From: a virus | Taxonomy: Duplodnaviria > Heunggongvirae > Uroviricota > Caudoviricetes | IMG/VR virus record: IMGVR_UViG_2700989509_000013 | DNA length: 9,417 nt | Reading direction: 5' to 3' (one strand) | Made by a program: the position numbers and the translations under genes | Part shown: positions 1 to 9,417 of the stretch, one piece after another | Numbering within the stretch: the first letter of the stretch is position 1 | How the letters are laid out: the number at the start of each line of letters is the position of its first letter | Notes under the pieces: generated by a model | Told to the model about the DNA's origin: nothing | Database searches by the model: none | What the model saw: only the letters and a program-made list of their open reading frames with translations

Positions 1-142
1 CCACCGCCTGCATCAGTGTGTACGGCGTAATGGCAACCGGTCCGCCGTATGGCTGCCAGCCCTCTTTCAGTTTGTGTGTCAGCTTTTCCGCAAGGTCTGA
101 CGGCGACGCCGCCCTGACAACATCATAATGTTTAATCGACAT
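1..142 (-). CDS. DUF1737-like small phage protein, 5' portion only (start at 142, continues past window start)
   Basis: Minus-strand ATG at 140-142 preceded by GGGAGA about 6 nt upstream; translation MSIKHYDVVRAASPSDLAEKLTHKLKEGWQPYGGPVAITPYTLMQAV matches the remembered DUF1737 pattern (…GWQ.YGGP……QAV). Open to the window edge. Confidence 0.55.
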   Translation of the reverse strand, partial: MSIKHYDVVRAASPSDLAEKLTHKLKEGWQPYGGPVAITPYTLMQAV

Positions 143-228
143 CGAATTTCTCCCGTGTAGAGGAACAGAGTTAAAAAGCCGGAAGCGGAATCAAATCACA
201 GGATGACCATCTGCCAGTGGCTGGTCGT

Positions 229-255
229 AAAAAAAAGGCCGCGCCATGCGCAGCC
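229..255 (-). terminator. Rho-independent terminator (minus strand)
   Basis: Read on the minus strand: 8-bp GC-rich stem (237-244 with 248-255, one G-U pair), 3-nt loop, then a U8 tract (plus A-run 229-236). Lies between the 55-aa membrane ORF and the DUF1737-like start. Confidence 0.55.
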
Positions 256-456
256 GAAAATAAAGGGATAACGATGATAGTTTGAGAAAAACAGAAATAA
301 CACTTTTGTGGCAAAGCATGGTGCCGGGTGCCTCCCGGTGAATTCAGTATCAGCACCTGAATCCGCGATTACCCCATATTCCTTCTTGCTGATTGCCCCA
401 CCGCACAGGGGGATTCACCATGCAGAAGTGTTTTTAATAAACAGCAAACAAAAAAA

Positions 457-624
457 TCAAGCATTATGCAGGCTGTTTCTTTTTATCACCGGCCACAGCA
501 ATACCATAATGCCGCAGACCAGCACCCCATCCGCCAGCACCGACATGATTCTGCTGGTGAAATCCACCATCACCACCAGAAACAGCAGGAGTGCAGCCAC
601 AGTCAGGCGCAGTTTTACCGTCAC
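457..624 (-). CDS. Hypothetical small membrane protein, 55 aa, two predicted TM helices (not in the supplied ORF track)
   Basis: GTG start at 622-624 overlaps the TerB-like TGA stop (GTGA); GGAG lies 8 nt upstream. Translation MTVKLRLTVAALLLFLVVMVDFTSRIMSVLADGVLVCGIMVLLWPVIKRNSLHNA has two hydrophobic stretches and a short basic tail. Internal ATGs would give 37- or 29-aa products. Confidence 0.35.
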   Translation of the reverse strand: MTVKLRLTVAALLLFLVVMVDFTSRIMSVLADGVLVCGIMVLLWPVIKRNSLHNA

Positions 625-1053
625 AGGTGATTCTCCAGACGAAGACCCAGAACACCGGCAATCTCTTCCAGCACCTTGCGCTCTTCCGGCTCAATTTCGC
701 CGTCTGCCTCCGCAATGGCCACCGCCACATCCAGCACATCTTCCGCTTCACGCGTATCGTGTTTCACATCCTCGATCTCACGTAACGCCGCACGACGACC
801 AGTTTTAAAGTTCGTATCCAGCTGACCGATAATGGTTGCGCTAATCGCATTAATTTCTGACGTAAACGCGTACAGCGCAGGCTGATTACGCAGTACCTGT
901 TCGATCTTCGCTTTCTAGGAAGCCTCACATTCACCATCTGCATAGGCCACCAGGTATGCGGCGTTAATCACCACCTGTGCCAAATCGCGTTTTTCAAACT
1001 TTTTAATTTCCGTTGCCGCTCTGCGGGCTTTTTTTACCAAAAATACCAAACAT
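621..1053 (-). pseudogene. TerB-like (tellurite-resistance TerB family) gene, disrupted by a frameshift and an in-frame amber stop
   Basis: ATG at 1051-1053 reads MFGIFGKKSPQSGNGN then stops. The main frame (…EIKKFEKRDLAQVVINAAYLVAYADGECEAS*KAKIEQVLRNQPALYAFTSEINAISATIIGQLDTNFKTGRRAALREIEDVKHDTREAEDVLDVAVAIAEADGEIEPEERKVLEEIAGVLGLRLENHL) is offset by one base at the T7 run 1029-1035 and contains TAG at 915-917 (plus-strand cta). Span 433 nt is not a multiple of 3. Confidence 0.6.
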
Positions 1054-1185
1054 CGTGACGTTCCTTTGGGTGGGTGAGCCAACGCCCGGGAGCGATCTGC
1101 CCACAGAGAAAGTCACACTGACCACTCCGTAAGCTCCCCCCCGAAAGGCTCTGTGGTTGGTATGCGCCGGGCGTGGCGCAGATAC

Positions 1186-1209
1186 AAAAAAGGCCCGCAA
1201 AAGCGAGCC
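1186..1209 (-). terminator. Rho-independent terminator downstream of the tRNA cluster (minus strand)
   Basis: Minus-strand hairpin: 7-bp stem (1192-1198 with 1203-1209, one G-U), UUUU loop, followed by a U6 tract (plus A-run 1186-1191). Confidence 0.5.
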
Positions 1210-1225
1210 GGGAAAATAAGTGTAG

Positions 1226-1299
1226 CGCGTTGTACTGGAGTCGAACCAGTGACCGATTGCTTAGAAGGCAATTGCTCTGTCCTGCTGAGCTAACAACGC
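1226..1299 (-). tRNA. tRNA-Arg (anticodon UCU)
   Basis: Clean cloverleaf on the minus strand: acceptor GCGTTGT/ACAACGC, D-arm GCTC/GAGC, anticodon stem ATTGC/GCAAT with loop CTTCTAA, T-arm ACTGG-TTCGACT-CCAGT. CCA not encoded. Confidence 0.9.
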
Positions 1300-1312
1300 A
1301 GAATACCGATAA

Positions 1313-1388
1313 TGGACCACCACCGGGGACTCGAACCTCGCACACTCAACTTAAAGGGTTGACGCTCTTTCCTGATGGCTAGTGGCGG
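1313..1388 (-). tRNA. tRNA-like gene, structurally degenerate (possible pseudo-tRNA; anticodon loop CCUUUAA would read UUU)
   Basis: Acceptor CCGCCAC/GTGGTGG pairs (one G-U) and CCA is encoded; anticodon stem TCAAC/GTTGA is perfect. D-stem has only 2 pairs (GCCA vs GAGC), T-stem has an A-C mismatch, position 33 is C not U, discriminator is U. Confidence 0.45.
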
Positions 1389-1389
1389 T

Positions 1390-1465
1390 TGGTGGCCCTT
1401 GCTGGATTTGAACCAGCGACCTGGCGATTATGAGTCGCTCGCTCTCACCACTGAGCTAAAGGGCC
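1390..1465 (-). tRNA. tRNA with anticodon CAU (Ile2/Met type, ileX/ileZ-like), CCA encoded
   Basis: GGCCCTTTAGCTCAGTGGTGAGAGCGAGCGACTCATAATCGCCAGGTCGCTGGTTCAAATCCAGCAAGGGCCACCA: 7-bp acceptor, GCTC/GAGC D-stem, loop CTCATAA, T-arm GCTGG-TTCAAAT-CCAGC. Closely resembles remembered E. coli ileX. Confidence 0.9.
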
Positions 1466-1474
1466 GGGCGCAGG

Positions 1475-1503
1475 ATAATAACGTTACGAAATCAATGTTG
1501 CAA
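1475..1503 (-). promoter_or_regulatory. Candidate sigma70 promoter for the tRNA cluster (possible late promoter)
   Basis: Minus strand: -35 TTGCAA (plus 1498-1503), 17-bp spacer, -10 TATTAT (plus 1475-1480), ending about 8 nt upstream of the tRNA 5' end at 1465. Confidence 0.4.
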
Positions 1504-1570
1504 GCATACAAAAATCACCCTTATCTCCTCCACCAGCGCATTCACCATGTCTATCCGAGATAAGTGGCAC

Positions 1571-1600
1571 AAAAAAACCCGCTTGTGGGCGGGTTTTGTT
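1571..1600. terminator. Bidirectional rho-independent terminator between Q-like gene and tRNA cluster
   Basis: Hairpin CCCGC-TTGTGG-GCGGG (1578-1593) flanked by A7 (1571-1577) and TTTTGTTT (1594-1601); gives a U-tract on either strand. Confidence 0.55.
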
Positions 1601-1660
1601 TGCTTTTGCCATCACGTACAAAATCGGCAAAATATCAGATTTGCATGAAATATATGCCTT

Positions 1661-2350
1661 TCAATCTACTTTTGCAACACTTTGCTTTGAAAATGCCGCC
1701 TTTTGTTTTGAACGTGTTCTCATTACAAACAATAAAGCCTCACTATCCAGTCGGTGAAAAATGTGTTTCATTGCAACCCAGTGACGAGTAAATGTTTTGG
1801 ACCAGTTTTTAGTTGTCACTCCCGCCAGTAATGCCAGCTCCTGATATTCATAACCTTCCCCACCAAAAAGTTCTGCTTTTACTGCCTGCGCCGCCAGCCA
1901 GATTAATTTTTTCAGGCGTTCCTGCGTTTTCCCAGCAATTTTTCTGGTACCGGATTGAGTATTAAATTCATTCCACGCCCACTGTGTTATCGCGATCTGA
2001 TATTCCCAACAAATACTCCCGCTGTAACACCACAACAACCAGGCTTTATGATGTTCTTCAAGAGACAGAACAGCCCGCCGCCACGATGATGTCGAAAACT
2101 CAACCGGACTGACCAGAGGAATTGACGTCACCTTCGCCAGCGATTGCTTTCCCGGGATTGGTGGATTATCCCGCGTTATCATTTTTCCAGTCACTTCATC
2201 GCGGTACCGGATTTTTTTTCGCCTGTAACGCCCTGTATCGAACATGGCATTCTCCTGCCAGGCTTCAAGCTGACCTTTTGTTGCCCCACTCAAATCAGCG
2301 GTGGCGATAATGAGCTGCTCACGCACAAACTGTAAATAGTGGTTATTCAT
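1661..2350 (-). CDS. Putative late antiterminator Q-like protein (229 aa from ATG 2350)
   Basis: Intact ORF directly downstream of rusA with ATGA stop/start overlap at 2347-2350, followed by terminator and tRNAs as in lambdoid Q regions. Assignment rests mainly on synteny; family not confirmed by motif. Track start at 2356 is GTG. Confidence 0.5.
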   Translation of the reverse strand: MNNHYLQFVREQLIIATADLSGATKGQLEAWQENAMFDTGRYRRKKIRYRDEVTGKMITRDNPPIPGKQSLAKVTSIPLVSPVEFSTSSWRRAVLSLEEHHKAWLLWCYSGSICWEYQIAITQWAWNEFNTQSGTRKIAGKTQERLKKLIWLAAQAVKAELFGGEGYEYQELALLAGVTTKNWSKTFTRHWVAMKHIFHRLDSEALLFVMRTRSKQKAAFSKQSVAKVD

Positions 2351-2712
2351 GCGCACTCCAGTTCTGTGATTTTTATCCCCAGCCGCCCACCAGGAACGAG
2401 CTGACCGCGCACAATATTGATTTCATCAAACTGCTCGTCGTCTATGAGAAGTCCGGCATGCGTCAGCACATCCAGTGGTGCTTTCAGGATATTGTCCAGG
2501 TCACGACGGCGCTTATCCGGTGGCTCTGCAATAATCTTTATCACCAGCCTTCCGGACAGGTTTAATTTCAGCCGCTGCTGGCGAACAATTAGCGCCACAT
2601 CACGGCGATAACGCTTTCCGGCTTCCGAGATGAAATACGTATTGCCATGACGTCGCCAGTAGGTATTCACCGTCGGCGGGTAAGGCAAAACAAATTCTAT
2701 CCGTTCAGTCAT
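2347..2712 (-). CDS. rusA: Crossover junction endodeoxyribonuclease RusA (Holliday junction resolvase)
   Basis: 121-aa product MTERIEFVLPYPPTVNTYWRRHG…DKRRRDLDNILKAPLDVLTHAGLLIDDEQ… matches remembered RusA (acidic catalytic motif, size). ATG at 2712 abuts the DUF968 stop at 2713-2715. Confidence 0.9.
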   Translation of the reverse strand: MTERIEFVLPYPPTVNTYWRRHGNTYFISEAGKRYRRDVALIVRQQRLKLNLSGRLVIKIIAEPPDKRRRDLDNILKAPLDVLTHAGLLIDDEQFDEINIVRGQLVPGGRLGIKITELECA

Positions 2713-3768
2713 TCATGCTTTCCACTTCAGGACACCCGAATTTCTCGCGTGCATTAAAAAACGAATCAGCAACAACAACTGACTACCGTGTTTTTCTTCA
2801 AAATCTTTTACCCCGGCGTGTAGTTCGTTATGGCATTTACGACACAGCGGAATAACAAACAAATCGTCAGCCTTTGTTCCCATCCCTCCCAGTCCATGAC
2901 CAATGATGTGATGCGGATCATCTGCCTGATTACCGCACGTCATGCATTTCTGCGTTTTTACCCAGCGCGTGTATACAGGCATCTCTTCCCGTTGTGGTTT
3001 CTGGCGCTGGAGATACTGAGCCGGTGACTCCGGATCAACGGCAATGCTGACCACCGTCTTTTCCTGTGGCGGGTTTTGCTGGTGGGCGTGAGGCAGCGGC
3101 GCAAGATTTTTTGTGCGCTGCTTCAGTATGCTGGTGGCGGTCTGCTCTCCCGGTACGATGTCGCTTTCACGGTACATTGAGCGGATTTTTTCCGCCGGTA
3201 ATCCCAGAGAACGACGCGATACTGCCTCAGGTAATGCGTCCACCACCTGATTGCAGACTGCCCACCAGGATAATTCAGCCAGCGATAATTCCCGTTCCTG
3301 TGTGCTATTCATTGCGTGGCGGATGACGTCAATCATCCATGCTGACAGATTTTGATGAGCAAGTTGCCCGAGTGATTCGGATGTCTGGTCACGCAGCTGG
3401 TTGTCGCAGTGCCAGCACAACACCATTGCGCCGGTACCATAACGGTGAATGACGGTTTCGCTGTGATGATAATCGCCGTGTGGCCACTGGCAGGATTTAA
3501 TATGGCGCAACAGCCAGTCAGACAATGCACCAGCACCACCAGCAGCACGAATCACACGCTCATTGCTGAAAAATGGCAGTAATGATTTATCTTCCGCCAG
3601 CGGCTGGCGAACGGCAGGAACGACCCCGGACGGCAGATTACGCATGCTTTTCGGTTCAGACTCCACCAGCACCCTGCCGCCATGAAATACCCGCATGGAT
3701 TCACGGCCTGGCTTAACGATAACCACCCCGAGTTCCGGTACCAGAACAGGTCGAAGTAATACCCGCAC
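2713..3768 (-). CDS. DUF968 (YdfU-like) protein with C-terminal Cys/His HNH-like motif
   Basis: 351-codon ORF; C-terminus CMTCGNQADDPHHIIGHGLGGMGTKADDLFVIPLCRKCHNELH is the characteristic motif. Codon at 3766-3768 is GTG; first ATG is at 3694-3696 (MRVFHGG…), so the start is ambiguous. Confidence 0.85.
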   Translation of the reverse strand: MRVLLRPVLVPELGVVIVKPGRESMRVFHGGRVLVESEPKSMRNLPSGVVPAVRQPLAEDKSLLPFFSNERVIRAAGGAGALSDWLLRHIKSCQWPHGDYHHSETVIHRYGTGAMVLCWHCDNQLRDQTSESLGQLAHQNLSAWMIDVIRHAMNSTQERELSLAELSWWAVCNQVVDALPEAVSRRSLGLPAEKIRSMYRESDIVPGEQTATSILKQRTKNLAPLPHAHQQNPPQEKTVVSIAVDPESPAQYLQRQKPQREEMPVYTRWVKTQKCMTCGNQADDPHHIIGHGLGGMGTKADDLFVIPLCRKCHNELHAGVKDFEEKHGSQLLLLIRFLMHARNSGVLKWKA

Positions 3769-3769
3769 G

Positions 3770-4048
3770 TTACCTCCAGATGCGCTGGCAATAACTGACT
3801 GGTGTACGTGGCTGATGATTTGATACAGGTAATGTCACCGAAACAAACCACGTCCTGCCGTCAGGGTTGAGTTGCTTTATTATTGTGTATCCGCGACGAC
3901 CGTATAACTCTTCAAGTTCCCCGAGTTCATGCGTCGTACAGTCCGGATAGTAGAAAGGGGGTTTTTCAGATACGGAAAATCGCCGTCCGTGCCTGCTTGC
4001 AGGGTCGACTGAATTATTGGGATTATGACGTTTGGTATAATGCACCAC
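3770..4048 (-). CDS. Hypothetical protein, 92 aa, GTG start (possibly Rem-like by position only)
   Basis: ORF bounded by stops at 4085-4087 and 3770-3772; no ATG in frame, tandem GTG at 4043-4048 preceded by GAGGG with 5-nt spacer. No recognisable motif. Confidence 0.4.
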   Translation of the reverse strand: MVHYTKRHNPNNSVDPASRHGRRFSVSEKPPFYYPDCTTHELGELEELYGRRGYTIIKQLNPDGRTWFVSVTLPVSNHQPRTPVSYCQRIWR

Positions 4049-4108
4049 TACAACCCTCGTAATGGTGCGACAGGAGCCAGTTGTTCAGGCTGGCTTCACC
4101 AGTATAAT

Positions 4109-4276
4109 TTAGTCTTCTTTAATACAGAAGTGGCTGACAGAATCCATGTGAGATTCTTTAGTGATCAGAATGGCGTCGGGTGGTAACGGCATTACAATAA
4201 ACTCTCCATTTGCAAGGGTTATCACCTCATAACTACCCGGTACAGAAAGCGCAGCAATTAATTCCTTATCATTCAT
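4109..4276 (-). CDS. Hypothetical small protein, 55 aa (not in ORF track)
   Basis: ATG 4274-4276 to TAA 4109-4111: MNDKELIAALSVPGSYEVITLANGEFIVMPLPPDAILITKESHMDSVSHFCIKED. Weak RBS. Candidate promoter upstream on minus strand (TTGAGC-18-TAGAAT) and a 12-bp palindrome about 30 nt before the start. Confidence 0.3.
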   Translation of the reverse strand: MNDKELIAALSVPGSYEVITLANGEFIVMPLPPDAILITKESHMDSVSHFCIKED

Positions 4277-4304
4277 AACAAAACCCTATGAACTTTTAAC
4301 ATTT

Positions 4305-4316
4305 CCCCTTAAGGGG
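4305..4316. promoter_or_regulatory. Perfect 12-bp palindrome CCCCTTAAGGGG (operator or 5'-UTR hairpin)
   Basis: Exact palindrome read directly, sitting between the candidate promoter and the start of the 55-aa ORF. Confidence 0.3.
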
Positions 4317-4400
4317 TCCATCCCTCTTCTCCCTGCGCGCTACTTAAGTATTTTTGATTCTATTCCGGCACCTTCAAAAAGCTCAAACGTCTTGAAAATA

Positions 4401-4428
4401 AACAACAAAAAACCCGCCGAAGCGGGTT
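4401..4428 (-). terminator. Rho-independent terminator at the 3' end of the hok transcript
   Basis: Minus-strand hairpin AACCCGC-TTCG-GCGGGTT (4411-4428) followed by UUUUGUUGUU; about 70 nt past the hok stop. Confidence 0.5.
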
Positions 4429-4496
4429 AAGTGCGGGTGCGTTGAGGATGCCTGACACATCAGAGGTGGCGAGGGATTTCTCCCCCGCCGGGTCTC

Positions 4497-4652
4497 TTAC
4501 TCCTCAGGTTCGTAAACTGTGAAGACAGCGACCTCCGTCTGGCCGGTTCGGATTCGTACCTCGCAGAGGTCTTTCCTCGTTACCAGTGCCGTCACTATGA
4601 CGGTTAAACAGATGACGATCAGGGCGATTAACATCGCCTTTTGCTGCTTCAT
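4497..4652 (-). CDS. hok: Hok-family type I toxin (HokD/RelF-like), 51 aa
   Basis: MKQQKAMLIALIVICLTVIVTALVTRKDLCEVRIRTGQTEVAVFTVYEPEE is a near-exact match to remembered HokD. ATG at 4650-4652 with AAGGAG 9 nt upstream; an in-frame upstream ATG at 4709 gives the 70-aa track ORF. Confidence 0.9.
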   Translation of the reverse strand: MKQQKAMLIALIVICLTVIVTALVTRKDLCEVRIRTGQTEVAVFTVYEPEE

Positions 4653-4830
4653 AGCCTGCTTCTCCTTGCCTTTCGGCACGTAAGAGGCTAACCTACATTT
4701 GTGAGACATAGATTGGGCCTCAGATTAATGTTAAGCGTCTTGCAGGACGCCGAATGTTAACTGGGGCTTTTCTCTATCTGCCTTTGGTGTTCATGCCTGA
4801 GACAGATAGCCTCAAGCACCCGCAGCCATT
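4653..4830 (-). promoter_or_regulatory. hok mRNA leader region (expected site of mok-like overlap, fold-back elements and antisense Sok-like RNA; not resolved)
   Basis: Position relative to hok plus inverted repeat CTATCTG/CAGATAG at about 4769-4808. Sok promoter could not be pinned down by eye. Confidence 0.3.
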
Positions 4831-5114
4831 CTACTTAACTCCCGTTACCTCGCCAATATGAAATCAATCAGAAAGGTGCTCCATAAGAACAATAACAAGA
4901 CAATAAATTGCCATTACAGCCGCAATAGCCAGCGCACATTTCAGAACCAGCACGATGACCTCCCATATTTGACGTACACGCGCATGATTCAATATGTAGC
5001 AACCTATTTCTTGCTTCAATATAAAATCAGGTATTGTTGCATAACTATTTAACTGACTCCCTATCCCCACATCTCAGGCGCTCAACTTCTGTGTGCGGGG
5101 CGTTTTTTAATACC

Positions 5115-5198
5115 TTACCCCCAGCGGCAAATCGAATACACCACCAGCGCCACCGCTATCGCAATTCCTACCGTTGTAAATGCTTCAGGCCAGGTCAT
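5115..5198 (-). CDS. 27-aa hydrophobic peptide (single predicted TM helix), translationally coupled to upstream gene
   Basis: ATG 5196-5198 overlaps the TGA of the 187-aa gene (ATGA); GAGGA lies 9 nt upstream. Translation MTWPEAFTTVGIAIAVALVVYSICRWG, stop TAA at 5115-5117. Not in ORF track. Confidence 0.4.
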   Translation of the reverse strand: MTWPEAFTTVGIAIAVALVVYSICRWG

Positions 5199-5758
5199 CG
5201 CAAAATATCCTCCGCGCTTATCAGTCCGTTTCGCTTCAGGTAGTCCATCGCCTTCTCCGGTAATTTGCAGTCCGGCTTAGCTTTTTTCAGTTGGCTGACC
5301 AGTCGCTTAACCCACATTGTTAATTCGCTAACCTGATTGCCGGATGCTGGGGGATTGTCGGCTTTACCCAGAATGGCAGCACAGCAGGCCTCTTTGAGTA
5401 CCCAATCAACAGCGTCTTTCCATGCTCCTGTTTCGACTGGAGGATTCTCACGCCGTACCTGTTCATAAAAGCGCACAGCTTTAACCAGTCCTTCAGGCAC
5501 TACCGGCACAGGTGGAGCGACGAATAGTGGTTTAGGTGATATCTCCGCACGTTTTGCGTATGCTTCAACTATATCAGGATTAAACAGGATTATGTTTTCG
5601 CCGCATTCCCACGCTATCGGTTCTGCTTCCAGCGATGCCAATGCAATTTTGAATAACTCACCCTCTACTCGTGCCATCCCTGAATTGGGATGGCATTTCG
5701 CAATCGCTATTTTTAATTTAGCTTCTTCGATTAATTGCTCTTTGGTTAATTCAGTCAT
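5195..5758 (-). CDS. Hypothetical protein, 187 aa, no recognised domain
   Basis: Intact ORF MTELTKEQLIEEAKLKIAIAKCHPNSG…AEDILR. Start ATG at 5756-5758 lies inside a 4-codon uORF (ATG 5763-5765, MKND*) and downstream of a hairpin; coding-like composition. Confidence 0.6.
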   Translation of the reverse strand: MTELTKEQLIEEAKLKIAIAKCHPNSGMARVEGELFKIALASLEAEPIAWECGENIILFNPDIVEAYAKRAEISPKPLFVAPPVPVVPEGLVKAVRFYEQVRRENPPVETGAWKDAVDWVLKEACCAAILGKADNPPASGNQVSELTMWVKRLVSQLKKAKPDCKLPEKAMDYLKRNGLISAEDILR

Positions 5759-5767
5759 TTTTCATTA

Positions 5768-5789
5768 CCGCCCTTTCAGGCGGTCTCCT
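5768..5789 (-). promoter_or_regulatory. Hairpin between Shine-Dalgarno and start codon of the 187-aa gene
   Basis: Minus strand reads AGGAGA (plus 5784-5789), then stem CCGCC/GGCGG (5768-5772 with 5779-5783) with 6-nt loop, then UA-AUG. Folded, the SD-to-AUG spacing drops from about 19 nt to about 3. Confidence 0.3.
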
Positions 5790-5853
5790 GATGTTCTGAG
5801 GGTGCAGAAATCCCTCCGGTTAAGGATTAAATTTTTAACAGTGCTAAATTTAA

Positions 5854-6210
5854 TTATTCAGTTCTTGATTTTGCCGCCCTGCGTATACGTGCTTTCGCGT
5901 TACGCTCAATCTGAATTAGCTTTTCTATATTTCTCCGCCTTTCCCGTTCCTCCTGGCGCAAGAGCCTTACATCATCTGCCAGTCTGGTTTCTCTTTTCGC
6001 CATAGAGAGCATCCAGTCAAATGGCTCCACAACTGCACCGCAGATTTTACAGCGGACCTGACGCACTTTTTCGTCAACCCGGACAGAAGCGTGATGGCAA
6101 TATGGTCTTTCCGATGGCTCATAAAGAAAATTAACCTGATTACGTGGGTCATCCTCTTTTACCGGAAATAAAACAATATTACTTAACTCATCTTCTGGTT
6201 TTATTTCCAT
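5854..6210 (-). CDS. Hypothetical protein, 118 aa, possible zinc-ribbon (C-HH…C-x2-C) with basic C-terminal tail
   Basis: ATG 6208-6210 with AGGAGAGG 6 nt upstream. Contains YCHHASVRVDEKVRQVRCKICG and an Arg/Lys/Glu-rich C-terminal third. Overlaps the upstream gene by 23 nt. Confidence 0.6.
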   Translation of the reverse strand: MEIKPEDELSNIVLFPVKEDDPRNQVNFLYEPSERPYCHHASVRVDEKVRQVRCKICGAVVEPFDWMLSMAKRETRLADDVRLLRQEERERRRNIEKLIQIERNAKARIRRAAKSRTE

Positions 6211-6688
6211 GGTCCTCTCCTTTGATGCGAATGCCAGCGATAATTGAAGCCTGATAGCTAATTTTACTCACAGCCCCCCCCTGATAATTTCCCTGATAAA
6301 ACGCCAGCACTCGCTGCATAACTTCGCTCTTCCGGCACTCGCGACAGATTATATTCAGGCGCCTGTCGTAGCGACGTATTTCTCCGTCTGGTAATGACCA
6401 TATAAGGTCAGGATCAACCACAACCGGTTTCTTCAGCTTTGCCCTCGATAATTTTTTGCGGGCGTTTTGCCAGTCCTTACGCGCCTGTTCAGACGGGAAT
6501 AATCCGTAGCCTGAATTGTAAACATCACCACTGGCGACCAGTTCTCTGGCGAGAGTGCTTATGTAATACCTTGATGCACCGGTTTTAGCCTCCAGAGCCC
6601 GTAACGTCTCGCGACCGCTCAGACGTACAAGTTCAATAACCTGCCCTTTAATTTTTTCTCGCTCTTCTTGTGTAAAAACTTTTGCCAC
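6188..6688 (-). CDS. Hypothetical protein, 166 aa, GTG start, possible N-terminal HTH; occupies the position of a helicase loader but has no Walker motif
   Basis: GTG 6686-6688 preceded by AGGAGG with 4-nt spacer. N-terminal RETLRALEAKTGASRYYISTLAREL is HTH-like. No GxxGxGK[ST]. Confidence 0.6.
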   Translation of the reverse strand: MAKVFTQEEREKIKGQVIELVRLSGRETLRALEAKTGASRYYISTLARELVASGDVYNSGYGLFPSEQARKDWQNARKKLSRAKLKKPVVVDPDLIWSLPDGEIRRYDRRLNIICRECRKSEVMQRVLAFYQGNYQGGAVSKISYQASIIAGIRIKGEDHGNKTRR

Positions 6689-6728
6689 AAGTCCTCCTGA
6701 AAATTACCTCGTGACCTGAAATAAACAC

Positions 6729-7811
6729 TTACCCCCTGAAGCCCGGTGGAATTTCGGTATCCGGTTCAGAAATATGATTCACACAACGCTGGTTGTTCGT
6801 GCCGCTTACCGGGAGCAACCAGGGGTTTTCAAAATTTCGGTCCGGTCCAAAAAACGTCGTCGCTCGCTGAACAAATTCCGTTCCAGTTTTCCCGGTAACC
6901 GCCAGATATCTTGCGTAACGCCTCACGCCATCCAGCATGGCCTCTGGTGGCACCCCCTCGCGTAATCTGGCCTTCCAGGCACTGAAAGCGGATTTCTTCG
7001 GGTTTGCCCCGGCACGCAACGGGTACTCCCGCCAGACCTGTTCGAACACATCCGGATAATCCACTCGTCCCACAGACTGCCCGGTGTTTTCCGGGACTAC
7101 CCGATCGGCTTCCCACTGAATGGCGGAATCGGCTTCAGGCTGCTGCAGTTGGAGTGATTGCTCCGGCCTTGCGGTCATCACCTGCTGCACAGCGCCCGAA
7201 TCGGCTTTCAGCGCATACGCTGAATCGGCTTCCGGTGTCGTGCCTGCTGGCTGACCAGGATTGACGGTCTGAACATCCCCTGCCTGGTTCGTGGCGTTTT
7301 TTACGCCATGGACCATAGTGTTTTGATCTTCTTTATCTGTATCTTTATCTGTATCTTTATCTGTATCTTTATCTGTCGTGACTTGCCGTGACATGTGCGT
7401 GACATTTCGTGACGCGCCGTGACAATCGCCATTTTGTTCCCGCTTTCTTTCCCTCTCTCGCTGCGCCCTCTTGCGCTCTGCAGGAGATTTTGCGGTTTGC
7501 GAAATATTGCCGTTGTCCTCTTTCAGCACCTGGCGTTTTTCCCATCCAGTGATTAAATCACCATCAAGTACCCGCCCCTGCATCGTCTGCAAAATTGAAT
7601 CAATTACCTCTTCTGTCACGTCGAGCGCACTTGCCAAATCTTCTGTCGTGACATCAATGTGACCTCGCGTGACATTTCGTGACGCGCTCACCAGGAGGTG
7701 GATATACACTGCCATCACTGTTGCAATTGGCTGCCCTGACACCCTGGCAATTGTTCGCCACTTAGGGTCATTTGGCATGTCATGCCATAATCTGAGCCAG
7801 GCGTTGGCCAT
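6729..7811 (-). CDS. Phage replication initiator (lambda O-like replisome organiser) with iterons inside the coding sequence
   Basis: 360-aa ORF from ATG 7809-7811 (GAGGTGA just upstream; track start at 7817 is GTG). N-terminal MANAWLRLWHDMPNDPKWRTIA…, central DKDT x4 linker, C-terminal …FEQVWREYPLRAGANPKKSAFSAWKARL… resembling remembered phage replication-protein C-terminal domains. Sits directly downstream of the cro-like/YdaT-like genes. Confidence 0.7.
   Translation of the reverse strand: MANAWLRLWHDMPNDPKWRTIARVSGQPIATVMAVYIHLLVSASRNVTRGHIDVTTEDLASALDVTEEVIDSILQTMQGRVLDGDLITGWEKRQVLKEDNGNISQTAKSPAERKRAQRERERKREQNGDCHGASRNVTHMSRQVTTDKDTDKDTDKDTDKEDQNTMVHGVKNATNQAGDVQTVNPGQPAGTTPEADSAYALKADSGAVQQVMTARPEQSLQLQQPEADSAIQWEADRVVPENTGQSVGRVDYPDVFEQVWREYPLRAGANPKKSAFSAWKARLREGVPPEAMLDGVRRYARYLAVTGKTGTEFVQRATTFFGPDRNFENPWLLPVSGTNNQRCVNHISEPDTEIPPGFRG
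7329..7376. repeat. Tandem 12-bp repeat, about 4 copies (CTTTATCTGTAT; 6-bp periodicity TATCTK), AT-rich
   Basis: Read directly at 7331-7376; encodes the DKDTDKDTDKDTDK linker on the minus strand. Immediately adjacent to iteron array A. Confidence 0.9.
7375..7425. repeat. Iteron array A: five direct CGTGAC repeats at about 10.5-bp spacing (probable origin of replication)
   Basis: CGTGAC begins at 7377, 7387, 7398, 7408 and 7418 (spacings 10, 11, 10, 10), in phase with the DNA helix and flanked by the AT-rich tandem repeat. Confidence 0.7.
7645..7687. repeat. Iteron array B: four GTGAC repeats at about 10-bp spacing
   Basis: GTGAC begins at 7648, 7659, 7668 and 7678. A 21-bp stretch GCGTGACATTTCGTGACGCGC (7667-7687) is repeated exactly at 7397-7417 in array A. 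Confidence 0.6.
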
Positions 7812-7882
7812 ACTCACCTCTTTTGATACCGAATCTTTTTACTCACAAATTGCCGGAAGTGATCCGGTATGAATATTGCGAG

Positions 7883-8308
7883 TCAATGCACAGCCACAAT
7901 ATTTCCTGCAGGGCCACCTCGATTTATCTGGTTGAAACCAGCGATCGCCACTGCGACAAAATCATCAGCGTCTCTCACCAGTCGCTCCCGCGTCTCCACC
8001 AGCTCCCGAAAATAAGCTGAACTGTGGCTGCGCATTCTGGCCACCAGCAAAGGTGGCATTGCCTTTTCGATCGCTGGTAACAGCGCCTGAATTTTTTTAA
8101 CCGCATCAGGAGTATCTTTCTCCACCCAGCGGAAAATTTTCTGAGTATTGCGAGCCAGGGCTTCCGGATGGCTGTCGTCATACAGTTCAGGAAACGTCAT
8201 ACCCAACTCAAAATAAGCCTGGGTTATTCCAGCTGCTGGAACTTTTTCGCCATCAGGACGCGCCCAGGCATTCATCGCCATGCGGATGTGTTCATGCTTG
8301 ATTTTCAT
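7883..8308 (-). CDS. YdaT-like prophage regulatory protein
   Basis: 141-aa product begins MKIKHEHI…, matching the remembered N-terminus of Rac prophage YdaT. ATG at 8306-8308, GGAG 8 nt upstream; overlaps the cro-like gene end by 17 nt. Confidence 0.7.
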   Translation of the reverse strand: MKIKHEHIRMAMNAWARPDGEKVPAAGITQAYFELGMTFPELYDDSHPEALARNTQKIFRWVEKDTPDAVKKIQALLPAIEKAMPPLLVARMRSHSSAYFRELVETRERLVRDADDFVAVAIAGFNQINRGGPAGNIVAVH

Positions 8309-8567
8309 GAATCAACTCCGGTGTATTTGGTGTGTTAGCCTTATCTCCAGCAGGCAACCCGTCAGTTGGATTCGGGTATAAATCTGGTCGCAATTCATGA
8401 GGAGTAACCCCAGTTGCAATATAAATTTGACGAACCCGTTCTCCCGTCGGCACTCGACCATTGTATTCATTTGCCCATTTGTGTATTTGAGATGGCCAAG
8501 CCCCTATTGCACGCCCTAGCGGACGAATACCACCAGCAATCTTTATTGCTTTGTCCAATGCTGTCAT
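8292..8567 (-). CDS. Cro-like HTH regulator of the YdaS/DicC family
   Basis: 91-aa product with …LGRAIGAWPSQIHKWANEYNGRVPTGERVRQIYIATGVTPHELRPDLY…, the YdaS/DicC-type pattern (…HELRPD). ATG 8565-8567 with GGAGG 4-5 nt upstream; divergent from the repressor gene. Confidence 0.75.
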   Translation of the reverse strand: MTALDKAIKIAGGIRPLGRAIGAWPSQIHKWANEYNGRVPTGERVRQIYIATGVTPHELRPDLYPNPTDGLPAGDKANTPNTPELIHENQA

Positions 8568-8595
8568 ACAACCTCCAGTTCAACTAACCACAACG

Positions 8596-8624
8596 ATTGT
8601 TCACTTAAAACGAACATAAGTCAA
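8596..8624 (-). promoter_or_regulatory. PR-like promoter with overlapping operator (drives cro-like operon)
   Basis: Minus strand: -35 TTGACT (plus 8619-8624), 17-bp spacer, -10 AACAAT (plus 8596-8601). Spacer and -10 contain the inverted repeat TTGTTC-N9-GAACA (plus 8597-8617). Confidence 0.5.
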
Positions 8625-8636
8625 CACCTCGAGGAA

Positions 8637-8664
8637 TTGTTAGTGTTCACTGAACGGTTATAAT
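8637..8664 (+). promoter_or_regulatory. PRM-like promoter for the repressor gene, giving a leaderless mRNA
   Basis: -35 TTGTTA (8637-8642), 16-bp spacer, perfect -10 TATAAT (8659-8664), 6 nt before the ATG at 8671 with no Shine-Dalgarno. Spacer carries the GTTCAcTGAAC palindrome (8645-8655). Confidence 0.5.
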
Positions 8665-8670
8665 TGCCAA

Positions 8671-9060
8671 ATGGACATGAGAAAAAAGCAATACGACACC
8701 CCGCTAGCAGAAAGGTTAGATACGATCTCTCAACAGCATCATTTAAGTGGTTCAGATTTAGCGCGTATCGCTGGTGTAGGTCGTTCATCAGTCAACGCAT
8801 GGAAAAAAAGAGGAACAATCAGTAAAGATTCCGCAGCCAAAATTGCAGAAGCCACAAACGTTTCCCTTTCTTGGCTACTGACAGGGAAAGAAGAGACAAA
8901 TAGAGAGGCGCTTGATGATGACGAGAAGGCCCTGCTTGATGTTTACAGAAACCTGCCACCTGTAGAACGTAGAAATATGCTGGCAGCTTTTCAAATGCGA
9001 CTCCAAAAACTGACCGAATTTTACTCAGAATACGTCGACCCAATAACACGACAAAAATAA
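8671..9060 (+). CDS. DicA/CI-like phage repressor (XRE-family HTH, no peptidase domain)
   Basis: 129-aa product with N-terminal HTH (…LSGSDLARIAGVGRSSVNAWKKRGTIS…) and C-terminal helical region …LLDVYRNLPPVERRNMLAAFQMRL… resembling remembered DicA. Divergent from the cro-like gene. Confidence 0.8.
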   Translation: MDMRKKQYDTPLAERLDTISQQHHLSGSDLARIAGVGRSSVNAWKKRGTISKDSAAKIAEATNVSLSWLLTGKEETNREALDDDEKALLDVYRNLPPVERRNMLAAFQMRLQKLTEFYSEYVDPITRQK

Positions 9061-9081
9061 TTCTTTATTTTACAGAATCAT

Positions 9082-9112
9082 ACCGCCACAAGGCGGTTTT
9101 TTTTTGTTTTTT
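9082..9112 (+). terminator. Rho-independent terminator after the repressor gene
   Basis: Hairpin CCGCC-ACAA-GGCGG (9083-9096) followed by T9, G, T6. Confidence 0.6.
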
Positions 9113-9126
9113 ACGTATTCATCATG

Positions 9127-9155
9127 TTGACTTTTGTTCACCTAGAGAGAACAAT
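9127..9155 (+). promoter_or_regulatory. PL-like promoter with overlapping operator
   Basis: -35 TTGACT (9127-9132), 17-bp spacer, -10 AACAAT (9150-9155); perfect inverted repeat TTGTTC-N9-GAACAA at 9134-9154. Same design as the PR-like promoter. Confidence 0.45.
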
Positions 9156-9233
9156 GTATTCCATCAAAGCACAACGGTGCGACAGGTCTTAGTTCCGCTA
9201 CCCCGGCGTTAAGGGGAAACAGAGGATTTCTCA

Positions 9234-9417
9234 GTGGGCGAAGTCAAACATCAGAATGGAAGGCATCAAGGGATCAGCAAAGAAACAGCGATGGCGCTTT
9301 ATATTGACATCAGCGCCATTGCCGGACAGGTAAGAGTTATCAGAGCGGTAACTAAGCGGTATGCGCCTTTACTTCAGAAAGTCTCTGGTGAGTGCACCGA
9401 AGATATTGTCAACGATT
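9234..9417 (+). CDS. Partial ORF of the PL-like operon (5' end only; start uncertain, GTG 9234 or ATG 9290)
   Basis: Open to the window edge: (V)GEVKHQNGRHQGISKETAMALYIDISAIAGQVRVIRAVTKRYAPLLQKVSGECTEDIVND. AGAGGA lies 7 nt upstream of the GTG. No family recognised. Confidence 0.25.
   Translation, partial: MGEVKHQNGRHQGISKETAMALYIDISAIAGQVRVIRAVTKRYAPLLQKVSGECTEDIVND

Follow-up and report, generated by a model that had tools for sequence, protein, structure and literature searches.

The closest described counterpart of the gene examined here is tciB of bacteriophage P1, the second gene of the tciA-tciB-tciC cluster, which is located in the C1-controlled ban region. Its product, P1 TciB (P1_gp075), has 54 residues, and the gene directly follows, and overlaps, a gene of the TerB family; the third small gene of the cluster, tciC, encodes a protein of 35 residues with one transmembrane segment. 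The names of the P1 tci genes were assigned "by homology," and a transcriptome preprint grouped the tci genes with cell-division genes by name only. CRISPRi knock-down of tciA, tciB, and tciC in P1 causes no plating defect, and the genes are non-essential (PMC10695390). A similar pair is found in the N4-like phages Pollock (gp27-gp28) and FSL SP-058, which are strictly lytic podoviruses; in these phages a TerB gene is followed with 0-nt spacing by a DUF3927 gene of 53-54 codons, and the pair lies among early/replication functions. The Pollock pair has been remarked on as curious (PMC4319500).

TciA shares the TerB fold family with TerB of the ter operon, which is known from IncHI2 plasmids and Klebsiella (PDB 2jxu). 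This operon, terZABCDEF, has the multi-pass protein TerC as its membrane component, and protection against phages and colicins is a phenotype class historically tied to ter genes. However, the ter operon contains no DUF3927 gene, unlike the tciAB module, and the tellurite, phage, and colicin phenotypes are those of the ter operon. DjlA and YebE/DUF533 represent another arrangement, in which the TerB-like domain and the segment that holds it at the inner membrane are parts of one polypeptide chain. A TciA-TciB complex would achieve the same placement at the inner membrane, but with a separate two-segment peptide as the anchor and through a presumed interaction between the two proteins.

The window analyzed here is a stretch of 9,417 nucleotides from a virus of the Caudoviricetes (IMG/VR record IMGVR_UViG_2700989509_000013). 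The original prediction drew attention to a 55-codon open reading frame next to a TerB-like gene and suggested that its product could be a TerB partner, a holin-like or antiholin-like peptide, or a membrane toxin. The best overall explanation of the locus, in which we have good confidence, is that the frame is tciB, that it would encode a coupled partner or anchor of TciA, and that it is a leftover in this window.

The tciB Gene and Its Family

The open reading frame occupies positions 457 to 624 on the minus strand (GTG start at 624-622, TGA stop at 459-457) and is identified as the coding sequence of tciB, of the DUF3927 family, from the list of open reading frames, Pfam, PHROG, RefSeq, and conservation. 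Its product of 55 residues is MTVKLRLTVAALLLFLVVMVDFTSRIMSVLADGVLVCGIMVLLWPVIKRNSLHNA. In the tetranucleotide GTGA (624-621), the start codon overlaps the TGA that ends the upstream TerB frame, and a Shine-Dalgarno-like GGAG at positions 633-636 on the same strand, situated within the closing codons of that frame (..CTG GAG..), is separated from the GTG by an 8-nt spacer. CTGGAG or CTGGAA stands at the same spacing before tciB in E. coli-type copies, and CTGGA or TTGGA in most diverged loci, while the structure of the RNA around the start is not unusual (z = 0.68). The start in a GTGA overlap, the GGAG 8 nt upstream, the two hydrophobic cores, and the basic tail that had been described for this frame are all present. 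That the frame lies on the minus strand had been left unstated.

TciB matches Pfam PF13064 (DUF3927) over residues 3-51 of 55 with 60.4 bits against a gathering score of 25 (E = 1.7e-16), and it matches PHROG 1470, "TciB-like," end to end (positions 1-54 of 54, E = 1.8e-29); the full label of the latter is [quoted passage not shown] No NCBIfam model matches TciB. When phage records were searched by tblastn, matches were found to the annotated tciB of P1, P7, SJ46, and 434, and also in N4-like phages. P1 TciB belongs to the same PHROG 1470/DUF3927 family and has the motif VDFTS..(M/L)S.L.DG.LV...P..K in common with the TciB of the window, to which it is 48% identical, and the proteins of the N4-like pairs are 52-55% identical to the latter. 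The DUF3927 family is small, with 61 clusters at 50% identity in a search of 1.84 billion representatives, and its members have lengths of about 50-67 residues, a range that includes TciB. Alignments and a set of 30 distinct sequences give the family motif K4..R6, L13-L16, D21-F22-T-S, L30, D32-G33, L35-V36, P45, and K48, every element of which is found in TciB.

RefSeq/PGAP lists the same frame as a "DUF3927 family protein" (WP_000216649.1, for instance) in the genomes that match best, among them O103 and O55:H7; its description as unlisted thus reflects only the size cutoff of the track of open reading frames. In other words, tciB was already known, as a catalogued and annotated gene and a homologue of P1 tciB. 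The search of the 55-residue sequence against protein families that had been proposed for this frame returned DUF3927/TciB-like and no holin family. It is almost certain that the frame is tciB, a member of DUF3927 (PF13064) and a real gene, and the view that it is a genuine gene for a small, putative membrane protein is borne out by the family matches together with the conservation of the frame.

Hydropathy analysis of TciB gives two hydrophobic cores, at residues ~5-20 and 33-47. Charged residues are located at the N-terminal end (K4 and R6), in an acidic, amphipathic center (D21, R25, and D32), and at the C-terminal end (K48 and R49). Hydropathy and charge distribution (the positive-inside rule) alone favor a two-segment hairpin with an N-in/C-in orientation; AlphaFold2, run with a 22-sequence alignment, predicts a single continuous helix spanning residues 3-54 (pLDDT 89.6, pTM 0.48) and no hairpin, a model that says little about the topology. 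A search of the PDB yielded no solved relative of TciB. Two hydrophobic segments with a charged C-terminal tail, a pattern superficially present in TciB, are generic for small membrane proteins.

Conservation of the Reading Frame

The comparison set comprised 101 loci with a DUF3927 open reading frame, spanning Escherichia, Enterobacter, Pantoea, Franconibacter, Rosenbergiella, Buttiauxella, and Pseudescherichia as well as P1 and N4-like phages. The tciB frame is intact in 97 of them, with lengths of 50-55 residues, and is truncated, without a start, or deprived of its stop in the other four (L019, L058, L059, and L094). Across 18 diverse sequences, the mean column entropy at codon positions 1, 2, and 3 is 0.78, 0.44, and 1.44, respectively; third positions thus vary most, which is the pattern expected of a coding region. 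Pairwise dN/dS values of tciB against diverged homologues range from ~0.1 to 0.67, with dS near saturation. Invariant columns of the protein are M1, K4, L14, D21, F22, L30, D32, L35, V36, P45, and K48. Near-identical E. coli copies of tciB differ by few changes (T8A, M40V, and V34G), mostly non-synonymous, and these substitutions are too few to demonstrate recent purifying selection. Conservation of the reading frame and of its GTGA junction in related prophages had been named as checks on the gene, and both came out in its favor, the frame being kept with a third-position bias across diverse sequences and the junction measuring -4 to 0 nt nearly throughout.

A 37-residue form starting at the internal ATG (M19) was considered and rejected, as position 19 is occupied by A or L outside the E. 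coli-type copies, in other genera, and residues 1-18 are conserved (K4, R6, L13, L14, L16, and V18).

These data also bear on the reading that the frame arose by chance and owes its conservation to the promoter or 5' part of STnc100, or to an antisense open reading frame. Small open reading frames are indeed abundant in the window, 36 of at least 30 codons overlapping its first 2.5 kb, and a size of 55 codons is by itself not evidence of a gene; it is conservation that lifts this frame above chance. In addition, an Rfam sRNA starts 5 nt after the tciB stop, a CATAAT hexamer lies within the last tciB codons, and synonymous changes are not in excess among the close E. coli copies. However, the family signal at the protein level is strong in both Pfam and PHROG, and frame, length, and motif persist in other genera, and in phages without STnc100, at identities of 52-68%. 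The variability of tciB is highest at third codon positions, and the frames that overlap tciB or run antisense to it have no family match. A chance origin is therefore so improbable that it can be given almost no weight.

The TerB-tciB Module

A TerB (TciA) gene is found directly upstream of tciB in 99 of the 101 loci, the two exceptions being phage 434 and one truncated copy from E. albertii. Junctions of the types GTGA (-4), TGATG or TAATG (-1), and TAAATG (0) are seen in all lineages, and only two loci fall outside the range of -4 to 0 nt, namely L014 (-8, with a TTG start and a diverged sequence) and L059 (-161, an artifact of the frameshifted tciA frame at that locus). Such a tight junction between tciA and tciB is the hallmark of coupled translation and of production in a 1:1 ratio. 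The same TerB-TciB pair is found in P1 (tciA-tciB), Pollock (gp27-gp28), and FSL SP-058, and the suggestion of a TerB partner in a two-gene module is thus well founded. Phage 434 has tciB and no TerB gene, and the 434 tciB, with its TTG start, its diverged N-terminus, and no Shine-Dalgarno sequence, looks like a recombination remnant.

Natural fusions of TerB with TciB were sought among the 61 clusters at 50% identity, and none was genuine; the long matches P0129, P0139, and P0168 proved to be frameshift or chimera artifacts. The partnership accordingly receives no Rosetta-stone support.

tciA Is a Pseudogene in the Window

The tciA gene of the window (positions 621-1053, minus strand; ATG at 1053-1051, TGA stop at 623-621) belongs to the TerB family and, unlike its counterpart in the P1 cluster, is a pseudogene. 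Two lesions are evident when it is read against the intact copies L061, L029, and L036. The A-run at positions 1029-1035 has seven A instead of the six of intact copies, which results in a frameshift, and the codon at 917-915 is the amber codon TAG where intact copies have GAG (Glu). RefSeq also flags tciA as a pseudogene, with the remark "internal stop." The domain is recognized by Pfam TerB (E = 7.6e-12) and PHROG 632 (E = 3.5e-64), and the repaired TciA sequence matches TerB of Klebsiella (PDB 2jxu) with E = 6.4e-7; weak matches to DjlA (E = 1.3e-6) and DUF533 (E = 4.9e-4) were also obtained. The inactivation of the TerB gene had been missed in the original prediction.

The tciA amber is present in 39 of the ~87 E. 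coli-type copies sampled, in most cases together with a second lesion, and tciB is intact in all 39. Another 45 copies of tciA, 41 of them E. coli-type, have no in-frame stop, and the identical TciB protein is also found beside intact tciA. The amber allele is a single recent event that has spread among near-identical prophages. Suppression of this amber by the adjacent tRNAs was considered and rejected, as their anticodons are CAT, TTT (in a degenerate element), and TCT, none of which reads UAG.

Because of the frameshift and the amber, ribosomes that start at the native tciA ATG cannot reach the GTGA. With tciA dead, expression of tciB in the window would have to rely on the GGAG and GTG of the gene itself, around which the RNA is unstructured. 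The tciB gene here is an intact leftover of a decayed module; coupled translation is no longer open to it, and its function has probably been lost or reduced.

An intact tciB beside a dead tciA, together with the orphan gene in 434, would suggest either a role that is independent of the partner or simply the slow decay of a 168-nt open reading frame. The former possibility corresponds to the proposal that TciB is a stand-alone membrane toxin or superinfection-exclusion peptide, acting independently of TciA, so that the orphan copy in the window would still be functional. Small inner-membrane exclusion proteins are known, such as Imm of T4 and gp15 of HK97, and cargo in the same slot is often of a defense type, including restriction-modification (RM), methyltransferase, and ParE genes. 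The survival of tciB in the 39 amber-bearing copies and its own start signals can be read in the same direction. However, across genera and phage types tciB is practically always accompanied by a TerB gene that is intact and tightly coupled, and the 434 gene, as noted above, has the appearance of a remnant. The amber allele is single and recent, and the survival of a 168-nt frame over such a period needs no selection. Moreover, TciB matches no toxin or defense model (Pfam, PADLOC), Hok/Gef included, and no antisense RNA family is detected by Rfam on the opposite strand at 457-624, whereas the same Pfam and Rfam tools did pick up a genuine hok/sok pair at another place in the window. The membrane toxin put forward for this frame thus finds no family behind it, and an autonomous toxin or exclusion peptide is unlikely.

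Genomic Setting

On the minus strand, the order of features is DUF968, RusA, Q, tRNAs, a hairpin, the tciA pseudogene, tciB, an STnc100-family sRNA, a second hairpin, and an esterase gene. The late antiterminator Q gene, at 1661-2356 (minus), is identified by Pfam Phage_antiter_Q (E = 1e-90) and by RefSeq annotation. It is followed by a tRNA cluster at 1225-1465 (minus) that consists, according to ARAGORN and Rfam, of tRNA(CAT) at 1390-1465, a degenerate tRNA-like element at 1313-1388, and tRNA-Arg(TCT) at 1225-1299. Between tRNA-Arg and tciA, a pattern scan gives a terminator-like GC hairpin with a T-run (1192-1209, minus), which is a consensus match only, and a consensus scan of the minus strand between this hairpin and tciA gave no sigma-70 promoter. 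The STnc100-family sRNA at 280-452 (minus; RF02076), which begins immediately beyond tciB, matches the full Rfam model with 100.8 bits against a gathering score of 47. After the sRNA comes a second terminator-like hairpin with T8 (237-255, minus; pattern scan), and then the start of a DUF1737/SASA carbohydrate esterase gene of the NanS-p type (1-142, minus; Pfam DUF1737, E = 1e-16; RefSeq), which runs off the left end of the window.

Judged by this gene order, the module lies in a Q-dependent late transcription unit of Q, tRNAs, cargo, STnc100, esterase, and lysis genes, whereas the P1 cluster belongs to the C1-controlled ban region. STnc100 sits 75 nt downstream of stx2AB in Stx2 phages (PMC12370729), and it is related to PasD, of which PasD2 adjoins a sialate esterase gene (bioRxiv 10.64898/2026.05.13.724894). 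As STnc100 follows both stx2AB and tciAB, the pair sits in the cargo slot that holds the Shiga toxin genes in those phages.

The lysis genes themselves are more distant than had been thought. In matching genomes, 2613 nt separate the tciB stop from the start of the holin gene, with the sRNA and a 1.85-kb esterase gene in between, and a position just before the lysis cassette is therefore untrue within the window, the lysis genes being ~2.6 kb beyond. In other prophages, the TerB-tciB pair is only ~560 nt upstream of the holin, with methyltransferase, RM, and ParE cargo alongside. This proximity is one of the points that make TciB look like a holin-, antiholin-, or pinholin-like peptide of lysis timing, which would form or modulate membrane lesions from the late operon. 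Like class II holins and pinholins (Phage_holin_2_1, S21), TciB is a small protein of ~55 residues with two hydrophobic segments, N-in/C-in by charge, and with a basic C-terminal tail, and its gene is in a late transcription unit downstream of Q. The resemblance is superficial, as there is no sequence relationship: searches for holin families at E<=1 in Pfam and E<=0.1 in PHROGs returned only DUF3927/TciB and a chance match to LMP1. Furthermore, a bona fide class II holin (Phage_holin_2_1), a lysozyme, and a spanin are separately annotated in every lambdoid context examined, and Pollock has its own, separately identified holin/antiholin pair (PMC4319500). In P1 and in the N4-like phages, where tciB is found in the ban region and among early/replication genes, respectively, the pair is away from the lysis genes. 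The linkage of tciB is to TerB and not to an endolysin, and knock-down of P1 tciB has no effect on plating (PMC10695390). A holin-like or antiholin-like function for this peptide, as the original prediction had envisaged, is thus very improbable.

Proposed Function

The reading that we prefer is that of TciB as a partner of TciA. The gene tciA, encoding a soluble TerB-fold protein, and tciB form a conserved two-gene phage cargo module that is translated as a coupled pair, the tciB start overlapping or adjoining the tciA stop. In the proposed model, TciB would be an inner-membrane protein whose two termini both face the cytoplasm and would serve there as the partner or anchor of TciA, so that TciA and TciB together would be a split version of the membrane-tethered TerB-like domains of DjlA and YebE/DUF533. 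In an infected or induced cell, such a complex would work at the inner membrane, where it might protect the envelope or membrane against stress or exclude an incoming phage or colicin.

The components of this model differ in strength. That TciB is an obligate functional partner of TciA is reasonably probable, although the lack of natural fusions, the survival of tciB beside dead tciA, and the orphan gene of 434 count against it. Its role as a membrane anchor, suggested by the near-absolute linkage of tciA and tciB, their coupled translation, and the weak relationship of TciA to DjlA and DUF533, is credible but tentative. The protective or exclusion role would be a guess from the phenotypes of the plasmid ter cluster, and we regard it as doubtful. 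A survey of the literature on TerB in lambdoid defense hotspots yielded nothing specific, and neither TciB nor TciA has a match at E<=0.1 among the PADLOC-DB models.

As to when the module acts, its presence in the lytic N4-like phages shows that it is not a lysogenic-conversion function as such. It occurs in virulent phages as well as in lytic transcription units of the early (P1, N4-like) or late (lambdoid) type, a distribution that points to a function in lytic growth and not in lysogenic conversion. In its widest form, the model would make TciA-TciB an inner-membrane system common to temperate (lambdoid, P1) and virulent (N4-like) enterobacterial phages, one that would protect the membrane or exclude superinfecting phages, pore-forming colicins, or membrane-depolarizing abortive-infection systems; TciB might even keep an autonomous activity, one possibility being a link to STnc100 expression. 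This extension is highly speculative, and we consider it improbable.

For the window itself, the consequences are small, as it contains an annotated family member with a dead partner gene. The broader interest lies in the pair as such. Megablast finds the region in 2675 of 5426 complete E. coli genomes, about half, with ~7,700 E. coli copies in all, and phages of three unrelated types carry the tciA-tciB pair. This is a widespread pair in the cargo slot of Shiga toxin, and genetics on an intact pair would fill a small gap in annotation.

Minor Features Near the Module

A 31-codon open reading frame at 464..369 (minus) overlaps the tciB stop much as tciC does in P1 and was considered as a tciC-like third gene. 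It was rejected because Pfam gave no match, no other lineage conserves it, and it falls within the stretch matched by STnc100; P1 tciC has no conserved counterpart here. A shared origin of the adjacent tRNA(CAT) and trnI of P1 was also considered. The two are 86% identical and both ileX-like, and the comparison is not informative. PGAP lists two tRNAs in the cluster upstream of the module.

Decay of the tciA-tciB Module

In the window, tciA, the TerB-family gene directly upstream of tciB (the 55-aa DUF3927-family ORF), is a pseudogene (621-1053, minus strand) carrying two independent lesions, namely an A6-to-A7 frameshift at 1029-1035 (-), shortly past the native ATG, and an amber codon (GAG to TAG) at 915-917 (-). 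The amber allele is shared by 39 of the approximately 87 E. coli prophage copies sampled, with tciB intact. Two viral-contig copies of this two-gene module, L058 (2859-3249) and L094 (2931-3186), contain 1-nt indels and are also cases of module decay. L058 reads GTGC in place of GTGA where the two genes meet, and therefore TerB reads through and tciB is left without a start; the tciB stop is gone as well. In L094, loss of the tciB stop extends the product to 63 aa.

Phage 434 (L004, 1612-2844) carries a tciB copy without TerB, in a region corresponding to the annotated 434B non-homology. This copy starts with TTG and is without a Shine-Dalgarno sequence; it is preceded by a gene for a 247-aa predicted membrane protein, for which a Pfam match was not found, and is followed on its 3' side by a 62-aa ORF.

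STnc100 Downstream of tciB

A full-length match to the STnc100 sRNA (Rfam RF02076, 100.8 bits) lies at 280-452 (-), beginning 5 nt past the tciB stop codon and covering a 31-aa ORF at 464..369 (-). A CATAAT hexamer within the last tciB codons could serve as the -10 element for this sRNA. STnc100 has been described just downstream of stx2AB (PMC12370729) and is related to the PasD sRNAs (bioRxiv 10.64898/2026.05.13.724894).

The Region Between Q and tciA-tciB

The slot between the late antiterminator gene Q and tciA-tciB is a general hotspot for cargo and defence genes: in other E. coli lambdoid prophages (L101-L106, about 1200-4300) it holds further genes, which comprise an N6/N4 methyltransferase, a type I restriction-modification M+S pair, or a ParE/HTH pair. 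In the window, ARAGORN places a third tRNA-like element, with anticodon TTT, at 1313-1388 (-), between tRNA(CAT) and tRNA-Arg(TCT). It has mismatches in the D-arm, scores 28.2 bits in Rfam against a gathering score of 29, and is absent from the PGAP annotation; it is probably a decaying tRNA. Two further features, each recognized by consensus match only, may represent the PR'/tR' elements of the late operon. One is a symmetric GC-rich hairpin between runs of A and T (1574-1597, either strand); the other, where Q ends, is the promoter-like sequence TTGCAA-17-TATATT (1649-1677, minus strand).

Other Loci in the Window

The prophage that carries tciB also encodes a true toxin-antitoxin system of type I. 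Its toxin ORF, at 4497-4709 (-), belongs to the hok/gef family (E=6.4e-22 in Pfam) and is paired with a sok antisense-type RNA at 4647-4821 (-) (RF01794, 116.9 bits). YdaS-like and YdaT-like ORFs (7883-8567, minus strand), together with an adjoining divergent 129-aa ORF (8671-9060, plus strand), probably constitute the immunity region. The YdaS and YdaT matches are to Pfam "toxin" families, which correspond to cro/cII-position genes in Rac-type prophages.

Follow-up and report, generated by a model that had tools for sequence, protein, structure and literature searches.

Introduction

Phage P1 encodes a TerB-like protein, TciA, whose gene is followed by that of a small DUF3927-type membrane protein, TciB, and by a third gene, tciC. 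These genes are intact and belong to a plasmid prophage rather than to a Q-dependent late operon. The Tci names refer to resistance to tellurite or colicins, or to the inhibition of cell division, and a note in the P1 record states that the function is assigned by homology only. The P1 cassette adjoins a tRNA gene (tRNA-Ile2, after tciC; L182/L184), and in the unrelated Erwinia jumbo phage ChrisDB (L183) tRNA-Cys precedes tciA; the linkage of tciA-tciB to tRNA genes may be non-random. A more distant relative is TerB of the terZABCDE tellurite-resistance operon, for which a structure has been solved (2JXU).

Intact tciA genes are also found in phages JLK-2012 (JQ347801), Evi and PPyecE_EH1910, where they are 432 nt long. 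In JLK-2012, tciA and tciB follow the late antiterminator gene Q and three tRNA genes (Asn, Thr and Gly) and precede a yjhS/nanS-p-like gene and the holin gene. The Stx2a phage F349 has Q first, then ileZ-argN-argO, stx2A, stx2B and a large nanS-p-like gene.

Here, we describe a tciA-tciB locus in a window of 9,417 nucleotides, the whole stretch of DNA analysed, from the tailed-phage record IMGVR_UViG_2700989509_000013 of IMG/VR. A sequence-only reading had noted a TerB-like cargo gene with two independent lesions. We conclude, with a probability of roughly 85%, that the tciA of the window is a non-functional allele that arose by two-step inherited decay and lies within a lambdoid prophage's late operon, in the place occupied by stx2AB in Stx phages.

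Organization of the late region

The features of the locus are collected in Table 1. The minus-strand gene order starts with YdaT, DUF977, Hok/Gef, DUF968, RusA and Q, after which a promoter-like site and a hairpin terminator are found. Further 3' lie three tRNA-like genes, a second terminator, tciA, tciB, an STnc100 small RNA and the start of a DUF1737/SASA gene. Contigs with an identical backbone continue with DUF1737/SASA, holin, lysozyme and Rz genes (L185).

Table 1. Features of the tciA-tciB locus and its surroundings (window positions).
Feature	Position	Strand	Remarks
nanS-p-like esterase gene (DUF1737/SASA), 5' end	1..142	-	runs off the window
STnc100 small RNA (RF02076)	280-452	-	3' of tciB and 5' of the nanS-p-like gene; 100.8 bits (gathering score 47)
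tciB (DUF3927, 55 aa), intact	457..624	-	GTG start overlaps the tciA TGA stop (GTGA)
tciA pseudogene (TerB family)	621..1053	-	ancestral ATG at 1053 to TGA 623-621
In-frame amber TAG	915..917	-	GAG (Glu46) in intact homologues
Residual ATG-frame ORF	1003..1053	-	16 codons, MFGIFGKKSPQSGNGN, then TAA 1005-1003
A7 homopolymer	1029..1035	-	T7 on the plus strand; A6 in intact ATG-start homologues
TTG, main frame	1047..1049	-	4 nt 3' of the ATG; N-terminus MVFLVKK
Terminator-like hairpin with T-run	1192..1209	-	between tRNA-Arg and tciA
tRNA cluster 5' of tciA	1225..1465	-	corresponds to ileZ-argN-argO of Stx phages
tRNA-Arg TCT	1299-1225	-	ARAGORN, confirmed by Rfam
Degenerate tRNA-like element	1388-1313	-	called tRNA-Lys(TTT) by ARAGORN
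tRNA, CAT anticodon	1465-1390	-	ARAGORN, confirmed by Rfam
Late antiterminator Q	1661..2356	-	Pfam Phage_antiter_Q, E=1e-90

The locus thus has the surroundings of stx2AB: it lies 3' of Q, the pR'/tR' region and an ileZ-argN-argO-type tRNA cluster, and 5' of nanS-p and the lysis genes. The sequence-only reading had placed the gene in the stx-equivalent slot between the Q/tRNA region and the lysis genes, and the match to Stx2a_F349 and to the identical-backbone contigs bears this out. By location, tciA therefore qualifies as cargo (a moron) of a lambdoid prophage. It differs from stx2AB in that it is unrelated to Shiga toxin and is a pseudogene. A scan of the gene strand for sigma-70-like promoters between the hairpin at 1192..1209 and the tciA ATG found none, and expression of tciA probably depends on Q-mediated read-through.

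The middle tRNA-like element gave no Rfam tRNA match at E<=1 and is left unannotated by PGAP in L001, where the sequence is identical; in the PPompW phage records it is entered as tRNA-Lys. It occupies the place of argN (tRNA-Arg TCG) of Stx phages, with many differences from argN, and is probably a degenerate argN. About 80 nt 5' of the tciA ATG there is a poly-G tract (1136-1142; C7 on the plus strand, G7 in the gene sense), the length of which ranges from about G6 to G11 among the near-identical loci L001-L003.

The Q-tRNA segment (1190-1700) is 99.8% identical to that of the PPompW prophages (L136), whose records share the LC5678xx series with those of several Stx2a phages. The PPompW prophages have ISEc20 after the tRNAs and are without tciAB, nanS-p and lysis genes. 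The window is therefore mosaic: its early/Q region is PPompW-like, and its late module carries tciAB. When the entire window was compared with complete E. coli genomes, no record covered at least 80% of it; the same prophage is contained in draft assemblies, found by exact protein look-up.

Identity of the cassette

The ATG of tciA (1053-1051) has an AAGGA motif 8 nt upstream, and the allele is 433 nt long versus 432 nt in the intact homologues. When one A is removed from the homopolymer and TAG is read as Glu, a protein of 143 amino acids results. The Pfam TerB profile (PF05099) matches this repaired translation over residues 31-138 with 54.2 bits (E=2e-14; gathering score 24.4 bits), and phrog_632, 'tellurite resistance', matches it end to end (1-143/143, E=3e-68). 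The earlier assignment to a TerB-like family is thus upheld, and the profile search identifies the repaired product as a full-length TerB/TciA protein. The similarity to 2JXU is distant (phmmer E=6e-7, residues 15-137); the domain is the same, but the window is without the other ter genes and its copy cannot encode the domain. In NCBIfam only a sub-threshold DjlA-like similarity was found, and PADLOC returned no defence-system match for TciA or TciB.

Directly after tciA, tciB is matched by Pfam DUF3927 (E=1.7e-16) and by phrog_1470, 'TciB-like' (E=2e-29); its exact protein is present on 995 contigs. The locus is thus the phage tciA-tciB cassette: the TciA matches are accompanied by a DUF3927/TciB gene that overlaps the tciA stop.

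Among the described cassettes, that of JLK-2012 is very similar, with 94% DNA identity over the cassette, 98% identity between its TciA and the repaired translation, and the same overlap of tciA stop and tciB start; it differs in its own tRNA set and in encoding an intact protein of 143 amino acids from the ATG. TciA of P1 is 41-51% identical to the repaired protein over its full length, and Asp39, Gly40, Glu46, Asp117, Gly118 and Glu124 are conserved in it.

The exact repaired protein is absent from a collection of 15 billion proteins. The nearest intact allele (L007), the protein of which is found on one contig only, differs from the window in the run length and five substitutions and in nothing else.

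The two interruptions of tciA

The reading frame opened by the ATG is closed early, and it meets the frame that encodes the TerB domain at the A7 run. Because of the extra A, the ATG and the domain are in different frames. The +1 frame is open from 1052 to the TGA at 623-621, with the TAG at 917-915 as its single interruption. With one A removed, the N-terminus reads MFGIFGKKARRAATEIKKFEKRDL..., which equals the N-terminus of intact phage TciA. A second reading of the sequence agreed with all positions given earlier for the ATG frame, the T7 run, the amber codon and the predicted N-terminus, including the end of the ATG frame after 16 codons through the offset at the run.

Comparison with intact homologues, which use the same ATG and have GAG at codon 46, places both changes on the side of the window. 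JLK-2012 has GGTAAAAAAGCC (A6) where the window has A7, and GAG where the window has TAG, so that the difference in run length and the replaced codon proposed from the window alone are both seen. Evi and PPyecE_EH1910 have another N-terminal sequence, FKKKTRR, without an A run. In an alignment of seven homologues with identities down to 41%, including P1 TciA and the Erwinia jumbo phage protein, the start MFG(I/L/F).. from the ATG is kept and Asp39, Gly40 and Glu46 are invariant. The ATG with A6 would be the ancestral state, because this N-terminus is conserved down to 41% identity. Both A7 and TAG are departures from intact homologues at 93-98% identity, and the pattern that they form is not due to chance.

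The protein has two DGx5E motifs, ADGECEASE and ADGEIEPEE, and Glu46 is the glutamate of the first. The amber codon at this position cuts off residues 46-143, and with them almost all of the TerB domain, and leaves the window with no uninterrupted TerB frame containing both motifs. At most, peptides of 16 amino acids from the ATG and 44 amino acids from the TTG can be made. No TerB domain is produced, because the domain spans residues 31-138; Pfam TerB membership belongs to the repaired translation and to no product that the window can encode. Re-initiation after the TAG was considered and rejected: the first in-frame start is the GTG at 767, and the resulting C-terminal ORF of 48 amino acids is too short for the domain.

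This 48-residue ORF (621-767, minus strand) is found on 802 contigs as a 'TerB family' protein. The family phrog_3920, 48 positions long and of 'unknown function', is formed by the same fragment; it is a database family built from pseudogene fragments.

An inherited state

Some sequencing chemistries commonly misjudge the length of homopolymers, and the small distance to the intact allele of L007 might suggest that a miscalled run and a base error conceal an intact gene. The replication of the sequence argues strongly against this. Positions 457-1220 of the window (764 bases) are 100% identical in five independent draft assemblies, and both A7 and TAG are present in L001-L003, complete genomes of different serotypes, with complete genomes carrying both changes coming from different laboratories. 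Of 5,426 complete E. coli genomes, 805 carry tciA, with a median of four copies each and 2,778 copies in all. An exact 55-mer with TAG occurs in 577 complete E. coli records and an exact 90-mer with A7 in 555, the longer query having been used to include more unmasked flank, as the run itself is A/T-rich. Sequencing or assembly error is effectively refuted, with a probability close to nil.

A7 and TAG are inherited; read error is excluded because the two changes are identical in five assemblies and recur in hundreds of complete-genome records. The preference for decay over a read error, expressed earlier on the grounds that two lesions were seen, is supported here by independent genomes. As in an inherited pseudogene, tciA is disrupted relative to intact close homologues, and the disruptions are reproduced in independent assemblies.

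Unequal weight of the run and the amber codon

The sequence-only reading had treated the two changes as independent lesions of the same standing. For the TAG this holds, as it is a clear nonsense lesion. The A7 run is of uncertain effect and does not have equal weight. The sequence-only reading had named intact homologues with the same frame arrangement as what would refute it; such homologues exist for the A7 run, but not for the TAG.

In the absence of TAG, an A7 allele has an uninterrupted ORF of 142 codons from the TTG, with the N-terminus MVFLVKK. Four exact 142-residue proteins of the A7+GAG type are present on at least 993, 824, 306 and 184 contigs (over 2,300), and NCBI names them as intact members of the TerB family, one of them in a MULTISPECIES entry of RefSeq; for comparison, ATG-start forms of TciA are found on 653, 118 and 103 contigs. 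Pattern scans of IMG/VR with identical ascertainment gave 44 A6+GAG, 16 A7+GAG, 31 A7+TAG and 2 A6+TAG alleles, that is, 47 A7 alleles versus 46 A6 alleles.

The contig counts are one reason to consider that A7 alleles are normal and functional, with translation starting at the TTG at 1049-1047, and that the TAG alone breaks tciA. PGAP starts the coding sequence at this TTG in the near-identical loci L001-L003 (a 429-nt coding sequence, differing from the window by one to three substitutions in the TTG-start stretch), and labels TAG-bearing copies as pseudogenes with an 'internal stop' only. Nine A7+GAG haplotypes in IMG/VR keep the ORF open, and the N-terminal change leaves the TerB domain (residues 31-138) untouched. 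However, an open ORF proves little at such low divergence, and it is the ATG-start N-terminus that is conserved down to 41% identity. The ATG, 8 nt after the AAGGA, should capture ribosomes into a dead-end ORF of 16 codons that overlaps the TTG, while the TTG, which is weak as a start codon and has the Shine-Dalgarno sequence about 12 nt away, would be expected to initiate poorly. Among private variants, the A7+GAG alleles have four nonsynonymous (V35E, I70M, D117E and R125C) to three synonymous changes, and Asp117 and Arg125 are in or beside the second DGx5E motif. The nonsynonymous to synonymous ratio of private variants is 6:5 over all lesion-bearing alleles versus 5:20 for intact ones, a weak signal of relaxed constraint (Fisher p=0.056; the sites are few and the sequences recombine). 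We regard a single-lesion history as plausible, at somewhat less than even odds.

A7 is thus an older, widespread allele state of uncertain effect, and TAG is the sole unambiguous lesion. As judged from the sequences, A7 is somewhat more likely than not to be strongly reducing or null for tciA; that it is tolerated is a real possibility to which we give less than an even chance. An unlikely alternative is that the run at codons 7-8 is a length-variable A6/A7 switch, operating through slipped-strand phase variation or slippage-dependent expression and tuning the cargo of the stx slot. If true, it would explain both the common A7 state and the open 142 codons.

Possible recoding of the interrupted gene

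Expression of tciA in spite of both changes would require that ribosomes slip by +1, or that transcription slips, at A7, together with read-through of the TAG, possibly aided by the phage tRNAs upstream. Some elements for this are in place: on the A run of lysine codons, tRNA-Lys can shift by +1 and pair again, AAA to AAA, and this would recreate exactly MFGIFGKKARR; A7 alleles are very widespread; and three tRNA-like genes lie 170-410 nt upstream of tciA. The signals of programmed frameshifting are not. Because a +1 shift is needed, the A run provides no in-register -1 X_XXY_YYZ site, the 0-frame codon that follows it is AGC, neither a stop nor obviously rare, and the 79 nt downstream fold no better than shuffled sequences (z = -0.38), so that no stimulatory RNA structure was detected. 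A -1 frameshift was rejected on the register of the run.

Read-through presents a further obstacle. None of the adjacent tRNAs (CAT, the degenerate TTT-like element and TCT) has a CTA anticodon, and the amber codon is at an invariant glutamate, which a suppressor would have to restore. Read-through by a suppressor tRNA was rejected on the anticodons reported by ARAGORN (CAT, TTT and TCT), with Rfam confirming only the two flanking tRNAs. Low-level +1 or transcriptional slippage on A7, if it occurs, would not bypass the TAG. The larger share of nonsynonymous change in lesion-bearing alleles also speaks against a maintained product, and we consider recoding very improbable.

Proposed history and spread

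We favour two-step inherited decay. In a first step, an A would have been added to the A6 run at codons 7-8. The resulting A7 would break the link between the TerB frame and the ancestral ATG with its Shine-Dalgarno sequence, leaving a 142-codon ORF that could be entered only from the poorly placed TTG. In a second step, on the A7 background, a G-to-T transversion would have changed the GAG of the invariant Glu46 to TAG. The doubly altered allele would then have spread among lambdoid prophages of EHEC-type E. coli, by descent and by recombination between prophages. The most economical history runs from A6/GAG to A7/GAG to A7/TAG, followed by spread. The two changes, their inheritance, their prevalence and the loss of the domain are shown by the sequences; the order of the steps, what A7 does to expression and the lack of residual tciA function are inferred.

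One local haplotype is common to all TAG alleles, nearly all of which are on an A7, Thr14-type background, and at least four distinct upstream backbones precede A7+TAG. The two A6+TAG alleles appear to be recombinants, because they have a JLK-type 5' part. Two counterpoints apply. A7 may not be a lesion, in which case tciA would have only one, and tciB is intact with its own GGAG motif; therefore, the cassette is not wholly dead.

Loss of the tciA-tciB cassette looks recurrent, as other copies of tciA and tciB carry independent damage. Three IMG/VR contigs (L049, L059 and L079), with JLK-type A6+GAG alleles, have an independent 1-nt deletion in ATGTTTGG near the start of tciA, ATGTTT-GT instead of ATGTTTGGT, which is a separate 5' frameshift. 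One copy of tciA loses all similarity from about codon 110 onwards, as a truncation or rearrangement would produce. In L001 (NZ_CP027325.1; 369-1405 and 3497-3628), the closest complete-genome relative of the window, tciB is shortened by a TGG-to-TAG stop. Neighbouring genes are decaying there too: DUF968 has a frameshift, and so does the nanS-p-like gene, which IS600 also interrupts. In L188 (GCA_000946755.2, LM996462.1; about 8716-9760), an A7+TAG tciA breaks off at a junction containing N, equivalent to about position 677 of the window, and a second, intact FKKK-type tciA-tciB follows in the same prophage backbone; the arrangement reflects an artefact of scaffolding or else a genuine duplication in tandem.

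Implications

The tciA of the window is an inherited, widely spread pseudogene allele of low novelty. Public annotation already records the gene, the family to which it belongs and its status as a pseudogene, and it is common in prophages of pathogenic E. coli. In the literature on tciA, TerB and lambdoid phages, we found no paper on the A7+TAG allele, only mentions in connection with P1 and in genome announcements.

For annotation, the 44- and 48-residue 'TerB family' proteins of EHEC genomes, together with phrog_3920, are pieces of one broken gene. The very common 142-residue form with a TTG start, listed as intact, carries a frameshift when read from the ancestral ATG; that it is expressed should not be taken for granted. 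For functional work on TerB/TciA of EHEC prophages, in relation to tellurite, colicin or phage resistance, the A6+GAG allele is advisable. The gene offers a small, clean example of the stepwise decay of a prophage cargo gene, and also of one decayed allele spreading over several prophages by recombination.

What the first reader, a model, noticed from the sequence alone, without database searches (positions are those of the whole stretch)
1226..1465. Three-gene tRNA cluster with a degenerate middle member
The outer genes (CAU and Arg-UCU) are textbook cloverleaves, matching the ileZ-arg-arg style cluster known near Q in Stx-type lambdoid phages. The middle gene keeps a good acceptor stem, encoded CCA and a perfect anticodon stem, but has a collapsed D-stem, an A-C mismatch in the T-stem, C at position 33 and a loop that would read UUU. 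It is either a decaying pseudo-tRNA or a non-canonical tRNA-derived RNA.
Basis: partly seen in the sequence, partly recalled or inferred. Interest (0 to 1): 0.45.

Follow-up and report, generated by a model that had tools for sequence, protein, structure and literature searches.

The report
Chimeric, degraded prophage tRNA-Lys-like gene
The odd middle gene of this prophage tRNA cluster is a recombination-made hybrid of a lysine-type phage tRNA with an unusual anticodon loop and the tail of an arginine tRNA, further damaged by a one-base deletion, so it is probably a weak or dead tRNA.

Summary
Three tRNA-like genes lie on the minus strand just downstream of the late antiterminator gene Q: CAU (1390-1465), a UUU gene (1313-1388) and Arg-UCU (1225-1299). 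The outer two score 68-73 bits on the Rfam tRNA model. The middle one scores 28.2, just under the 29-bit threshold.

It is not a worn-down argN. Its 5' two-thirds are identical to a distinct "Lys*" allele with anticodon UUU, C33, an A51·C63 mismatch and U73. That allele normally sits in an ileZ–Lys*–Thr–Gly cluster found in at least 601 complete E. coli genomes. From gene index 70 onward the sequence matches an F349/1717-type argN plus argO. One crossover in a 22-nt shared T-arm stretch (1320-1341) explains the whole gene.

C33 and A·C are family traits, derived relative to a canonical sister allele scoring 53 bits. The D-stem deletion and G3·U70 are specific to this lineage.

Across lambdoid prophages this slot is about four times more variable than argO. 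About 22% of sampled clusters have no callable tRNA there.

Best reading: a co-transcribed, hypomorphic or dead tRNA. A nuclease-resistant tRNA-Lys role for the family is not excluded, and neither is a processing role. Interest is modest.

The parts
1390..1465 (-). ileZ-type tRNA with anticodon CAU, annotated tRNA-Ile2 by PGAP. It is a canonical cloverleaf with an encoded CCA.
   Evidence: ARAGORN. Rfam tRNA 72.5 bits. PGAP 'tRNA-Ile' in an identical copy. Nearly invariant across loci, pi 0.005-0.006.
1313..1388 (-). The finding: a 76-nt chimeric tRNA-like gene. Its anticodon loop is CCUUUAA, with C33 at 1356 and UUU at 1355-1353. It also has a 1-nt D-stem deletion between 1378 and 1377, A51·C63 (1338/1326), G3·U70 (1386/1319), discriminator U73 and an encoded CCA. 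One nucleotide separates it from the ileZ CCA, and 13 nt separate it from argO.
   Evidence: ARAGORN tRNA-Lys(ttt). Rfam 28.2 bits, below the gathering score of 29. Alignments A1, A3 and A4.
1342..1388 (-). The 5' segment, gene index 1-47, derived from the Lys* allele. It is identical to L136, which also carries the D-stem deletion, and identical to the EC12 Lys* apart from that deletion.
   Evidence: Four-way alignment of window, EC12, F349 and L136. Variant table.
1320..1341 (-). Crossover zone: 22 nt of T arm and 3' acceptor strand that are identical in the Lys* and F349-type argN alleles.
   Evidence: Many E. coli genome alignments of the whole window end exactly at 1313.
1300..1319 (-). 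Sequence of F349/1717-type argN origin: U70 through the CCA, plus the 13-nt spacer TTATCGGTATTCT leading into argO.
1225..1299 (-). argO-type tRNA-Arg(UCU). It is a canonical cloverleaf, but its 3' end reads GCTA, so no CCA is encoded.
   Evidence: ARAGORN. Rfam 68.1 bits. Allele table.
1475..1503 (-). Sigma-70 promoter-like site, TTGCAA-17-TATTAT, followed by a G+C-rich stretch. It lies 10 nt upstream of ileZ and is conserved in the EC12 and F349 clusters.
   Evidence: Consensus scan only. Conservation in alignments. Function is inferred.
1192..1209 (-). Intrinsic-terminator-like hairpin plus T run, just after argO.
1574..1597 (.). G+C-rich hairpin with T runs on both strands, lying between Q and the tRNA promoter-like site. 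It is a candidate for the tR' terminator of the late-operon leader.
   Evidence: One search reports it on the plus strand. The minus-strand T run was read. Its role is inferred from lambda late-operon organisation.
1661..2356 (-). Late antiterminator gene Q, immediately upstream of the cluster.
   Evidence: ORF list. The identical region is annotated as Q in LC567818 and NZ_AP018808.

Best explanation
The middle gene is a recombinant tRNA gene, and probably a hypomorphic or dead one.

Shown. Its first 69 nt come from a prophage allele I call Lys*. Lys* is shaped like a tRNA-Lys(UUU) but has C33, an A51·C63 mismatch and discriminator U73. It normally sits in an ileZ–Lys*–Thr(UGU)–Gly(UCC) cluster downstream of Q in lambdoid prophages. 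Lys* and argN are homologous alleles of the same slot, with about 80% identity and three compensatory pair swaps. A crossover inside the 22-nt T-arm stretch that Lys* shares with the F349/1717-type argN joined the Lys* body to the argN 3' end and argO. This created G3·U70. The Lys* parent already carried a 1-nt deletion in the D stem.

Inferred. The gene is transcribed together with ileZ and argO, either from the promoter-like site at 1503-1475 or by Q-antiterminated late transcription. RNase P may still cut at its 5' end, 1 nt after the ileZ CCA. The accumulated lesions (C33, the T-stem mismatch, the bulged or shortened D stem, U73, G3·U70) would make it a poor substrate for folding, LysRS charging and decoding. 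It probably contributes little or nothing to translation and persists by hitch-hiking between two conserved tRNAs.
For: Origin:
- The 5' 47 nt are identical to the L136 Lys* allele, and the 3' end from index 70 is identical to F349 argN plus argO. No extra mutations are needed.
- The closest genome for the rest of the window is EC12 at 96.9%. It carries ileZ-Lys*-Thr-Gly, and its alignment stops exactly at 1313.
- The D-stem deletion also occurs in the Thr-type clusters L136 and L321.

The allele is real and structured:
- 96% of cells pair in the cloverleaf.
- The 7-66, 27-43 and 30-40 pairs swap UA/CG, CG/UA and GC/AU between argN and Lys*.

Decay series in the Rfam tRNA model:
- canonical sister allele L035: 53.2 bits
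- clean argN: 54.8 bits
- F349-type argN: 43.0 bits
- EC12 Lys*: 44.4 bits
- Evi: 37.0 bits
- window: 28.2 bits
- several other alleles: undetectable
- outer genes: 65-74 bits

Polarity: argN and L035 both have U33 and G51, so C33 and A51 are derived.

Slot softness:
- Pairwise diversity is 0.21 for the middle slot, 0.05 for argO and 0.006 for ileZ.
- 30 of 134 ileZ-anchored IMG/VR clusters have no callable middle tRNA.
- Deletions and fusions also occur.

Other points:
- C33 is exceptional. All 121 distinct non-family tRNAs in 3.57 Mb of fetched loci have T33.
- PGAP does not annotate this copy, but it does annotate the intact allele as tRNA-Lys.
Against: - The anticodon stem-loop, acceptor stem, T loop, G18G19 and CCA are all intact.
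- ARAGORN still calls the gene a tRNA, and the model score misses threshold by only 0.8 bit.
- The D-stem deletion can be drawn as three G-C pairs with one bulged A. That might be tolerated.
- The identical sequence is kept in at least 222 E. coli records. Those may be one clonal prophage lineage.
- In its native cluster Lys* is only 2-3 times more variable than its neighbours (pi 0.013 against 0.005-0.007), while the flanks diverge by about 20%. That is compatible with purifying selection on the parent allele.
- No expression, processing or charging data were available.
Confidence: 0.6

Rival explanations
1. Functional non-canonical tRNA-Lys. The Lys* family, including this copy, would supply a tRNA-Lys(UUU) whose altered anticodon stem-loop escapes host anticodon nucleases such as PARIS AriB, PrrC or RloC. 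Late phage translation could then continue when host tRNA-Lys is cleaved. This would resemble the T5 tRNA-Lys that neutralises PARIS.
For: - AriB recognises U36AAUC|A41 in E. coli tRNA-Lys(UUU). U39A abolishes cleavage and A41C inhibits it (PMC12409363; PMC11464382). Lys* reads U36AAGUU41, so the motif is absent (sequence).
- C33 sits directly at the PrrC cut site, 5' of the wobble base. The cut site is from established knowledge and was not checked here.
- Lysine codons are not rare and E. coli has several lysine tRNA genes (general knowledge), so codon supply is an unlikely reason to carry the gene.
- The anticodon stem was kept by compensatory changes.
- The parent allele is present in at least 601 genomes and is well conserved amid mosaic flanks.
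- The native cluster pairs it with Thr(UGU), the other prime AriB target (abstract).
Against: - The cluster's Thr(UGU) and Gly(UCC) are exact copies of host thrU and glyT. They would be as cleavable as the host's, which weakens a PARIS-specific reading.
- C33 and A51·C63 are defect-like changes, derived relative to a canonical sister allele.
- U73 replaces the A73 used by LysRS (general knowledge).
- This copy adds a D-stem deletion and G3·U70. G3·U70 is the AlaRS identity pair, so there is a risk of mischarging.
- The slot is often dead in other phages.
- No nuclease, charging or rescue data exist.
Confidence: 0.2
2. tRNA-shaped processing element. The middle unit would be kept not to decode but as an RNase P substrate that separates ileZ from argO in the tightly packed precursor. 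Its acceptor/T-arm minihelix would define the ileZ 3' end, 1 nt away.
For: - Spacers are only 1 nt (ileZ to X) and 13 nt (X to argO).
- In alleles ARAGORN cannot call, such as the mEp460 and Stx2c_JNE types, both acceptor strands and a T-arm-like hairpin are retained while the anticodon arm is replaced or deleted.
- The mEp460 type still folds into a cloverleaf-like shape, with a 7-bp hairpin and 3-nt loop in place of the anticodon arm.
- RNase P separation of closely spaced E. coli tRNA transcripts is established knowledge.
Against: - Some clusters lack the middle unit altogether or fuse argN to argO, so it is dispensable.
- Conservation of the ends can equally come from gene conversion with neighbouring alleles.
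- No processing data exist.
Confidence: 0.15
3. An argN that decayed in place by point mutations. This is the reading implied by 'degenerate middle member' of an ileZ-arg-arg cluster.
For: Same slot, same flanks, and 84% identity to F349 argN.
Against: - The 12 differences from F349 argN are all confined to the 5' 47 nt and reproduce an existing allele exactly.
- They include two paired, compensatory changes.
- The flanking tRNAs differ from F349 by at most one base each.
- The upstream DNA matches the EC12 (Lys*) type, not the F349 type.
Confidence: 0.03

Closest known systems
ileZ-argN-argO tRNA cluster of Stx-converting lambdoid phages (933W, VT2-Sakai, 2851, 1717, F349)
   Same: Same position between Q and the late genes, and the same order. 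ileZ and argO are essentially identical. The spacer and 3' end of the middle gene are identical to the F349/1717 type.
   Different: The middle gene's anticodon is UUU, not UCG. Its D loop, anticodon arm and variable loop belong to a different allele, and its D stem lacks one base.
Prophage tRNA-Lys(UUU)-like gene ('Lys*') of the ileZ-Lys-Thr-Gly cluster, annotated tRNA-Lys by PGAP in e.g. E. coli EC12, E66 and ECL27977
   Same: The first 69 nt are identical apart from the D-stem deletion. It has the same C33/UUU loop, A51·C63, U73 and ileZ partner.
   Different: The window copy has U70 (G3·U70) instead of C70. It is followed by argO instead of host-derived thrU and glyT copies. It scores 28.2 bits against 44.4.
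Phage T5 tRNA-Lys(UUU), which evades the PARIS nuclease AriB (PMC11464382, PMC12409363)
   Same: A phage-borne tRNA-Lys(UUU) whose 3' anticodon-stem sequence departs from the host's UAAUCA recognition and cleavage motif (sequence).
   Different: No homology was shown, and it comes from a temperate prophage rather than a lytic phage. It has C33 and other lesions not reported for T5. Resistance, charging and rescue are untested here.
tRNA pseudogenes and 'tRNA-pseudo' variants noted in stx2i prophage clusters (PMC13641118)
   Same: The tRNA-Ile/Arg/Arg cluster next to stx varies between strains and includes a member annotated as pseudo.
   Different: That paper reports the annotation only. The chimeric Lys*/argN origin described here is not mentioned there.

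Membership tests
Canonical bacterial elongator tRNA (Rfam RF00005) | Covariance-model score at or above the gathering threshold of 29 bits | tested here: not met
   28.2 bits, E=2e-4 in a 141-nt search. Absent from the gathering-threshold scan of the window.
Canonical bacterial elongator tRNA (Rfam RF00005) | 7-bp acceptor stem, discriminator base and 3' CCA | tested here: met
   CCGCCAC/GUGGUGG with one G·U at 3-70, then U73 and CCA.
Canonical bacterial elongator tRNA (Rfam RF00005) | D stem of 3-4 bp with G18G19 in the loop | tested here: inconclusive
   G18G19 are present. One T of the 5' strand is deleted. ARAGORN draws 2 bp. A 3-bp stem with a bulged A is possible, as read from alignment A4.
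Canonical bacterial elongator tRNA (Rfam RF00005) | 7-nt anticodon loop with U33 | tested here: not met
   The loop is CCUUUAA, with C at position 33. All 121 distinct non-family tRNAs in the fetched loci have T33.
Canonical bacterial elongator tRNA (Rfam RF00005) | 5-bp T stem with a UUCRANY loop | tested here: inconclusive
   The loop UUCGAGU is canonical. The stem has an A51·C63 mismatch.
argN (tRNA-Arg UCG of Stx phages) | Anticodon UCG, with C35 as the ArgRS determinant | tested here: not met
   The anticodon is UUU.
argN (tRNA-Arg UCG of Stx phages) | Lies between ileZ and argO, with the argN-type 3' end and spacer | tested here: met
   Identical to F349 from index 48 onward, including the spacer.
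Prophage Lys* allele (UUU, C33) | Lys*-type D loop, anticodon stem-loop and variable loop | tested here: met
   Index 1-69 is identical to L136, and identical to the main allele except for the deleted T.
Prophage Lys* allele (UUU, C33) | Watson-Crick acceptor stem (C70) and a following Thr(UGU)-Gly(UCC) | tested here: not met
   U70 is present and argO follows.
tRNA-Lys as a LysRS substrate | Anticodon U34-U35-U36 | tested here: met
   UUU at 1355-1353. That these bases are the identity elements rests on general knowledge.
tRNA-Lys as a LysRS substrate | Discriminator A73, and actual lysylation | tested here: not met
   The discriminator is U. Aminoacylation cannot be tested with these tools.
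Nuclease-evading phage tRNA (T5 tRNA-Lys / PARIS type) | The anticodon stem-loop departs from the host sequence at the nuclease recognition and cleavage site | tested here: met
   U36AAGUU41 against the host's U36AAUCA41 (sequence; motif from PMC12409363).
Nuclease-evading phage tRNA (T5 tRNA-Lys / PARIS type) | Resists cleavage and rescues phage growth on defence-positive hosts | not testable with these tools
   Needs AriB or PrrC cleavage assays and plaque assays.

The most novel reading that the evidence does not exclude
The C33-bearing Lys* tRNA family of lambdoid prophages, of which this gene is a damaged recombinant copy, would be an anti-defence device. It would be a tRNA-Lys(UUU), or an uncleavable decoy, whose altered anticodon stem-loop (C33, G39-U40-U41) escapes or titrates host anticodon nucleases such as PARIS AriB, PrrC and RloC. 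That would protect late-gene translation of temperate phages, including Stx-phage relatives.
Probability: 0.15. Interest if true: 0.6.

Novelty: new variant of a known kind. Interest (0 to 1): 0.33.

Why it matters
The tRNA slot next to Q, which in Stx phages also lies next to stx, turns out not to be a fixed ileZ-argN-argO unit. It is a recombining, polymorphic position holding arginine-type, lysine-type, tRNA-shaped but anticodon-less, and dead alleles. This matters in three ways.

- **Annotation.** The same gene is labelled tRNA-Lys in some records, blank in others and pseudo elsewhere.
- **tRNA evolution.** It gives a clean natural example of alloacceptor switching and of a chimeric tRNA made by crossover inside the T arm.
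- **Phage defence.** The parent Lys* allele is a widespread, untested candidate for a nuclease-evading tRNA in temperate phages. Its near-unique C33 makes that directly testable.

The particular copy in this window is most likely of little functional consequence.

Tried and rejected
- **Alternative fold or ordinary tRNA.** The Rfam model gives the same cloverleaf at 28.2 bits and no other family matches. Rejected.
- **In-situ decay of argN.** Rejected on the allele identity and crossover evidence.
- **Thermodynamic folding**. The minimum-energy structure is not the cloverleaf for this copy, but nor is it for the clean argN, so this does not discriminate.
- **Genome-contig scan with a 17-nt anticodon stem-loop pattern**. 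The pattern was too short for 596 Gb. Nearly all 120 hits were chance matches and only L204 and L251 were relevant.
- **Search for canonical U33 relatives** in IMG/VR and metagenomes. Only one lineage turned up (L035, L429, L430), so there is little depth for polarity or covariation beyond that.
- **PARIS-specific reading of the four-tRNA cluster.** Weakened because its Thr and Gly genes are exact host copies.
- **Literature searches** for ileZ/argN/argO and for prophage tRNA-Lys. No paper on this allele was found in the held library. The names ileZ, argN and argO come from GenBank annotations and from my own recall of the 933W genome paper.
- **Selection test from diversity within the native cluster**. 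Inconclusive, because Lys* is sandwiched 1-2 nt from conserved tRNAs and would hitch-hike with them.

Full report
**1. What is there**

ARAGORN finds three genes on the minus strand of the window: tRNA-Arg(tct) at 1225-1299, tRNA-Lys(ttt) at 1313-1388 and a CAU tRNA at 1390-1465. At gathering threshold the Rfam tRNA model reports only the outer two, at 68.1 and 72.5 bits. In a permissive search of 1280-1420 the middle gene scores 28.2 bits against a threshold of 29 (E=2e-4).

Reading that alignment and the ARAGORN drawing confirms these features:
- acceptor stem CCGCCAC/GUGGUGG, with G3·U70
- discriminator U73 and an encoded CCA
- a perfect anticodon stem, UCAAC/GUUGA
- loop CCUUUAA, that is C33 and anticodon UUU
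- T stem CGAGG/CCCCG with A51·C63
- a D arm missing one base

The cluster lies directly downstream of Q, at 1661-2356 on the minus strand. A sigma-70-like site, TTGCAA-17-TATTAT, sits at 1503-1475, 10 nt before the first tRNA. A terminator-like hairpin follows the last tRNA at 1209-1192. A second hairpin lies between Q and the cluster at 1574-1597.

Two corrections apply. The D stem can still form G-C, C-G, a bulged A and C-G. And the Arg-UCU gene ends GCTA, so it does not encode CCA.

**2. Where the sequence occurs**

The 301-nt cluster is 100% identical in 11 'PPompW' prophage records of non-O157 STEC. Those records label the middle gene tRNA-Lys. It is at least 99% identical in 222 E. coli records. 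All 30 listed rows annotate only tRNA-Ile and tRNA-Arg there. It is 94% identical to the ileZ-argN-argO cluster of Stx2 phages 2851, 1717 and F349.

**3. It is not a worn argN**

I aligned the window with F349. ileZ is identical and argO differs at one position. Twelve differences are packed into the middle gene, all within its first 47 nt. They include G30-C40 to A30-U40, U27·G43 to U27-A43 and U7·G66 to C7-G66. Such paired, structure-preserving changes are not what neutral decay produces.

I then scanned IMG/VR with the invariant 3' end of ileZ and with a pattern from the middle gene. The same 5' sequence, with an intact D stem and a fully Watson-Crick acceptor stem (C70), turned out to be a common allele. 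Here it is called Lys*:

CCGCCACTAGCTCATCAGGAAAGAGCGTCAACCCTTTAAGTTGAGTGTGCGAGGTTCGAGTCCCCGGTGGCGGTCCA

Lys* sits in a four-gene cluster, ileZ–Lys*–Thr(UGU)–Gly(UCC). That cluster is found at 80% coverage or more in 601 complete E. coli genomes. PGAP annotates Lys* as tRNA-Lys in strains E66, ECL27977 and EC12. It does not annotate a variant with C8/U11/U4 in E24377A (sequence). The Thr and Gly genes are exact copies of host thrU and glyT with tyrU removed.

**4. The crossover**

No complete E. coli genome covers 80% of the window. The best match is EC12 at 96.9%. It covers 1313-9219 and stops exactly at the 3' end of the middle gene, as do many other matches. EC12 carries ileZ–Lys*–Thr–Gly.

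A four-way alignment shows the following:
- The window matches the EC12 and L136 type from the Q region through gene index 47 (window 1342).
- It matches the F349 type from index 70 (window 1319) through argO and its terminator.
- All types are identical over the 22 nt in between (1320-1341; T arm and 3' acceptor strand).

L136 and L321 carry the same D-stem deletion inside a Thr-type cluster. One crossover between an L136-like cluster and an F349-like cluster therefore reproduces the window gene with no further change. G3·U70 is simply the argN-F349 U70 placed opposite the Lys* G3.

**5. Lys* and argN are structured homologues**

I aligned 44 distinct callable alleles to the cloverleaf:
- 96.1% of cells pair, against 28.6-53.1% when partners are slid by 1-3 columns.
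- Five pairs change on both sides.
- Three pairs separate the two allele classes cleanly: 7-66 UA/CG, 27-43 CG/UA and 30-40 GC/AU.

So the lysine-type allele evolved as a folded tRNA. It is an anticodon-switched relative of argN, about 80% identical.

**6. C33 and A51·C63 are derived, defect-like states**

The only relative with a normal loop found in IMG/VR and the metagenome collection is a single lineage: L035, L429 and L430. Its loop is CUUUUAU, its T stem CGGGG/CCCCG, and its acceptor stem CCGUCAC/GUGACGG with a compensatory U4-A69. It scores 53.2 bits.

Both this sister allele and argN have U33 and G51. C33 and A51 therefore arose on the Lys* branch. One Lys* sub-lineage has since restored the pair as A51-U63.

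C33 is exceptional. ARAGORN called tRNAs on all 430 fetched loci (3.57 Mb). All 121 distinct tRNAs outside this slot have T33, and all 16 non-T33 calls belong to this slot.

**7. The slot as a whole is soft**

| Measure | Result |
|---|---|
| Clean argN (PA18), Rfam bits | 54.8 |
| Canonical Lys (L035) | 53.2 |
| EC12 Lys* | 44.4 |
| F349-type argN | 43.0 |
| ECL27977 Lys* | 39.6 |
| Evi | 37.0 |
| Window | 28.2 |
| Stx2c_JNE, mEp460, YeP2, E24377A and L136 types | no hit at E≤1 |
| Neighbouring tRNAs | 65-74 |

In 111 ileZ-anchored clusters, mean pairwise difference is 0.006 for ileZ, 0.21 for the middle segment and 0.05 for argO. Of 134 ileZ-anchored clusters:
- 66 are ileZ–argN–argO
- 30 have no callable middle tRNA
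- 13 are the window type
- 13 are Lys*–Thr(–Gly)

Deletions of the anticodon arm and argN–argO fusions also occur. I also anchored on the prophage-specific Thr–Gly junction, which gave 130 clusters. There the second slot is Lys* in 70, Arg(UCU) in 31, and absent or odd in the rest.

Within 73 native clusters, pi is 0.013 for Lys*, against 0.0045-0.007 for ileZ, Thr and Gly. The flanks diverge by about 0.2. Lys* is thus somewhat relaxed but far from free. However, lying 1-2 nt from conserved tRNAs, it would hitch-hike with them.

**8. How it most likely works**

Shown: the origin, structure and degradation series above.

Inferred: the gene is co-transcribed with ileZ and argO. It probably still offers RNase P an acceptor/T-arm helix. 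It is a poor or inactive decoder because it combines several lesions:
- C33, which affects the U-turn
- a T-stem mismatch
- a shortened or bulged D stem, which loses the 12-23 pair
- U73 in place of the A73 that LysRS prefers
- G3·U70, the AlaRS identity pair

The roles of these positions are established knowledge and were not tested here. I put about 0.6 on 'hypomorphic or dead chimera'.

**9. Rivals**

(a) A nuclease-resistant tRNA-Lys. PARIS AriB cuts E. coli tRNA-Lys(UUU) and tRNA-Thr(UGU) at U36AAUC|A41. U39A abolishes cleavage, and the T5 tRNA-Lys variant escapes it (PMC11464382; PMC12409363). Lys* reads U36AAGUU41, so it lacks the motif. C33 abuts the PrrC cut site. Lysine codons need no supplement. 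Against this: the partner Thr gene is an exact host copy, the distinguishing changes look like defects, and this copy carries extra damage. I put about 0.2 on the family-level idea and less on this copy.

(b) A processing element. The unit is spaced 1 nt from ileZ. Uncallable alleles retain the acceptor strands and a T-arm-like hairpin. The mEp460 type folds as a cloverleaf with a 7-bp hairpin and 3-nt loop in place of the anticodon arm. But some clusters lack the unit entirely. About 0.15.

(c) In-situ decay of argN. Rejected.

**10. Comparison and novelty**

The closest known entities are:
- the ileZ-argN-argO cluster of Stx phages, with the same slot and flanks but a different allele body
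- the PGAP-annotated prophage tRNA-Lys, which is the parent allele

I found no paper describing the Lys* allele, its C33 or the chimera in the held library. One paper notes tRNA-Ile/tRNA-pseudo/tRNA-Arg variants next to stx2i.

I rate the finding a new variant of a known kind, a phage tRNA or pseudo-tRNA. Interest is about 0.33. This copy is probably inert. The polymorphic slot, the natural T-arm chimera and the C33 lysine-type allele are worth a short follow-up.

Noticed in passing
window 280-452 (-): Full-length match to the sRNA family STnc100 (100.8 bits), lying downstream of the tRNA cluster. Phage Evi has one copy at the equivalent place (119.9 bits). L035 has four tandem copies at 2265-3380 (76.6-131.9 bits).
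   Followed up: no
window 4647-4821 (-), with ORF 4497-4709 (-): A sok antisense RNA (116.9 bits) overlapping a hok-type toxin ORF. The equivalent gene is annotated hokD in related prophages.
   Followed up: no
window 1225-1229 (-): The Arg-UCU tRNA ends GCTA instead of GCCA, so its CCA is not encoded. The same C-to-T change is seen in 19 of 112 IMG/VR argO copies.
   Followed up: partly
window 1313: No complete E. coli genome out of 5,426 covers 80% or more of the window. Many of the best alignments end exactly at 1313. This marks the prophage as a mosaic joined inside the tRNA cluster.
   Followed up: yes
L027 591-690 (-) and about 25 other IMG/VR loci (e.g. L040, L045, L049, L082): A common 'dead' allele of the middle slot, the mEp460 type. 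ARAGORN and Rfam do not call it. It still folds into a cloverleaf-like shape, with a 7-bp hairpin and 3-nt loop where the anticodon arm should be and a 6-nt T-like loop.
   Followed up: partly
L034 7347-7503; L364 2345-2498; L136: The Thr(UGU) and Gly(UCC) genes of the prophage four-tRNA cluster are exact copies of host thrU and glyT with tyrU excised. L136 still carries a tyrU remnant after Thr. This implies that lambdoid phages captured part of the host thrU-tyrU-glyT-thrT operon.
   Followed up: partly
L035 4006-4160 (-); L429; L430: A sister cluster with a fully canonical tRNA-Lys(UUU) (53.2 bits). Its ileZ variant has an anticodon stem with a compensatory A-U to G-C change. No third tRNA follows. 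It is the only U33 relative found.
   Followed up: partly
L002 3115-3191 (-) (Stx2a_F349 argN; same in 1717, 2851, WGPS6): This argN allele of inducible Stx2 phages itself carries G3·U70 (the alanine identity pair), U7·G66 and the Lys*-type T arm with A51·C63. It scores only 43 bits, against 54.8 for 933W-type argN.
   Followed up: no
L363 1501-1578 (+) (Yersinia phage YeP2): A degenerate relative of the middle gene lies upstream of ileZ-like and Gly tRNAs, downstream of Q. ARAGORN calls it tRNA-Gln with an odd fold, and Rfam finds nothing. The record annotates a hypothetical protein on the opposite strand across it, which is probably spurious.
   Followed up: no
IMG/VR loci (5 loci; example): A further middle-slot allele that ARAGORN labels '???(ag)'. 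It begins CCGCCACTAGCTCATCGGGAAGAGCGGCAACCCAGGTGTTG and sits in ileZ–X–Thr–Gly clusters. It is another tRNA-like form without a normal anticodon loop.
   Followed up: no

Follow-up and report, generated by a model that had tools for sequence, protein, structure and literature searches.

The question raised by this locus is which signal, between an antiterminator gene Q and a group of tRNA genes, starts late transcription of a lambdoid prophage, and to what the other signals in the same interval belong. The window, meaning the whole stretch of DNA analysed (9,417 nucleotides; IMG/VR virus record IMGVR_UViG_2700989509_000013), carries on its minus strand, in this order, rusA, Q (2350-1661), an interval of 195 nt, three tRNA genes, and a hairpin followed by a T-run (1209-1186). 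A BLAST comparison identifies it as a PPompW-type lambdoid prophage, with 99.8% identity over 1150-1720 to 'PPompW' prophages deposited together with Stx2a phages. Among 5426 complete E. coli genomes, 887 contain at least 80% of the segment 1440-1700, and E. coli 2013C-3264 matches that segment with 100% identity. A preliminary description, made from the letters of the sequence, had seen in the interval a bidirectional terminator, a long inverted repeat, and a TTGCAA-17-TATTAT site abutting the first tRNA, and had proposed that this site is the late promoter with its Q-utilisation (qut) site. What the present analysis establishes are sequence homologies, conservation, positions and folds. They point, with a probability of about 0.88, to a typical lambdoid late-control region, belonging to a prophage whose Q is of the phage 82 type, to which the mobile tRNA module of Stx phages (ileZ type) has been attached. 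Such an arrangement is ordinary and has been described previously, and current understanding is left unchanged by it.

The features on the Q side of the interval are as follows.

1661..2350, minus strand: gene Q, a phage-82-type late-gene antiterminator of 229 aa (Pfam PF06323, E = 1e-90)
1649..1677, minus strand: putative late promoter pR' of the 82 type (promoter scan; alignment to the 3' end of phage 82 Q and to phage 434)
1613..1673, minus strand: inferred qut region with Q-binding and pause elements, equal to -31 to +30 of 82pR' as mapped via +1 = 1642
1642, minus strand: predicted start of pR' transcription, with initial AAA, at the seventh nucleotide past the -10 hexamer
1626..1637, minus strand: candidate sigma70-dependent pause element, an extended -10-like TGaTATTTT at +6 to +14 (1637-1629), then GCC at +15 to +17 (1628-1626)
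1617..1619, minus strand: predicted site of the pause near the promoter, covering +24 (G, 1619), +25 (U, 1618), and +26 (1617)
1571..1600, minus strand: putative intrinsic terminator tR' (fold; alignment to the terminator annotated in phage 434)
1571..1642, minus strand: predicted short pR'-tR' transcript of about 72 nt, a possible analogue of lambda 6S RNA (fold)

The Q protein shares 76% identity with phage 82 Q across all 229 residues and 73% with the 'Q82-like' Q of phage 434, while a search of solved structures with Q gave a single weak and irrelevant match. A second promoter-like site, TTGCAA-17-TATATT (1677-1649), had been overlooked in the preliminary description. Its -35 hexamer (1677-1672) is located inside the last Q codons and is separated by a 17-nt spacer from the -10 hexamer (1654-1649), so that the site overlaps the Q stop codon (TGA, 1663-1661, minus strand). 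The phage 82 sequence compared ends at the Q stop codon, and the same -35 hexamer, TTGCAA, is found in the last codons of 82 Q.

The phage 82 promoter has been studied by the Roberts and Hochschild laboratories, with its qut, its sigma70-dependent pause at +25, and its terminator; the original phage 82 sequence from Q to the late promoter goes back to work of Goliger and Roberts in the late 1980s. It has been reported that the Q-binding element and the pause element of phage 82 fall within -31 to +30 (PMC4914094). Bird et al. reported that wild-type 82pR' begins with AAA and that U is the natural base at +25 (PMC5001585); the TATAAT-like pause element has an extended -10, and GCC comes next at +15-17 (PMC5001585); a G at +24 can be deduced, as a 1-nt insertion at +18 brings G to the pause site (PMC5001585); and the pause itself is positioned at +25/+26 (PMC5001585; PMC3326312). 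With +1 placed at 1642, all five of these landmarks are present in the window, namely AAA at +1-3, the extended -10-like element at +6-14, GCC at +15-17, G at +24, and U at +25. The match to 82pR' thus consists of five landmarks described in text, with phage 434 standing in as a proxy for the full 82 sequence. In phage 434, the -35 is followed by TATACT, TCATGCAAAT, TGGTATGTT, and then the terminator annotated in the 434 record; the deviation of 434 lies at +15-17, where it has GTA.

Eight phages of the Q82 type, drawn from four genera (E. coli, Enterobacter, Salmonella, and Klebsiella), were aligned to examine conservation. The sequence TTGCAAAA is invariant in the eight, and the -10 hexamer, TCATGyAAAT, and TGnTATnnT past the stop codon are conserved with fixed spacing; in all eight, TGnTATnnT is positioned 40 nt from where the -35 hexamer begins. 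The noncoding stretch past the Q stop is more conserved than the codons immediately upstream of it. Beyond pR' and the pause element, an unrelated G+C hairpin with a T-run appears 40-70 nt further on in seven of the eight phages. Such a combination, in which promoter and early transcript are conserved but the terminators behind them are analogous and not homologous, is the pattern expected of a late promoter with qut and tR'. The site TTGCAA-17-TATATT on the 3' end of Q is identified by this homology as the late promoter pR'. The earlier view that the interval holds late-transcription control elements is upheld, with pR', the pause element, and tR' recognisable by homology, and the supposed difference from lambda in the order of elements disappears, as the putative pR' overlaps the end of Q just as it does in lambda, 82, and 933W.

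The hairpin at 1571-1600 has arms at 1571-1582 and 1589-1600, which are 92% complementary and enclose a 6-nt loop; A7 (1571-1577) stands on one side of it and a T-rich tract on the other. Its core stem, CCCGC (1593-1589) with GCGGG (1582-1578), is lengthened by A-U pairs and followed by U7 (1577-1571). The minus-strand RNA folds at -16.4 kcal/mol (z = -4.1), with none of 200 shuffles equally stable. The hairpin starts 60 nt past the Q stop, and the whole element occupies 42-71 nt past the predicted pR' start; the hairpin, its flanking tracts, and the distance of about 60 bp given in the preliminary description are confirmed. The simple scan listed this terminator on the plus strand only, because its extension of the minus-strand stem into A/T pairs had consumed the U-tract; with a 5-bp G+C stem, the minus-strand hairpin has a canonical U7 tail. 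With an A-tract and a T-tract at its sides the hairpin looks bidirectional, and as plus-strand RNA it also folds stably, at -16.1 kcal/mol, but no plus-strand gene converges on 1571-1600 and there is no evidence that the bidirectionality matters.

In an alignment with phage 434, the hairpin falls on the terminator that is annotated there. In phage Evi, Q is of the lambda family (PF03589), and a lambda-like pR' (TAAATT...AACGATGGG) stands directly before a tR' hairpin, spacer, tRNA promoter, and tRNAs shared with the window; homology between Evi and the window starts at 1595, within the hairpin, and runs through the spacer, the tRNA promoter, and the tRNAs. Because the hairpin is shared, one and the same terminator appears to serve as tR' behind two different Q/pR' cassettes. 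The hairpin 1600-1571 is, on these alignments, assigned as tR', the first terminator that Q must override, and not merely as a terminator at the end of the Q gene.

On the other side of tR', the following features are found.

1504..1570, minus strand: spacer between tR' and pT, with an 8-nt inverted repeat and an 18-codon ORF (1548-1492)
1475..1503, minus strand: tRNA promoter pT, TTGCAA-17-TATTAT (alignment to 933W pT)
1390..1465, minus strand: tRNA with anticodon CAT, tRNA-Ile2 of the ileZ type (ARAGORN, as Met; Rfam tRNA, 72.5 bits)
1313..1388, minus strand: degenerate middle tRNA at the argN position, anticodon TTT (ARAGORN, Lys(ttt))
1225..1299, minus strand: tRNA-Arg with anticodon TCT, argO type (ARAGORN; Rfam, 68.1 bits; alignment to 933W argO)
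1186..1209, minus strand: intrinsic terminator closing the tRNA module (terminator scan; fold)

The TTGCAA-17-TATTAT site is present where the preliminary description had placed it, beside the first tRNA, with the -35 hexamer TTGCAA at 1503-1498, a 17-nt spacer, and the -10 hexamer TATTAT at 1480-1475. The 9 nt between its -10 hexamer and the first tRNA, which begins at 1465, are occupied by the G+C-rich CCTGCGCCC (1474-1466), a stretch resembling the discriminator of stable-RNA promoters. The record of phage 933W annotates 'pT; putative tRNA promoter' at TTGCAG-17-TATTAT, which aligns column for column with the site in the window, CCTGCGCCC included. BLAST homology to Stx2c phages starts at 1504; for many (hundreds of) prophages of E. 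coli it begins at 1503, exactly where the -35 hexamer begins. The unit of pT and tRNAs occurs behind five unrelated upstream contexts, i.e., the Q82-type tR' and spacer of the window, the Q21-type region of phage 2851, the methyltransferase remnant of the 933W type, a full-length DNA methyltransferase gene, and IS200. The Q genes that adjoin it belong to three Pfam families (PF06323, PF06530, and PF03589), and some copies have no adjacent Q. Weak matches to pT in E. coli were also considered as chromosomal ileX/ileY genes, and the two that were examined are prophage modules, one behind IS200 and the other behind a methyltransferase gene.

Three other explanations of these elements can be weighed against the reading given above. 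In the model of the preliminary description, 1503-1475 is the Q-dependent late promoter with qut, the hairpin 1600-1571 merely ends the Q operon, and the late promoter is displaced from Q. [quoted passage not shown] Q proteins have specificity for their own binding elements, and as pT is common to three Q specificities and to contexts without Q, an identical promoter-tRNA unit standing behind unrelated Q families, a methyltransferase gene, or IS200 is not a Q-specific utilisation site. Furthermore, no -10-like pause element was found after pT, where the transcribed sequence is the tRNA itself, whereas the segment 1677-1613 is a much better candidate, with every 82pR' landmark. A late promoter at 1503-1475 is for these reasons extremely improbable. 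It is likewise very unlikely, if slightly less so, that pT is a non-functional relic and that the tRNAs are produced solely by Q-dependent read-through from pR'. For this it can be said that the 933W annotation is only 'putative' and that the -35 (TTGCAA) is imperfect, but across five aligned, divergent contexts TATTAT and TTGC are invariant and the spacer keeps its length of 17 nt, while its sequence varies at 6 of these positions; many independent recombinants have the module boundary at the -35 hexamer; and in the Stx2a phage of strain Sakai, which has a homologous module, a primary start site driving the tRNAs was mapped in the lysogen between tR' and stx2AB (PMC7547250). The TTGCAA-17-TATTAT site is, judged by this homology, the tRNA module's own promoter pT.

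The third explanation concerns the inverted repeat CTTATCTC/GAGATAAG, which might, for instance, be a palindrome bound by a protein, or form a stem-loop in the RNA with an influence on read-through or on the processing of the tRNAs. The repeat exists as described before, but its coordinates, formerly 1519-1560, were 1-4 nt off; the arms occupy 1520-1527 and 1557-1564 and are separated by 29 nt. In favour of a function is the fold of the 55-nt segment (-17.5 kcal/mol, z = -3.0), a stability reached by 1 of 200 shuffles. On the other hand, when the 195-nt interval was shuffled with its dinucleotides preserved, 15% of the shuffles contained a perfect inverted repeat of 8 nt whose loop was no longer than 60 nt. 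In about 64 related copies, no spot varies more than the right arm (GAGCTAAG, GAAGTAAG, GAAGCAAG, and GAGGTAAG), and the left arm is nearly invariant without compensating change, so pairing is not maintained. The spacer as a whole is restricted to the PPompW-type lineage and phage Evi, and it is absent from modules of the 933W type and the 2851 type. With a frequency at the level of chance and no covariation, a functional structure has hardly any probability, and the repeat is best regarded, on its sequence variation, as incidental and without conserved function.

The same spacer contains an ORF (1548-1492), in whose frame 8 synonymous and 6 non-synonymous substitutions were counted, compared with 1-5 synonymous ones in the other five frames; the bias has P ~0.01 before correction for six frames, and this coding signal of a micro-ORF is suggestive only. 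A search for a larger gene of which the spacer might be a remnant was made by tblastn with the 23-aa peptide, and it matched this locus only.

The predicted RNA of about 72 nt would fold into a 5' hairpin (1632-1626 with 1610-1604) and the terminator hairpin (-20.9 kcal/mol, z = -3.0). It gives full-length matches with the same bounds (1642-1571) to two Rfam families, isrJ (RF01393), with 24.5 bits against a gathering score of 37, and isrK (RF01394), with 22.7 bits against a gathering score of 50; as the gathering thresholds are not reached, membership of either family was rejected, and the isrK match is driven mostly by the terminator. The consensus 5' end of isrJ, uguAaauCUGAUAuC, known from Salmonella Gifsy-1, matches the initial transcribed sequence of the Q82 type, whereas the middle part of the window RNA is unrelated to IsrJ and IsrK. 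Lambda 6S RNA has a length of 194 nt. It has been reported that IsrK of Gifsy-1 is located directly downstream of the Q-like AntQ and ends at a rho-independent terminator (PMC4825925), and that short RNAs regulated by antitermination exist for lambda, 21, phi80, 82, and P22 (PMC7547250). In the Stx2a phage of strain Sakai, PR' is described as constitutively active yet terminated at tR' (PMC7547250), and in Stx phages the equivalent pR'-tR' RNA is the precursor of the small RNA StxS (PMC7547250). It is rather unlikely that either the 72-nt RNA acts in trans as an Hfq-binding small RNA of the IsrJ/StxS kind or the 18-23-codon ORF at 1548-1492 is translated as a late micro-protein.

The likeness to characterised systems can be examined further. 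With phage 82, the window shares, besides the Q gene and the promoter landmarks already given, an intrinsic terminator shortly downstream of pR'; the two differ in about one quarter of the Q residues, and in the window a tRNA module follows tR'. In lambda and in the StxS system, a constitutive late promoter lies on the end of Q, and transcription stopping at tR' without Q gives a short RNA (PMC7547250); the layout in the window is the same, although its predicted RNA of about 72 nt compares with a PR'-tR' distance of 258 nt in Stx phages (PMC7547250), and sequence similarity is absent. The order annotated in 933W (NC_000924) is Q, pR' over the Q stop, qut, two terminators, pT, ileZ-argN-argO, a terminator, and stx2A, and the order in the window is the same. 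The pT, the ileZ-type tRNA, the argO-type tRNA, and the module terminator of the two are homologous. Unlike these, the Q/pR'/tR' family differs, Q belonging to PF06530 in 933W and to PF06323 in the window; the DNA between tR' and pT is unrelated, being a methyltransferase remnant in 933W; the middle tRNA is degenerate, with TTT, in the window, where argN of 933W has TCG; and stx genes are absent after the tRNA module of the window. The tRNAs would be inside the Q-antiterminated late transcript, which agrees with the earlier proposal.

Transcription, pausing, loading of Q, and termination at this locus can be reconstructed by analogy with these homologous, characterised systems. The promoter pR' (1677-1649) would be constitutive, with transcription starting from about 1642. 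Sigma70 would then rebind TGaTATTTT (+6 to +14), holding the polymerase at about +25 (1618), and Q, positioned on a DNA site within -31 to +30, would load onto the polymerase paused there. When Q is absent, transcription would stop at tR' (1600-1571 with U7), giving the RNA of about 72 nt constitutively; when Q is present, the polymerase would pass tR', the tRNA genes, and the terminator 1209-1186 and proceed into the late genes. Meanwhile, pT would function as a sigma70 promoter starting 2-4 nt before the tRNA, by which the tRNAs would be made in the lysogen, with the transcript ending at 1209-1186.

The terminator that closes the module consists of a hairpin (1209-1192) and a T-run to 1186, with a fold of -14.0 kcal/mol (z = -3.3), and it is kept in 933W, 2851, and Evi. 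In the 933W annotation it is a 'possible rho-independent terminator upstream of the stx genes', and this counterpart is in line with the earlier suggestion that the 1186-1209 hairpin is a terminator which the Q-modified polymerase would have to pass. For this prophage family, the annotation should be corrected so that pR' and qut are placed on the end of Q, tR' at 1600-1571, and pT before the tRNAs. A tRNA module that has its own promoter and terminator appears to be shuffled behind late promoters of different Q specificities, and such shuffling is relevant to the assembly of Stx phages and their relatives.

Because the gene 3' of the tRNA module is a pseudogene, the prophage is possibly defective, and the late-control circuit may now be irrelevant in this strain. 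Of the tRNAs in the module, the one with anticodon CAT is labelled tRNA-Ile in RefSeq and corresponds to ileZ in 933W. The middle tRNA, when aligned with argN of 933W, has a 1-nt deletion in the D-arm and an altered anticodon loop; no Rfam tRNA match at E <= 1 was obtained for it in the window, and the undeleted copy in Evi reaches only 37 bits. The promoter scan of 900-2400 gave six promoter-like sites, compared with 1.3 +/- 1.2 in shuffles.

The features of the minus strand that follow the end of Q, the late antiterminator gene of phage 82 type, are as follows.

1571-1645, minus strand: segment with a sub-threshold match to isrJ (Rfam RF01393)
1492-1548, minus strand: 18-codon ORF (MVNALVEEIRVIFVCLQH*) between tR', the first terminator that Q must override, and pT, the tRNA module's own promoter
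1504-1520 and relatives, minus strand: a 15-nt direct duplication (GGTGATTTTTAACCA followed by GGTGATTTTT) in the spacer, present in some copies and absent from others
1313-1388, minus strand: middle tRNA, occupying the argN position of the Stx2 phage 933W
~620-1053, minus strand: first gene past the tRNA terminator; phage Evi has a homologue, a hypothetical protein of 143 aa

The isrJ consensus (RF01393) opens with uguAaauCUGAUAuC, which is the conserved transcribed start of Q82-type late promoters, pause element included; this shared start suggests that the Salmonella sRNA IsrJ is itself a short transcript of the pR' (late promoter) type. The score of window 1571-1645 against the family is 24.5 bits, under the gathering score of 37. 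In the phage 434 record (OL657226, 966-979), the palindromic TTGCAA at the Q end is assigned to the antisense promoter paQ as its -35, together with a CII site, and pR' carries no annotation there; by the present comparison, the same hexamer is the pR' -35.

Between tR' and pT, the 18-codon ORF lengthens to 23 codons in copies with the 15-nt duplication, which is in frame; the window has the short form of this polymorphism, and the long form occurs in O157:H7 strains, Xuzhou21 among them. Across 16 haplotypes, the ORF's frame shows 8 synonymous versus 6 non-synonymous substitutions, and the other five frames of the region show 1-5 synonymous ones (P ~0.01 before six-frame correction). The peptide matches the phage collection at this locus only (tblastn), and one phage record labels it a hypothetical protein. 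As for the sequence upstream of pT, a full-length DNA methyltransferase gene lies directly there in other prophages (L140, from ETEC NZ_LR882997, 1-689), and in 933W-type phages the corresponding stretch (~1470-1580 in 933W) looks like a 3' remnant of such a gene.

The middle tRNA is labelled tRNA-Lys in RefSeq and GenBank, yet it has probably either begun to decay or been re-specified. The anticodon loop reads CCTTTAA, with anticodon TTT and C at position 33, versus CTTCGAA in 933W argN; compensating changes have occurred in the anticodon stem. The D arm of the window copy has a 1-nt deletion, and an Rfam search at 1313-1388 gave no tRNA match at E <= 1; the score is 37 bits for the Evi copy, which lacks the deletion, and 68-72 bits for the neighbouring tRNAs.

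Past the tRNA terminator, the gene at ~620-1053 meets an early stop in its ATG frame after an A-run (GGTAAAAAAAGC), and its long frame is interrupted by an in-frame TAG at 917-915. The gene appears pseudogenised in the window, which suggests a decaying prophage. No IS is present in the window at ~1141, the point corresponding to the ISEc20 of the deposited PPompW prophages, the lambdoid prophages deposited with Stx2a phages (4580-6038 in LC567818); there, the element is inserted ~9 bp beyond the stretch that they have in common with the window, and terminase genes come next.

What the first reader, a model, noticed from the sequence alone, without database searches (positions are those of the whole stretch)
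4109..4316. 55-aa ORF behind a perfect 12-bp palindrome, with the motif recurring near the PL-like promoter
CCCCTTAAGGGG (4305-4316) is an exact palindrome between a candidate promoter and the small ORF's start. On the transcribed strand it reads CCCCTTAAGGGGAAA, and a closely related CCCCGGCGTTAAGGGGAAA occurs at 9199-9217 in the 5' region of the PL-like transcript. Two copies in two leaders suggest a shared regulatory hairpin or protein-binding site rather than chance.
Basis: seen in the sequence. Interest (0 to 1): 0.4.

Follow-up and report, generated by a model that had tools for sequence, protein, structure and literature searches.

The report
Conserved leader hairpin before antirepressor-slot gene
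The 12-bp palindrome is the stem-loop at the end of a strongly conserved promoter-plus-leader cassette; in Qin-like E. coli prophages this cassette drives the small antirepressor gene rem, whose inducing signal is unknown, and here it drives a 55-aa gene in the same slot, while the look-alike near PL belongs to a different conserved leader and the resemblance is probably coincidental.

Summary
The palindrome CCCCTTAAGGGG is real (4305-4316). The second motif is also real but sits at 9201-9219, not 9199-9217. Neither a 12-bp palindrome nor a shared 11-mer is unusual in 9.4 kb. Conservation is what makes both sites meaningful.

Site 1 closes a cassette found behind the hok terminator in 3039 of 5426 complete E. 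coli genomes and in active phages. The cassette has a -35 TTGAnn, an invariant -10 TAGAAT(C), a ~31-nt near-invariant leader, and then a C-run/loop/G-run hairpin. The loop varies in sequence and length (3-6 nt).

The cassette precedes either rem, the known antirepressor of the short repressor DicA, or this window's 55-aa ORF. That ORF is under purifying selection. Its type matches the C-terminal domain type of the prophage repressor in 45 of 45 loci, so it is probably an alternative antirepressor.

Site 2 is the conserved 5' leader of the dicB/ydfA-type PL operon, also present in K-12 Qin. The exact 11-mer shared by the two sites occurs only in this lineage's variant of site 1. A common regulator is therefore not supported.

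I found no LexA box, boxA, terminator tail or Rfam family. The best guess is a post-transcriptional gate built from a short upstream ORF and the hairpin. This is unproven.

The parts
4401..4428 (-). Intrinsic terminator of the hok mRNA (AACCCGCTTCGGCGGGTT followed by a T-run). It forms the upstream border of the cassette.
   Evidence: Terminator scan. It is conserved in front of the cassette even where hok itself has been replaced.
4357..4386 (-). Sigma70-type promoter of the antirepressor slot ('P_rem'): -35 TTGAGC at 4381-4386, an 18-bp spacer, and -10 TAGAAT at 4357-4362.
   Evidence: Promoter scan. TAGAATC is invariant in 64 distinct copies. At least six unrelated upstream sequence types each keep a -35-like hexamer (TTGAnn, or TTGCnn in two types) 16-18 bp before it. 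The transcription start, near 4349, is inferred and has not been measured.
4318..4348 (-). Near-invariant leader block CTTAAGTAGCGCGCAGGGAGAAGAGGGATGG. It contains the SD-like AGGGAG (4329-4334) and an AUG (4319-4321).
   Evidence: In upstream regions collected by anchoring on the ORF, which is unbiased with respect to the leader, pairwise identity is at least 0.9 per column. The -35 region scores 0.2-0.6, and synonymous divergence in the adjacent ORF is about 0.9.
4305..4316 (-). The reported palindrome: a CCCC/GGGG stem with a TTAA loop, at about +34 to +45 of the predicted transcript.
   Evidence: The C-run and G-run are kept in every homologue while the loop varies in sequence and in length, 3-6 nt. 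Local folding energy is -3.9 to -8.1 kcal/mol in 13 variants. No compensatory changes are available.
4286..4321 (-). Short upstream ORF (MDPLRGNVKSS*). It starts 7 nt after the SD-like AGGGAG, runs through the hairpin, and stops at UAG 12 nt before the 55-aa ORF's AUG.
   Evidence: The SD-N7-AUG arrangement is kept in all variants. Peptide length and reading frame are not conserved. Translation is inferred.
4271..4293 (-). Predicted second hairpin (GUUCAUAG...UUAUGAAU). It buries the 55-aa ORF's start codon and leaves its SD-like GGG in the loop.
   Evidence: RNAfold MFE and centroid structures. A 5-7 bp stem is possible in the other orf55-type leaders (sequences). This is a prediction only.
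4109..4276 (-). 55-aa ORF in the rem slot; a candidate antirepressor.
   Evidence: Median dN/dS is 0.125. There are 14 protein clusters, all from E. coli or Shigella and all annotated 'hypothetical'. It matches phrog_34610. It resembles short Rem57 weakly (hhalign E=8.5e-4) and Rem weakly (E=1.2e-3). It partitions perfectly with the repressor's C-terminal domain type.
8671..9060 (+). Short 129-aa CI/DicA-like repressor with no self-cleavage domain. It is the presumed target of the 55-aa protein.
   Evidence: Pfam finds only HTH domains. It is homologous to DicA-family short repressors and has a distinct C-terminal subtype.
9127..9155 (+). PL-like promoter (TTGACT-17-AACAAT) with an overlapping operator TGTTC-N9-GAACA at 9135-9153. 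The same half-sites occur at the PR-like promoter, 8598-8616.
   Evidence: Read directly from the sequence.
9192..9219 (+). Conserved leader block of the PL (dicB/ydfA-type) operon, GTTCCGCTACCCCGGCGTTAAGGGGAAA. It contains the second hairpin, CCCC-GGCGTTAA-GGGG, at 9201-9216.
   Evidence: It is present upstream of two different first genes and downstream of unrelated promoters or toxin-antitoxin modules. It is in K-12 Qin upstream of ydfA. It appears in 24 distinct contexts anchored on YdfA.

Best explanation
**What the window is.** It is the early region of a Qin/mEp460-like lambdoid prophage of E. coli.

**What the palindrome is.** It is the stem-loop that ends a conserved promoter-leader cassette placed directly after the hok terminator. 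The cassette has four parts:
- a sigma70 promoter, with a -35 TTGAnn and an invariant -10 TAGAAT;
- a ~31-nt near-invariant purine-rich leader, which carries a strong SD-like AGGGAG followed 7 nt later by AUG;
- a 4-bp C/G hairpin that begins 5 nt after that AUG;
- the first gene of the nin-side transcript.

**What the first gene is.** In most relatives it is rem, the experimentally shown antirepressor of the short repressor DicA. Here it is a 55-aa gene in the same slot. I infer that it is the antirepressor matched to this prophage's 129-aa repressor class.

**Most likely mechanism.** Confidence in this specific step is about 0.35.
- The leader acts on the RNA.
- Ribosomes load at the conserved SD-AUG and must melt the GC hairpin.
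- They then translate a short upstream ORF whose last codons lie over, or just before, the weak and structure-buried start of the antirepressor gene.
- Antirepressor synthesis is thereby gated after transcription rather than by LexA.

**Shown versus inferred.**
- Shown: the sequence features, their conservation, the slot equivalence with rem, and the link between slot gene and repressor type.
- Inferred: the transcription start, that the hairpin forms in RNA, uORF translation, coupling to the downstream start, and antirepressor activity of the 55-aa protein.

**The second motif.** It is an independent conserved hairpin in the 5' leader of the PL (dicB/ydfA-type) operon. Its sequence identity with site 1 is coincidental.
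For: **Context**
- BLAST and annotation place the window in Qin-like prophages, with hokD, DUF968/ydfU, rusA, Q, YdaS/YdaT and a short HTH repressor.

**Cassette conservation**
- Alignment with K-12 Qin, O157 and NCCP15648 shows the shared block and a hairpin with a variable loop.
- There are 125 copies, 64 of them distinct, in viral contigs.
- TAGAATC is invariant, and at least six unrelated upstream types each keep a -35-like hexamer at 16-18 bp.
- All 22 loci found by anchoring on the 55-aa ORF carry the cassette.
- Leader identity is at least 0.9 per column, while dS in the adjacent ORF is about 0.9.
- 3039 of 5426 E. coli genomes match window 4304-4410.
- The cassette is present in the active phages mEp460_ev081 and Rac-SA53.

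**Link to antirepression**
- Rem is the antirepressor of DicA and its inducer is unknown (PMC10448788; PMC11430063).
- Gifsy antirepressor genes likewise sit behind a terminator, downstream of the replication genes (PMC3121763).
- Slot gene against repressor C-terminal type: orf55 11/11, long Rem 32/32 and Rem57 2/2, with no exceptions.
- orf55 has dN/dS of 0.125 and a weak profile similarity to Rem57 and Rem.
- Two phages with long cI-type repressors lack the cassette.

**Hairpin and upstream ORF**
- Local folding energy is -3.9 to -8.1 kcal/mol in all variants tested.
- A varying loop length argues against a fixed-spacing dimer operator.
- The uORF stop lies at -2 or -5 of the main AUG in most rem86 and rem57 variants and in Rac-SA53.
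- In the window the stop is at -12, over the 5' arm of a predicted hairpin that buries the AUG.
- An antirepressor translated through an upstream ORF has a precedent in IsrK-orf45-anrP (PMC4825925).
Against: - **No covariation.** The stem is always C:G, and only one-sided C-to-U changes occur.
- **No unusual structure.** The whole leader folds no better than shuffled sequence, with z=+1.1 for site 1 and z=0.0 for site 2.
- **The uORF end is not conserved.** It stops after only 3 codons (MVP*), 34 nt before rem, in the commonest K-12/mEp460 type. In other types it stops at -22, +8 or +20, or is fused in frame. Simple stop-start coupling therefore cannot be universal.
- **No expression data.** No measured transcription start or ribosome-profiling data were examined.
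- **DNA-level reading remains open.** The near-invariance of the 31-nt block fits a sequence-specific protein site on DNA or RNA equally well.
- **Weak homology.** orf55-Rem similarity has only about 20% hhalign probability, BLASTP finds nothing, and the AF2 model (pLDDT 71) has no structural match.
- **Possible shared descent.** The slot-gene/repressor association could partly reflect common ancestry of linked modules.
- **An exception.** Phage Evi has a short 123-aa repressor but no cassette.
Confidence: 0.55

Rival explanations
1. One reading: the two motif copies are one shared regulatory element. Under this view the same protein or RNA recognises (CCCC)-TTAAGGGGAAA in both the small-ORF leader and the PL leader, and so coordinates the two transcripts.
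For: Both copies lie about 35-45 nt downstream of promoters, in 5' leaders, just upstream of the first gene's ribosome-binding site. The composite motif was absent from 200 shuffles. CCCC-N3-8-GGGG is mildly enriched, 3 against 0.54 expected. Both transcripts belong to the induction circuit: antirepressor slot and PL operon.
Against: The shared 11-mer exists only in this lineage's variant of site 1. Other site-1 copies have different loops and different bases after the G-run. The flanking conserved blocks of the two leaders are unrelated. 99 of 113 motif hits in viral contigs are of the site-2 type only. About 29 shared 11-mers are expected by chance in a window of this size.
Confidence: 0.08
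2. The conserved block from about +1 to +45, including the palindrome, acts on DNA as an operator. A host-encoded or widely conserved phage repressor would use it to keep the antirepressor promoter silent in lysogens, doing the job LexA does in Gifsy phages.
For: An antirepressor promoter must be silent in a lysogen. Gifsy antirepressor promoters carry a repressor site (LexA) at the equivalent position (PMC3121763). The block is conserved in sequence without structural covariation. It directly abuts the -10 and start region. It is the same in phages of different immunity, so any regulator must be common to them.
Against: There is no LexA box: CTGT-N8-ACAG with up to one mismatch is absent from the region. 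The 31-nt block has no dyad symmetry. The only dyad, the palindrome, changes its spacing by 3 nt among homologues, which a dimeric binder would not tolerate. No candidate regulator was identified.
Confidence: 0.2
3. The purine-rich leader is a binding platform for a host RNA-binding protein such as CsrA, with GGA motifs at AGGGAG and AGGGAUG, or Hfq. That protein would repress or activate translation, and the hairpin would present or space the motifs.
For: GGAUGG is invariant in all copies, including unbiased ones. AGGGAUG matches the ARGGAUG core of the CsrA SELEX consensus (recalled from memory). A further GGA lies in the rem SD, GGAAGGAUU. Hfq and Fis have been implicated in silencing Qin genes (discussion of PMC10448788).
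Against: No binding data exist. The held supplementary files of the E. coli CsrA CLIP-seq study contain no rem entry, though those files are truncated. The two GGA motifs are only 9 nt apart. The window's own orf55 SD lacks GGA. The GGA motifs are not placed in hairpin loops by any prediction.
Confidence: 0.12
4. There is no regulatory role. The palindrome and block would be a conserved 'linker' at a mosaic junction, kept because it supplies homology for recombination that swaps the downstream gene, or they would simply be a recently spread sequence.
For: Homology with K-12 and 3039 genomes stops exactly at the palindrome, at 4304. Different genes (rem83-95, rem57, orf55) follow it and different -35 regions precede it. 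Site 2 likewise sits at a junction between variable promoters and variable first genes.
Against: A block of about 45 nt is too short to account for repeated crossovers on both sides. Its features are those of an expression signal: an invariant -10, a -35 at the correct spacing in unrelated contexts, and SD-N7-AUG. It is retained next to a strongly diverged rem in Rac-SA53. It is far more conserved than synonymous sites nearby.
Confidence: 0.05
5. The hairpins are boxB-like parts of nut-type antitermination sites that load an N-like factor on the PL and nin-side transcripts.
For: Site 2 lies where nutL lies in lambda, between PL and the first gene. Some site-1 variants have GNRNA-like pentaloops (GAACA, GAGCA). 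L007 reads CCCUGAGAAGGG, close to lambda boxB CCCUGAAGAAGGG (the lambda sequence is recalled from memory).
Against: No boxA lies within either leader. The window's loops are TTAA and GGCGTTAA, not GNRA-like. Loop sequence is not conserved within the family. The first PL ORF has no arginine-rich N-like motif, and YdfA-type proteins are unrelated to N.
Confidence: 0.02

Closest known systems
rem-DicA antirepressor/repressor pair of the Qin prophage, E. coli K-12 (Ragunathan et al. 2023, PMC10448788)
   Same: - The genomic slot is the same: hok terminator, then the cassette, then a small gene, then the 92-aa ORF, ydfU, rusA and Q.
- The promoter-leader cassette is the same, including the hairpin position.
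- The repressor is a short, non-cleavable member of the same family.
- The PL-side leader (site 2) is the same as the one upstream of ydfA in K-12.
   Different: - The gene behind the cassette is a 55-aa protein with only marginal similarity to Rem.
- The repressor has a different C-terminal subtype.
- The hairpin loop is TTAA rather than TTAAA, so the upstream ORF has 11 codons rather than 3.
- Antirepressor activity of the 55-aa protein is untested.
- The cassette itself is not described in that paper, which states that rem's inducing signal is unknown.
Gifsy-1/-3 antirepressors GfoA/GfhA under LexA control (Lemire et al. 2011, PMC3121763)
   Same: - A small antirepressor gene lies outside the immunity region, about 1 kb downstream of the replication genes.
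- It is preceded by a terminator-like palindrome and has its own promoter.
- It acts on short non-cleavable repressors.
- These antirepressors act across heteroimmune repressors. That fits the link seen here between slot gene and the repressor's C-terminal domain rather than its DNA-binding domain.
   Different: - No LexA box is present here.
- There is no dinI homologue between promoter and antirepressor.
- Control appears to reside in a conserved transcribed leader instead.
IsrK-orf45-anrP locus of Gifsy-1 (Hershko-Shalev et al. 2016, PMC4825925)
   Same: An antirepressor-like gene whose translation depends on an upstream small ORF and on alternative RNA structures in the leader. This is a functional analogy for the proposed gate.
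   Different: - The location is different: downstream of antQ.
- There is no sequence similarity.
- That system needs a trans-acting short RNA isoform, and nothing comparable was identified here.
- The weak Rfam isrK hit at 4407-4488 is the 3' end of the hok mRNA.
5' leader of the dicBF (ydfABC-dicF-dicB) operon of Qin
   Same: Site 2 is this leader. GTTCCGCTACCCC(A/G)GCGTTAAGGGGAAA lies immediately before the first gene's SD, in K-12 and in 24 other contexts.
   Different: In the window the first gene after the leader is not ydfA but another ORF, starting at GTG 9234, or an opposite-strand ECs_2282-family gene as annotated in RefSeq. No function has been assigned to this leader in the papers read.
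Lambda nut sites (boxA plus boxB)
   Same: A short GC-stemmed hairpin in the early leaders. Site 2 is at the nutL-equivalent position.
   Different: There is no boxA, no conserved GNRA-like loop and no N-like protein. It is not a member of this family.

Membership tests
Antirepressor module of short-repressor lambdoid prophages (Rem/DicA, GfoA/GfoR type) | The prophage repressor is short (about 125-160 aa), with an HTH domain but no S24/LexA-like self-cleavage domain. | tested here: met
   The repressor is 129 aa and Pfam finds only HTH families. It is homologous to DicA-family short repressors.
Antirepressor module of short-repressor lambdoid prophages (Rem/DicA, GfoA/GfoR type) | A small gene lies outside the immunity region, downstream of the replication genes, behind a terminator and with its own promoter. 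| tested here: met
   The order is hok terminator 4401-4428, promoter 4357-4386, then the ORF at 4109-4276. This is the same slot and the same cassette as rem in K-12.
Antirepressor module of short-repressor lambdoid prophages (Rem/DicA, GfoA/GfoR type) | The small protein is homologous to Rem or GfoA. | tested here: inconclusive
   BLASTP finds no alignment. hhalign gives E=8.5e-4 over 43 columns against Rem57 and E=1.2e-3 over 26 columns against Rem, with probability about 20%. The PHROG families differ: 34610 against 340. The shared N-terminal pattern is MNxxEL..S..G.Y.V....NG.
Antirepressor module of short-repressor lambdoid prophages (Rem/DicA, GfoA/GfoR type) | Antirepressor type is matched to repressor type (specificity). 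| tested here: met
   All 45 of 45 loci partition perfectly by the repressor's C-terminal domain: orf55 11, long Rem 32, Rem57 2. This is correlative only.
Antirepressor module of short-repressor lambdoid prophages (Rem/DicA, GfoA/GfoR type) | The protein binds the repressor and derepresses PL and PR. | not testable with these tools
   This needs a reporter or pull-down experiment. It has been shown only for Rem and DicA (PMC10448788).
LexA-controlled antirepressor promoters (Gifsy, 186 Tum, N15 AntC) | A LexA box (CTGT-N8-ACAG) overlaps the promoter. | tested here: not met
   No match with up to one mismatch occurs anywhere near 4270-4430. None of the upstream sequence types shows a CTG-N10-CAG box.
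Lambda-type nut site | A boxA (YGCTCTTWA) lies 5' of the hairpin within the same leader. | tested here: not met
   The nearest one-mismatch match, at 4427-4435, lies upstream of the promoter. There is none near 9160-9220.
Lambda-type nut site | A boxB hairpin has a conserved GNRA-like pentaloop, and an N-like arginine-rich protein is encoded next to PL. | tested here: not met
   The loops are TTAA and GGCGTTAA. Loops are not conserved among homologues. The first PL ORF has no arginine-rich motif.
Intrinsic (Rho-independent) terminator | A GC-rich stem is followed by a U-tract. | tested here: not met
   The scan finds only the hok terminator. The palindrome is followed by AAAUGUUAAAAG on the - strand and by UCCAUCCCUC on the + strand.
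Palindromic operator for a dimeric DNA-binding protein | Half-site spacing is fixed across homologues. | tested here: not met
   The distance between the C-run and the G-run varies from 3 to 6 nt.
Conserved RNA hairpin (structure under selection) | Compensatory base-pair changes maintain the stem. | tested here: inconclusive
   The arms never vary except for one-sided C-to-U changes, so covariation cannot be assessed. Indirect support comes from fixed arms combined with a free loop.
uORF-coupled translation of an antirepressor (IsrK-orf45-anrP-like) | There is a conserved SD plus AUG for an upstream ORF whose stop lies at or near the main start, and the main start is structurally masked. | tested here: inconclusive
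   SD-N7-AUG is kept in all copies. The stop lies at -2 or -5 in most rem86 and rem57 types and in Rac-SA53, at -12 in the window, and at -34 in the K-12/mEp460 type. A hairpin that buries the start is predicted for the window. No translation data were examined.
Any Rfam family | A covariance-model match at either site. | tested here: not met
   Nothing with E of 1 or less overlaps 4286-4360 or 9160-9220. Only chance-level CRISPR-repeat hits appear at E above 3.

The most novel reading that the evidence does not exclude
The cassette (invariant -10, a 31-nt purine-rich leader with SD-AUG, and a GC hairpin) would be a previously undescribed, SOS-independent post-transcriptional sensor. It would decide when Qin/mEp460/Rac-type prophages make their antirepressor, coupling induction to a host translational or RNA-binding-protein signal. 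The 55-aa protein would be a new antirepressor class that recognises a distinct C-terminal domain subtype of short CI-like repressors.
Probability: 0.25. Interest if true: 0.65.

Novelty: new member of a known kind. Interest (0 to 1): 0.4.

Why it matters
Short, non-cleavable repressors of the DicA/GfoR type are present in most E. coli genomes. Induction of their prophages depends on small antirepressors.

For Qin's Rem, two recent papers state that the inducing signal is unknown (PMC10448788, PMC11430063).

The cassette identified here is the obvious place to look for that signal:
- It is the only strongly constrained non-coding sequence in front of rem.
- It is shared by cryptic and active phages.
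- It lacks a LexA box.

It offers a compact, mutable target: the -10, the SD-AUG and the hairpin arms.

The perfect match between slot-gene type and repressor C-terminal type also nominates the 55-aa protein, and a 57-aa Rem variant, as further antirepressor specificities. These are directly testable with existing dicBp-lacZ-type assays.

Tried and rejected
- **Within-window statistics.** The palindrome count and shared 11-mers are not significant on their own.
- **Rfam.** Scans at the gathering and E-value thresholds found nothing at either site. The isrK and rsmX hits at 4407-4512 are the 3' end and terminator of the hok mRNA.
- **Intrinsic terminator.** Rejected, because there is no U-tract.
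- **LexA box.** Absent.
- **boxA/nut.** Absent.
- **YdaT or CII-type and repressor operator sites.** Operator half-sites TGTTC/GAACA occur at PL and PR only.
- **Whole-leader folding.** z-scores are +1.1 and 0.0, so neither leader is unusually structured.
- **RNAalifold on 17 variants.** There was no covariation. The ungapped alignment favoured an alternative GGG/CCC pairing, which is uninformative.
- **Long-range helix AAGUAGCGC/GUGCUAUUU in rem-type leaders.** It forms 6-9 of 9 pairs with one possible compensatory change. This is too weak to claim, and the helix is absent from the window's type.
- **CsrA.** The CLIP-seq supplement lists no rem entry, but the held files are truncated.
- **BLASTP of orf55 against Rem.** Nothing found.
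- **Pfam.** Nothing for orf55, Rem or the 92-aa ORF.
- **Structure.** The AF2 model of orf55 is only moderately confident (pLDDT 71), and Foldseek against BFVD gave no hit with E below 0.26. The afdb50 library was unavailable.
- **TSS literature search.** It did not yield a usable data set for the rem upstream region.
- **'Cassette absent means long cI'.** This holds for 813R8 and 689R5 but not for Evi, which has a 123-aa repressor and no cassette.
Full report
**1. Observation**

The palindrome CCCCTTAAGGGG is at 4305-4316. On the - strand it reads CCCCTTAAGGGGAAA, at 4302-4316. The 55-aa ORF (MNDKELIAALSVPGSYEVITLANGEFIVMPLPPDAILITKESHMDSVSHFCIKED) is at 4109-4276 on the - strand.

The second motif, CCCCGGCGTTAAGGGGAAA, is at 9201-9219.

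- One 12-bp perfect palindrome was observed against 2.35 expected.
- The window holds 99 pairs of shared 11-mers, against about 29 expected in random sequence.
- The composite pattern is absent from 200 shuffles, but it was defined after the fact.
- CCCC-N3-8-GGGG occurs three times against 0.54 expected. The third copy is at 396-411, and 8 of 200 shuffles reach three.

**2. Context**

The window is the early region of a Qin/mEp460-like lambdoid prophage of E. coli.

On the - strand it carries:
- a Cro-like YdaS protein and a YdaT protein;
- replication genes;
- a complete hok/sok locus (Rfam sok at 4647-4821, E=9e-27);
- the 55-aa ORF and a 92-aa ORF;
- DUF968/ydfU, rusA and Q.

On the + strand it carries:
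- a 129-aa HTH repressor (8671-9060) with no cleavage domain;
- a PL-like promoter, TTGACT-17-AACAAT at 9127-9155, overlapped by TGTTC-N9-GAACA. The same half-sites overlap the PR-like promoter.

**3. Site 1 is the end of a conserved promoter-leader cassette**

Alignment with K-12 Qin, an O157 prophage and NCCP15648 shows a shared layout after the hok terminator (4401-4428):
- a -35/-10 promoter;
- the block CTTAAGTAGCGCGCAGGGA[G/T]AAGAGGGATGG;
- a C-run, a loop and a G-run;
- then unrelated genes.

*Pattern-based sample.* A pattern scan of viral contigs gave at least 120 loci, with 125 copies of which 64 are distinct. The searched block is invariant there by construction. Outside the search pattern, TAGAATC is invariant. 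Unrelated upstream sequence types each keep a -35-like hexamer 16-18 bp before it.

*Unbiased sample.* Anchoring on the 55-aa protein gave 22 loci, and all carry the cassette. They add variants GCGCGCAGGGAGAAGA[G/T/A]GGATGG and a further upstream type.

*Degree of constraint.* Across 13 distinct upstream/CDS combinations, per-column pairwise identity is at least 0.9 in the leader and 0.2-0.6 in the -35 region. Synonymous divergence in the ORF is about 0.9. The leader is therefore under much stronger constraint than neutral sites.

*Distribution.*
- 3039 of 5426 complete E. coli genomes match window 4304-4410, and the homology stops exactly at the palindrome.
- The active phages mEp460_ev081, HannyBb and PhiR42_1, the PPompW prophages, and Rac-SA53 carry the cassette.
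- Rac-SA53 has a strongly diverged rem, yet it keeps TAGAATC...GCGCGCAGGGAGAAGATGGATGG-C-CCCC-ATAAA-GGGG.

**4. The hairpin**

The C-run and G-run are always present. The loop is TTAA in the window and most orf55 types. Elsewhere it is ATAA, TTAAA (K-12, mEp460), TGAA, GAACA, AAACA, GAGCA, GAA, TGAGAA, TTCA or ATAAA.

Local folding energies are -3.9 to -8.1 kcal/mol in 13 variants.

Fixed arms with a loop free in sequence and in length (3-6 nt) fit a nucleic-acid hairpin. They do not fit a fixed-spacing dimer operator.

Because the arms never change, beyond a one-sided C-to-U, covariation cannot be shown. The whole leader is not unusually structured, with z=+1.1. There is no U-tract, so the hairpin is not a terminator.

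**5. What the cassette drives**

In most relatives the gene behind the cassette is rem. Ragunathan et al. showed that Rem derepresses dicBp 165-fold by antagonising the short repressor DicA. They state that the signal inducing rem is unknown (PMC10448788), as does PMC11430063.

In Gifsy prophages the antirepressor genes lie at the equivalent place, downstream of the replication genes and behind a terminator-like palindrome, but under a LexA box (PMC3121763). No LexA box exists here.

The slot holds three gene types:
- long Rem, 83-95 aa;
- a 57-aa Rem variant;
- the 55-aa ORF.

The 55-aa ORF is a real gene. Median dN/dS is 0.125 over 38 pairs. It forms 14 protein clusters, all from E. coli or Shigella and all 'hypothetical'.

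Its similarity to Rem is marginal:
- BLASTP finds nothing.
- hhalign gives E=8.5e-4 over 43 columns against Rem57 and E=1.2e-3 over 26 columns against Rem, at about 20% probability.
- The shared N-terminal pattern is MNxxEL..S..G.Y.V....NG.

In the 45 loci where the slot gene and the repressor lie on one contig, the slot-gene type is a perfect function of the repressor's C-terminal domain type:

| Slot gene | Repressor C-terminal type | Loci |
|---|---|---|
| orf55 | window/KFu019 type (..YRxxPPVExxNMLxAFxMRL..) | 11/11 |
| long Rem | DicA/PEC178/L107 type (LFxALPxSEQ..) | 32/32 |
| Rem57 | L014/L073 type | 2/2 |

Several different N-terminal HTH domains occur within each class. This matches the finding that Gifsy antirepressors act across heteroimmune repressors.

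Two phages with long cI-type repressors, 813R8 and 689R5, have neither cassette nor slot gene. Evi, with a 123-aa repressor, also lacks them, which is a caveat. Tritos has an ImmA/IrrE-type module there instead.

I therefore infer that the 55-aa protein is the antirepressor for this prophage's repressor class. That is an inference, not a demonstration.

**6. Mechanism**

The leader carries an SD-like AGGGAG (4329-4334), 7 nt, then AUG (4319-4321). The hairpin begins 5 nt after that AUG.

In the window this opens an 11-codon ORF, MDPLRGNVKSS*. Its stop at 4286-4288 is 12 nt before the main AUG. It lies on the 5' arm of a predicted hairpin (4271-4293) that buries the main start codon.

Across variants the uORF stop position differs:
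- at -2 or -5 of the main AUG in most rem86 and rem57 leaders and in Rac-SA53 (UGAUG, UAAUG);
- at -22 or +8 in other orf55 leaders, and at +20 in one rem57-type leader (L010);
- at -34, as a 3-codon MVP*/MAP* mini-ORF, in the K-12/mEp460 type;
- fused in frame in one type.

The peptide is not conserved, so any role would lie in the act of translation.

An antirepressor translated through an upstream ORF and alternative leader structures has a precedent in IsrK-orf45-anrP (PMC4825925).

I commit to a post-transcriptional gate of uORF plus hairpin as the most likely mechanism, at about 0.35. The alternatives are:
- a DNA operator for an unidentified common repressor, about 0.2;
- an RNA-binding-protein platform such as CsrA acting on the invariant GGAUGG, about 0.12. 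This is untested, and the held CLIP supplement lists no rem entry.

**7. Site 2**

The block GTTCCGC[T/C][A/C]CCC(C)[G/A/T]GCGTTAAGGGGAAA is conserved downstream of unrelated promoters or toxin-antitoxin modules. It lies upstream of two different first genes.

It is the leader of ydfA in the K-12 dicBF operon. It appears in 24 distinct contexts anchored on YdfA.

A 5'-proximal hairpin upstream of it changes sequence between immunity types while keeping its pairing: CACC-GCAC-GGTG, GCAC-AACG-GTGC, or AACGA..TCGTT.

Site 2 is real and conserved, but its flanks are unrelated to those of site 1.

**8. Are the two sites one element?**

The 11-mer TTAAGGGGAAA at site 1 is confined to this window's lineage. 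Other orf55 leaders read GGGGAGG, GGGGATG or GGGGAAG. rem leaders have other loops altogether.

The identity is therefore most simply a coincidence between two independently conserved GC-clamped leader hairpins. A shared factor is not excluded, at about 0.08, but nothing supports it beyond position.

**9. Comparison and novelty**

The module is a member of the known Rem/DicA-type (Gifsy-like) antirepressor arrangement. It is not LexA-controlled, not a nut site, not a terminator and not an Rfam family.

Two things appear undescribed in the papers read:
- the conserved promoter-leader cassette itself;
- the 55-aa and 57-aa slot alleles that co-vary with the repressor's C-terminal subtype.

**10. 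Verdict**

The idea of a regulatory hairpin between promoter and ORF is reasonable and strengthened by conservation. The idea of one shared motif is not supported.

Interest is moderate, at 0.4. The cassette gives a concrete handle on the open question of what induces rem-type antirepressors, but the mechanism is inferred.

Noticed in passing
window 4497-4821 (- strand): There is a complete hok/mok/sok type I toxin-antitoxin locus: hok at 4497-4652, the mok frame running to 4709, and Rfam sok at 4647-4821 (116.9 bits). In K-12 Qin, by contrast, relBE replaces the sok side. The 3' end of the hok mRNA (4407-4488) gives a sub-threshold Rfam isrK hit of 30.5 bits.
   Followed up: partly
window 396-411 (within 280-452, - strand): A third CCCC-N8-GGGG hairpin (CCCCTGTGCGGTGGGG on the - strand) lies near the 5' part of a strong STnc100 sRNA match (100.8 bits). 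It sits in the late-region leader between the tRNA genes and the lysis genes. Three GC-clamped hairpins therefore sit in three leaders of one prophage.
   Followed up: no
window 4341-4350: A 10-bp palindrome, TACTTAAGTA, spans the predicted transcription start of the cassette. It contains a second CTTAAG, 35 bp from the one inside the 12-bp palindrome. CTTAAG is kept in most copies but reads CTTAGT, CTTGAT or TTTGAG in some.
   Followed up: partly
L004 1340-1690 and L154 (O157:H7-type prophages): The leader carries a tandem 18-nt duplication (AAGAGGGATGGCCCCCAT, twice). It doubles the SD-like/AUG/C-run unit in front of the hairpin.
   Followed up: no
window 3770-4048 (- strand): A 92-aa ORF (phrog_1212, function unknown) lies directly downstream of the slot gene. 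Some phage records call it 'toxin to Rem'. It is left unannotated in the RefSeq record of strain EC12. It is present whether or not the cassette and slot gene are there.
   Followed up: partly
L355 2638-4394 (phage Tritos); L005 1319-2422: Around the hok terminator, other prophages carry a different induction-type module. In Tritos, an ImmA/IrrE metallopeptidase with an XRE HTH domain, plus a 204-aa ORF with its own TTGACA-like promoters, sits directly behind the terminator. In NCCP15648 (L005) a 367-aa HTH-domain gene replaces hok upstream of the terminator, and the cassette and rem still follow. The region looks like a hotspot for anti-repression cargo.
   Followed up: no
window 9169-9180 and homologues (L160-L239): The PL-operon leader starts with a small hairpin. 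Its sequence differs between immunity types but its pairing is kept (GCAC-AACG-GTGC here; CACC-GCAC-GGTG in K-12; AACGA...TCGTT in L174). This looks like a covarying 5' stem-loop.
   Followed up: partly
window 9234-9417 (+) versus the opposite strand: An ORF starting at GTG 9234 runs off the window behind the site-2 leader. RefSeq instead annotates an opposite-strand 'ECs_2282 family putative zinc-binding protein' in homologous DNA, while a phage record annotates the + strand ORF. Which of the two is real remains unresolved.
   Followed up: no
window 1226-1299 and 1393-1465 (- strand): Two tRNA genes lie downstream of the Q antiterminator gene, as in Stx-phage-like late regions. Weak isrJ/isrK-like hits at 1572-1645 probably mark the short terminated late-promoter transcript.
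   Followed up: no
rem83-type leaders (L003, L052, L115, L352): Three different loop sequences (TTAAA with a 3-C run, and TGAA with a 4-C or 5-C run) all place a stop codon as codon 4 of the mini-ORF (MVP* or MAP*). This hints that a Met-X-Pro-stop mini-ORF may itself be selected in that class.
   Followed up: no

What the first reader, a model, noticed from the sequence alone, without database searches (positions are those of the whole stretch)
4401..4830. hok-family type I toxin locus inside the prophage
The toxin ORF is nearly identical to remembered HokD and has its own strong Shine-Dalgarno, an in-frame 19-codon upstream extension, a 3' terminator, and fold-back repeats in the leader. Unlike Qin, no relBE genes follow it, so the neighbourhood differs from K-12. 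Whether an antisense Sok-like RNA and its promoter are intact could not be decided by eye, and that determines whether the locus is live.
Basis: partly seen in the sequence, partly recalled or inferred. Interest (0 to 1): 0.4.

Follow-up and report, generated by a model that had tools for sequence, protein, structure and literature searches.

The report
Complete hok/mok/sok toxin-antitoxin cassette
This is an ordinary, structurally complete copy of the well-known hok/sok RNA-controlled toxin cassette carried by a lambda-like prophage; it is the untruncated form of E. coli K-12's hokD and a close relative of the experimentally proven hokW-sokW.

Summary
On the minus strand, 4856-4403 holds a whole hok/mok/sok cassette. 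It has a weak promoter, an mRNA of about 419 nt (4821-4403), the tac, ucb and fbi folding elements, a 70-codon mok in frame with a 51-codon hok, and a terminator.

The open question, whether Sok is intact, is answered yes at sequence level. A convergent plus-strand gene has -35 TTGCCT, a 17-nt spacer and -10 TAACCT (4666-4694). The RNA is about 77 nt (4701-4777): a 5' tail, a long hairpin and a U-tail. The promoter 30-mer is identical to that of sokW of Sakai prophage 5, whose activity was shown by mutagenesis.

K-12 hokD shares only the part downstream of 4666; relBE replaces its regulatory half. Hok is 50/51 identical to K-12 HokD (A46V).

Full-length loci of this type occur in about 58% of complete E. 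coli genomes, and this Sok-target allele in 706 of them. Nothing is new in kind.

One side observation: the Sok tail and its target loop are the single hypervariable spot of an otherwise conserved module (12 alleles in 103 phage copies). Expression and toxicity are inferred, not shown.

The parts
4828..4856 (-). hok promoter: -35 TTGGCG (4856-4851), 17-nt spacer, -10 TAGAAT (4833-4828)
   Evidence: The consensus scan gives 9/12 matches. The -10 is conserved in 95/103 phage copies. The -35 lies in the mosaic flank and varies.
4403..4821 (-). full-length hok mRNA (about 419 nt)
   Evidence: The 5' end is taken from position 1 of the Rfam RF01794 model and lies 7 nt after the -10. The 3' end is taken from the terminator. 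The fold has z = -7.6.
4810..4821 (-). tac element (GGGUGCUUGAGG), the extreme 5' end of the mRNA
   Evidence: It pairs with fbi in the full-length fold and with ucb in the 3'-shortened fold.
4763..4769 (-). ucb element (AAGCCCC), the alternative partner of tac
   Evidence: The fold of 4821-4450 pairs mRNA nt 1-8 with nt 53-59. The Rfam consensus has the same helix.
4685..4721 (-). Sok-target hairpin over the mok translation start. The mok SD GAGG (4721-4718) pairs with CCUC, the mok AUG lies in the inner stem, and the 7-nt loop is CUCACAA (4705-4699)
   Evidence: The hairpin appears in the full-length fold. It is retained in all 19 sequence variants seen among 103 loci, at -10 to -14 kcal/mol in those carrying 99 of the 103 loci. 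The loop and the SD-AUG spacer are the hypervariable spot.
4497..4709 (-). mok reading frame (70 codons), in frame with hok
   Evidence: ORF list. K-12 mokC has the same in-frame arrangement. mok is in frame and 70 aa long in 82/103 phage copies.
4662..4667 (-). hok Shine-Dalgarno AAGGAG, which overlaps the Sok -35 on the other strand
   Evidence: Read from the sequence. The aligned hexamer 4668-4663 (CAAGGA), which overlaps the SD by 5 nt, is unchanged in 98/103 copies. It is partly paired with upstream CUCUU in the fold.
4497..4652 (-). hok toxin ORF (51 codons plus stop), HokD with A46V
   Evidence: Pfam PF01848 at E 6.4e-22. It is 50/51 identical to K-12 HokD. PGAP names the identical gene hokD.
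4511..4514 (-). UACG at Tyr47, the TadA A-to-I editing motif (Tyr to Cys) reported for hokD
   Evidence: Read from the sequence. Motif and hokD editing are from PMC12214031. Tyr at this position is kept in every full-length Hok variant of the sample.
4435..4447 (-). fbi element (CCUCAACGCACCC), which pairs with tac to close the mRNA
   Evidence: The MFE fold pairs mRNA nt 1-12 with it. It is identical in 83/103 copies, and the commonest variant changes only one base, which I read as the bulged one.
4403..4428 (-). intrinsic terminator of hok mRNA (AACCCGCUUCGGCGGGUU plus U-run)
   Evidence: Terminator scan. K-12 hokD shares it.
4666..4694 (+). Sok promoter: -35 TTGCCT (4666-4671), 17-nt spacer, -10 TAACCT (4689-4694)
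   Evidence: The 30-mer 4664-4693 is identical to the published hokW-locus probe YO-597. The published 'promoter-less' primer changes exactly T4689, A4691, T4694 and A4695 (PMC8621323). The generic consensus scan does not find this promoter.
4701..4777 (+). Sok antisense RNA (about 77 nt): 5' tail 4701-4714, hairpin 4715-4767, U-rich tail 4768-4777
   Evidence: The ends are mapped from the annotated K-12 sokC. The fold gives -31.4 kcal/mol, z = -4.9. The published sokW probe begins at the equivalent of 4701.

Best explanation
The window carries a complete hok/mok/sok type I toxin-antitoxin cassette of the hokD/hokW lineage, in the early-right operon of a Rac/Qin-like lambdoid prophage.

Shown by sequence and folding:
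- A weak promoter makes an mRNA of about 419 nt. Its 5' end (tac) pairs with its 3' end (fbi), giving a closed form.
- Without the last ~45 nt, tac pairs with ucb instead.
- A hairpin holds the mok SD and AUG and displays a 7-nt loop.
- A convergent promoter identical to that of sokW would make a ~77-nt Sok RNA. Its 5' tail is complementary to that loop and to the mok start.

Inferred from the R1 and Sp5 systems:
- Full-length mRNA is inert. Slow 3' trimming activates it.
- Sok binds the loop and blocks mok translation, and with it the coupled hok translation. The duplex is then cleaved by RNase III.
- When Sok falls, through prophage loss, transcription shut-off or prophage induction, Hok is made. 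Hok inserts into the inner membrane and collapses it.
- In a prophage the likeliest pay-off is the one shown for hokW-sokW: earlier lysis and more phage release on induction. Addiction to the prophage is the second possibility.
For: Identity of the parts:
- Rfam hok-leader model at 116.9 bits.
- Pfam HOK_GEF at E 6.4e-22.
- Hok 50/51 identical to HokD.

Architecture:
- The locus aligns end to end with the hokW-sokW locus, 361/387 nt identical from tac to fbi. Stx2 phage I stands in for Sp5 and matches all six Sp5 primers and probes compared exactly.

Folding:
- tac-fbi pairing in the MFE of the full-length RNA, z = -7.6.
- tac-ucb pairing in the shortened RNA.
- Sok folds as tail, hairpin and U-tail, z = -4.9.

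Sok promoter:
- It is identical to the sokW promoter, whose -10 mutation abolished antitoxin activity (PMC8621323 section 2.1).

Constraint across 103 phage-borne copies:
- mok ATG 103/103, mok SD 102/103, the hok SD region hexamer 98/103.
- The hok ORF is full length (51 aa) in 98/103.

The module boundaries are sharp, at about 4835 and about 4403. The cassette is co-oriented with the cro-like, replication and Q genes. This fits the RecA-dependent HokW production reported on induction.
Against: - No expression, processing or toxicity data exist for this sequence. All function is inferred by homology.
- The Sok -10 matches the consensus at only 3 of 6 positions, and the generic promoter scan did not call it.
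- Intact chromosomal hokA, hokB and hokC loci were reported not to mediate post-segregational killing and not to respond to rifampicin (cited in 10.1101/2025.08.07.668861).
- The A46V change next to the edited Tyr47 codon is untested.
- The -35 of the hok promoter lies in a variable flank. Transcription of hok may therefore depend partly on read-through.
Confidence: 0.85

Rival explanations
1. The cassette is structurally intact but functionally silent: a passenger that no longer kills or stabilises anything. This was proposed for chromosomal hok loci.
For: [quoted passage not shown] K-12 chromosomal hok loci other than hokB are regarded as inactivated (PMC12214031). The Sok and hok promoters match the consensus only modestly.
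Against: There is no IS element, deletion or frameshift here. Every regulatory element is conserved across 103 phage-borne copies while the flanks are mosaic, which argues for selection on the module. The 93%-identical hokW-sokW is a working toxin-antitoxin pair in its native prophage (PMC8621323).
Confidence: 0.12
2. The cassette works mainly as an abortive-infection defence of the lysogen. Host transcription shut-off by an infecting lytic phage depletes Sok, and Hok kills the cell before phage release.
For: R1 hok/sok on a high-copy plasmid reduced T4 plating (cited in PMC8621323, and in 10.1101/2025.08.07.668861). Prophages often carry defence genes.
Against: hok genes are not enriched near defence systems (10.1101/2025.08.07.668861, section list and discussion). 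The only test of a prophage-borne copy showed help for the phage's own release. Nothing in the window bears on defence.
Confidence: 0.1
3. The upstream 19 codons are only a chance in-frame extension and hok is translated directly from its own strong SD, so Sok would not control it through mok.
For: hok has a good AAGGAG at a 9-nt spacing. Residues 2-5 of the extension are hypervariable, so its peptide sequence is not conserved.
Against: The mok ATG is invariant in 103/103 copies and its SD in 102/103. The frame is open for 70 codons in 82/103. The hok SD is partly sequestered in the fold. K-12 annotates the same in-frame mokC. Sok overlaps the mok start, not the hok start.
Confidence: 0.05

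Closest known systems
hokW-sokW of Sakai prophage 5 / Stx2 phages (PMC8621323)
   Same: The architecture is the same from the -10 of the hok promoter to fbi, with 361/387 nt identical. The Sok -35, spacer and -10 are identical. Both share the 18-nt extension at the tip of the Sok hairpin, an in-frame 70-codon mok, and a position in a lambdoid prophage.
   Different: The Hok C-terminus differs (FTVYEPEE here, FVDYESEK in HokW; 47/51 identical by my count). The Sok 5' tail and target loop are a different allele, with 6 mismatches in the 30-nt sokW probe region. This locus has a clear intrinsic terminator after fbi that the Stx2 phage copy lacks.
hokD (relF) of the K-12 Qin prophage
   Same: The toxin is 50/51 identical. 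The DNA is 95.9% identical from the hok SD to beyond the terminator, including fbi. The prophage neighbourhood is the same on the downstream side (DUF968, then Q).
   Different: K-12 homology stops at window 4666. There relE-relB replace the hok promoter, tac, ucb, the mok start and the Sok gene. K-12 hokD is therefore a truncated relic and this is the complete form. Downstream, a 55-aa ORF replaces rem.
hokC/mokC/sokC (gef) of E. coli K-12
   Same: mok is in frame with hok. Sok starts 8 nt inside mok. The ends of sokC map onto 4701 and 4777. The tac, ucb and target-hairpin layout is the same.
   Different: sokC is 59 nt because it lacks the 18-nt hairpin-tip extension. The 3' region, including fbi, has diverged. 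The K-12 copy lies next to IS186.
hok/sok (parB) of plasmid R1, the paradigm
   Same: The leader fits the Rfam model of the hok-family leader. The logic is the same: tac-fbi closure, 3' trimming, refolding, and a Sok 5' tail that recognises a loop (PMC1635323).
   Different: Toxin identity is low: HokW, a near relative of this toxin, is 44% identical to R1 Hok (PMC8621323). Sok is about 77 nt here against 64 nt in R1. The carrier is a prophage, not a plasmid. R1 itself was not aligned directly here.

Membership tests
[quoted passage not shown] | Small Hok/Gef membrane toxin ORF | tested here: met
   Pfam PF01848 at E 6.4e-22, 77.3 bits against a cut-off of 22. The ORF is an intact 51 codons.
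[quoted passage not shown] | Conserved hok mRNA leader structure | tested here: met
   Rfam RF01794 at 116.9 bits against a gathering score of 59, covering the full model 1-157.
[quoted passage not shown] | Overlapping mok reading frame with its own SD, upstream of hok | tested here: met
   GAGG, 8 nt, then ATG at 4709, opening a 70-codon frame. The ATG is kept in 103/103 relatives and the SD in 102/103.
[quoted passage not shown] | Convergent cis-antisense Sok gene (promoter, 5' tail, stem-loop, U-tail) overlapping the mok start | tested here: met
   The promoter is identical to that of validated sokW. The fold is, and the ends were mapped from sokC. This is sequence-level evidence only.
[quoted passage not shown] | Long-range 5'-3' pairing (tac-fbi) in the full-length mRNA | tested here: met
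   The MFE structure pairs nt 1-12 with 4447-4435.
[quoted passage not shown] | Alternative tac-ucb pairing once the 3' end is removed | tested here: met
   The MFE of 4821-4450 pairs nt 1-8 with nt 53-59. This matches the Rfam consensus helix.
[quoted passage not shown] | Toxicity of Hok and neutralisation by Sok RNA | not testable with these tools
   This needs cloning and growth assays. It has been shown only for the relative hokW-sokW (PMC8621323).
HokD/RelF as defined in E. coli K-12 (third gene of relBEF, no mok/sok) | HokD protein sequence | tested here: met
   50/51 identical. PGAP names the identical gene hokD.
HokD/RelF as defined in E. coli K-12 (third gene of relBEF, no mok/sok) | Location directly downstream of relB-relE, with loss of the hok regulatory leader | tested here: not met
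   The window has no RelB or RelE. The leader, mok and sok are present, and K-12 homology ends at 4666.
hokW-sokW subtype (prophage-borne) | End-to-end collinearity with the Sp5 locus, including the extended Sok hairpin | tested here: met
   361/387 nt identical.
hokW-sokW subtype (prophage-borne) | Same Sok recognition tail (expected cross-repression with sokW) | tested here: not met
   There are 6 mismatches in the 30 nt that start at the Sok 5' end, 4 of them within Sok nt 3-6. The allele is different, and cross-reactivity is untested.

The most novel reading that the evidence does not exclude
The Sok 5' tail and its target are the only hypervariable spot of an otherwise conserved, horizontally shuffled module. 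The target comprises the loop of the mok-start hairpin, the SD-AUG spacer and mok codons 2-4 (window 4695-4714). At least 12 block alleles occur among 103 phage copies, while the hairpin and its stability are kept. The most novel reading not excluded is that these alleles are specificity ('immunity') groups under diversifying selection. Each prophage's Sok would then silence only its own hok, and co-resident prophages could not protect a cell from one another's toxin. This would parallel incompatibility determinants of plasmid antisense RNAs. I found no paper that states this for hok/sok, but my literature search was shallow.
Probability: 0.3. Interest if true: 0.4.

Novelty: already known. 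Interest (0 to 1): 0.13.

Why it matters
It matters little for discovery. The cassette belongs to a textbook family, and an identical copy sits in a RefSeq genome annotated hokD.

Two practical points follow.

1. Genome annotation names only the toxin, as 'HokD'. It marks neither mok nor Sok, and nothing is annotated under the Sok-target region in the listed genomes that carry this allele (706 in all). Complete and truncated loci therefore look alike in databases. About 58% of complete E. coli genomes carry a full-length locus of this type, unlike K-12.
2. The allelic Sok tail is a cheap, testable lead on how many near-identical hok/sok copies coexist in one genome.

Tried and rejected
1. Strand of the Rfam 'sok' hit. 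I first took it as the strand of Sok and rejected that. The aligned sequence contains the mok and hok SDs and ends at the hok AUG, so the model describes the hok-sense leader. Sok is on the opposite (+) strand.

2. Generic promoter scan for Sok. It found only the hok promoter and a site downstream of the terminator. The Sok promoter is too far from consensus, so I relied on identity to the mutagenised sokW promoter instead.

3. Search for relBE or any type II partner. None was found among 18 ORFs.

4. Whether co-resident copies avoid sharing a Sok-tail allele. Only 5 usable same-genome pairs were in my IMG/VR samples. Four pairs differ and one is identical. With about 12 alleles this is what chance gives, so the test is uninformative.

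5. Literature search for Sok cross-talk or specificity between hok homologues. I found no direct statement. Absence in this library is weak evidence.

6. The first phage sample was biased towards the window's own Mok N-terminus. I repeated the sampling with a tac-anchored DNA pattern before drawing conclusions on variability.

7. R1 parB was not fetched for a direct alignment. The comparison with R1 rests on the Rfam model and on papers.

Full report
**What is there.** The region reads as a hok-family locus on the minus strand.
- The ORF list gives a 70-codon frame, 4709-4497. Its last 51 codons start at the ATG at 4652.
- That 51-aa product matches Pfam HOK_GEF at E 6.4e-22.
- It is 50/51 identical to K-12 HokD; the only change is A46V.
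- Rfam's RF01794 matches 4821-4647 on the minus strand at 116.9 bits, against a gathering score of 59. The aligned RNA contains the mok and hok ribosome-binding sites. The model, despite its name 'sok', therefore describes the hok-sense leader.
- The consensus scan finds a promoter (TTGGCG, 17 nt, TAGAAT; 4856-4828) ending 7 nt before model position 1. It also finds an intrinsic terminator (4428-4411 plus a T-run).
- The transcription unit is thus about 4821 to 4403.

**Folding elements.**
- The 419-nt RNA folds with z = -7.6. In the minimum-energy structure its first 12 nt (tac, GGGUGCUUGAGG) pair with CCUCAACGCACCC at 4447-4435 (fbi), one base being bulged.
- When the 3' end including fbi is left out, the same 5' nucleotides pair with AAGCCCC at 4769-4763 (ucb). 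This is the first helix of the Rfam consensus.
- A hairpin at 4721-4685 pairs the mok SD (GAGG) with a downstream CCUC, puts the mok AUG in its inner stem, and shows a 7-nt loop, CUCACAA.
- These are the elements of the R1 model. In that model, end-pairing keeps the full-length mRNA inert, and 3' exonucleases slowly remove about 39 nt. The RNA then refolds and exposes a loop that the single-stranded 5' tail of Sok recognises (PMC1635323).

**The open question: is Sok there?**
- On the plus strand, TTGCCT (4666-4671), 17 nt and TAACCT (4689-4694) precede G4701.
- Aligning the annotated K-12 sokC places its 5' end on 4701 and its 3' end on 4777.
- That 77-nt RNA folds at -31.4 kcal/mol (z = -4.9). 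It has a free 5' tail, a long hairpin (4715-4767) and a U-rich tail.
- It is 18 nt longer than sokC because of an extension at the hairpin tip. The hokW-type loci share this extension.

The strongest evidence comes from hokW-sokW of Sakai prophage 5, which was shown experimentally to be a type I toxin-antitoxin pair. HokW is toxic. The locus is harmless unless the sokW -10 is mutated, and sokW in trans partly restores growth (PMC8621323).
- The Stx2 phage I copy matches all six primers and probes from that paper that I compared exactly, so it stands in for Sp5.
- The window is 361/387 nt identical to it from tac to fbi.
- The published 30-mer covering the Sok -35 to -10 is identical in the window.
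- The 'promoter-less' mutagenic primer differs from both wild-type sequences at exactly T4689, A4691, T4694 and A4695, that is, in the TAACCT box.
- The published sokW probe begins at the equivalent of 4701.

The caveat is that the promoter is far from consensus. The generic scan misses it, and no expression data exist for this sequence.

**Relation to K-12.**
- K-12 hokD aligns with the window only from the hok SD onward, window 4666 to 4304, at 95.9% identity.
- Upstream, K-12 has relE and relB where the window has the mok start, Sok, ucb, tac and the promoter.
- The window contains no RelB or RelE.
- The window therefore holds the complete form, and K-12 hokD is the truncated derivative. 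E. coli B has the complete form too.

**Surroundings.** All on the minus strand, in this order:
- a YdaS-family (cro-position) gene, YdaT, a replisome organizer and DUF977;
- two genes of unknown function;
- the hok cassette and a 55-aa ORF;
- DUF968, RusA and antiterminator Q, followed by three tRNAs.

A CI-type repressor is divergent at 8671-9060. The cassette is thus co-oriented with the early-right operon of a Rac/Qin-like lambdoid prophage. This fits the report that HokW appears, and sokW disappears, on RecA-dependent induction, and that deleting the locus halves phage release (PMC8621323).

**How common it is.**
- Some part of 4350-4900 matches in 4943 of 5426 complete E. coli genomes.
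- 3151 genomes have a place covering at least 80% of it. That coverage requires the leader, because a K-12-type truncated copy covers only about 57%.
- One RefSeq chromosome (strain EC12) is 100% identical over the 551 nt and annotates only 'hokD' there.
- The 45-mer around the Sok target (4684-4728) is identical in 698 records from 706 genomes; the eight listed rows show no annotated feature under it.
- A recent survey already reports that hok is enriched in prophages (10.1101/2025.08.07.668861).

This is a known kind of element, and a known sequence.

**A side observation.** I sampled phage-borne copies twice: by protein (biased to the window's Mok N-terminus) and by an exact tac 19-mer (unbiased at the mok start; 103 loci, 91 unique).
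- Column entropy shows a sharply bounded module from about 4835 to about 4403, with mosaic flanks.
- Inside the module there is one hot-spot, 4695-4714, at 0.62-0.94 bits. Elsewhere in the module the 5-nt bins mostly lie between 0 and 0.3 bits, rising to about 0.6 in the 3' untranslated region and higher at the terminator.
- The 8-nt block 4706-4699 has 12 alleles. The window's allele occurs in 11/103 copies.
- By contrast, the mok ATG is kept in 103/103, the mok SD in 102/103, the Sok -10 in 81/103 (the rest read TAATCT on the Sok strand, one base missing in 8 of the 22) and the hok SD region hexamer in 98/103.
- The target hairpin is retained in every allele. Its energy is -10 to -14 kcal/mol in the variants carrying 99 of the 103 loci, and weaker (-5.4 to -8.4) in three single-locus variants.
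- The variable block is the loop and adjoining stem that pair with Sok nt 1 to about 17. In R1 this part of Sok makes the first contact.

This pattern would be expected if the alleles are specificity groups. It could also reflect relaxed constraint on a spot where only structure matters. A check on same-genome pairs was too small to tell (4 of 5 differ).

**Verdict.** The locus is structurally complete and probably live, by homology to a validated relative. It is already known in kind and in sequence.

Noticed in passing
window 4695-4714 (- strand: mok SD-AUG spacer and mok codons 2-4; + strand: Sok nt 1 to ~14): This is the only hypervariable spot inside the conserved hok module. There are 12 block alleles among 103 phage copies, and the hairpin is kept in all of them. 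The alleles may be Sok specificity groups.
   Followed up: partly
window 4515-4517 (Val46 codon GUU), next to 4512-4514 (Tyr47 UAC): The single difference from K-12 HokD (A46V, GCU to GUU) lies directly 5' of the UACG motif at which TadA is reported to edit hokD Tyr to Cys. The variant occurs in 7/103 sampled phage copies. Its effect on editing is unknown.
   Followed up: partly
window 4664-4830 and the equivalent region in RefSeq genomes: The RefSeq records inspected (strains EC12 and BLR(DE3)) annotate only the 51-codon 'hokD' at loci of this type, with no mok CDS and no Sok ncRNA. The 45-mer search listed no feature under the Sok target. Complete and truncated hokD loci therefore cannot be told apart from the annotation.
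   Followed up: yes
window 4864-5070 (- strand): An unannotated 68-codon ORF (GTG start) lies just upstream of the hok promoter on the same strand. Its C-terminal half is strongly hydrophobic (VIVLVLKCALAIAAVMAIYCLVIVLM). It has no Pfam match, and a terminator-like hairpin (4929-4910) lies inside it. It could be a small membrane protein or a chance ORF.
   Followed up: no
window 4357-4386 (- strand): A promoter-like site (TTGAGC, 18 nt, TAGAAT) lies immediately after the hok terminator. It is conserved in K-12 and E. coli B upstream of rem. Here it precedes a different 55-aa ORF (4276-4109) that replaces rem.
   Followed up: no
window 280-452 (- strand): There is an Rfam STnc100 sRNA match at 100.8 bits (gathering score 47). 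The 3' terminal hairpin of the model is largely missing from the match. It lies downstream of the Q gene and the tRNAs.
   Followed up: no
window 1225-1465 (- strand): Three tRNA genes lie downstream of antiterminator Q: Met-cat (PGAP calls a CAT-type tRNA in the related prophage tRNA-Ile), Lys-ttt and Arg-tct. Rfam at its gathering score listed only two of them. The closest genome (EC12) has a different four-tRNA set here, so the window is mosaic with respect to EC12 below about 2378.
   Followed up: partly
window 7883-8567 (- strand): The genes in the cro/cII positions match the Pfam families named 'YdaS toxin' and 'YdaT toxin', as in the Rac prophage. These are probably immunity-region regulators rather than a toxin pair.
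   Followed up: no

What the first reader, a model, noticed from the sequence alone, without database searches (positions are those of the whole stretch)
5115..5790. Candidate two-gene module: 187-aa protein with hairpin-split RBS and uORF, coupled to a 27-aa membrane peptide
This is the strongest candidate for something undescribed in the window. The 187-aa gene sits in the variable slot between replication genes and hok, matches nothing I recognise, and has an unusual initiation region: AGGAG, then a 5-bp hairpin, then a 4-codon uORF whose stop overlaps codons 2-3 of the main ORF. Its TGA overlaps the ATG of a 27-aa single-helix peptide (MTWPEAFTTVGIAIAVALVVYSICRWG) with its own Shine-Dalgarno. 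A soluble protein coupled to a tiny membrane peptide is the layout of several toxin/immunity and abortive-infection pairs, but function here is unknown.
Basis: partly seen in the sequence, partly recalled or inferred. Interest (0 to 1): 0.55.

Follow-up and report, generated by a model that had tools for sequence, protein, structure and literature searches.

The report
Two separate mosaic prophage accessory genes
The 187-aa gene and the 27-aa membrane peptide are both real, but they are two separately shuffled accessory genes of E. coli lambdoid prophages, not a dedicated pair; the tiny peptide gene sits in about a quarter of E. coli genomes, was not annotated as its own gene in its 27-codon form in any record I inspected, and is the only mildly interesting part.

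Summary
This includes the 187-aa ORF (5758-5195), the 27-aa hydrophobic ORF (5198-5115) joined to it by an ATGA overlap, an AGGAG, a hairpin (7 bp with a GAAA loop, not 5 bp) and a 4-codon upstream ORF.

The "two-gene module" reading fails. The peptide DNA occurs in 1232 of 5426 complete E. coli genomes. The 3' module of the 187-aa gene occurs in only 470, and the two are contiguous in 288. The peptide follows at least five different upstream gene ends, from at least three unrelated protein types (DUF551 proteins, a Zn-ribbon/coiled-coil protein and others). It always has a GGAGG and nearly always the ATGA overlap.

The peptide looks like a genuine gene. About 92% of 98 distinct contexts keep 27 codons, dN/dS is about 0.3, and replacements are mostly hydrophobic or small.

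The 187-aa protein belongs to PHROG 660 (function unknown). It is a mosaic of helical modules shared with Ead/Ea22- and DUF551-bearing proteins, and it matches no defence family and no solved fold.

The uORF is not conserved, and the hairpin shows no covariation. Function remains unknown, so this is ordinary prophage mosaicism plus one under-annotated microprotein.

The parts
5195..5758 (-). 187-aa accessory early gene, a mosaic of modules. Module A is aa 1-50 (w5758-5609), A2 is aa 51-80 (w5608-5519), B is aa 81-131 (w5518-5366) and C is aa 132-187 (w5365-5198). The stop is at w5197-5195.
   Evidence: The ORF is listed. PHROG 660 matches full length at E 5e-80, with partial matches to phrog_5117 (aa 1-130), phrog_924 (aa 117-187) and phrog_60. 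Pfam, NCBIfam and PADLOC give no hit. Homologues share only aa 1-131 or only aa 78-187. The AF2 model has pLDDT 77.9, with the N-terminal domain (aa 1-80) above 90. No informative fold match was found.
5115..5198 (-). 27-aa single-pass membrane microprotein gene (MTWPEAFTTVGIAIAVALVVYSICRWG). It behaves as a portable cassette made of SD, ATGA, ORF and stop.
   Evidence: The ORF is listed. Its DNA is in 1232 of 5426 E. coli genomes, at 1551 places. Of 98 unique contexts about 92% keep 27 codons; the rest include in-frame deletions and stop-loss extensions. dN/dS is 0.26-0.31, against 1.5-2.5 in the non-mirrored frames. KD hydropathy of residues 6-24 is 2.25. The common allele is deposited in NCBI as 'bacteriophage protein' or 'hypothetical protein'.
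5208..5213 (-). Shine-Dalgarno sequence (GGAGGA) of the peptide, lying inside the last codons of the 187-aa gene
   Evidence: The sequence is. A GGAGG-type motif lies 7-11 nt before the start codon in all 98 unique contexts, within at least five different upstream gene ends.
5785..5789 (-). AGGAG, the candidate Shine-Dalgarno sequence of the 187-aa gene. It is 26 nt from the AUG in the linear sequence and 8 nt away if the hairpin forms.
   Evidence: The sequence is. It is conserved as AGGAG(G/A) in most related upstream regions.
5767..5784 (-). Hairpin between the SD and the AUG: a 7-bp stem with a GAAA tetraloop
   Evidence: Folding is (z -4.0). Over 15 variants, 93% of cells are paired, no pair changes on both sides and 4 pairs change on one side only. 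Some relatives lack the hairpin or have a recombination joint inside it.
5751..5765 (-). 4-codon upstream mini-ORF (AUG AAA AAU GAC UGA). It is not conserved and is probably incidental.
   Evidence: The sequence is. The commonest relative has the AUG in frame after a 1-nt deletion. AUA and GUG variants also exist.
5854..6210 (-). Upstream neighbour: a 118-aa Zn-ribbon/coiled-coil protein (phrog_1621). It is context rather than part of the pair, but its homologues directly precede the peptide in other prophages.
   Evidence: PHROG and Pfam results are. BLASTP to the 131-aa peptide-adjacent protein from L091 gives E 2e-13.
4497..4821 (-). Downstream neighbour: the hok/sok locus (Rfam sok at w4821-4647; hokD CDS at about w4652-4497). 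The hok leader directly follows the peptide in about one third of contexts.
   Evidence: Rfam match RF01794, 116.9 bits. The hokD annotation is in EC12.

Best explanation
The region holds two adjacent accessory genes that are inherited separately. They lie in the early (nin-like) operon of a Rac/lambdoid-type E. coli prophage, between the replication genes and hok.

Gene 1 (187 aa) is a non-enzymatic, mostly helical mosaic protein. Its three or four modules are shuffled among hundreds of Escherichia prophage proteins, some of which carry Ead/Ea22 or DUF551 domains. By inference, it is an Ea22-like early protein that works by binding other proteins rather than by catalysis. It is probably translated from an AGGAG that a stable hairpin brings to about 8 nt from the AUG. 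That would be a split ribosome-binding site like those of T4 genes 25 and 38. The 4-codon uORF is incidental.

Gene 2 (27 aa) is a genuine, portable microprotein cassette of about 100 nt (GGAGG, spacer, ATGA, 27 codons, stop). It attaches to the 3' end of whichever gene is last in such an array. It is translated from its own SD, helped by termination-reinitiation at the ATGA overlap. By inference, the product is a single-pass inner-membrane helix with the acidic N-terminus outside and R25 inside. It has a face of small residues (G11/A13/A15/A17). It probably acts on its own at the host membrane during early lytic development, by self-association or by binding a host membrane protein, and not as a partner of the 187-aa protein.

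Shown: the anatomy, the mosaicism, the independent distribution, purifying selection and SD conservation. Inferred: translation, topology, timing and the activity of both proteins.
For: Context. The closest complete genome, EC12, places the pair between the DUF977/replisome-organizer genes and hokD in a prophage.

Mosaicism of gene 1.
- PHROG 660 matches full length, with partial PHROG matches alongside.
- Homologues of 135 aa share aa 1-131. Homologues of 171 and 210 aa share aa 78-187 behind other N-termini.
- The search of 50%-identity representatives found 552 clusters with piecewise matches.
- Among 144 sequences (the query plus 143 representatives), 17 carry DUF551 and 5 carry Ead_Ea22.
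- Ea22 proteins are described as mosaic, with DUF551 as a portable domain (PMC10834534).
- No enzyme or defence signature was found.

Independence of the peptide.
- The genome counts are 1232 (peptide), 470 (C module) and 288 (both contiguous).
- Of 78 viral loci with the C module, 30 have the peptide and 47 lack it.
- At least five different upstream gene ends and many different downstream sequences flank the peptide.
- It lies next to a DUF551 gene in O157:H7, next to a 114-aa gene in O26, and near xis/int in ST131.
- Of 83 unique upstream partners, 45 carry module C, 17 carry only module A and 21 carry neither. Those 21 include DUF551 proteins and a homologue of the Zn-ribbon protein.

Reality of the peptide gene.
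- ORF length is kept in about 92% of 98 contexts. The exceptions include in-frame deletions and stop-loss extensions.
- dN/dS is about 0.3, even in codons 13-27, which lie outside the search pattern.
- Most replacements are to hydrophobic or small residues; a few introduce E or K in the helix.
- GGAGG is present in 98 of 98 contexts.
- The ATGA or GTGA overlap is present in about 96% of contexts.

Split RBS. Hairpin stability is shown. The T4 gene 38 (22 to 5 nt) and gene 25 (27 to 11 nt) precedents are in PMC3014915.
Against: - No expression or proteomic evidence was found for either ORF. The peptide sequence is absent from the supplements of two small-ORF studies and from the searchable literature.
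- The antisense frame that shares third-codon positions shows the same low dN/dS. Frame assignment therefore rests on ORF boundaries, the SD and hydrophobicity.
- All nine full-length 187-aa-type loci in the viral set carry the peptide. A local functional link in this sub-lineage cannot be excluded, although shared recent ancestry explains it.
- The hairpin has no compensatory changes. Relatives with the same N-terminus use a plain AAGGAA-N7-AUG site, so the split RBS is optional.
- The peptide's activity is entirely inferred.
Confidence: 0.7

Rival explanations
1. Dedicated two-gene system. The 187-aa soluble protein and the 27-aa membrane peptide work together as a toxin/immunity or abortive-infection pair.
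For: The two have a 4-nt ATGA overlap and the peptide has its own SD. All nine full-length 187-aa-type loci in the viral set carry the peptide. The slot next to hok and other TA genes is rich in accessory and defence cargo.
Against: The peptide occurs about 2.6 times more often than the C module, and only 288 of 1232 peptide-bearing genomes have the two together. Of 78 C-module loci, 47 lack the peptide. The peptide is coupled in the same way to DUF551 and Zn-ribbon proteins. PADLOC gives no hit. The 187-aa protein is itself a shuffled mosaic.
Confidence: 0.06
2. The 27-codon frame is not a gene. The 84-nt block would be a conserved non-coding element that happens to be open, such as a recombination linker or boundary sequence of lambdoid mosaics, or an upstream part of the hok locus.
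For: The block is 90-97% identical at the DNA level across contexts. Mosaic joints fall exactly at its ends. About a third of copies abut the hok leader. The antisense frame shows an equal dN/dS. RefSeq rarely annotates it. No expression data were found.
Against: Third-position-biased substitution gives dN/dS of about 0.3. Start, stop and length are kept in about 92% of 98 contexts, and indels are in frame. GGAGG is maintained in several different upstream sequences. Replacements mostly preserve a hydrophobic helix, whereas the antisense open frame varies from 26 to 131 codons and contains stops in five contexts. Two thirds of copies are not next to hok.
Confidence: 0.12
3. The peptide is a generic membrane partner of the whole Ea22/DUF551-type mosaic family. 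It would tether or regulate whichever family member is encoded just upstream, for example through the shared N-terminal 'IALASLEAEP' module.
For: Of 83 distinct upstream partners, 62 share module A and/or C with the 187-aa protein. Those tested from the rest are mostly DUF551 proteins of the same mosaic network. Coupling is invariably tight.
Against: Some partners (the Zn-ribbon/coiled-coil proteins, and 121-126-aa DUF551 proteins without module A) share no module with the others. Many family members, including most C-module genes in viral contigs, have no peptide. The adjacency can be explained simply by both being cargo of the same accessory arrays.
Confidence: 0.1

Closest known systems
Ea22 / Ead-family mosaic early proteins of lambda and Stx phages (exo-xis region), and DUF551-bearing prophage proteins such as YfdS
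   Same: These are small, acidic, largely helical early accessory proteins built from portable modules and shuffled among Escherichia lambdoid prophages. Relatives that share modules with the 187-aa protein carry Ead_Ea22 or DUF551 domains. The mosaic nature is described in PMC10834534. The same DNA segments occur in exo-xis regions of Stx phages.
   Different: The 187-aa protein itself scores for neither Pfam family. It sits in the nin-like region rather than the exo-xis region, and it has no long central coiled coil in the model. Ea22's pro-lysogenic activity cannot be transferred to it.
Split Shine-Dalgarno initiation regions of T4 genes 38 and 25
   Same: The SD is too far from the AUG in the linear sequence (26 nt). 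A stable intervening hairpin would bring it to about 8 nt. In T4 gene 38 the distance falls from 22 to 5 nt, and in gene 25 from 27 to 11 nt (PMC3014915).
   Different: There is no mutational or probing evidence here. There are no compensatory substitutions. Relatives with the same N-terminus use an ordinary RBS or have lost the 5' arm of the hairpin.
Small hydrophobic bacterial and phage membrane proteins: type I toxins such as Hok, TisB and DinQ, and regulatory microproteins such as KdpF and AcrZ (these comparisons come from my own knowledge)
   Same: Similar size (27 aa), with one hydrophobic helix and a C-terminal basic/aromatic end. The peptide sits next to hok. One natural in-frame peptide::Hok fusion exists (P0359).
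   Different: No antisense RNA or promoter of its own was found. It is translationally coupled to an upstream gene instead of being an autonomous, repressed locus. Similarity to KdpF and DUF883_C is insignificant (E 0.02-0.04). Toxicity has not been tested.

Membership tests
PHROG 660 (phage protein family of unknown function) | Full-length significant match to the family profile | tested here: met
   E 5.2e-80, residues 1-187 against profile positions 3-193 of 193
Ead/Ea22-like (Pfam PF13935) | Match to the Ead_Ea22 coiled-coil profile above the gathering score | tested here: not met
   No Pfam hit for the 187-aa protein. Only 5 of the 144 sequences sharing modules with it carry the domain.
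DUF551 (Pfam PF04448) | C-terminal DUF551 domain (W-x-S-C ... HWMPLPEPP) | tested here: not met
   No hit for the 187-aa protein. DUF551 is present in other genes that precede the peptide.
Known anti-phage defence systems (PADLOC-DB v2) | Any component profile match | tested here: not met
   No families for the 187-aa, 118-aa or 27-aa products, even at E up to 1
Obligate two-gene module (toxin/immunity or Abi pair) | The two genes co-occur wherever either is found | tested here: not met
   Peptide in 1232 genomes, C module in 470, both together in 288. Of 78 C-module loci, 47 lack the peptide.
Type I toxin-antitoxin (Hok-like and similar) | Small hydrophobic toxin ORF with its own promoter and an overlapping or adjacent antisense RNA | tested here: not met
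   Rfam finds sok only at the true hok locus (w4647-4821), and nothing at the peptide. No promoter-like site lies near the peptide on either strand. The peptide is coupled to the upstream gene.
Type I toxin-antitoxin (Hok-like and similar) | Toxicity of the peptide on over-expression | not testable with these tools
   Requires an experiment
Split-SD translation initiation region (T4 gene 25/38 type) | SD more than about 20 nt from the AUG, with a stable hairpin in between that restores a spacing of 5-11 nt | tested here: met
   AGGAG at w5789-5785, an 18-nt hairpin at w5784-5767, then 8 nt to the AUG. Hairpin z = -4.0.
Split-SD translation initiation region (T4 gene 25/38 type) | The structure is maintained in relatives (covariation) and needed for expression | tested here: inconclusive
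   93% of cells are paired, but there are 0 compensatory pairs, 3 pairs depart only by mismatches, and some relatives lack the hairpin. Whether it is needed for expression cannot be tested here.
Protein-coding small ORF (genuine microprotein gene) | Conserved reading frame, purifying selection and a ribosome-binding site across independent contexts | tested here: met
   About 92% of 98 contexts keep 27 codons. dN/dS is 0.26-0.31. GGAGG is present in 98 of 98 contexts. Translation itself was not tested.

The most novel reading that the evidence does not exclude
The roughly 100-nt cassette encodes an uncharacterised, Escherichia-restricted prophage microprotein carried by about 23% of complete E. 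coli genomes (up to five copies). In its 27-codon form it had no CDS of its own in any RefSeq record I inspected. In this reading it has a specific membrane activity during early phage development. That could be superinfection exclusion, membrane or host-transporter modulation, or tethering of the variable Ea22/DUF551-type protein encoded upstream. It would then be a new functional class of phage microprotein rather than a passive passenger.
Probability: 0.25. Interest if true: 0.5.

Novelty: new member of a known kind. Interest (0 to 1): 0.3.

Why it matters
- It removes a false lead. The pair is not a new defence or toxin-immunity system.
- It documents a very common, well-conserved 27-codon gene that current RefSeq annotation largely misses. 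The gene is in O157:H7, O26 and ST131 prophages among others, and it would be cheap to test.
- It gives a tidy example of mosaic joints that fall at, and just upstream of, a 4-nt gene overlap, so that a tiny gene carries its own ribosome-binding site from one host gene to another.
- None of this changes how prophage accessory regions are understood.

Tried and rejected
1. A plus-strand intrinsic terminator at w5066-5110, which would have implied an antisense gene ending there. Folding gave z = -0.64, with 50 of 200 shuffles folding as well, so I dropped it.
2. A natural fusion of the peptide to a 121-aa DUF551 protein, suggested by cluster membership. The sequences show no fusion, and the cluster is an artefact of partial, mis-framed entries.
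3. Fold and structure leads.
   - The first AF2 model was too poor to use (pLDDT 58.9), and its Foldseek search against the PDB was meaningless.
   - Sequence and profile searches of the PDB found nothing.
4. The AFDB50 fold library was unavailable.
5. The 27-aa query was too short for the search for related loci and the search for homologous proteins. I replaced it with a degenerate DNA pattern and with the 44-aa stop-loss variant.
6. Literature. There was no hit for the peptide sequence in the full-text search. There was also none in the supplements of the Sakai small-gene study or the Enterobacteriaceae microproteome study.
7. The uORF as a regulatory device was rejected because it is not conserved.

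Full report
**Observation**

The 187-aa ORF runs from w5758 to w5195. The 27-aa ORF (MTWPEAFTTVGIAIAVALVVYSICRWG) runs from w5198 to w5115. The stop of the first overlaps the start of the second (ATGA, w5198-5195). A GGAGGA lies 9-10 nt upstream of the peptide ATG (w5213-5208).

Upstream of the 187-aa gene the sequence reads AGGAG (w5789-5785), then a hairpin (w5784-5767), then AAUGAAAA, then AUG. The hairpin has 7 bp and a GAAA tetraloop, not 5 bp. It is clearly stable: a 50-nt segment folds at -14.3 kcal/mol, z = -4.0, and none of 200 shuffles folds as well. The 4-codon ORF AUG AAA AAU GAC UGA (w5765-5751) is present, and its stop overlaps codons 2-3 of the main ORF.

**Context**

The best complete-genome match is a prophage of E. 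coli EC12. It is 99.9% identical over the 811 bases around the finding and 96.9% identical over 76% of the window. In EC12 the 187-aa gene (WP_024226627.1, 'hypothetical protein') follows the cI/cro-like genes, YdaT, the replisome organizer, DUF977 and a 118-aa hypothetical gene. It precedes hokD, DUF968, RusA and the Q antiterminator.

The 27-aa ORF is not annotated in EC12. In strain S163-2 a stop-loss version of 44 aa is annotated (WP_258188236.1). Rfam places the hok/sok leader at w4647-4821.

**The 187-aa protein**

- Pfam, NCBIfam and PADLOC give nothing significant.
- PHROG 660 (unknown function) matches over the full length at E 5e-80. Several other PHROGs match only parts.
- A homologue search returned 2410 proteins. 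Every source-named protein among the 120 listed is from Escherichia or Shigella.
- The exhaustive search of 50%-identity representatives returned 552 clusters, with matches to pieces of the query (aa 1-50, 30-93, 75-131, 124-187).
- BLAST of the first 120 hits shows the pattern clearly. Proteins of 135 aa share aa 1-131. Proteins of 171 and 210 aa share aa 78-187 behind unrelated N-termini.
- Among 144 sequences (the query plus 143 of these representatives), 17 carry DUF551 and 5 carry Ead_Ea22.

This fits the published picture of Ea22 proteins as mosaics with portable C-terminal domains, including DUF551 (PMC10834534).

So this is a member of a known but uncharacterised family, with no enzymatic or defence signature. 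I infer that it binds other proteins, in the manner of Ea22. That is an inference only.

**Are the two ORFs a module?**

No.

- In 78 viral-contig loci that carry the 3' end of the 187-aa gene, 30 have the peptide with the ATGA overlap. In 47 the homology ends right at or after the stop and the peptide is absent. One locus is cut by a contig end.
- In 5426 complete E. coli genomes the 84-nt peptide DNA is found in 1232 genomes (1551 places, up to five per genome).
- The 164 nt encoding the C-terminal module are found in 470 genomes.
- The two are contiguous in 288 genomes.
- So about a third of C-module genes lack the peptide, and about three quarters of peptide-bearing genomes have it behind something else.

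Specific examples of other partners:
- In O157:H7 strain 86-24 the peptide follows a 185-aa DUF551 protein.
- In O26:H11 and in an ST131 strain it follows a 114-aa hypothetical protein.
- In the ST131 strain it lies in the early-left region next to xis/int, not in the nin-like region.

A degenerate-pattern scan of viral contigs gave 98 distinct 600-nt contexts. The upstream genes end in at least five different ways...EDILR*...PEPPQEVNQ*...NIEQEVNR*...HEEGDK* and others. The downstream sequences are also diverse. They include the hok leader in about a third of contexts, intrinsic terminators, and the start of another gene.

Of 83 distinct upstream proteins, 45 contain the C module, 17 contain only the N-terminal module and 21 contain neither. 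The last group includes DUF551 proteins, one of them a dATP/dGTP pyrophosphohydrolase-DUF551 fusion. It also includes homologues of the window's own upstream Zn-ribbon/coiled-coil gene.

**Is the 27-codon frame a gene?**

The evidence is good, although indirect.

- Of the 98 contexts, about 90 keep a 27-codon ORF with an ATG or GTG start. Two have in-frame deletions (23 and 25 codons), three have lost the stop (38-44 codons), and one is frameshifted.
- Deposited variants include in-frame expansions of the hydrophobic core, giving 29-35 aa.
- On a minimum-spanning tree of 51 alleles, dN/dS is about 0.26 over the whole ORF. Over codons 13-27, which the search pattern did not constrain, it is about 0.31. 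Four control frames give 1.5-2.5.
- The antisense frame that shares third-codon positions mirrors the low value, as expected. That antisense frame is not a conserved ORF. Its stop-to-stop length ranges from 26 to 131 codons depending on the flanks, and it contains a stop in five contexts.
- Replacements in the sense frame are mostly hydrophobic or small: V to A, T, I, L or M. A few introduce E or K in the helix.
- Residues 6-24 have a mean hydropathy of 2.25.
- Every one of the 98 contexts has a GGAGG-type motif 7-11 nt before the start codon, embedded in at least five different upstream gene ends. About 96% have the ATGA or GTGA overlap.

The portable unit therefore appears to be SD, spacer, ATGA, ORF and stop.

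The common allele exists in NCBI as 'bacteriophage protein' or 'hypothetical protein'. There are 73 clusters of relatives, and all the named ones but a single Salmonella partial are from Escherichia or Shigella. A scan of one genome per species found the peptide only in E. coli, Shigella and one Escherichia sp. It also appeared on three tiny contigs in unrelated assemblies, which look like contamination.

I found no paper that mentions it. What it does is unknown. I favour an autonomous membrane role during early lytic growth, but that is inference.

**The initiation region**

Thirty-one distinct upstream regions of genes with the same N-terminal module were compared.

- Most keep AGGAG(G), the hairpin and the AUG.
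- The commonest variant has one A fewer, which puts the upstream AUG in frame (MKMTELT). Others have AUA or GUG at that position. The uORF is therefore not a conserved feature.
- Several relatives with the identical N-terminus have a plain AAGGAA-N7-AUG site and no hairpin.
- Four others have a recombination joint at or inside the hairpin; in three of them the AGGAG and the 5' arm are lost.
- Over 15 hairpin-bearing variants, 93% of cells pair. No pair changes on both sides, four change on one side only, and three depart only by mismatches.

The layout matches the split ribosome-binding sites of T4 genes 38 and 25, where a hairpin shortens an over-long SD-AUG distance (PMC3014915). Here the distance would fall from 26 to 8 nt. 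I regard this as plausible but optional, and unproven.

**Verdict**

The anatomy is confirmed. The peptide is very probably a real, widespread and under-annotated microprotein gene. The 187-aa protein is an ordinary mosaic member of an uncharacterised prophage family. The two are neighbours by shuffling, not partners. Nothing here departs from known kinds of prophage cargo. The peptide cassette is the one item worth a simple experiment.

Noticed in passing
L020:3454-3633 and L020:3630-3700: In loci where the C-module gene lacks the peptide, the slot before hok holds a different small hydrophobic ORF. It is about 59 aa from the ATG at 3454, has two predicted membrane helices and lies in an AT-rich segment. 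A roughly 60%-similar stretch follows that looks like a decayed 3' half of the peptide gene. The slot seems to collect small membrane-protein genes.
   Followed up: partly
protein P0359: A 44-aa deposited protein is an in-frame fusion of the first 15 residues of the peptide to the C-terminal part of a Hok toxin. It is annotated as a Hok family toxin. Presumably a deletion joined the two neighbouring genes.
   Followed up: no
proteins P0335, P0337, P0338, P0343 and P0288: Some alleles of the peptide carry in-frame repeat expansions inside the membrane helix (AMAMAMAMAV, AVAVAV, giving 29-35 aa). One carries a tandem duplication of the first 15 codons. The helix length is evidently tolerant.
   Followed up: no
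window 4861-4979 (minus strand): This 119-nt segment lies between the peptide and the hok promoter. It is present at about 90% identity in 1167 complete E. coli genomes and had no annotated feature in any of the 15 records listed. I did not determine what it is.
   Followed up: partly
window 5798-5816 (minus strand): A second conserved small hairpin (GAGGG-N9-CCCTC) lies in the intergenic region upstream of the AGGAG. It is kept in most related upstream regions.
   Followed up: no
L280, L282, L285 and L287: Recombination joints fall at or inside the SD-AUG hairpin. In L280, L282 and L285 only the 3' part (GGGCGGUAAUGAAAAUG) remains upstream of the same N-terminus. In L287 both arms remain but the AGGAG is replaced. 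The hairpin region is a hot spot for mosaic junctions.
   Followed up: partly
window 5854-6210 (minus strand): The upstream 118-aa gene is a Zn-ribbon (CxxC...CxxC) plus coiled-coil protein of phrog_1621, with no known function. Homologues with 29% identity directly precede the peptide cassette in other prophages.
   Followed up: partly
window 1225-1465 (minus strand): A cluster of three tRNA genes (Arg-tct, Lys-ttt, Met/Ile-cat) lies downstream of the Q antiterminator region. It differs from the four tRNAs (Ile, Lys, Thr, Gly) annotated at the matching place in EC12, so the window is a mosaic relative of that prophage and not the same one.
   Followed up: no
window 280-452 and 4407-4488 (minus strand): Rfam matches STnc100 (100.8 bits, above threshold) near the lysis genes. 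It also gives a sub-threshold isrK-like match (30.5 bits) overlapping the hok terminator hairpin at w4428-4411.
   Followed up: no
L206, L208 and L210: The peptide sequence occurs on very short contigs (369-1780 bp) of assemblies labelled Segatella copri MAG, Xanthomonas pisi and Acinetobacter idrijaensis. This is most likely E. coli or phage contamination of those assemblies.
   Followed up: no

Follow-up and report, generated by a model that had tools for sequence, protein, structure and literature searches.

How does a lambdoid prophage load its replicative helicase if the gene behind its initiator encodes no helicase loader? This question is raised by the window, i.e., the whole stretch of phage DNA of 9,417 nucleotides analyzed here, in which the genes follow the order of an early-right (pR) lambdoid operon: cI, cro, cII, initiator, ORF166, ORF118, ..., RusA, Q. 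The gene upstream of the two ORFs encodes the replication initiator ('phage replisome organizer'; 6729..7817, minus strand, 362 aa; phrog_3729, E = 7e-252), the role already assigned to it in the original prediction. The two ORFs were confirmed in their coordinates, the GTG start of the longer one and their overlap: ORF166 (6188..6688, 166 aa, GTG start) and ORF118 (5854..6210, 118 aa, ATG start) are both located on the minus strand and overlap by 23 nt, and both starts are preceded by a strong Shine-Dalgarno sequence (CAGGAGGACTT-GTG for ORF166 and AAGGAGAGGACC-ATG for ORF118). In the ORF166 homologue of loader-containing relatives the same first codon is ATG. The next accessory gene, ORF187 (5195..5758, minus strand; phrog_660, function unknown, E = 5e-80), adjoins ORF118 often but not obligatorily, as judged from neighbor counts in viral loci. 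We assume with good confidence that the region represents the distal end of a lambdoid pR operon, in which the initiator makes up the whole replication module.

The expected loader was searched for with profiles and sequences. Neither ORF166 nor ORF118 matched P, DnaC/IstB, DnaB or other loader families in Pfam, PHROGs, NCBIfam, the PDB sequences or PADLOC. Phage_lambda_P (PF06992) was not matched by ORF166, ORF118 or ORF187 at E ≤ 0.1, the DnaC/DnaI/IstB family (PF01695) was not matched by ORF166 or ORF118 in Pfam, NCBIfam or PHROGs, and for a DnaB-type helicase (P22 gp12-like) neither a profile nor a sequence match was obtained. Searching the window by tblastn with lambda P and the Rac P-like protein yielded nothing, and the same search with E. 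coli DnaC and phage DnaC was negative. The window, spanning cI to Q, contains no loader candidate, the EC12 prophage (96.9% identical) contains none from the integrase to the lysis genes, and none was found in the complete HannyBb genome by annotation or tblastn. The gene for a loader or helicase is missing from the operon and from complete related phages, as the original prediction had it for P, DnaC and DnaB, and a route other than that of lambda O-P must therefore operate. Such O-only modules, likewise with a single initiator gene as in phage LLS, were reported for 34 of 314 lambdoid phages and described as 'not yet understood' (Genome Res 2025, PMC12315714). A reading of the region as a defence system was rejected, as PADLOC gave no match for ORF166, ORF118, ORF187 or the initiator.

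ORF166 and ORF118 sit where P would, and one or both might constitute a new non-AAA+ helicase loader replacing P or DnaC. The Walker A motif (GxxxxGK[ST]) is absent from both proteins upon sequence inspection, in agreement with what had been noted for ORF166; lambda P is also devoid of a Walker motif, so that its absence is compatible with a loader function. However, neither protein resembles any loader family, and the profile searches placed both in catalogued families, i.e., Pfam DUF977 and PHROG 142 for ORF166 and PHROG 1621 for ORF118, so that calling them unrecognised was too strong.

ORF166 matches DUF977 (PF06163) with 102.6 bits at a cutoff of 22.1, aa 1-136 aligning to positions 1-134 of 134, and it matches phrog_142, the 'Ren-like exclusion protein', with E = 7e-45 (profile positions 1-112 of 116). 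Lambda Ren matches PHROG 142 as well, and does so along its entire length (E = 1.6e-41, profile positions 11-110 of 116), and both proteins have in common the motif N-I/L-x-x-R/K-ECRxSxxMxRVLA near the C-terminus, with 55% identity over 20 aa. For DUF977, to which Rac YdaW and Salmonella 'LygF' belong, a winged-helix fold was assigned by HHpred/COMPASS (PMC2686095), and the winged helix of ORF166 is likely to bind DNA. The succession of winged helix and ECRxSxxMxRVLA is the same in lambda Ren; compared to Ren, however, the two elements of ORF166 are separated by ~45 inserted residues, the gene stands directly behind the initiator instead of the loader, and the protein carries a frame-shifted extension of 26 aa. 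A PDB sequence search with ORF166 gave no match, and the literature found under 'LygF' consisted largely of papers on lysozyme without relation to it. The DUF977 homologues among the matches listed all show >88% identity. The position agrees with the family assignment, as the order O-P-ren in lambda corresponds to initiator and then ORF166 here. Judged from its sequence, ORF166 is a homologue of lambda ren, and it closes the replication module in the position of ren.

Lambda ren was reportedly studied with respect to Rex exclusion by Toothman and Herskowitz in 1980, and to our knowledge the relief of Rex exclusion is the only phenotype known for any member of the family. By homology to lambda Ren, ORF166 most likely keeps resident prophages from excluding the replicating phage by a Rex-type mechanism. 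We consider it possible, though the lesser prospect, that ORF166 acts as a winged-helix regulator of transcription or replication, affecting, for instance, origin firing or the expression of downstream early genes, and not in anti-exclusion. Such a function would be in line with the winged-helix fold of DUF977, with the match of the N-terminus of lambda Ren to a MarR-type regulator PHROG and with the constant position at the module end whatever the loader type, suggesting a job tied to replication; on the other side stands the family phenotype of relieved Rex exclusion. Furthermore, Ren is dispensable for the replication phenotypes of lambda (PMC3640518), which also argues against a regulator of replication.

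The length of ORF166 deserves a comment. Its conserved core comprises aa 1-136 (about 6281-6688, minus strand), and the last ~26 aa are a frame-dependent extension, the frame of the C-terminus being set by a G8 homopolymer (6274..6281, minus strand; C8 on the plus strand). In the two aligned relatives, prophage EC12 with a G6 tract and phage 813R8 with an interrupted tract, the protein stops at 140 aa and leaves a gap of ~55 nt before ORF118. Run lengths of 6, 7, 8 and 10 occur among close relatives, lengths in the database vary between ~132 and 178 aa, and residues 137-165 match small orphan PHROGs only. The length of 166 aa and the overlap with ORF118 result from the slippage-prone G8 run and are not features of the family. 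Programmed frameshifting at this site finds no support, as the extension is not conserved and the run lengths vary.

ORF118 is covered over its full length by phrog_1621, a family of unknown function (E = 8e-55, aa 1-117). Its disordered N-terminus is followed by a predicted zinc ribbon (C38, H40, C54, C57; about 6040-6099, minus strand) and then by a single, long and basic helix (aa 63-117; about 5860-6024, minus strand). The C-HH…C-x2-C cluster and the basic tail initially described are real: the cluster reads C38-H39-H40 ... C54-x2-C57, and all 24 homologues, with identities down to 43%, retain C38, H40, C54 and C57. Conservation is highest in the Arg/Lys-rich C-terminus, the helix containing the invariant stretch LRxEExxRRxNIEKLIQIERNAKARIRR. 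In the AlphaFold2 model (mean pLDDT 75; >90 for the helix) hairpins are placed at 43-46 and 51-54, giving the model the four conserved predicted metal ligands and two beta-hairpin knuckles of a generic zinc ribbon. The TFIIB-type zinc ribbon profile (PF08271) scored 17.5 bits on ORF118, below the cutoff of 29; Foldseek found no significant neighbor in the PDB, the best being a TFIIB zinc ribbon at E = 0.16, and a PDB sequence search gave no match. With a threshold of E ≤ 1e-3, a search of 1.8 billion proteins resulted in 1,627 representative clusters; no Pfam family is assigned to any of them, and the remote relatives found in this way all lie within PHROG 1621. Among viral loci, ORF118 co-occurs with every replication module type. 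The gene is thus mobile among early regions, and its family is widespread in phages; its most likely role, guessed from its anatomy, is that of a dimeric coiled-coil adaptor binding either nucleic acid or a conserved protein of the host.

Whether the two genes are tied to the loss of a loader can be read from related loci. We collected 80 viral loci with a DUF977 protein at least 89% identical (89-96%), in all of which (80/80) DUF977 directly follows DUF1627 or the initiator, and 71 of these were classifiable by the upstream loader. Of these, 44 loci encode a DnaC-like loader, 13 a P-like one and 14 none, i.e., close homologues of ORF166 stand behind a loader in 57/71, which argues against a loader function of their own. 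As an example, Shigella phage 75/02 Stx and Rac-SA53 show the order initiator, loader, DUF1627, DUF977. Similarly, lambda Ren, to which ORF166 is homologous, coexists with P. Moreover, the loci L138, L146, L154 and L161 encode a tail-bearing initiator (see below) followed by neither a loader nor DUF977, and in L154 and L138 neither of the two genes is present downstream. For ORF118, a finding in favor of a replacement loader is its position directly after DUF977 in 11/14 loader-less loci as compared to 6/44 DnaC-type loci in one sample; this bias is much weaker in a second sample, and a link of ORF118 to loader-less replication may exist on the basis of these neighborhoods. The loader-less phages Evi and HannyBb, however, lack ORF118 in the corresponding part of the operon, and it is present among the Ea22-like genes in the early region of the Stx2a phage ArgO145. 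Neither ORF166 nor ORF118 is a helicase loader, nor is either specific to loader-less modules, and we regard a new loader encoded by one or both as very improbable.

Of the two alternatives offered at the outset, insertion of accessory genes is supported because ORF166 belongs to the Ren family, its close homologues stand behind phage loaders and ORF118 is mobile, while nothing links these two genes to a non-canonical loading route. ORF166 and ORF118 are in our judgment likely to be accessory genes of an ordinary kind, and the initiator-only module which they follow probably depends on DnaB·DnaC of the host. The informative feature of the locus lies outside 5854-6688 and is the C-terminal tail of the initiator.

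The initiator comprises an N-terminal origin-binding part, a linker with DKDT repeats, a small helical C-domain and a flexible tail; its homologues begin at an ATG two codons after the GTG. Similarity to lambda O was not significant in BLASTP (E = 0.07) and lay within the low-complexity linker only. In lambda the ori lies inside gene O, and likewise a putative origin (7330..7423) is found inside the initiator gene here: five CGTGAC copies with a spacing of 10-11 bp (7377-7423), the putative iterons, stand next to an AT-rich 12-bp repeat in four tandem copies (7330-7376). A second cluster of CGTGAC/GTGAC repeats is located at 7647..7683, also inside the gene. CGTGAC was observed 13 times compared to 3.7 expected, a number reached in 0 of 200 shuffles; nine copies fall within 7377-7683, and the GC content dips to 0.38 at the putative origin. 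The predicted iterons and the AT-rich region point to origin-dependent initiation. The module occupies the same slot after cII as lambda O-P and P22 gp18-gp12, which have their origin within the initiator gene as well and whose initiator is also of two domains, the C-terminal part setting the partner. Unlike in these systems, neither a P-type loader nor a DnaB-type helicase is encoded, and the C-terminus is DnaT-like.

This DnaT-like tail (6732..6806, minus strand) reads …SGTNNQRCVNHISEPDTEIPPGFRG-stop. Over its last ~22 residues the initiator corresponds to the C-terminal end of DnaT from E. coli (…SEPDTEIPPGFRG), with 15/25 positions identical to the extreme C-terminus of DnaT; the segment ends the protein in both cases, and the initiator conforms to the DnaT pattern …VNxxSEPDxxIPPGFRG. 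Similarly, in DopC (PMC5509034) an O-like N-terminus is fused to the DnaT C-terminal motif. In contrast to E. coli DnaT, the N-terminal domain, the acidic linker and the three-helix ssDNA-binding domain were not detected in the initiator: this last domain gave no Pfam match (PF17948), and the NCBIfam DnaT model NF002770 reached 18 bits at a cutoff of 201, in the tail only. An alignment by eye of the initiator C-domain with DnaT helices 1-2 was reproduced by hhalign, comparing the C-domain family with E. coli DnaT and Rac YdaU, but was not significant (probability 1.5%), and homology to DnaT is therefore claimed for the tail only. The last 16 codons differ from dnaT by 6-10 synonymous and 2-4 non-synonymous codon changes; as judged from these codons, the DnaT-like tail is under purifying selection. 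With a nucleotide identity of just 31-35/48 and a conserved peptide, a recent capture of host dnaT-dnaC DNA was rejected.

The distribution of the tail follows the type of loader. It is present on 42/42 initiators encoded before DnaC-like loaders, on 14/14 loader-less ones and on 0/12 before P-like loaders, these locus counts exceeding the number of independent events because of the close relationship among the sampled loci. A pattern-based sample of viral contigs comprised 79 tail-bearing genes; 37 are followed by a DnaC-like gene, 34 by DUF977 and five by neither, three being cut off, and a P-like or DnaB-like gene follows in 0/79. At least five different C-domains carry the tail, one of them being lambda-O-like and another a complete DnaT C-terminal domain. 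As the tail always occurs with DnaC-type and never with P-type loaders, a link to DnaC itself is the simplest interpretation, although with a distance of just 6-9 nt from the tail codons to the downstream dnaC, physical linkage may account for part of the association. The host operon shows the same order, dnaT-dnaC, with a tail-bearing protein followed by DnaC as in the sister phages, whose DnaC-like protein shares 51% identity with that of E. coli; dnaC was domesticated from phage (PMC5109545). In the modules of Shigella phage 75/02 Stx and Rac-like prophages, the initiator C-domain is 64-97% identical and the DnaT-like tail identical to those of the window, and the same DUF977 gene, often with ORF118, is present. 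These modules encode their own DnaC homologue and DUF1627, both absent here.

From these data a mechanism can be proposed. The initiator would bind the iterons inside its own gene, and its C-domain together with the flexible DnaT-like tail (…SEPDTEIPPGFRG) would bring in host DnaB6·DnaC6. The same tail in the sister phages always precedes a DnaC encoded by the phage itself; because this copy is absent here along with DUF1627, host DnaC would act in its place. We infer that the initiator-only module probably uses host DnaB·DnaC. More tentatively, and with somewhat less than even confidence, the PDxxIPPGFRG tail, common to E. coli DnaT and numerous initiators of enterobacterial phages, may be a portable docking peptide that links a DNA-bound organizer to DnaC-dependent DnaB loading, by which O-only phages would capture host DnaB6·DnaC6 and which would also be the long-sought element of DnaT for the handover of DnaB·DnaC to the restart primosome. 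Literature searches on a replisome organizer with DnaT in phage and on initiator-solo modules found none.

Alternatively, the tail or C-domain might recruit PriA, or replication might be recombination-dependent and PriA-primed, in both cases without direct docking of DnaB·DnaC. In the preprimosome structure the C-terminal domain of DnaT docks on PriA (PMC13377028), and the loader-less initiators of L138 and L161 carry this domain completely. Moreover, the related prophage EC12 encodes a RecE-like exonuclease, and recombination-dependent growth was discussed for the O-only phage LLS (PMC12315714). However, an acting partner PriA does not readily account for a tail that accompanies DnaC-type but never P-type loaders, the initiator of the window bears the tail without a detectable DnaT helical domain, and the putative iterons and AT-rich region suggest initiation from an origin. 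We regard the PriA route as rather unlikely, and docking of host DnaB·DnaC by the tail as the preferred reading.

Finally, the prophage could be replication-defective, having lost loader and DUF1627 by a deletion by which the remaining genes merely became adjacent. The sister modules L013 and L032, which encode a C-domain 97% identical to that of the window's initiator followed by the DnaC-like gene, DUF1627 and DUF977, are in favor of this reading, as is the homopolymer variant shifting the frame of ORF166 in the window. However, the same junction of initiator and DUF977, with a 41-nt spacer and the GTG start, recurs in 34/79 tail-bearing viral contigs and in HannyBb, Evi, mEp460 and Tritos, which are deposited as complete genomes, and the 34 O-only lambdoid phages counted in the literature (PMC12315714) also speak against a defect. 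Furthermore, the loader-less junction sequence is unlike both junctions of the DnaC-type module. Since the junction differs and the start codon is GTG instead of ATG, we rejected the view that dnaC and DUF1627 were recently removed by a simple deletion, and a defective prophage is considered improbable.

ORF166 and ORF118 are in themselves ordinary, as thousands of annotated E. coli prophage genes are near-identical and their families are already catalogued, with a function that is unknown or little known. The interest of the locus lies in its setting, which provides a clean case of the initiator-only lambdoid module that was 'not yet understood' in the 2025 survey (PMC12315714), and the comparative data on tail and loader offer a concrete and testable handle on this O-only problem. 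If the tail docks DnaB·DnaC, this would account for the replication of phages of this type in the absence of a loader gene, and it would also bear on how DnaT recruits DnaB/DnaC in the replication restart of E. coli.

The window covers the early-right operon of a lambdoid prophage, which reads on the minus strand, and spans it entirely from cI to Q. A cI-like repressor (8671-9060, plus strand) is followed on the minus strand by a Cro/YdaS-like gene (8292-8567), a CII/YdaT-like gene (7883-8308), the 362-aa replication initiator (6729-7817; phrog_3729, E = 7e-252), ORF166 (6188-6688), ORF118 (5854-6210) and ORF187 (5195-5758; phrog_660). The genes at the Cro and CII positions (7883-8567) carry the Pfam names YdaS_toxin and YdaT_toxin; by position and PHROG matches they are Cro-like and CII-like regulators. 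A hok/sok module, DUF968/HNH and RusA lie between ORF187 and the antiterminator Q (1661-2356, minus strand). The hok/sok module (4497-4821) is located between the replication genes and Q and consists of a Hok-family toxin ORF (4497-4709, minus strand) and the sok antisense RNA (4647-4821; Rfam RF01794, 117 bits). Directly downstream of Q follows a cluster of three tRNAs (Arg-TCT, Lys-TTT, Met-CAT; 1225-1465, minus strand) and, beyond it, an STnc100 sRNA match (RF02076, 101 bits) with short ORFs resembling TerB by eye (280-452 and 621-1082, minus strand). In related E. coli loci the annotation reads 'tellurite resistance TerB family protein', and this stretch may represent a disrupted cargo gene. 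A terminator scan of the minus strand predicted no strong G+C-rich terminator from the initiator to ORF187, the sole site there being a weak 5-bp stem (6542-6530), and a long-stemmed terminator-like site at 4428-4411. Therefore, ORF166 and ORF118 are most likely transcribed together with the initiator.

The original prediction started from the absence of a helicase loader behind the initiator, and this premise was borne out. No match was obtained when the window was searched by tblastn with lambda P, a Rac P-like protein, the P22 helicase, and DnaC from phage and from E. coli. The E. coli EC12 prophage, the closest relative in a complete genome (96.9% identical), has no loader from the integrase to the lysis genes. 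Moreover, neither annotation nor tblastn revealed a loader in HannyBb, a complete 45-kb phage in which a Ren-like gene comes after the initiator. The module adds one more case to the recognised O-only class.

Both ORFs are genes as proposed, each having a strong ribosome-binding site and many conserved homologues, and both indeed lack a Walker A motif. In sister modules the ORF166 homologue starts with ATG at the unchanged position. ORF166 matches Pfam DUF977 with 102.6 bits (cutoff 22.1) and PHROG 142, 'Ren-like exclusion protein', at 7e-45, and lambda Ren matches PHROG 142 over its full length (1.6e-41). Both proteins share a winged-helix part and, at the C-terminus, the motif N-(I/L)-x-x-(R/K)-ECRxSxxMxRVLA. 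ORF166 thus belongs to the Ren/DUF977 family. The one known phenotype of lambda ren is reportedly the relief of Rex exclusion, said to go back to Toothman and Herskowitz in 1980. The gene order in lambda is O-P-ren, whereas in the window the ren homologue directly follows the initiator. Profile methods placed DUF977 among the winged-helix folds (PMC2686095), and lambda ren was dispensable for the replication phenotypes of Hayes et al. (PMC3640518).

Neither the length of 166 aa nor the overlap of 23 nt with ORF118 is characteristic of the family, because a run of eight G (6274-6281, minus strand) sets the frame of the last ORF166 codons, resulting in read-through, and relatives differ in carrying G6, G7, G10 or an interrupted tract. 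Two aligned relatives end at 140 aa and are followed by a spacer of about 55 nt, and ORF166-type proteins in databases range from about 132 to 178 aa. The homopolymer (6, 7, 8 or 10 bases in relatives) is slippage-prone and fixes the stop of the Ren-like gene, the 166-aa product and the overlap arising from the 8-base form only.

ORF118 indeed has the C-HH…C-x2-C cluster and a basic C-terminus. C38, H40, C54 and C57 as well as the helix LRxEExxRRxNIEKLIQIERNAKARIRR are invariant among homologues down to 43% identity, and the match to PHROG 1621 (8e-55) identifies ORF118 as a member of this family. Among 1.84 billion representative proteins 1,627 clusters match its profile at E <= 1e-3; all remote relatives tested belong to PHROG 1621 and to no Pfam family. 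In the AlphaFold2 model (pLDDT 75), the N-terminus is disordered and precedes a small zinc ribbon of two hairpins, followed by one helix of 55 residues with pLDDT above 90. Foldseek with this model returned only a non-significant TFIIB-type zinc-ribbon match, and no defence-system or solved-structure relative was found. ORF118 is often, not obligatorily, neighboured by ORF187, whose N-terminal segment IALASLEAEP also occurs in unnamed ORFs downstream of other initiators with a DnaT-like tail (sampled loci L138 and L161).

The suggestion that the two genes replace the loader was rejected, since DUF977 also stands behind DnaC-like and P-like loaders and ORF118 occurs in all module classes. In 80 viral contigs with a DUF977 protein at least 89% identical, the upstream genes, classified with reference proteins, were a DnaC-like loader plus DUF1627 (44), a lambda-P-like loader plus DUF1627 (13) or directly the initiator (14), nine contigs being cut off. 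Both loader types have annotated representatives, namely Shigella phage 75/02 Stx (DNA-binding initiator, DnaC-like loader, DUF1627, Ren-like) and Rac-SA53 (YdaU, P-like, DUF1627, LygF). ORF118 directly followed DUF977 in 11/14 loader-less, 6/44 DnaC-type and 0/13 P-type loci, a bias that was weak in a second sample of 79 genes. The loci of its 80 closest relatives cover every module class and also include positions behind Ea22-like genes; in the Stx2a phage ArgO145, a copy 96% identical stands among such genes. Furthermore, neither Evi nor HannyBb, both loader-less phages, carries ORF118 in the corresponding operon region, and tblastn of ORF118 against the phage collection gave no match in either record. 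Some initiators with the DnaT-like tail have neither loader nor DUF977 downstream, e.g., in locus L154 (initiator, small methyltransferase-like ORF, DUF968, Q). The original observation is confirmed, and its interpretation holds in part: a loader is indeed missing, and the two genes are accessory and do not stand in for it. DUF1627 comprises two winged-helix domains, of which one is weakly Ren-like. Its gene lies between either type of loader and DUF977 in nearly all loader-containing modules sampled (L006, L007, L011-L088), except for five loci of the second sample in which DUF977 directly follows DnaC. Modules lacking the loader lack DUF1627 as well, suggesting that the two form a functional pair.

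The initiator ends in a DnaT-like tail (…SEPDTEIPPGFRG; 6732-6806, minus strand), 15 of its last 25 residues (SGTNNQRCVNHISEPDTEIPPGFRG) being identical to the extreme C-terminus of E. coli DnaT. Among the 80 contigs, the tail is present on 42/42 initiators upstream of DnaC-like loaders, 14/14 loader-less ones and 0/12 upstream of P-like loaders, which end in …EALDCTDWRDD instead. In the second sample, which was independent and pattern-anchored and comprised 79 tail-bearing genes, the next gene was DnaC-like in 37 cases, DUF977 in 34, neither in five and cut off in three; in no case was it P-like or DnaB-like. The spacer between tail and DUF977 is 41 or 43 nt in every locus listed of these 34. 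Linkage contributes to the association of tail and DnaC, because the tail codons directly precede dnaC, and the loci sampled are close relatives of one another. At least five different C-domains bear the tail (loci L009-L170): the window type, a lambda-O-like type (e.g., HannyBb, 34% identical to lambda O residues 130-270), the type on initiators with a DUF1376 (YdaU-like) N-terminal half, a DnaD/phiE125-gp8-like type and the complete DnaT C-terminal domain. In a comparison with dnaT, 6-10 synonymous but only 2-4 non-synonymous changes fall within the last 16 codons; therefore, the tail peptide is under selection, and a recent capture of DNA was rejected.

Several properties of the initiator are lambda-O-like. 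One is that its parts are swapped from phage to phage independently of each other: fusions of the N-terminal part to a YdaU-type C-domain also exist, and the window-type C-domain is also found behind unrelated N-terminal HTH domains. In addition, its gene contains a putative origin (7330-7423) with five CGTGAC repeats at 10-11 bp spacing, adjoining an AT-rich 12-bp tandem repeat (four copies), and a second repeat cluster upstream (7647-7683); CGTGAC occurs in 13 copies compared to 3.7 expected. The AT-rich repeat also encodes the DKDT-repeat linker of the initiator.

Full-length comparison of the phage DnaC-like protein with E. coli DnaC gives 51% identity. The gene order in the host is dnaT-dnaC, and enterobacterial dnaC is thought to be domesticated from phage (PMC5109545). 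O-like proteins with a DnaT C-terminal motif were noted before (DopC; PMC5509034). A C-domain 97% identical to that of the window's initiator precedes a DnaC-like gene in two sampled loci (L013, L032). We infer that this initiator belongs to a class working with DnaC-type loading. With phage dnaC and its companion DUF1627 absent, host DnaB6·DnaC6 would be the likely partner, and the tail the likely peptide coupling the initiator to it. A serious rival is a PriA-dependent or recombination-dependent route in place of this docking. In preprimosome structures the DnaT C-terminal domain docks on PriA and the authors favour the N-terminal domain as DnaB/DnaC recruiter (2026; PMC13377028), and no DnaT-DnaC interaction was demonstrated (PMC11087952).

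ORF166 and ORF118 are not new in kind. What may be new, as a hypothesis, is the tail/loader rule with its implications for O-only phages and DnaT, and this resides in the neighbouring initiator gene. The two genes themselves are ordinary, and their context provides a concrete, testable lead on the acknowledged open problem of O-only replication.

Follow-up and report, generated by a model that had tools for sequence, protein, structure and literature searches.

The replication initiator gene of a lambdoid Escherichia coli prophage probably contains the vegetative origin of this prophage, made up of helically phased iterons and an adjoining AT-rich unwinding element, which would place the origin within the very gene that encodes its initiator. 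The window analyzed here, a 9.4-kb stretch of viral DNA (9,417 nucleotides), carries two arrays of a hexameric core within this gene, together with a single inverted copy of the core and a perfect AT-rich tandem repeat (Table 1). An origin at this site had been proposed in an earlier, sequence-only reading of the same DNA; this proposal stands as the supported interpretation, and we infer origin activity from the phasing of the repeats, the purifying selection that acts on them at the DNA level, the co-variation of the two arrays, and the conservation of the AT-rich repeat and of its position relative to the last iteron.

Table 1. Coordinates of the features of the putative origin, the initiator gene and its upstream neighbors (positions are those of the window; the gene strand is the minus strand)
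Feature	Coordinates	Strand	Details
CI-type repressor gene	8671-9060	+	
pR-like promoter candidate	8596-8624	-	TTGACT-17-AACAAT, 9/12; candidate by consensus match alone
YdaS-type gene	8292-8567	-	
Replication initiator gene	6729-7811	-	360 aa; ATG at 7811, stop codon 6729-6731
N-terminal winged-helix domain, coding sequence	7482-7811	-	residues 1-110; presumed iteron-binding domain
N-terminal iteron array	7647-7683	-	GTCACG at 7647-7652, 7668-7673 and 7678-7683, GTCACA at 7658-7663; encodes ASRNVTRGHIDVT, residues 43-55 of the initiator
Single inverted iteron	7615-7620	+	between the arrays; gene nucleotides 192-197, codons D64-V65-T66
Linker iteron array	7377-7423	-	five GTCACG cores on the gene strand (7377-7382, 7387-7392, 7398-7403, 7408-7413, 7418-7423); encodes CHGASRNVTHMSRQVT
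AT-rich 12-bp tandem repeat	7330-7376	-	GATACAGATAAA on the gene strand; DKDT x 3.5; proposed DNA unwinding element
Palindrome, 13-bp arms	7285-7315	.	just beyond the AT-rich repeat; terminator-like hairpin on the + strand
C-terminal tail of the initiator	6732-6803	-	residues 337-360; resembles the end of E. coli DnaT (SEPDxxIPPGFRG); last 13 residues SEPDTEIPPGFRG

The identity of the gene that carries the repeats, which the sequence-only reading had taken to be that of an initiator, is supported by an end-to-end match to PHROG 3729, 'replication initiation protein' (E 7e-252), and by a 98% identical gene that is named 'phage replisome organizer' in RefSeq; weak matches to PHROG 'replisome organizer' profiles are detectable as well (phrog_4880, E 7.6e-8). 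A Pfam scan of the protein yields no family above threshold, with only a weak hit to HTH_Crp_2 (E 0.074). In the AlphaFold2 model of residues 1-110 (pLDDT 80.9), three helices are followed by a loop (residues 46-55), a further pair of helices and a beta wing, a predicted winged-helix fold that may resemble the N-terminal domain of DnaD, and the model is disordered from about residue 95 on. Given this layout, the N-terminal array specifies the last part of helix 3 along with a length-variable loop, whereas the linker array and the AT-rich repeat encode the disordered linker that follows the folded domain, where the earlier reading had placed them. At the opposite end of the protein, the C-terminal tail aligns with positions 156-179 of the 179 positions of the NCBIfam DnaT model and, in a phmmer search against PDB, with residues 73-96 of 6aep_A (E 0.021) and residues 159-179 of 9zbt_D.

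The linker array had been described as five CGTGAC repeats spaced by 10-11 bp, and both its coordinates and its spacing hold: on the plus strand, the hexamers start at 7377, 7387, 7398, 7408 and 7418, that is, at intervals of 10, 11, 10 and 10 bp. The hexamer occurs 13 times in the window compared to 3.7 +/- 1.9 in shuffled sequences (200 shuffles, maximum of 9), and nine of these 13 copies, along with a TGTGAC variant, fall within 310 bp. A phased chain of five identical hexamers did not appear in any of 1000 windows simulated under a Markov-1 model, the longest chain being three, in 3 of the 1000. Both the array and the AT-rich repeat are translated, as previously stated, the minus-strand open reading frame (6729-7817) reading ...CHGASRNVTHMSRQVTTDKDTDKDTDKDTDKED... 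in this region. Among E. coli variants with 83-87% identity, all five linker cores are invariant and the spacers differ; single-nucleotide indels relocate the 11-bp step within the array, and the linker peptide changes from CHGASRNVTHMSRQ to CHDESRICHDMSRR or CHDESRRVTHLSRQ over identical DNA cores. Five exact linker cores are present in 71 of the 75 E. coli-type loci from IMG/VR.

The five-copy description holds for the linker array and falls short for the locus as a whole: with a second array and an inverted copy in the same gene, located 220-260 bp from the linker array and overlooked by the earlier note, the total comes to nine direct copies and one inverted copy. The second array, situated in the part of the gene that codes for the N-terminal winged-helix domain, reads, on the plus strand, CGTGAC at 7647, TGTGAC at 7658, and CGTGAC at 7668 and 7678 (spacing of 11, 10 and 10 bp). 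Its three exact cores are found in all 75 E. coli-type IMG/VR loci. Of the 22 other loci with the GTCACG hexamer, 12 have the inverted copy at an identical place in the gene, and the third position of codon V65, which lies within this copy, is G in 15 of 15. Across homologous loci, the size of the array varies by steps that preserve the reading frame; thus, in L005-L007 and L009, a 21-bp insertion into the N-terminal array amounts to two additional cores and seven additional residues.

As for the AT-rich element, described earlier as about four copies of a 12-bp repeat at 7331-7376, Tandem Repeats Finder corroborates it as 3.9 copies of the unit TCTTTATCTGTA with 100% matches (period 12, 7330-7376). 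Its GC content is 0.26, within a gene of 0.46-0.66, and its duplex has the lowest stability of any 46-bp stretch in the entire window (dG of -48.5 versus a mean of -63.4, z 3.4). The repeat is also strand-asymmetric, with 77% pyrimidines on the plus strand. In nearly all homologues, GATAAA/GATACA repeats start at most three bases past the last linker iteron, and they are kept regardless of the iteron class, including in GC-rich hosts. A D-K repeat could be encoded by GAC-AAG in such hosts; GAT-AAA is retained instead. The comparison of repeat copy number among relatives, suggested in the sequence-only reading, shows that the 75 E. coli-type viral contigs (61 distinct genes) carry between about 1.5 and 6 units of the AT-rich repeat, with protein lengths of 352-368 aa as a result, and that within E. 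coli it is this copy number that varies, the number of iterons being fixed. Ori-lambda has a palindrome placed beside its AT-rich region much like the one that follows the repeat here.

To what extent the hexamers are constrained as DNA can be judged from homologous loci taken from 40 species-level genomes; the full-length diversity was drawn from genome contigs, the listed homologous proteins being shorter than 200 aa and mostly fragments. In these loci, the step from one hexamer to the next is 10 bp in 78 cases and 11 bp in 23, and the hexamers start at codon positions 1, 2 and 3 in 69, 46 and 45 copies, respectively, so that GTCACG is translated as V-T, x-S-R or (C/G)-H-x depending on the frame. 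For the analysis of synonymous sites, 18 loci from different genera were chosen solely by the presence of at least two GTCACG in the linker, and the N-terminal domain was then examined. Fourfold-degenerate third positions of conserved codons in this domain are saturated (1.4-2.0 bits), whereas codons 43, 44, 47, 48, 50, 51, 54 and 55, in which the third base lies inside a hexamer, show 0-0.31 bit; the third base of R49, located between two hexamers, is free (1.77 bit). The contention that constraints on DNA sites shape the protein sequence is thus vindicated: as judged from these patterns, the hexamers are DNA sites under purifying selection that the protein sequence follows.

The two arrays co-vary. 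When the best phased hexamer of each locus is picked from gene nucleotides 100-250 only, the same hexamer also forms a phased array between nucleotides 350 and 500 in about 30 loci and is rare across the other ~4.7 kb of each locus. Three iteron classes emerge, namely GTCACG (23 loci; hosts include E. coli, Serratia, Bordetella, Chromobacterium and Pseudomonas), GTAACG/TAACGC (5 loci) and CGAACG (4-5 loci), and within each arrayed locus both arrays are filled by one class. The absence or loss of phase of the repeats in conserved homologues had been named as an argument against an origin; on this count, 32 of the 38 homologous loci have the repeats in phase, and no phased arrays are recognizable in five or six (L032, L035, L041, L042, L046 and, weakly, L044), most of which retain the GATAAA repeats. 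All the copies retrieved by the IMG/VR scan were from E. coli and identical in the N-terminal domain; they contribute population data and no further iteron classes.

Could the repeats be explained without any DNA function? A slippage-prone DKDT linker combined with a duplicated peptide might seem sufficient given that ASRNVT-x-VTT occurs twice in the protein and that the copy number of the 12-bp repeat varies as in a simple slippage tract. However, the hexamers are read in three frames and recur every 10 or 11 bp, a step not divisible by 3, which implies that they are not peptide repeats; the synonymous sites within them are frozen next to saturated neighbors, the linker peptides differ over identical DNA cores, and the GAT-AAA codons persist in GC-rich hosts. 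We reject the peptide-repeat explanation primarily on account of the use of three frames and the synonymous freeze, and the probability that we are left to assign to a protein-level or neutral origin of the repeats is almost negligible. It is also very improbable, if slightly less so, that, instead of the phage initiator, a host factor such as an OmpR/PhoB-type response regulator binds the hexamers. Regulators of this type recognize direct repeats spaced by 10-11 bp, TGTCAC looks like a Pho-box half site, and the spacing and direct orientation of the hexamers suit tandem winged-helix binders. Furthermore, the helix-turn-helix and the wing of the initiator are almost identical across iteron classes, with no residue signature of the class visible in the recognition helix or the wing, which is why the binder could be another factor. 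Against a host protein speak the switches of the hexamer among GTCACG, GTAACG and CGAACG in relatives, which occur in step in both arrays; the conservation of GTCACG alone, without the preceding T; the spacers, which are GC-rich rather than AT-rich; and the constant association of the arrays with the N-terminal domain across gamma- and beta-proteobacteria. The differences between classes fall in the loop encoded by the N-terminal array and in the basic segment that follows the wing, and one might speculate that residues 43-55, comprising the end of helix 3 and the loop that precedes the helix-turn-helix, themselves set the hexamer that is recognized, so that the site and its reader reside in the same nucleotides. 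We consider this quite unlikely; should it be true, gene conversion between the arrays could switch the origin specificity among GTCACG, GTAACG and CGAACG in a single step while leaving the remainder of the winged-helix domain constant.

A different kind of objection accepts the initiator as the binder and relocates the start of replication. The arrays could be control sites, involved in autoregulation, roadblock or 'handcuffing' as in incA of P1, with initiation occurring elsewhere, or else the N-terminal array could be purely regulatory, the origin consisting of the linker array and the AT-rich repeat. Such a division of labor is suggested by the presence of two arrays separated by about 230 bp, between which an inverted copy lies, and by the distance between the arrays, which is not in helical phase across loci (219, 227, 229, 231, 238 and 247 bp); in SPP1, moreover, the second gp38-binding site is not mainly a start site (PMC6316719). 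Yet the conserved AT-rich repeat, the least stable duplex, is invariably joined to the linker array, which is the hallmark of a firing origin, and the complete genome of phage Tritos contains no further hexamer cluster. The firing and control roles are, in any case, mutually compatible. Altogether, we find it unlikely that the locus serves for control in place of initiation, even as the N-terminal array could be a control element rather than a part of the origin.

The scenario that we favor, with the origin inside the initiator gene, can be spelled out as follows. Derepression of the pR-like promoter would allow transcription through the YdaS-type and YdaT-type genes to produce the initiator, and the N-terminal winged-helix domain of the latter would bind the GTCACG cores as tandem, head-to-tail units; with one core per helical turn, all the bound units would line up on one face of the DNA. 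The five-copy linker array would be occupied in this manner and probably also the four-copy array located 230 bp upstream, along with the inverted copy. The resulting nucleoprotein complex would strain the adjoining (GATACAGATAAA)n tract and cause it to melt, after which the C-terminal half of the initiator would bring in the host helicase machinery, and theta replication would begin. Given that no phage helicase or loader is encoded in the module present in the window, the initiator may act through its DnaT-like tail, which, judging by its similarity to the DnaT terminus, might recruit host factors. We infer the binding by the initiator, the melting of the AT-rich tract, the firing of the origin and the route of helicase recruitment from this arrangement.

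The window corresponds, by its genomic context, to the early-right operon of a lambdoid prophage, read from the minus strand, with the gene order CI-type repressor, YdaS-type, YdaT-type, initiator, DUF977, Hok, DUF968, RusA and Q. The pR-like candidate lies between the CI-type repressor and the YdaS-type gene, a position from which it would drive YdaS, YdaT and the initiator, with transcription passing through the origin. A candidate antisense promoter formed by the iterons themselves (GTGACA-16-GACAAT, 7399-7426) was rejected, with a score of just 9/12 and a regional promoter count not above that in shuffled sequences. DnaA boxes are not enriched near the site (26 loose matches versus 19 expected, with none in 7285-7430), a result that speaks neither for nor against the proposed origin. 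In E. coli chromosomes, copies with 98% identity neighbor dicB, an exonuclease gene, xis and int.

The initiator gene is present in 2530 of the 5426 complete E. coli genomes (about 47%) and also in phages that have been isolated, Tritos and Evi among them. In the complete, 46-kb lambdoid genome of Tritos, the initiator gene is the sole replication gene, and the two arrays within it are the only hexamer clusters. The family defined by the N-terminal domain comprises more than 3000 clusters at 50% identity, in proteobacterial prophages. The N-terminal domain, both arrays and the AT-rich repeat travel as one module that is combined with three downstream arrangements: DUF977, as in the window; an ATP-binding protein (L002); or a different C-terminal domain (Pfam DnaT, PF17948) followed by a lambda-type P gene (L005-L007). 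The nucleotide homology between the module types stops inside the AT-rich repeat. The putative origin combines with the N-terminal half of the initiator into the specificity unit, in the manner of lambda.

That an origin can reside inside an initiator gene has been known in principle since lambda; what makes the present case of interest is the frequency of the element and the clear manner in which the iteron classes co-vary. Despite the abundance of this initiator in E. coli and the size of its family, we found no description of this origin in the part of the literature that could be searched, a query with the hexamer sequence included. The Eru papers on the replication regions of Stx phages make no mention of origins or iterons. 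A defined origin would make it possible to predict the replication compatibility of co-resident lambdoid and Stx-type prophages, to devise origin-decoy defenses or conditional vectors, and to read prophage activity from sequencing coverage. A natural series of iteron classes on a near-constant winged-helix scaffold, with frozen synonymous sites, also presents a clean case in which to study the mutual constraint between a DNA site and the protein that it encodes.

How does this locus compare with the known replication systems? The iterons of plasmids P1, F, R6K, pSC101 and RK2 are direct, helically phased repeats to which the initiator binds in tandem, and in the plasmid origins, the sequence of the adjoining AT-rich region matters, not just its composition (PMC5043065). 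The arrays described here are direct and helically phased as well and, in this respect, are closer to the plasmid iterons than to the 19-bp inverted-repeat iterons of lambda; the P1 plasmid also has two arrays, like the initiator gene. Plasmid iteron units span about 17-22 bp, whereas here the core is 6 bp, the period is a single helical turn, and the arrays lie inside a coding sequence. Unlike the plasmid iteron origins, the locus shows no enrichment of DnaA boxes nearby, and the initiator is not of the RepE type by any of the searches that we ran. The resemblance to E. coli DnaT is close in the last 21-24 residues of the initiator and, for the protein encoded in the window, is limited to this tail, the relatives that are partnered with lambda P carrying the Pfam DnaT DNA-binding domain, PF17948, instead; the host contact of this tail is not established in PMC13377028.

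Among phages, SPP1 provides one apparent parallel: in oriL, direct repeats for the origin-binding protein are located inside gene 38 and adjoin an AT-rich unwinding element (PMC6316719), so that in both cases repeats in direct orientation, along with an AT-rich element, reside within the gene of the organizer itself, and the RefSeq product name 'replisome organizer' is shared with gp38. The domains themselves are not detectably related, the hhalign comparison of the N-domain alignment (A1) with SPP1 gp38 yielding no similarity (probability 0.2%, E 0.34). Unlike SPP1, with its distant second site, oriR, the 46-kb genome of Tritos contains no hexamer cluster beyond the two in-gene arrays and, in contrast to the loader and helicase that SPP1 has of its own, the module in the window encodes neither.

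The other parallel, with lambda, had been drawn in the sequence-only reading in terms of the layout of ori-lambda, where iterons are followed by an AT-rich tract in the middle of gene O (PMC7466680; PMC5043065). The order of the elements indeed corresponds; the iterons themselves do not, given that those of lambda have internal inverted symmetry, measure about 19 bp and are bound by O dimers (PMC5043065) and those in the window are 6-bp asymmetric cores in direct orientation within each array, with a 10-11 bp period. Further differences are that the initiator matches neither Phage_rep_O nor any other Pfam family, that a second array is present inside the coding sequence of the DNA-binding domain, and that the P gene, which is present in relatives L005-L007, is absent from the window, where DUF977 comes next. 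The similarities go beyond the order of the elements: as in ori-lambda and the Stx phages, the origin would lie in the middle of the initiator gene, with the iterons preceding a strand-asymmetric AT tract when read the way pR transcription runs; the N-terminal half together with the origin would make up a specificity module, and the C-terminal half would pair with a helicase-loading partner; and additional iterons translate into additional residues, 13 in Stx phages and seven per 21 bp here (PMC7466680; PMC5043065). Thus, the initiator belongs to neither the lambda O nor the SPP1 gp38 family, and yet, as far as its sequence layout indicates, the locus appears to work like both of these origins.

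At 4400-7811 of the window, there is no helicase or helicase-loader gene downstream of the initiator, which is followed by DUF977, two unknown ORFs and hok, the order also found in the lambdoid phage Tritos (31285-36167 of that genome). Given this absence, and given that Tritos possesses no replication gene besides the initiator, the initiator module seems to depend wholly on host DnaB/DnaC.

In E. coli chromosomes (loci L002, L003-4 and L005-7), one and the same N-terminal domain, together with the proposed origin, precedes three downstream arrangements: DUF977 comes next in one, a gene for an ATP-binding protein in another (L002), and in the third the C-terminus carries a DnaT domain and a lambda-type P follows (L005-7); the recombination joint between these arrangements is contained in the AT repeat. 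Among the matches listed for the N-terminal domain, several proteins of approximately 180-190 aa (P0034, P0049, P0091 and others) have this domain fused straight to an HNH nuclease domain (PF01844/PF14279) that stands in place of the replication C-domain. Another match, the fragment P0022, agrees with the N-domain of E. coli at 100% identity and comes from a 404-bp contig labelled Staphylococcus saprophyticus at NCBI, a label that is probably due to contamination.

The palindrome directly past the AT repeat (see the table) might act as a terminator of antisense transcription, or else belong to the structure of the proposed origin. A GATC site adjoins the same repeat, and two such sites lie by it in the common E. 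coli variants (GATCAAGAAGATC), a sequence feature that makes involvement of Dam or SeqA possible. Both arrays of the Erwinia phyllosphaerae locus (L033) consist of overlapping hexamers (CGTCACGTCACGTCACG) and are a compressed form of the iteron array. In the Serratia MAG (L041) and Pantoea (L046) homologues, an inserted segment (…YVYYVATTDGDVVRVGISRNPWARCKDLK…) replaces the linker region after the wing, and no iteron arrays were seen in either.

Features of the initiator gene, the adjoining DNA and the Erwinia homologue
Feature	Position	Strand	Remarks
Initiator C-terminal tail	6732-6803 (residues 337-360)	-	DnaT-like end
Palindrome	7285-7315		13-bp arms; T-rich tail on +, antisense to initiator gene
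GATC site	7325-7328		adjoins AT repeat
L033 hexamer arrays	gene nt 159-175 and 411-427		overlapping hexamers at 5-bp spacing

The initiator ends in NHISEPDTEIPPGFRG, a close likeness of the sequence with which E. coli DnaT itself ends, NSVSEPDNHIPPGFRG (PDB 6aep, 9zbt_D); the tail may mimic a replication-restart contact of the host.

What the first reader, a model, noticed from the sequence alone, without database searches (positions are those of the whole stretch)
7645..7687. Second iteron cluster 270 bp away sharing an exact 21-bp block with the first
Four more GTGAC repeats lie in the region encoding residues about 40-57 of the same initiator. The 21-bp stretch GCGTGACATTTCGTGACGCGC is identical at 7397-7417 and 7667-7687, and the protein carries SRNVT twice as a result. 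Two arrays separated by roughly 26 helical turns could loop via bound initiator, or one could act as an autoregulatory site; lambda has only one array.
Basis: seen in the sequence. Interest (0 to 1): 0.45.

Follow-up and report, generated by a model that had tools for sequence, protein, structure and literature searches.

The report
Second initiator-site array inside replication gene
A prophage replication-initiator gene carries, besides its internal origin, a second cluster of the same short binding-site repeats written into the codons of its own DNA-binding domain; relatives from many bacteria keep this cluster and change its sequence in step with the origin repeats, so it is a selected part of the origin, not a coincidence.

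Summary
Four GTGAC cores lie 10-11 bp apart at 7648-7683. The 21-bp block at 7667-7687 repeats 7397-7417 exactly.

The gene (6729-7811, minus strand) encodes a prophage replication initiator. Array A (7378-7423) adjoins an AT-rich tandem repeat and forms a lambda-like origin inside the gene. Array B lies in codons 43-55, which encode a helix end and a surface loop of the winged-helix DNA-binding domain.

- **Conservation:** about 45 of 58 homologous genes from many genera carry both arrays.
- **Co-variation:** the core differs between lineages (GTCACG, GTAACG, GAACGC, GCAACG, GTGACG) but is the same in both arrays of each gene.
- **Selection on DNA:** synonymous sites inside the array B cores are frozen (normalised codon entropy 0.15 against 0.83 elsewhere, p = 5e-7). 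Spacer codons vary freely.
- **Extra site:** one inverted copy at 7615-7619 is frozen in the same way.

Array B is therefore very probably a real second set of initiator binding sites. No binding has been shown. Its role is unresolved: an auxiliary arm of a two-part origin that loops to array A (my preference), or negative control. The exact 21-bp identity is peculiar to this lineage.

This is a new variant of a known kind, of moderate interest.

The parts
6729..7811 (-). Replication initiator gene (360 aa from the ATG at 7811). The N-terminal part is a winged-helix DNA-binding domain distantly similar to replisome organizers; the C-terminal part is DnaD/DnaT-like.
   Evidence: ORF and translation. 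PHROG 3729 'replication initiation protein', E = 7e-252, with weaker replisome-organizer and DnaD-like PHROGs. Pfam Phage_rep_org_N scores only E = 0.13 and TIGR01714 E = 0.016, both below their cut-offs. NCBI names relatives 'phage replisome organizer'.
7647..7683 (-). Array B: four direct copies of the core (GTCAC(G) on the coding strand) at gene nt 129, 139, 149 and 160. On the window + strand GTGAC starts at 7679, 7669, 7659 and 7648. The array overlies codons 43-55.
   Evidence: Synonymous sites frozen in 24 homologues. Present at the same gene position in most homologues, with a class-specific core.
7615..7619 (-). Single inverted copy of the core (GTGAC on the coding strand, gene nt 193-197, codons D64-V65-T66). 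It lies 33 bp, start to start, beyond the last direct copy of array B.
   Evidence: V65 is GTG in 20 of 20 homologues that have Val there. It is the only fully frozen codon outside array B among 66 conserved codons. The inverted copy sits at gene nt 192 in most GTCAC-class loci.
7667..7687 (.). 21-bp block identical to 7397-7417. It covers two iteron units with their spacer.
   Evidence: It is the longest block shared by arrays A and B among 25 GTCAC-class loci; typical values are 8-11 bp.
7378..7423 (-). Array A: five direct copies of the same core at 10-11 bp spacing. These are the origin-proximal iterons, lying in the linker that follows the N-terminal domain.
   Evidence: Conserved in homologues and followed there by an AT-rich stretch.
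7330..7376 (.). AT-rich tandem repeat, 12 bp x 3.9 (TCTTTATCTGTA), encoding TDKD repeats. Presumed DNA-unwinding element next to array A.
   Evidence: GC falls to 0.28 at 7320-7379, whereas the array B region has GC 0.52-0.55.
7285..7315 (.). Inverted repeat with a 13-bp stem, just beyond the AT-rich tract. A possible counterpart of the palindrome that flanks the lambda origin.
   Evidence: Its conservation in relatives was not examined.

Best explanation
Array B is a genuine second cluster of binding sites for the phage's own initiator. It is overlaid on codons 43-55 of the initiator gene, with an inverted site at codon 65. Those codons encode the end of a helix and a surface loop of the winged-helix domain, a segment that tolerates the amino acids the DNA motif dictates.

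I put this part at about 0.85. It rests on co-variation and on selection acting on the DNA, not on a binding assay.

The proposed mechanism is inferred. Initiator molecules fill the four same-face sites of array B. They bridge to initiator bound on array A, 229 bp downstream, by looping out the DNA between the arrays. This raises occupancy and stabilises the oligomeric complex that opens the AT-rich tract beside array A. Array B would then be the auxiliary arm of a two-part origin and not an origin in itself.

I put this positive, cis-acting role at about 0.45-0.5, ahead of negative control.
For: 1. Clustering far beyond chance.
2. When the repeat hexamer is defined from the origin zone alone, in 38 loci it occurs 110 times in gene nt 101-205, against 1, 3 and 1 times in three control zones of the same size.
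3. Co-variation is clean: the class assigned from array A predicts the hexamer in array B. Mean copies on the diagonal are 3.48, 2.50, 2.62, 2.5 and 3.0, and nearly all off-diagonal values are close to 0; the single GTGACG locus is the exception.
4. Selection acts on the DNA. Codons V47 GTC, T48 ACG, G50 GGT, H51 CAC and V54 GTC are invariant in 23 of 23 sequences, while the spacer codon R49 and conserved residues elsewhere use all synonyms. Normalised codon entropy is 0.15 against 0.83, Mann-Whitney p = 5e-7. The GAACGC class gives the same result independently.
5. The 10-11 bp period puts successive cores in different reading frames. In some relatives arrays A and B also lie in different frames, so the repeat is a DNA feature, not a protein repeat.
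6. The AlphaFold model places array B at the end of helix 29-45 and in loop 46-55, a segment rich in insertions and deletions.
7. Only array A has an adjacent AT-rich tract.
8. The second array has been rebuilt in different ways. It sits at codons 64-78 in L139. It is enlarged by loop insertions in L090 and L122. In L130 it shares a 31-nt block with array A.
9. The complete genome of phage Evi holds no third array.
10. The arrays go with the N-terminal domain: a Stx phage initiator with the same C-terminal half but an unrelated N-terminal domain showed no repeated core hexamer of this kind.
Against: No binding or replication data exist for this initiator family. About 13 of 58 homologues lack array B, so it is not essential everywhere.

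The gap between the arrays ranges from 117 to 319 bp. Helical-phase coherence is weak (R = 0.35 at 10.5 bp per turn) and is confounded by shared ancestry, so nothing positive points to a fixed loop geometry.

Loci without array B do not carry more copies in array A (p = 0.36). No IHF consensus lies between the arrays.

Nothing computed here separates a positive from a negative role.
Confidence: 0.5

Rival explanations
1. Array B is a negative control element. Initiator bound inside its own coding sequence could block transcription of its gene and the genes downstream (autoregulation). It could also titrate initiator, or pair with array A on the same or another copy ('handcuffing') to limit initiation, as the extra iteron arrays of plasmids P1, F and RK2 do.
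For: It uses the same evidence that array B is an initiator site. Array B lies 129 nt into the gene and upstream of array A in the direction of transcription. An inverted copy is also under selection, and in iteron plasmids inverted half-sites are the operators bound by Rep dimers (own knowledge). Up to four copies of this module occur in one E. coli genome, a setting where control in trans could matter.
Against: No core copies occur in the promoter region upstream of the operon. A phage that replicates lytically gains little from limiting its copy number, and in a lysogen the repressor already shuts off the initiator (inference). Strong conservation across many genera, and repeated rebuilding of the array, are easier to explain for a site that helps replication.
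Confidence: 0.3
2. Array B is a barrier. Tightly bound initiator stalls the helicase or the fork on one side of the origin. This would make replication unidirectional or trigger the switch from circle-to-circle to rolling-circle replication, as proposed for gp38 bound at oriR of phage SPP1.
For: The SPP1 precedent for initiator-bound repeats acting as a fork obstacle (PMC6316719) and for unidirectional replication from oriL (PMC5737612). All direct copies of arrays A and B share one orientation and lie on the same side of the AT-rich tract.
Against: Array A already lies between the AT-rich tract and array B and would meet that fork first. No data bear on fork direction. SPP1 oriR lies about 13 kb from oriL and has its own AT-rich element, unlike array B (PMC6316719).
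Confidence: 0.08
3. Array B acts in the messenger RNA: repeated GUCACG would bind a protein or pace translation. The frozen synonymous sites would then reflect selection on the RNA and not on double-stranded DNA.
For: Frozen synonymous sites alone cannot tell selection on DNA from selection on RNA.
Against: The 10-11 bp period matches the helical repeat of duplex DNA. The motif always equals that of the origin array next to the AT-rich tract. An inverted copy is also conserved, and it would read differently in RNA. The motif is relocated or expanded without regard to reading frame.
Confidence: 0.03
4. There is no function. The similarity would be chance, codon usage, an internal duplication of a protein segment (ASRNVT twice), or a recent gene-conversion tract.
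For: The exact 21-bp block is specific to this lineage. Copying from array A to array B does seem to happen now and then, as in L130.
Against: No shuffle reproduces the pattern. Array B is conserved with frozen synonymous sites from E. coli to Pseudomonas, Bordetella, Janthinobacterium and Ralstonia phages. The repeat unit is not a multiple of three bases. The sequences flanking the two arrays are unrelated.
Confidence: 0.02

Closest known systems
Bacteriophage lambda origin inside gene O (and Stx phages 933W and P27)
   Same: The origin lies inside the initiator gene, in the linker after the N-terminal DNA-binding domain. Repeated initiator sites are followed by an AT-rich tract (PMC7466680). 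Here a palindrome-like hairpin follows as well. The operon layout is the same: repressor, Cro-like, CII-like, then initiator.
   Different: Lambda has one array of four 19-bp iterons (six in Stx phages), each an inverted repeat. Here the cores are 5-6 bp direct repeats every 10-11 bp, arranged in two separate arrays, one of them inside the coding sequence of the DNA-binding domain. The protein has no detectable similarity to lambda O.
Replisome organizers of Gram-positive phages: SPP1 G38P (oriL in gene 38, plus oriR); TP901-1 ORF13; Tuc2009 Rep2009
   Same: The initiator binds direct repeats inside its own gene, next to an AT-rich unwinding element (PMC5737612, PMC6316719, PMC8965321). SPP1 also has a second region bound by the initiator. 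There is weak full-length similarity to the Phage_rep_org_N profile.
   Different: The second SPP1 site (oriR) is a complete origin-like unit with its own AT-rich element, about 13 kb from oriL and in non-coding DNA. A repeat scan of SPP1 gene 38 found periodic repeats only in mid-gene and none in the N-terminal coding part. Sequence similarity to G38P is not significant.
Satellite phage P4 ori plus crr (own knowledge, not checked in the library)
   Same: Two separate clusters of the same short initiator-binding repeat. Only one cluster is the site of opening. The other is needed in cis and is joined to it by protein-mediated looping.
   Different: P4 crr lies kilobases away and outside the initiator's DNA-binding-domain codons. 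The P4 alpha protein is a primase-helicase unrelated to this initiator. A cis requirement for array B is untested.
Auxiliary iteron arrays of plasmids (P1 incA, F incC, the RK2 upstream iterons) (own knowledge)
   Same: A second array of the same iterons near the rep gene and outside the minimal origin. It would evolve together with the initiator's specificity.
   Different: Those arrays are non-coding and act negatively through handcuffing or titration in plasmids with controlled copy number. Here the array is embedded in codons of a phage initiator of a different protein family, and the sign of its effect is unknown.

Membership tests
Lambda-type origin (ori-lambda architecture and O protein) | Initiator-binding repeats inside the initiator gene with an adjacent AT-rich tract | tested here: met
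   Array A at 7378-7423 adjoins the AT-rich tandem repeat at 7330-7376, where GC falls to 0.28.
Lambda-type origin (ori-lambda architecture and O protein) | Iterons of about 19 bp with internal dyad symmetry, in a single array | tested here: not met
   Direct 5-6 bp cores every 10-11 bp, in two arrays.
Lambda-type origin (ori-lambda architecture and O protein) | Initiator homologous to lambda O | tested here: not met
   No lambda O family was reported by Pfam, even at E <= 10. The 'DNA replication protein O' labels in some phage records are the depositors' names only.
Phage replisome organizer (Pfam PF09681 / TIGR01714 N-terminal domain) | Score above the curated cut-off of the family profile | tested here: inconclusive
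   PF09681 scores 12.7 bits against a cut-off of 23.3 (E = 0.13). TIGR01714 scores 15.4 against 49.8 (E = 0.016). Both alignments run the full length of the profile. The PHROG replisome-organizer families hit at E = 7.6e-8 and 2.3e-6. Foldseek finds only generic winged-helix regulators, all with E > 0.4.
Phage replisome organizer (Pfam PF09681 / TIGR01714 N-terminal domain) | Binds direct repeats located within its own gene | not testable with these tools
   The repeats are present and co-vary with the gene lineage. Binding needs an experiment.
Two-part origins with a cis-acting auxiliary site cluster (P4 ori/crr type) | The same initiator-site motif in two separated clusters, only one next to the unwinding element | tested here: met
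Two-part origins with a cis-acting auxiliary site cluster (P4 ori/crr type) | The auxiliary cluster is required in cis, and the initiator loops the DNA between the clusters | not testable with these tools
   Only indirect data: the gap between arrays varies from 117 to 319 bp and phase coherence is weak.
Plasmid copy-control iteron arrays (incA / incC type) | Extra iteron array outside the minimal origin | tested here: met
   Array B lies 229 bp from array A and has no AT-rich tract of its own.
Plasmid copy-control iteron arrays (incA / incC type) | The array lowers copy number or initiation frequency | not testable with these tools
   No functional data.
SPP1-type second origin (oriR) | The second binding region has its own AT-rich unwinding element | tested here: not met
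   GC is 0.52-0.55 around array B and there is no AT-rich neighbour.

The most novel reading that the evidence does not exclude
The binding site and part of the protein that reads it may be the same stretch of DNA. Within the folded N-terminal domain, the only segments that differ consistently between core classes are the loop encoded by array B (residues 45-56) and residues 65-67, at the start of the presumed recognition helix, which the inverted copy encodes. If these residues help to determine specificity, one copying event from the origin array into the gene would change site and reader together. That would be a self-referential route to new initiator-origin pairs and would explain how five or more classes arose with matching arrays. 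The plainer reading is that these residues differ only because the DNA motif forces them. That reading is more likely and is not excluded.
Probability: 0.07. Interest if true: 0.9.

Novelty: new variant of a known kind. Interest (0 to 1): 0.55.

Why it matters
This replication module is uncharacterised yet very common. It occurs in 1817 of 5426 complete E. coli genomes, up to four times in one genome. Relatives occur in phages and prophages of Pseudomonas, Aeromonas, Bordetella and Ralstonia and in other bacterial genomes, including Serratia.

- **Origin mapping:** a conserved second iteron array written into the initiator's own DNA-binding-domain codons changes how origins of this family should be mapped and cloned. 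A fragment holding array A alone may not be the full origin.
- **Dual coding:** it is a clean natural case in which a protein-binding DNA signal dictates the amino acids of a protein loop.
- **Co-evolution:** it provides five or more matched initiator-site classes for studying how replication specificity evolves, and how prophages that share a cell avoid or exploit cross-talk.
- **Genome recoding:** synonymous changes in this loop are not neutral.

Tried and rejected
- **Viral-contig scan:** it returned only copies identical in the first 126 residues, so it gave no diversity. Their nucleotide variation had too little power: one variant falls in an array B core, against about 1.6 expected.
- **First genome-contig scan:** it failed because the alignment had no conserved stretch. 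It was redone with a narrower alignment.
- **Helical phasing of array B relative to array A:** R is 0.35-0.52 depending on the assumed pitch. This cannot be separated from shared ancestry, so it is inconclusive.
- **Concerted evolution of spacers:** the longest block shared within a locus averages 11.2 bp, against 10.2 bp between loci. There is no general homogenisation; only occasional copying is seen (L130).
- **Compensation for a missing array B by more array A copies:** not supported (p = 0.36). Only L125, with 7 copies, stands out.
- **Host-factor and promoter sites:** no IHF consensus anywhere in the window and no DnaA box inside the gene. The scan found no promoter at array B.
- **Solved structures:** a PDB sequence search and a Foldseek search gave no significant relative, only generic winged-helix folds.
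- **Literature:** searches found no description of a second array within the gene for this family. The primary TP901-1 and r1t papers are not held. The search for P4 crr papers gave nothing usable, so statements about P4 rest on my own knowledge.
- **Protein-level duplication:** rejected, because the period is 10-11 bp and the reading frames differ.

Full report
**Observation.** The sequence is as described. GCGTGACATTTCGTGACGCGC occurs at 7397-7417 and again at 7667-7687. On the + strand, GTGAC starts at 7648, 7659, 7669 and 7679 (array B) and at 7378, 7388, 7399, 7409 and 7419 (array A). Together these are nine of the 14 + strand copies in the window. A three-copy periodic pattern matches only at these two places, and 200 shuffles gave no match.

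**The gene and its setting.** Both arrays lie inside a minus-strand ORF, 6729-7811, of 360 residues.
- The protein matches PHROG 3729, 'replication initiation protein', at E = 7e-252. Weaker matches to replisome-organizer families cover the N-terminal part, and DnaD-like and primosomal families cover the C-terminal part.
- The curated profiles for the replisome-organizer N-terminal domain align over their full length but score below their cut-offs.
- The neighbours form a lambdoid early operon. A CI-like repressor lies on the opposite strand. A Cro/YdaS-like gene and a CII/YdaT-like gene precede the initiator, and a DUF977/Ren-like gene follows it.
- Near-identical genes occur in induced E. 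coli phages such as Evi and Tritos and in 1817 of 5426 complete E. coli genomes.

**Anatomy of the origin.** In coding orientation the core is GTCAC(G).
- Array B has four direct copies at gene nt 129, 139, 149 and 160, in codons 43-55.
- Array A has five copies at nt 389-434.
- Array A is followed at once by a 12-bp tandem repeat (7330-7376). GC falls to 0.28 there.
- A hairpin with a 13-bp stem follows at 7285-7315.
- Array A plus the AT-rich tract therefore has the layout of a lambda-type origin inside the initiator gene (PMC7466680).
- Array B has no AT-rich neighbour; GC around it is 0.52-0.55.

**Relatives.** A translated search of phage records and a scan of one genome per bacterial species gave about 60 diverse homologous loci. 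They come from phages of Aeromonas, Pseudomonas and Ralstonia and of cyanobacteria. They also come from genomes of Shigella, Rahnella, Serratia, Bordetella, Acidovorax, Janthinobacterium and Sphingomonas, and from metagenome-assembled genomes assigned to Acidobacteria and other groups.
- In most loci, the commonest hexamer in the first 600 nt of the gene falls into two clusters, one near nt 129-170 and one near nt 340-450.
- I defined the repeat from the origin zone alone (nt 300-520). In 38 loci it then occurs 110 times in nt 101-205, against 1, 3 and 1 times in three control zones of equal size. Thirty-four of the 38 loci have two or more copies there.
- The core differs between lineages: GTCACG (25 loci), GAACGC (16), GTAACG (6), GCAACG (2) and GTGACG (1).
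- The class read from array A predicts the hexamer found in array B. Mean copies on the diagonal are 2.5-3.5 and nearly all off-diagonal values are close to zero; the single GTGACG locus also has two GAACGC copies.

**Selection acts on the DNA.** I built a codon alignment of 24 GTCACG-class genes with 44-96% protein identity.
- The codons that spell the cores never vary: V47 GTC 23/23, T48 ACG 23/23, G50 GGT 23/23, H51 CAC 23/23 and V54 GTC 23/23. T55 is ACG in 22 of 23.
- The spacer codon R49 uses four synonyms. Conserved residues elsewhere use all their synonyms freely.
- Normalised codon entropy is 0.15 in codons 43-55 and 0.83 in 66 other conserved codons (p = 5e-7).
- The only other fully frozen codon is V65 (GTG, 20/20). 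It creates an inverted copy of the core at gene nt 193-197, which is window 7615-7619.
- The GAACGC class shows the same pattern independently. N46 AAC, E49 GAA and R50 CGC are frozen in array B, as are N137, E140 and R141 in array A, and everything else varies.
- The period is 10-11 bp, so successive cores fall in different reading frames. In some relatives the two arrays also lie in different frames. This is a DNA repeat and not a protein repeat.

**Why the protein tolerates it.** An AlphaFold model of residues 1-137 (mean pLDDT 79) has the layout of a winged-helix domain. Its elements are helix 29-45, a loop at 46-55 with one bridge residue, helices 56-63 and 67-77, and then a beta wing. 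Array B encodes the end of the first of these helices and the loop. In alignments this is the segment richest in insertions and deletions. The invariant Arg-Gly of the loop is kept, and the iterons are fitted around it.

**Variation among relatives.**
- About 13 of 58 loci lack array B. Their loop reads roughly AS..ERG......ED(L/I)ASAL. Array B is therefore accessory.
- In L139 the second array sits at codons 64-78 and not in the loop.
- In L090 and L122, insertions in the loop carry extra copies. L122 has three inverted copies.
- In L130, arrays B and A share a 31-nt block with two synonymous mismatches, which points to copying from one array into the other.
- The 21-bp identity in this window is the longest block shared by the two arrays among 25 GTCAC-class loci. 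Values of 8-11 bp are typical, and blocks shared within a locus are barely longer than those shared between loci. The exact block is therefore a trait of this lineage, and the conserved feature is the phased cores.

**What was not found.**
- There is no third array in the 40-kb genome of phage Evi.
- There is no IHF consensus in the window and no DnaA box inside the gene. The scan found no promoter at array B.
- The distance between arrays is not fixed; the gap ranges from 117 to 319 bp. Helical phasing is weak and confounded by ancestry.
- Array A is not enlarged where array B is missing.

**Mechanism.** What is shown is that array B is kept by selection on the DNA sequence and always matches the origin iterons. 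What follows is inference.
- The same initiator most likely binds both arrays. I put this at about 0.85.
- My preferred role, at about 0.45-0.5, is an auxiliary arm of a two-part origin. Initiator bound along one face of array B would bridge to initiator on array A by looping, and so help to build the complex that opens the AT-rich tract.
- The reasons are as follows. A lytic replicon gains from efficient firing and not from restraint. The array is conserved and has been rebuilt repeatedly in very different hosts. Only array A carries an unwinding element.
- Negative control through a transcription roadblock, titration or handcuffing is the main rival, at about 0.3.
- A fork barrier, as proposed for gp38 at SPP1 oriR (PMC6316719), is a minor rival.
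- An RNA-level role, or no function at all, is unlikely.

**Comparison with known systems.**
- The element works like the iteron origins inside lambda gene O, SPP1 gene 38 and the TP901-1 and Tuc2009 organizer genes (PMC7466680, PMC5737612, PMC8965321).
- With its second cluster it also resembles P4 ori/crr and the extra iteron arrays of plasmids P1, F and RK2 (own knowledge).
- It is not a lambda O homologue, and its iterons differ from lambda's in form.
- Membership of the replisome-organizer family is inconclusive by the curated cut-offs.
- Unlike SPP1 oriR, array B has no unwinding element. SPP1 gene 38 itself shows no array in its N-terminal coding part.

**Novelty.** I found no description of a second array within the coding sequence of the DNA-binding domain. 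The library lacks most subscription journals, so this is not proof of absence.

**Verdict.** This is a new variant of a known kind, of moderate interest (0.55). The most novel reading still open concerns the residues encoded by the iterons. These are the only class-specific parts of the folded domain. They might help to set specificity, which would couple the site and its reader in one stretch of DNA. I put that at about 0.07.

Noticed in passing
window 7330-7376: The AT-rich unwinding element is a perfect 12-bp tandem repeat (3.9 copies) that encodes TDKD repeats. E. coli alleles stop aligning column for column from about gene nt 455, within this repeat, which suggests that the copy number varies. 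Many database proteins of this family are 'partial' at 150-220 residues, possibly because assemblies break near this repeat.
   Followed up: partly
window 7285-7315: An inverted repeat with a 13-bp stem lies just beyond the AT-rich tract, in the position of the palindrome that flanks the lambda origin. Its conservation in relatives was not checked.
   Followed up: no
window 7399-7426 (+ strand): A promoter-like match (GTGACA, 16-nt spacer, GACAAT; 9 of 12) lies antisense to the gene inside array A. It arises because the iteron GTGACA resembles a -35 hexamer. It could be a chance match or an antisense start at the origin.
   Followed up: no
window 7104-7231: ATCGGCTT occurs four times, at 7104, 7128, 7200 and 7224; no shuffle reached four. 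The spacings of 24, 72 and 24 bp are all multiples of three, so each copy is in frame and encodes (E/K)ADS. Unlike the iterons, this looks like a peptide repeat in the linker of the C-terminal half. The Stx phage 75/02 protein has PEADS twice.
   Followed up: partly
window 6729-7207 (C-terminal half of the gene) and L146: The C-terminal 160 residues are about 82% identical in DNA to the initiator of Stx phages such as Shigella phage 75/02. That initiator has an unrelated N-terminal domain with no repeated core hexamer of this kind and is followed by a DnaC-like gene. The last 24 residues resemble the C-terminus of DnaT. In this window the initiator is followed by a DUF977/Ren-like gene, and the Pfam and PHROG scans of the next three downstream ORFs (5195-6688) found no helicase or helicase-loader gene.
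   Followed up: partly
window 7300-7817, compared with the E. coli genomes: The N-terminal domain with both arrays is present in 1817 of 5426 complete E. coli genomes, in up to four places per genome. Prophages sharing a cell would then share initiator specificity, which raises the question of cross-activation or competition.
   Followed up: no
L139 gene nt 190-235; L122 nt 150-225; L130 nt 145-180 and 430-465: Three unusual forms of the second array: moved into the codons of the helix-turn-helix (L139); a loop insertion with three inverted copies (L122); and a 31-nt block shared with array A that has only two synonymous differences (L130).
   Followed up: partly
L008 (Pseudomonas phage PACT201) 1400-2600: The homologous initiator gene reads through only by switching frames several times. 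It is either a pseudogene or carries sequencing errors, and the record has no annotation there.
   Followed up: no
window 6709-6720: A lone copy of the core (TCGTGACC) lies between the initiator's stop codon and the next gene. It is a single site and probably chance.
   Followed up: no
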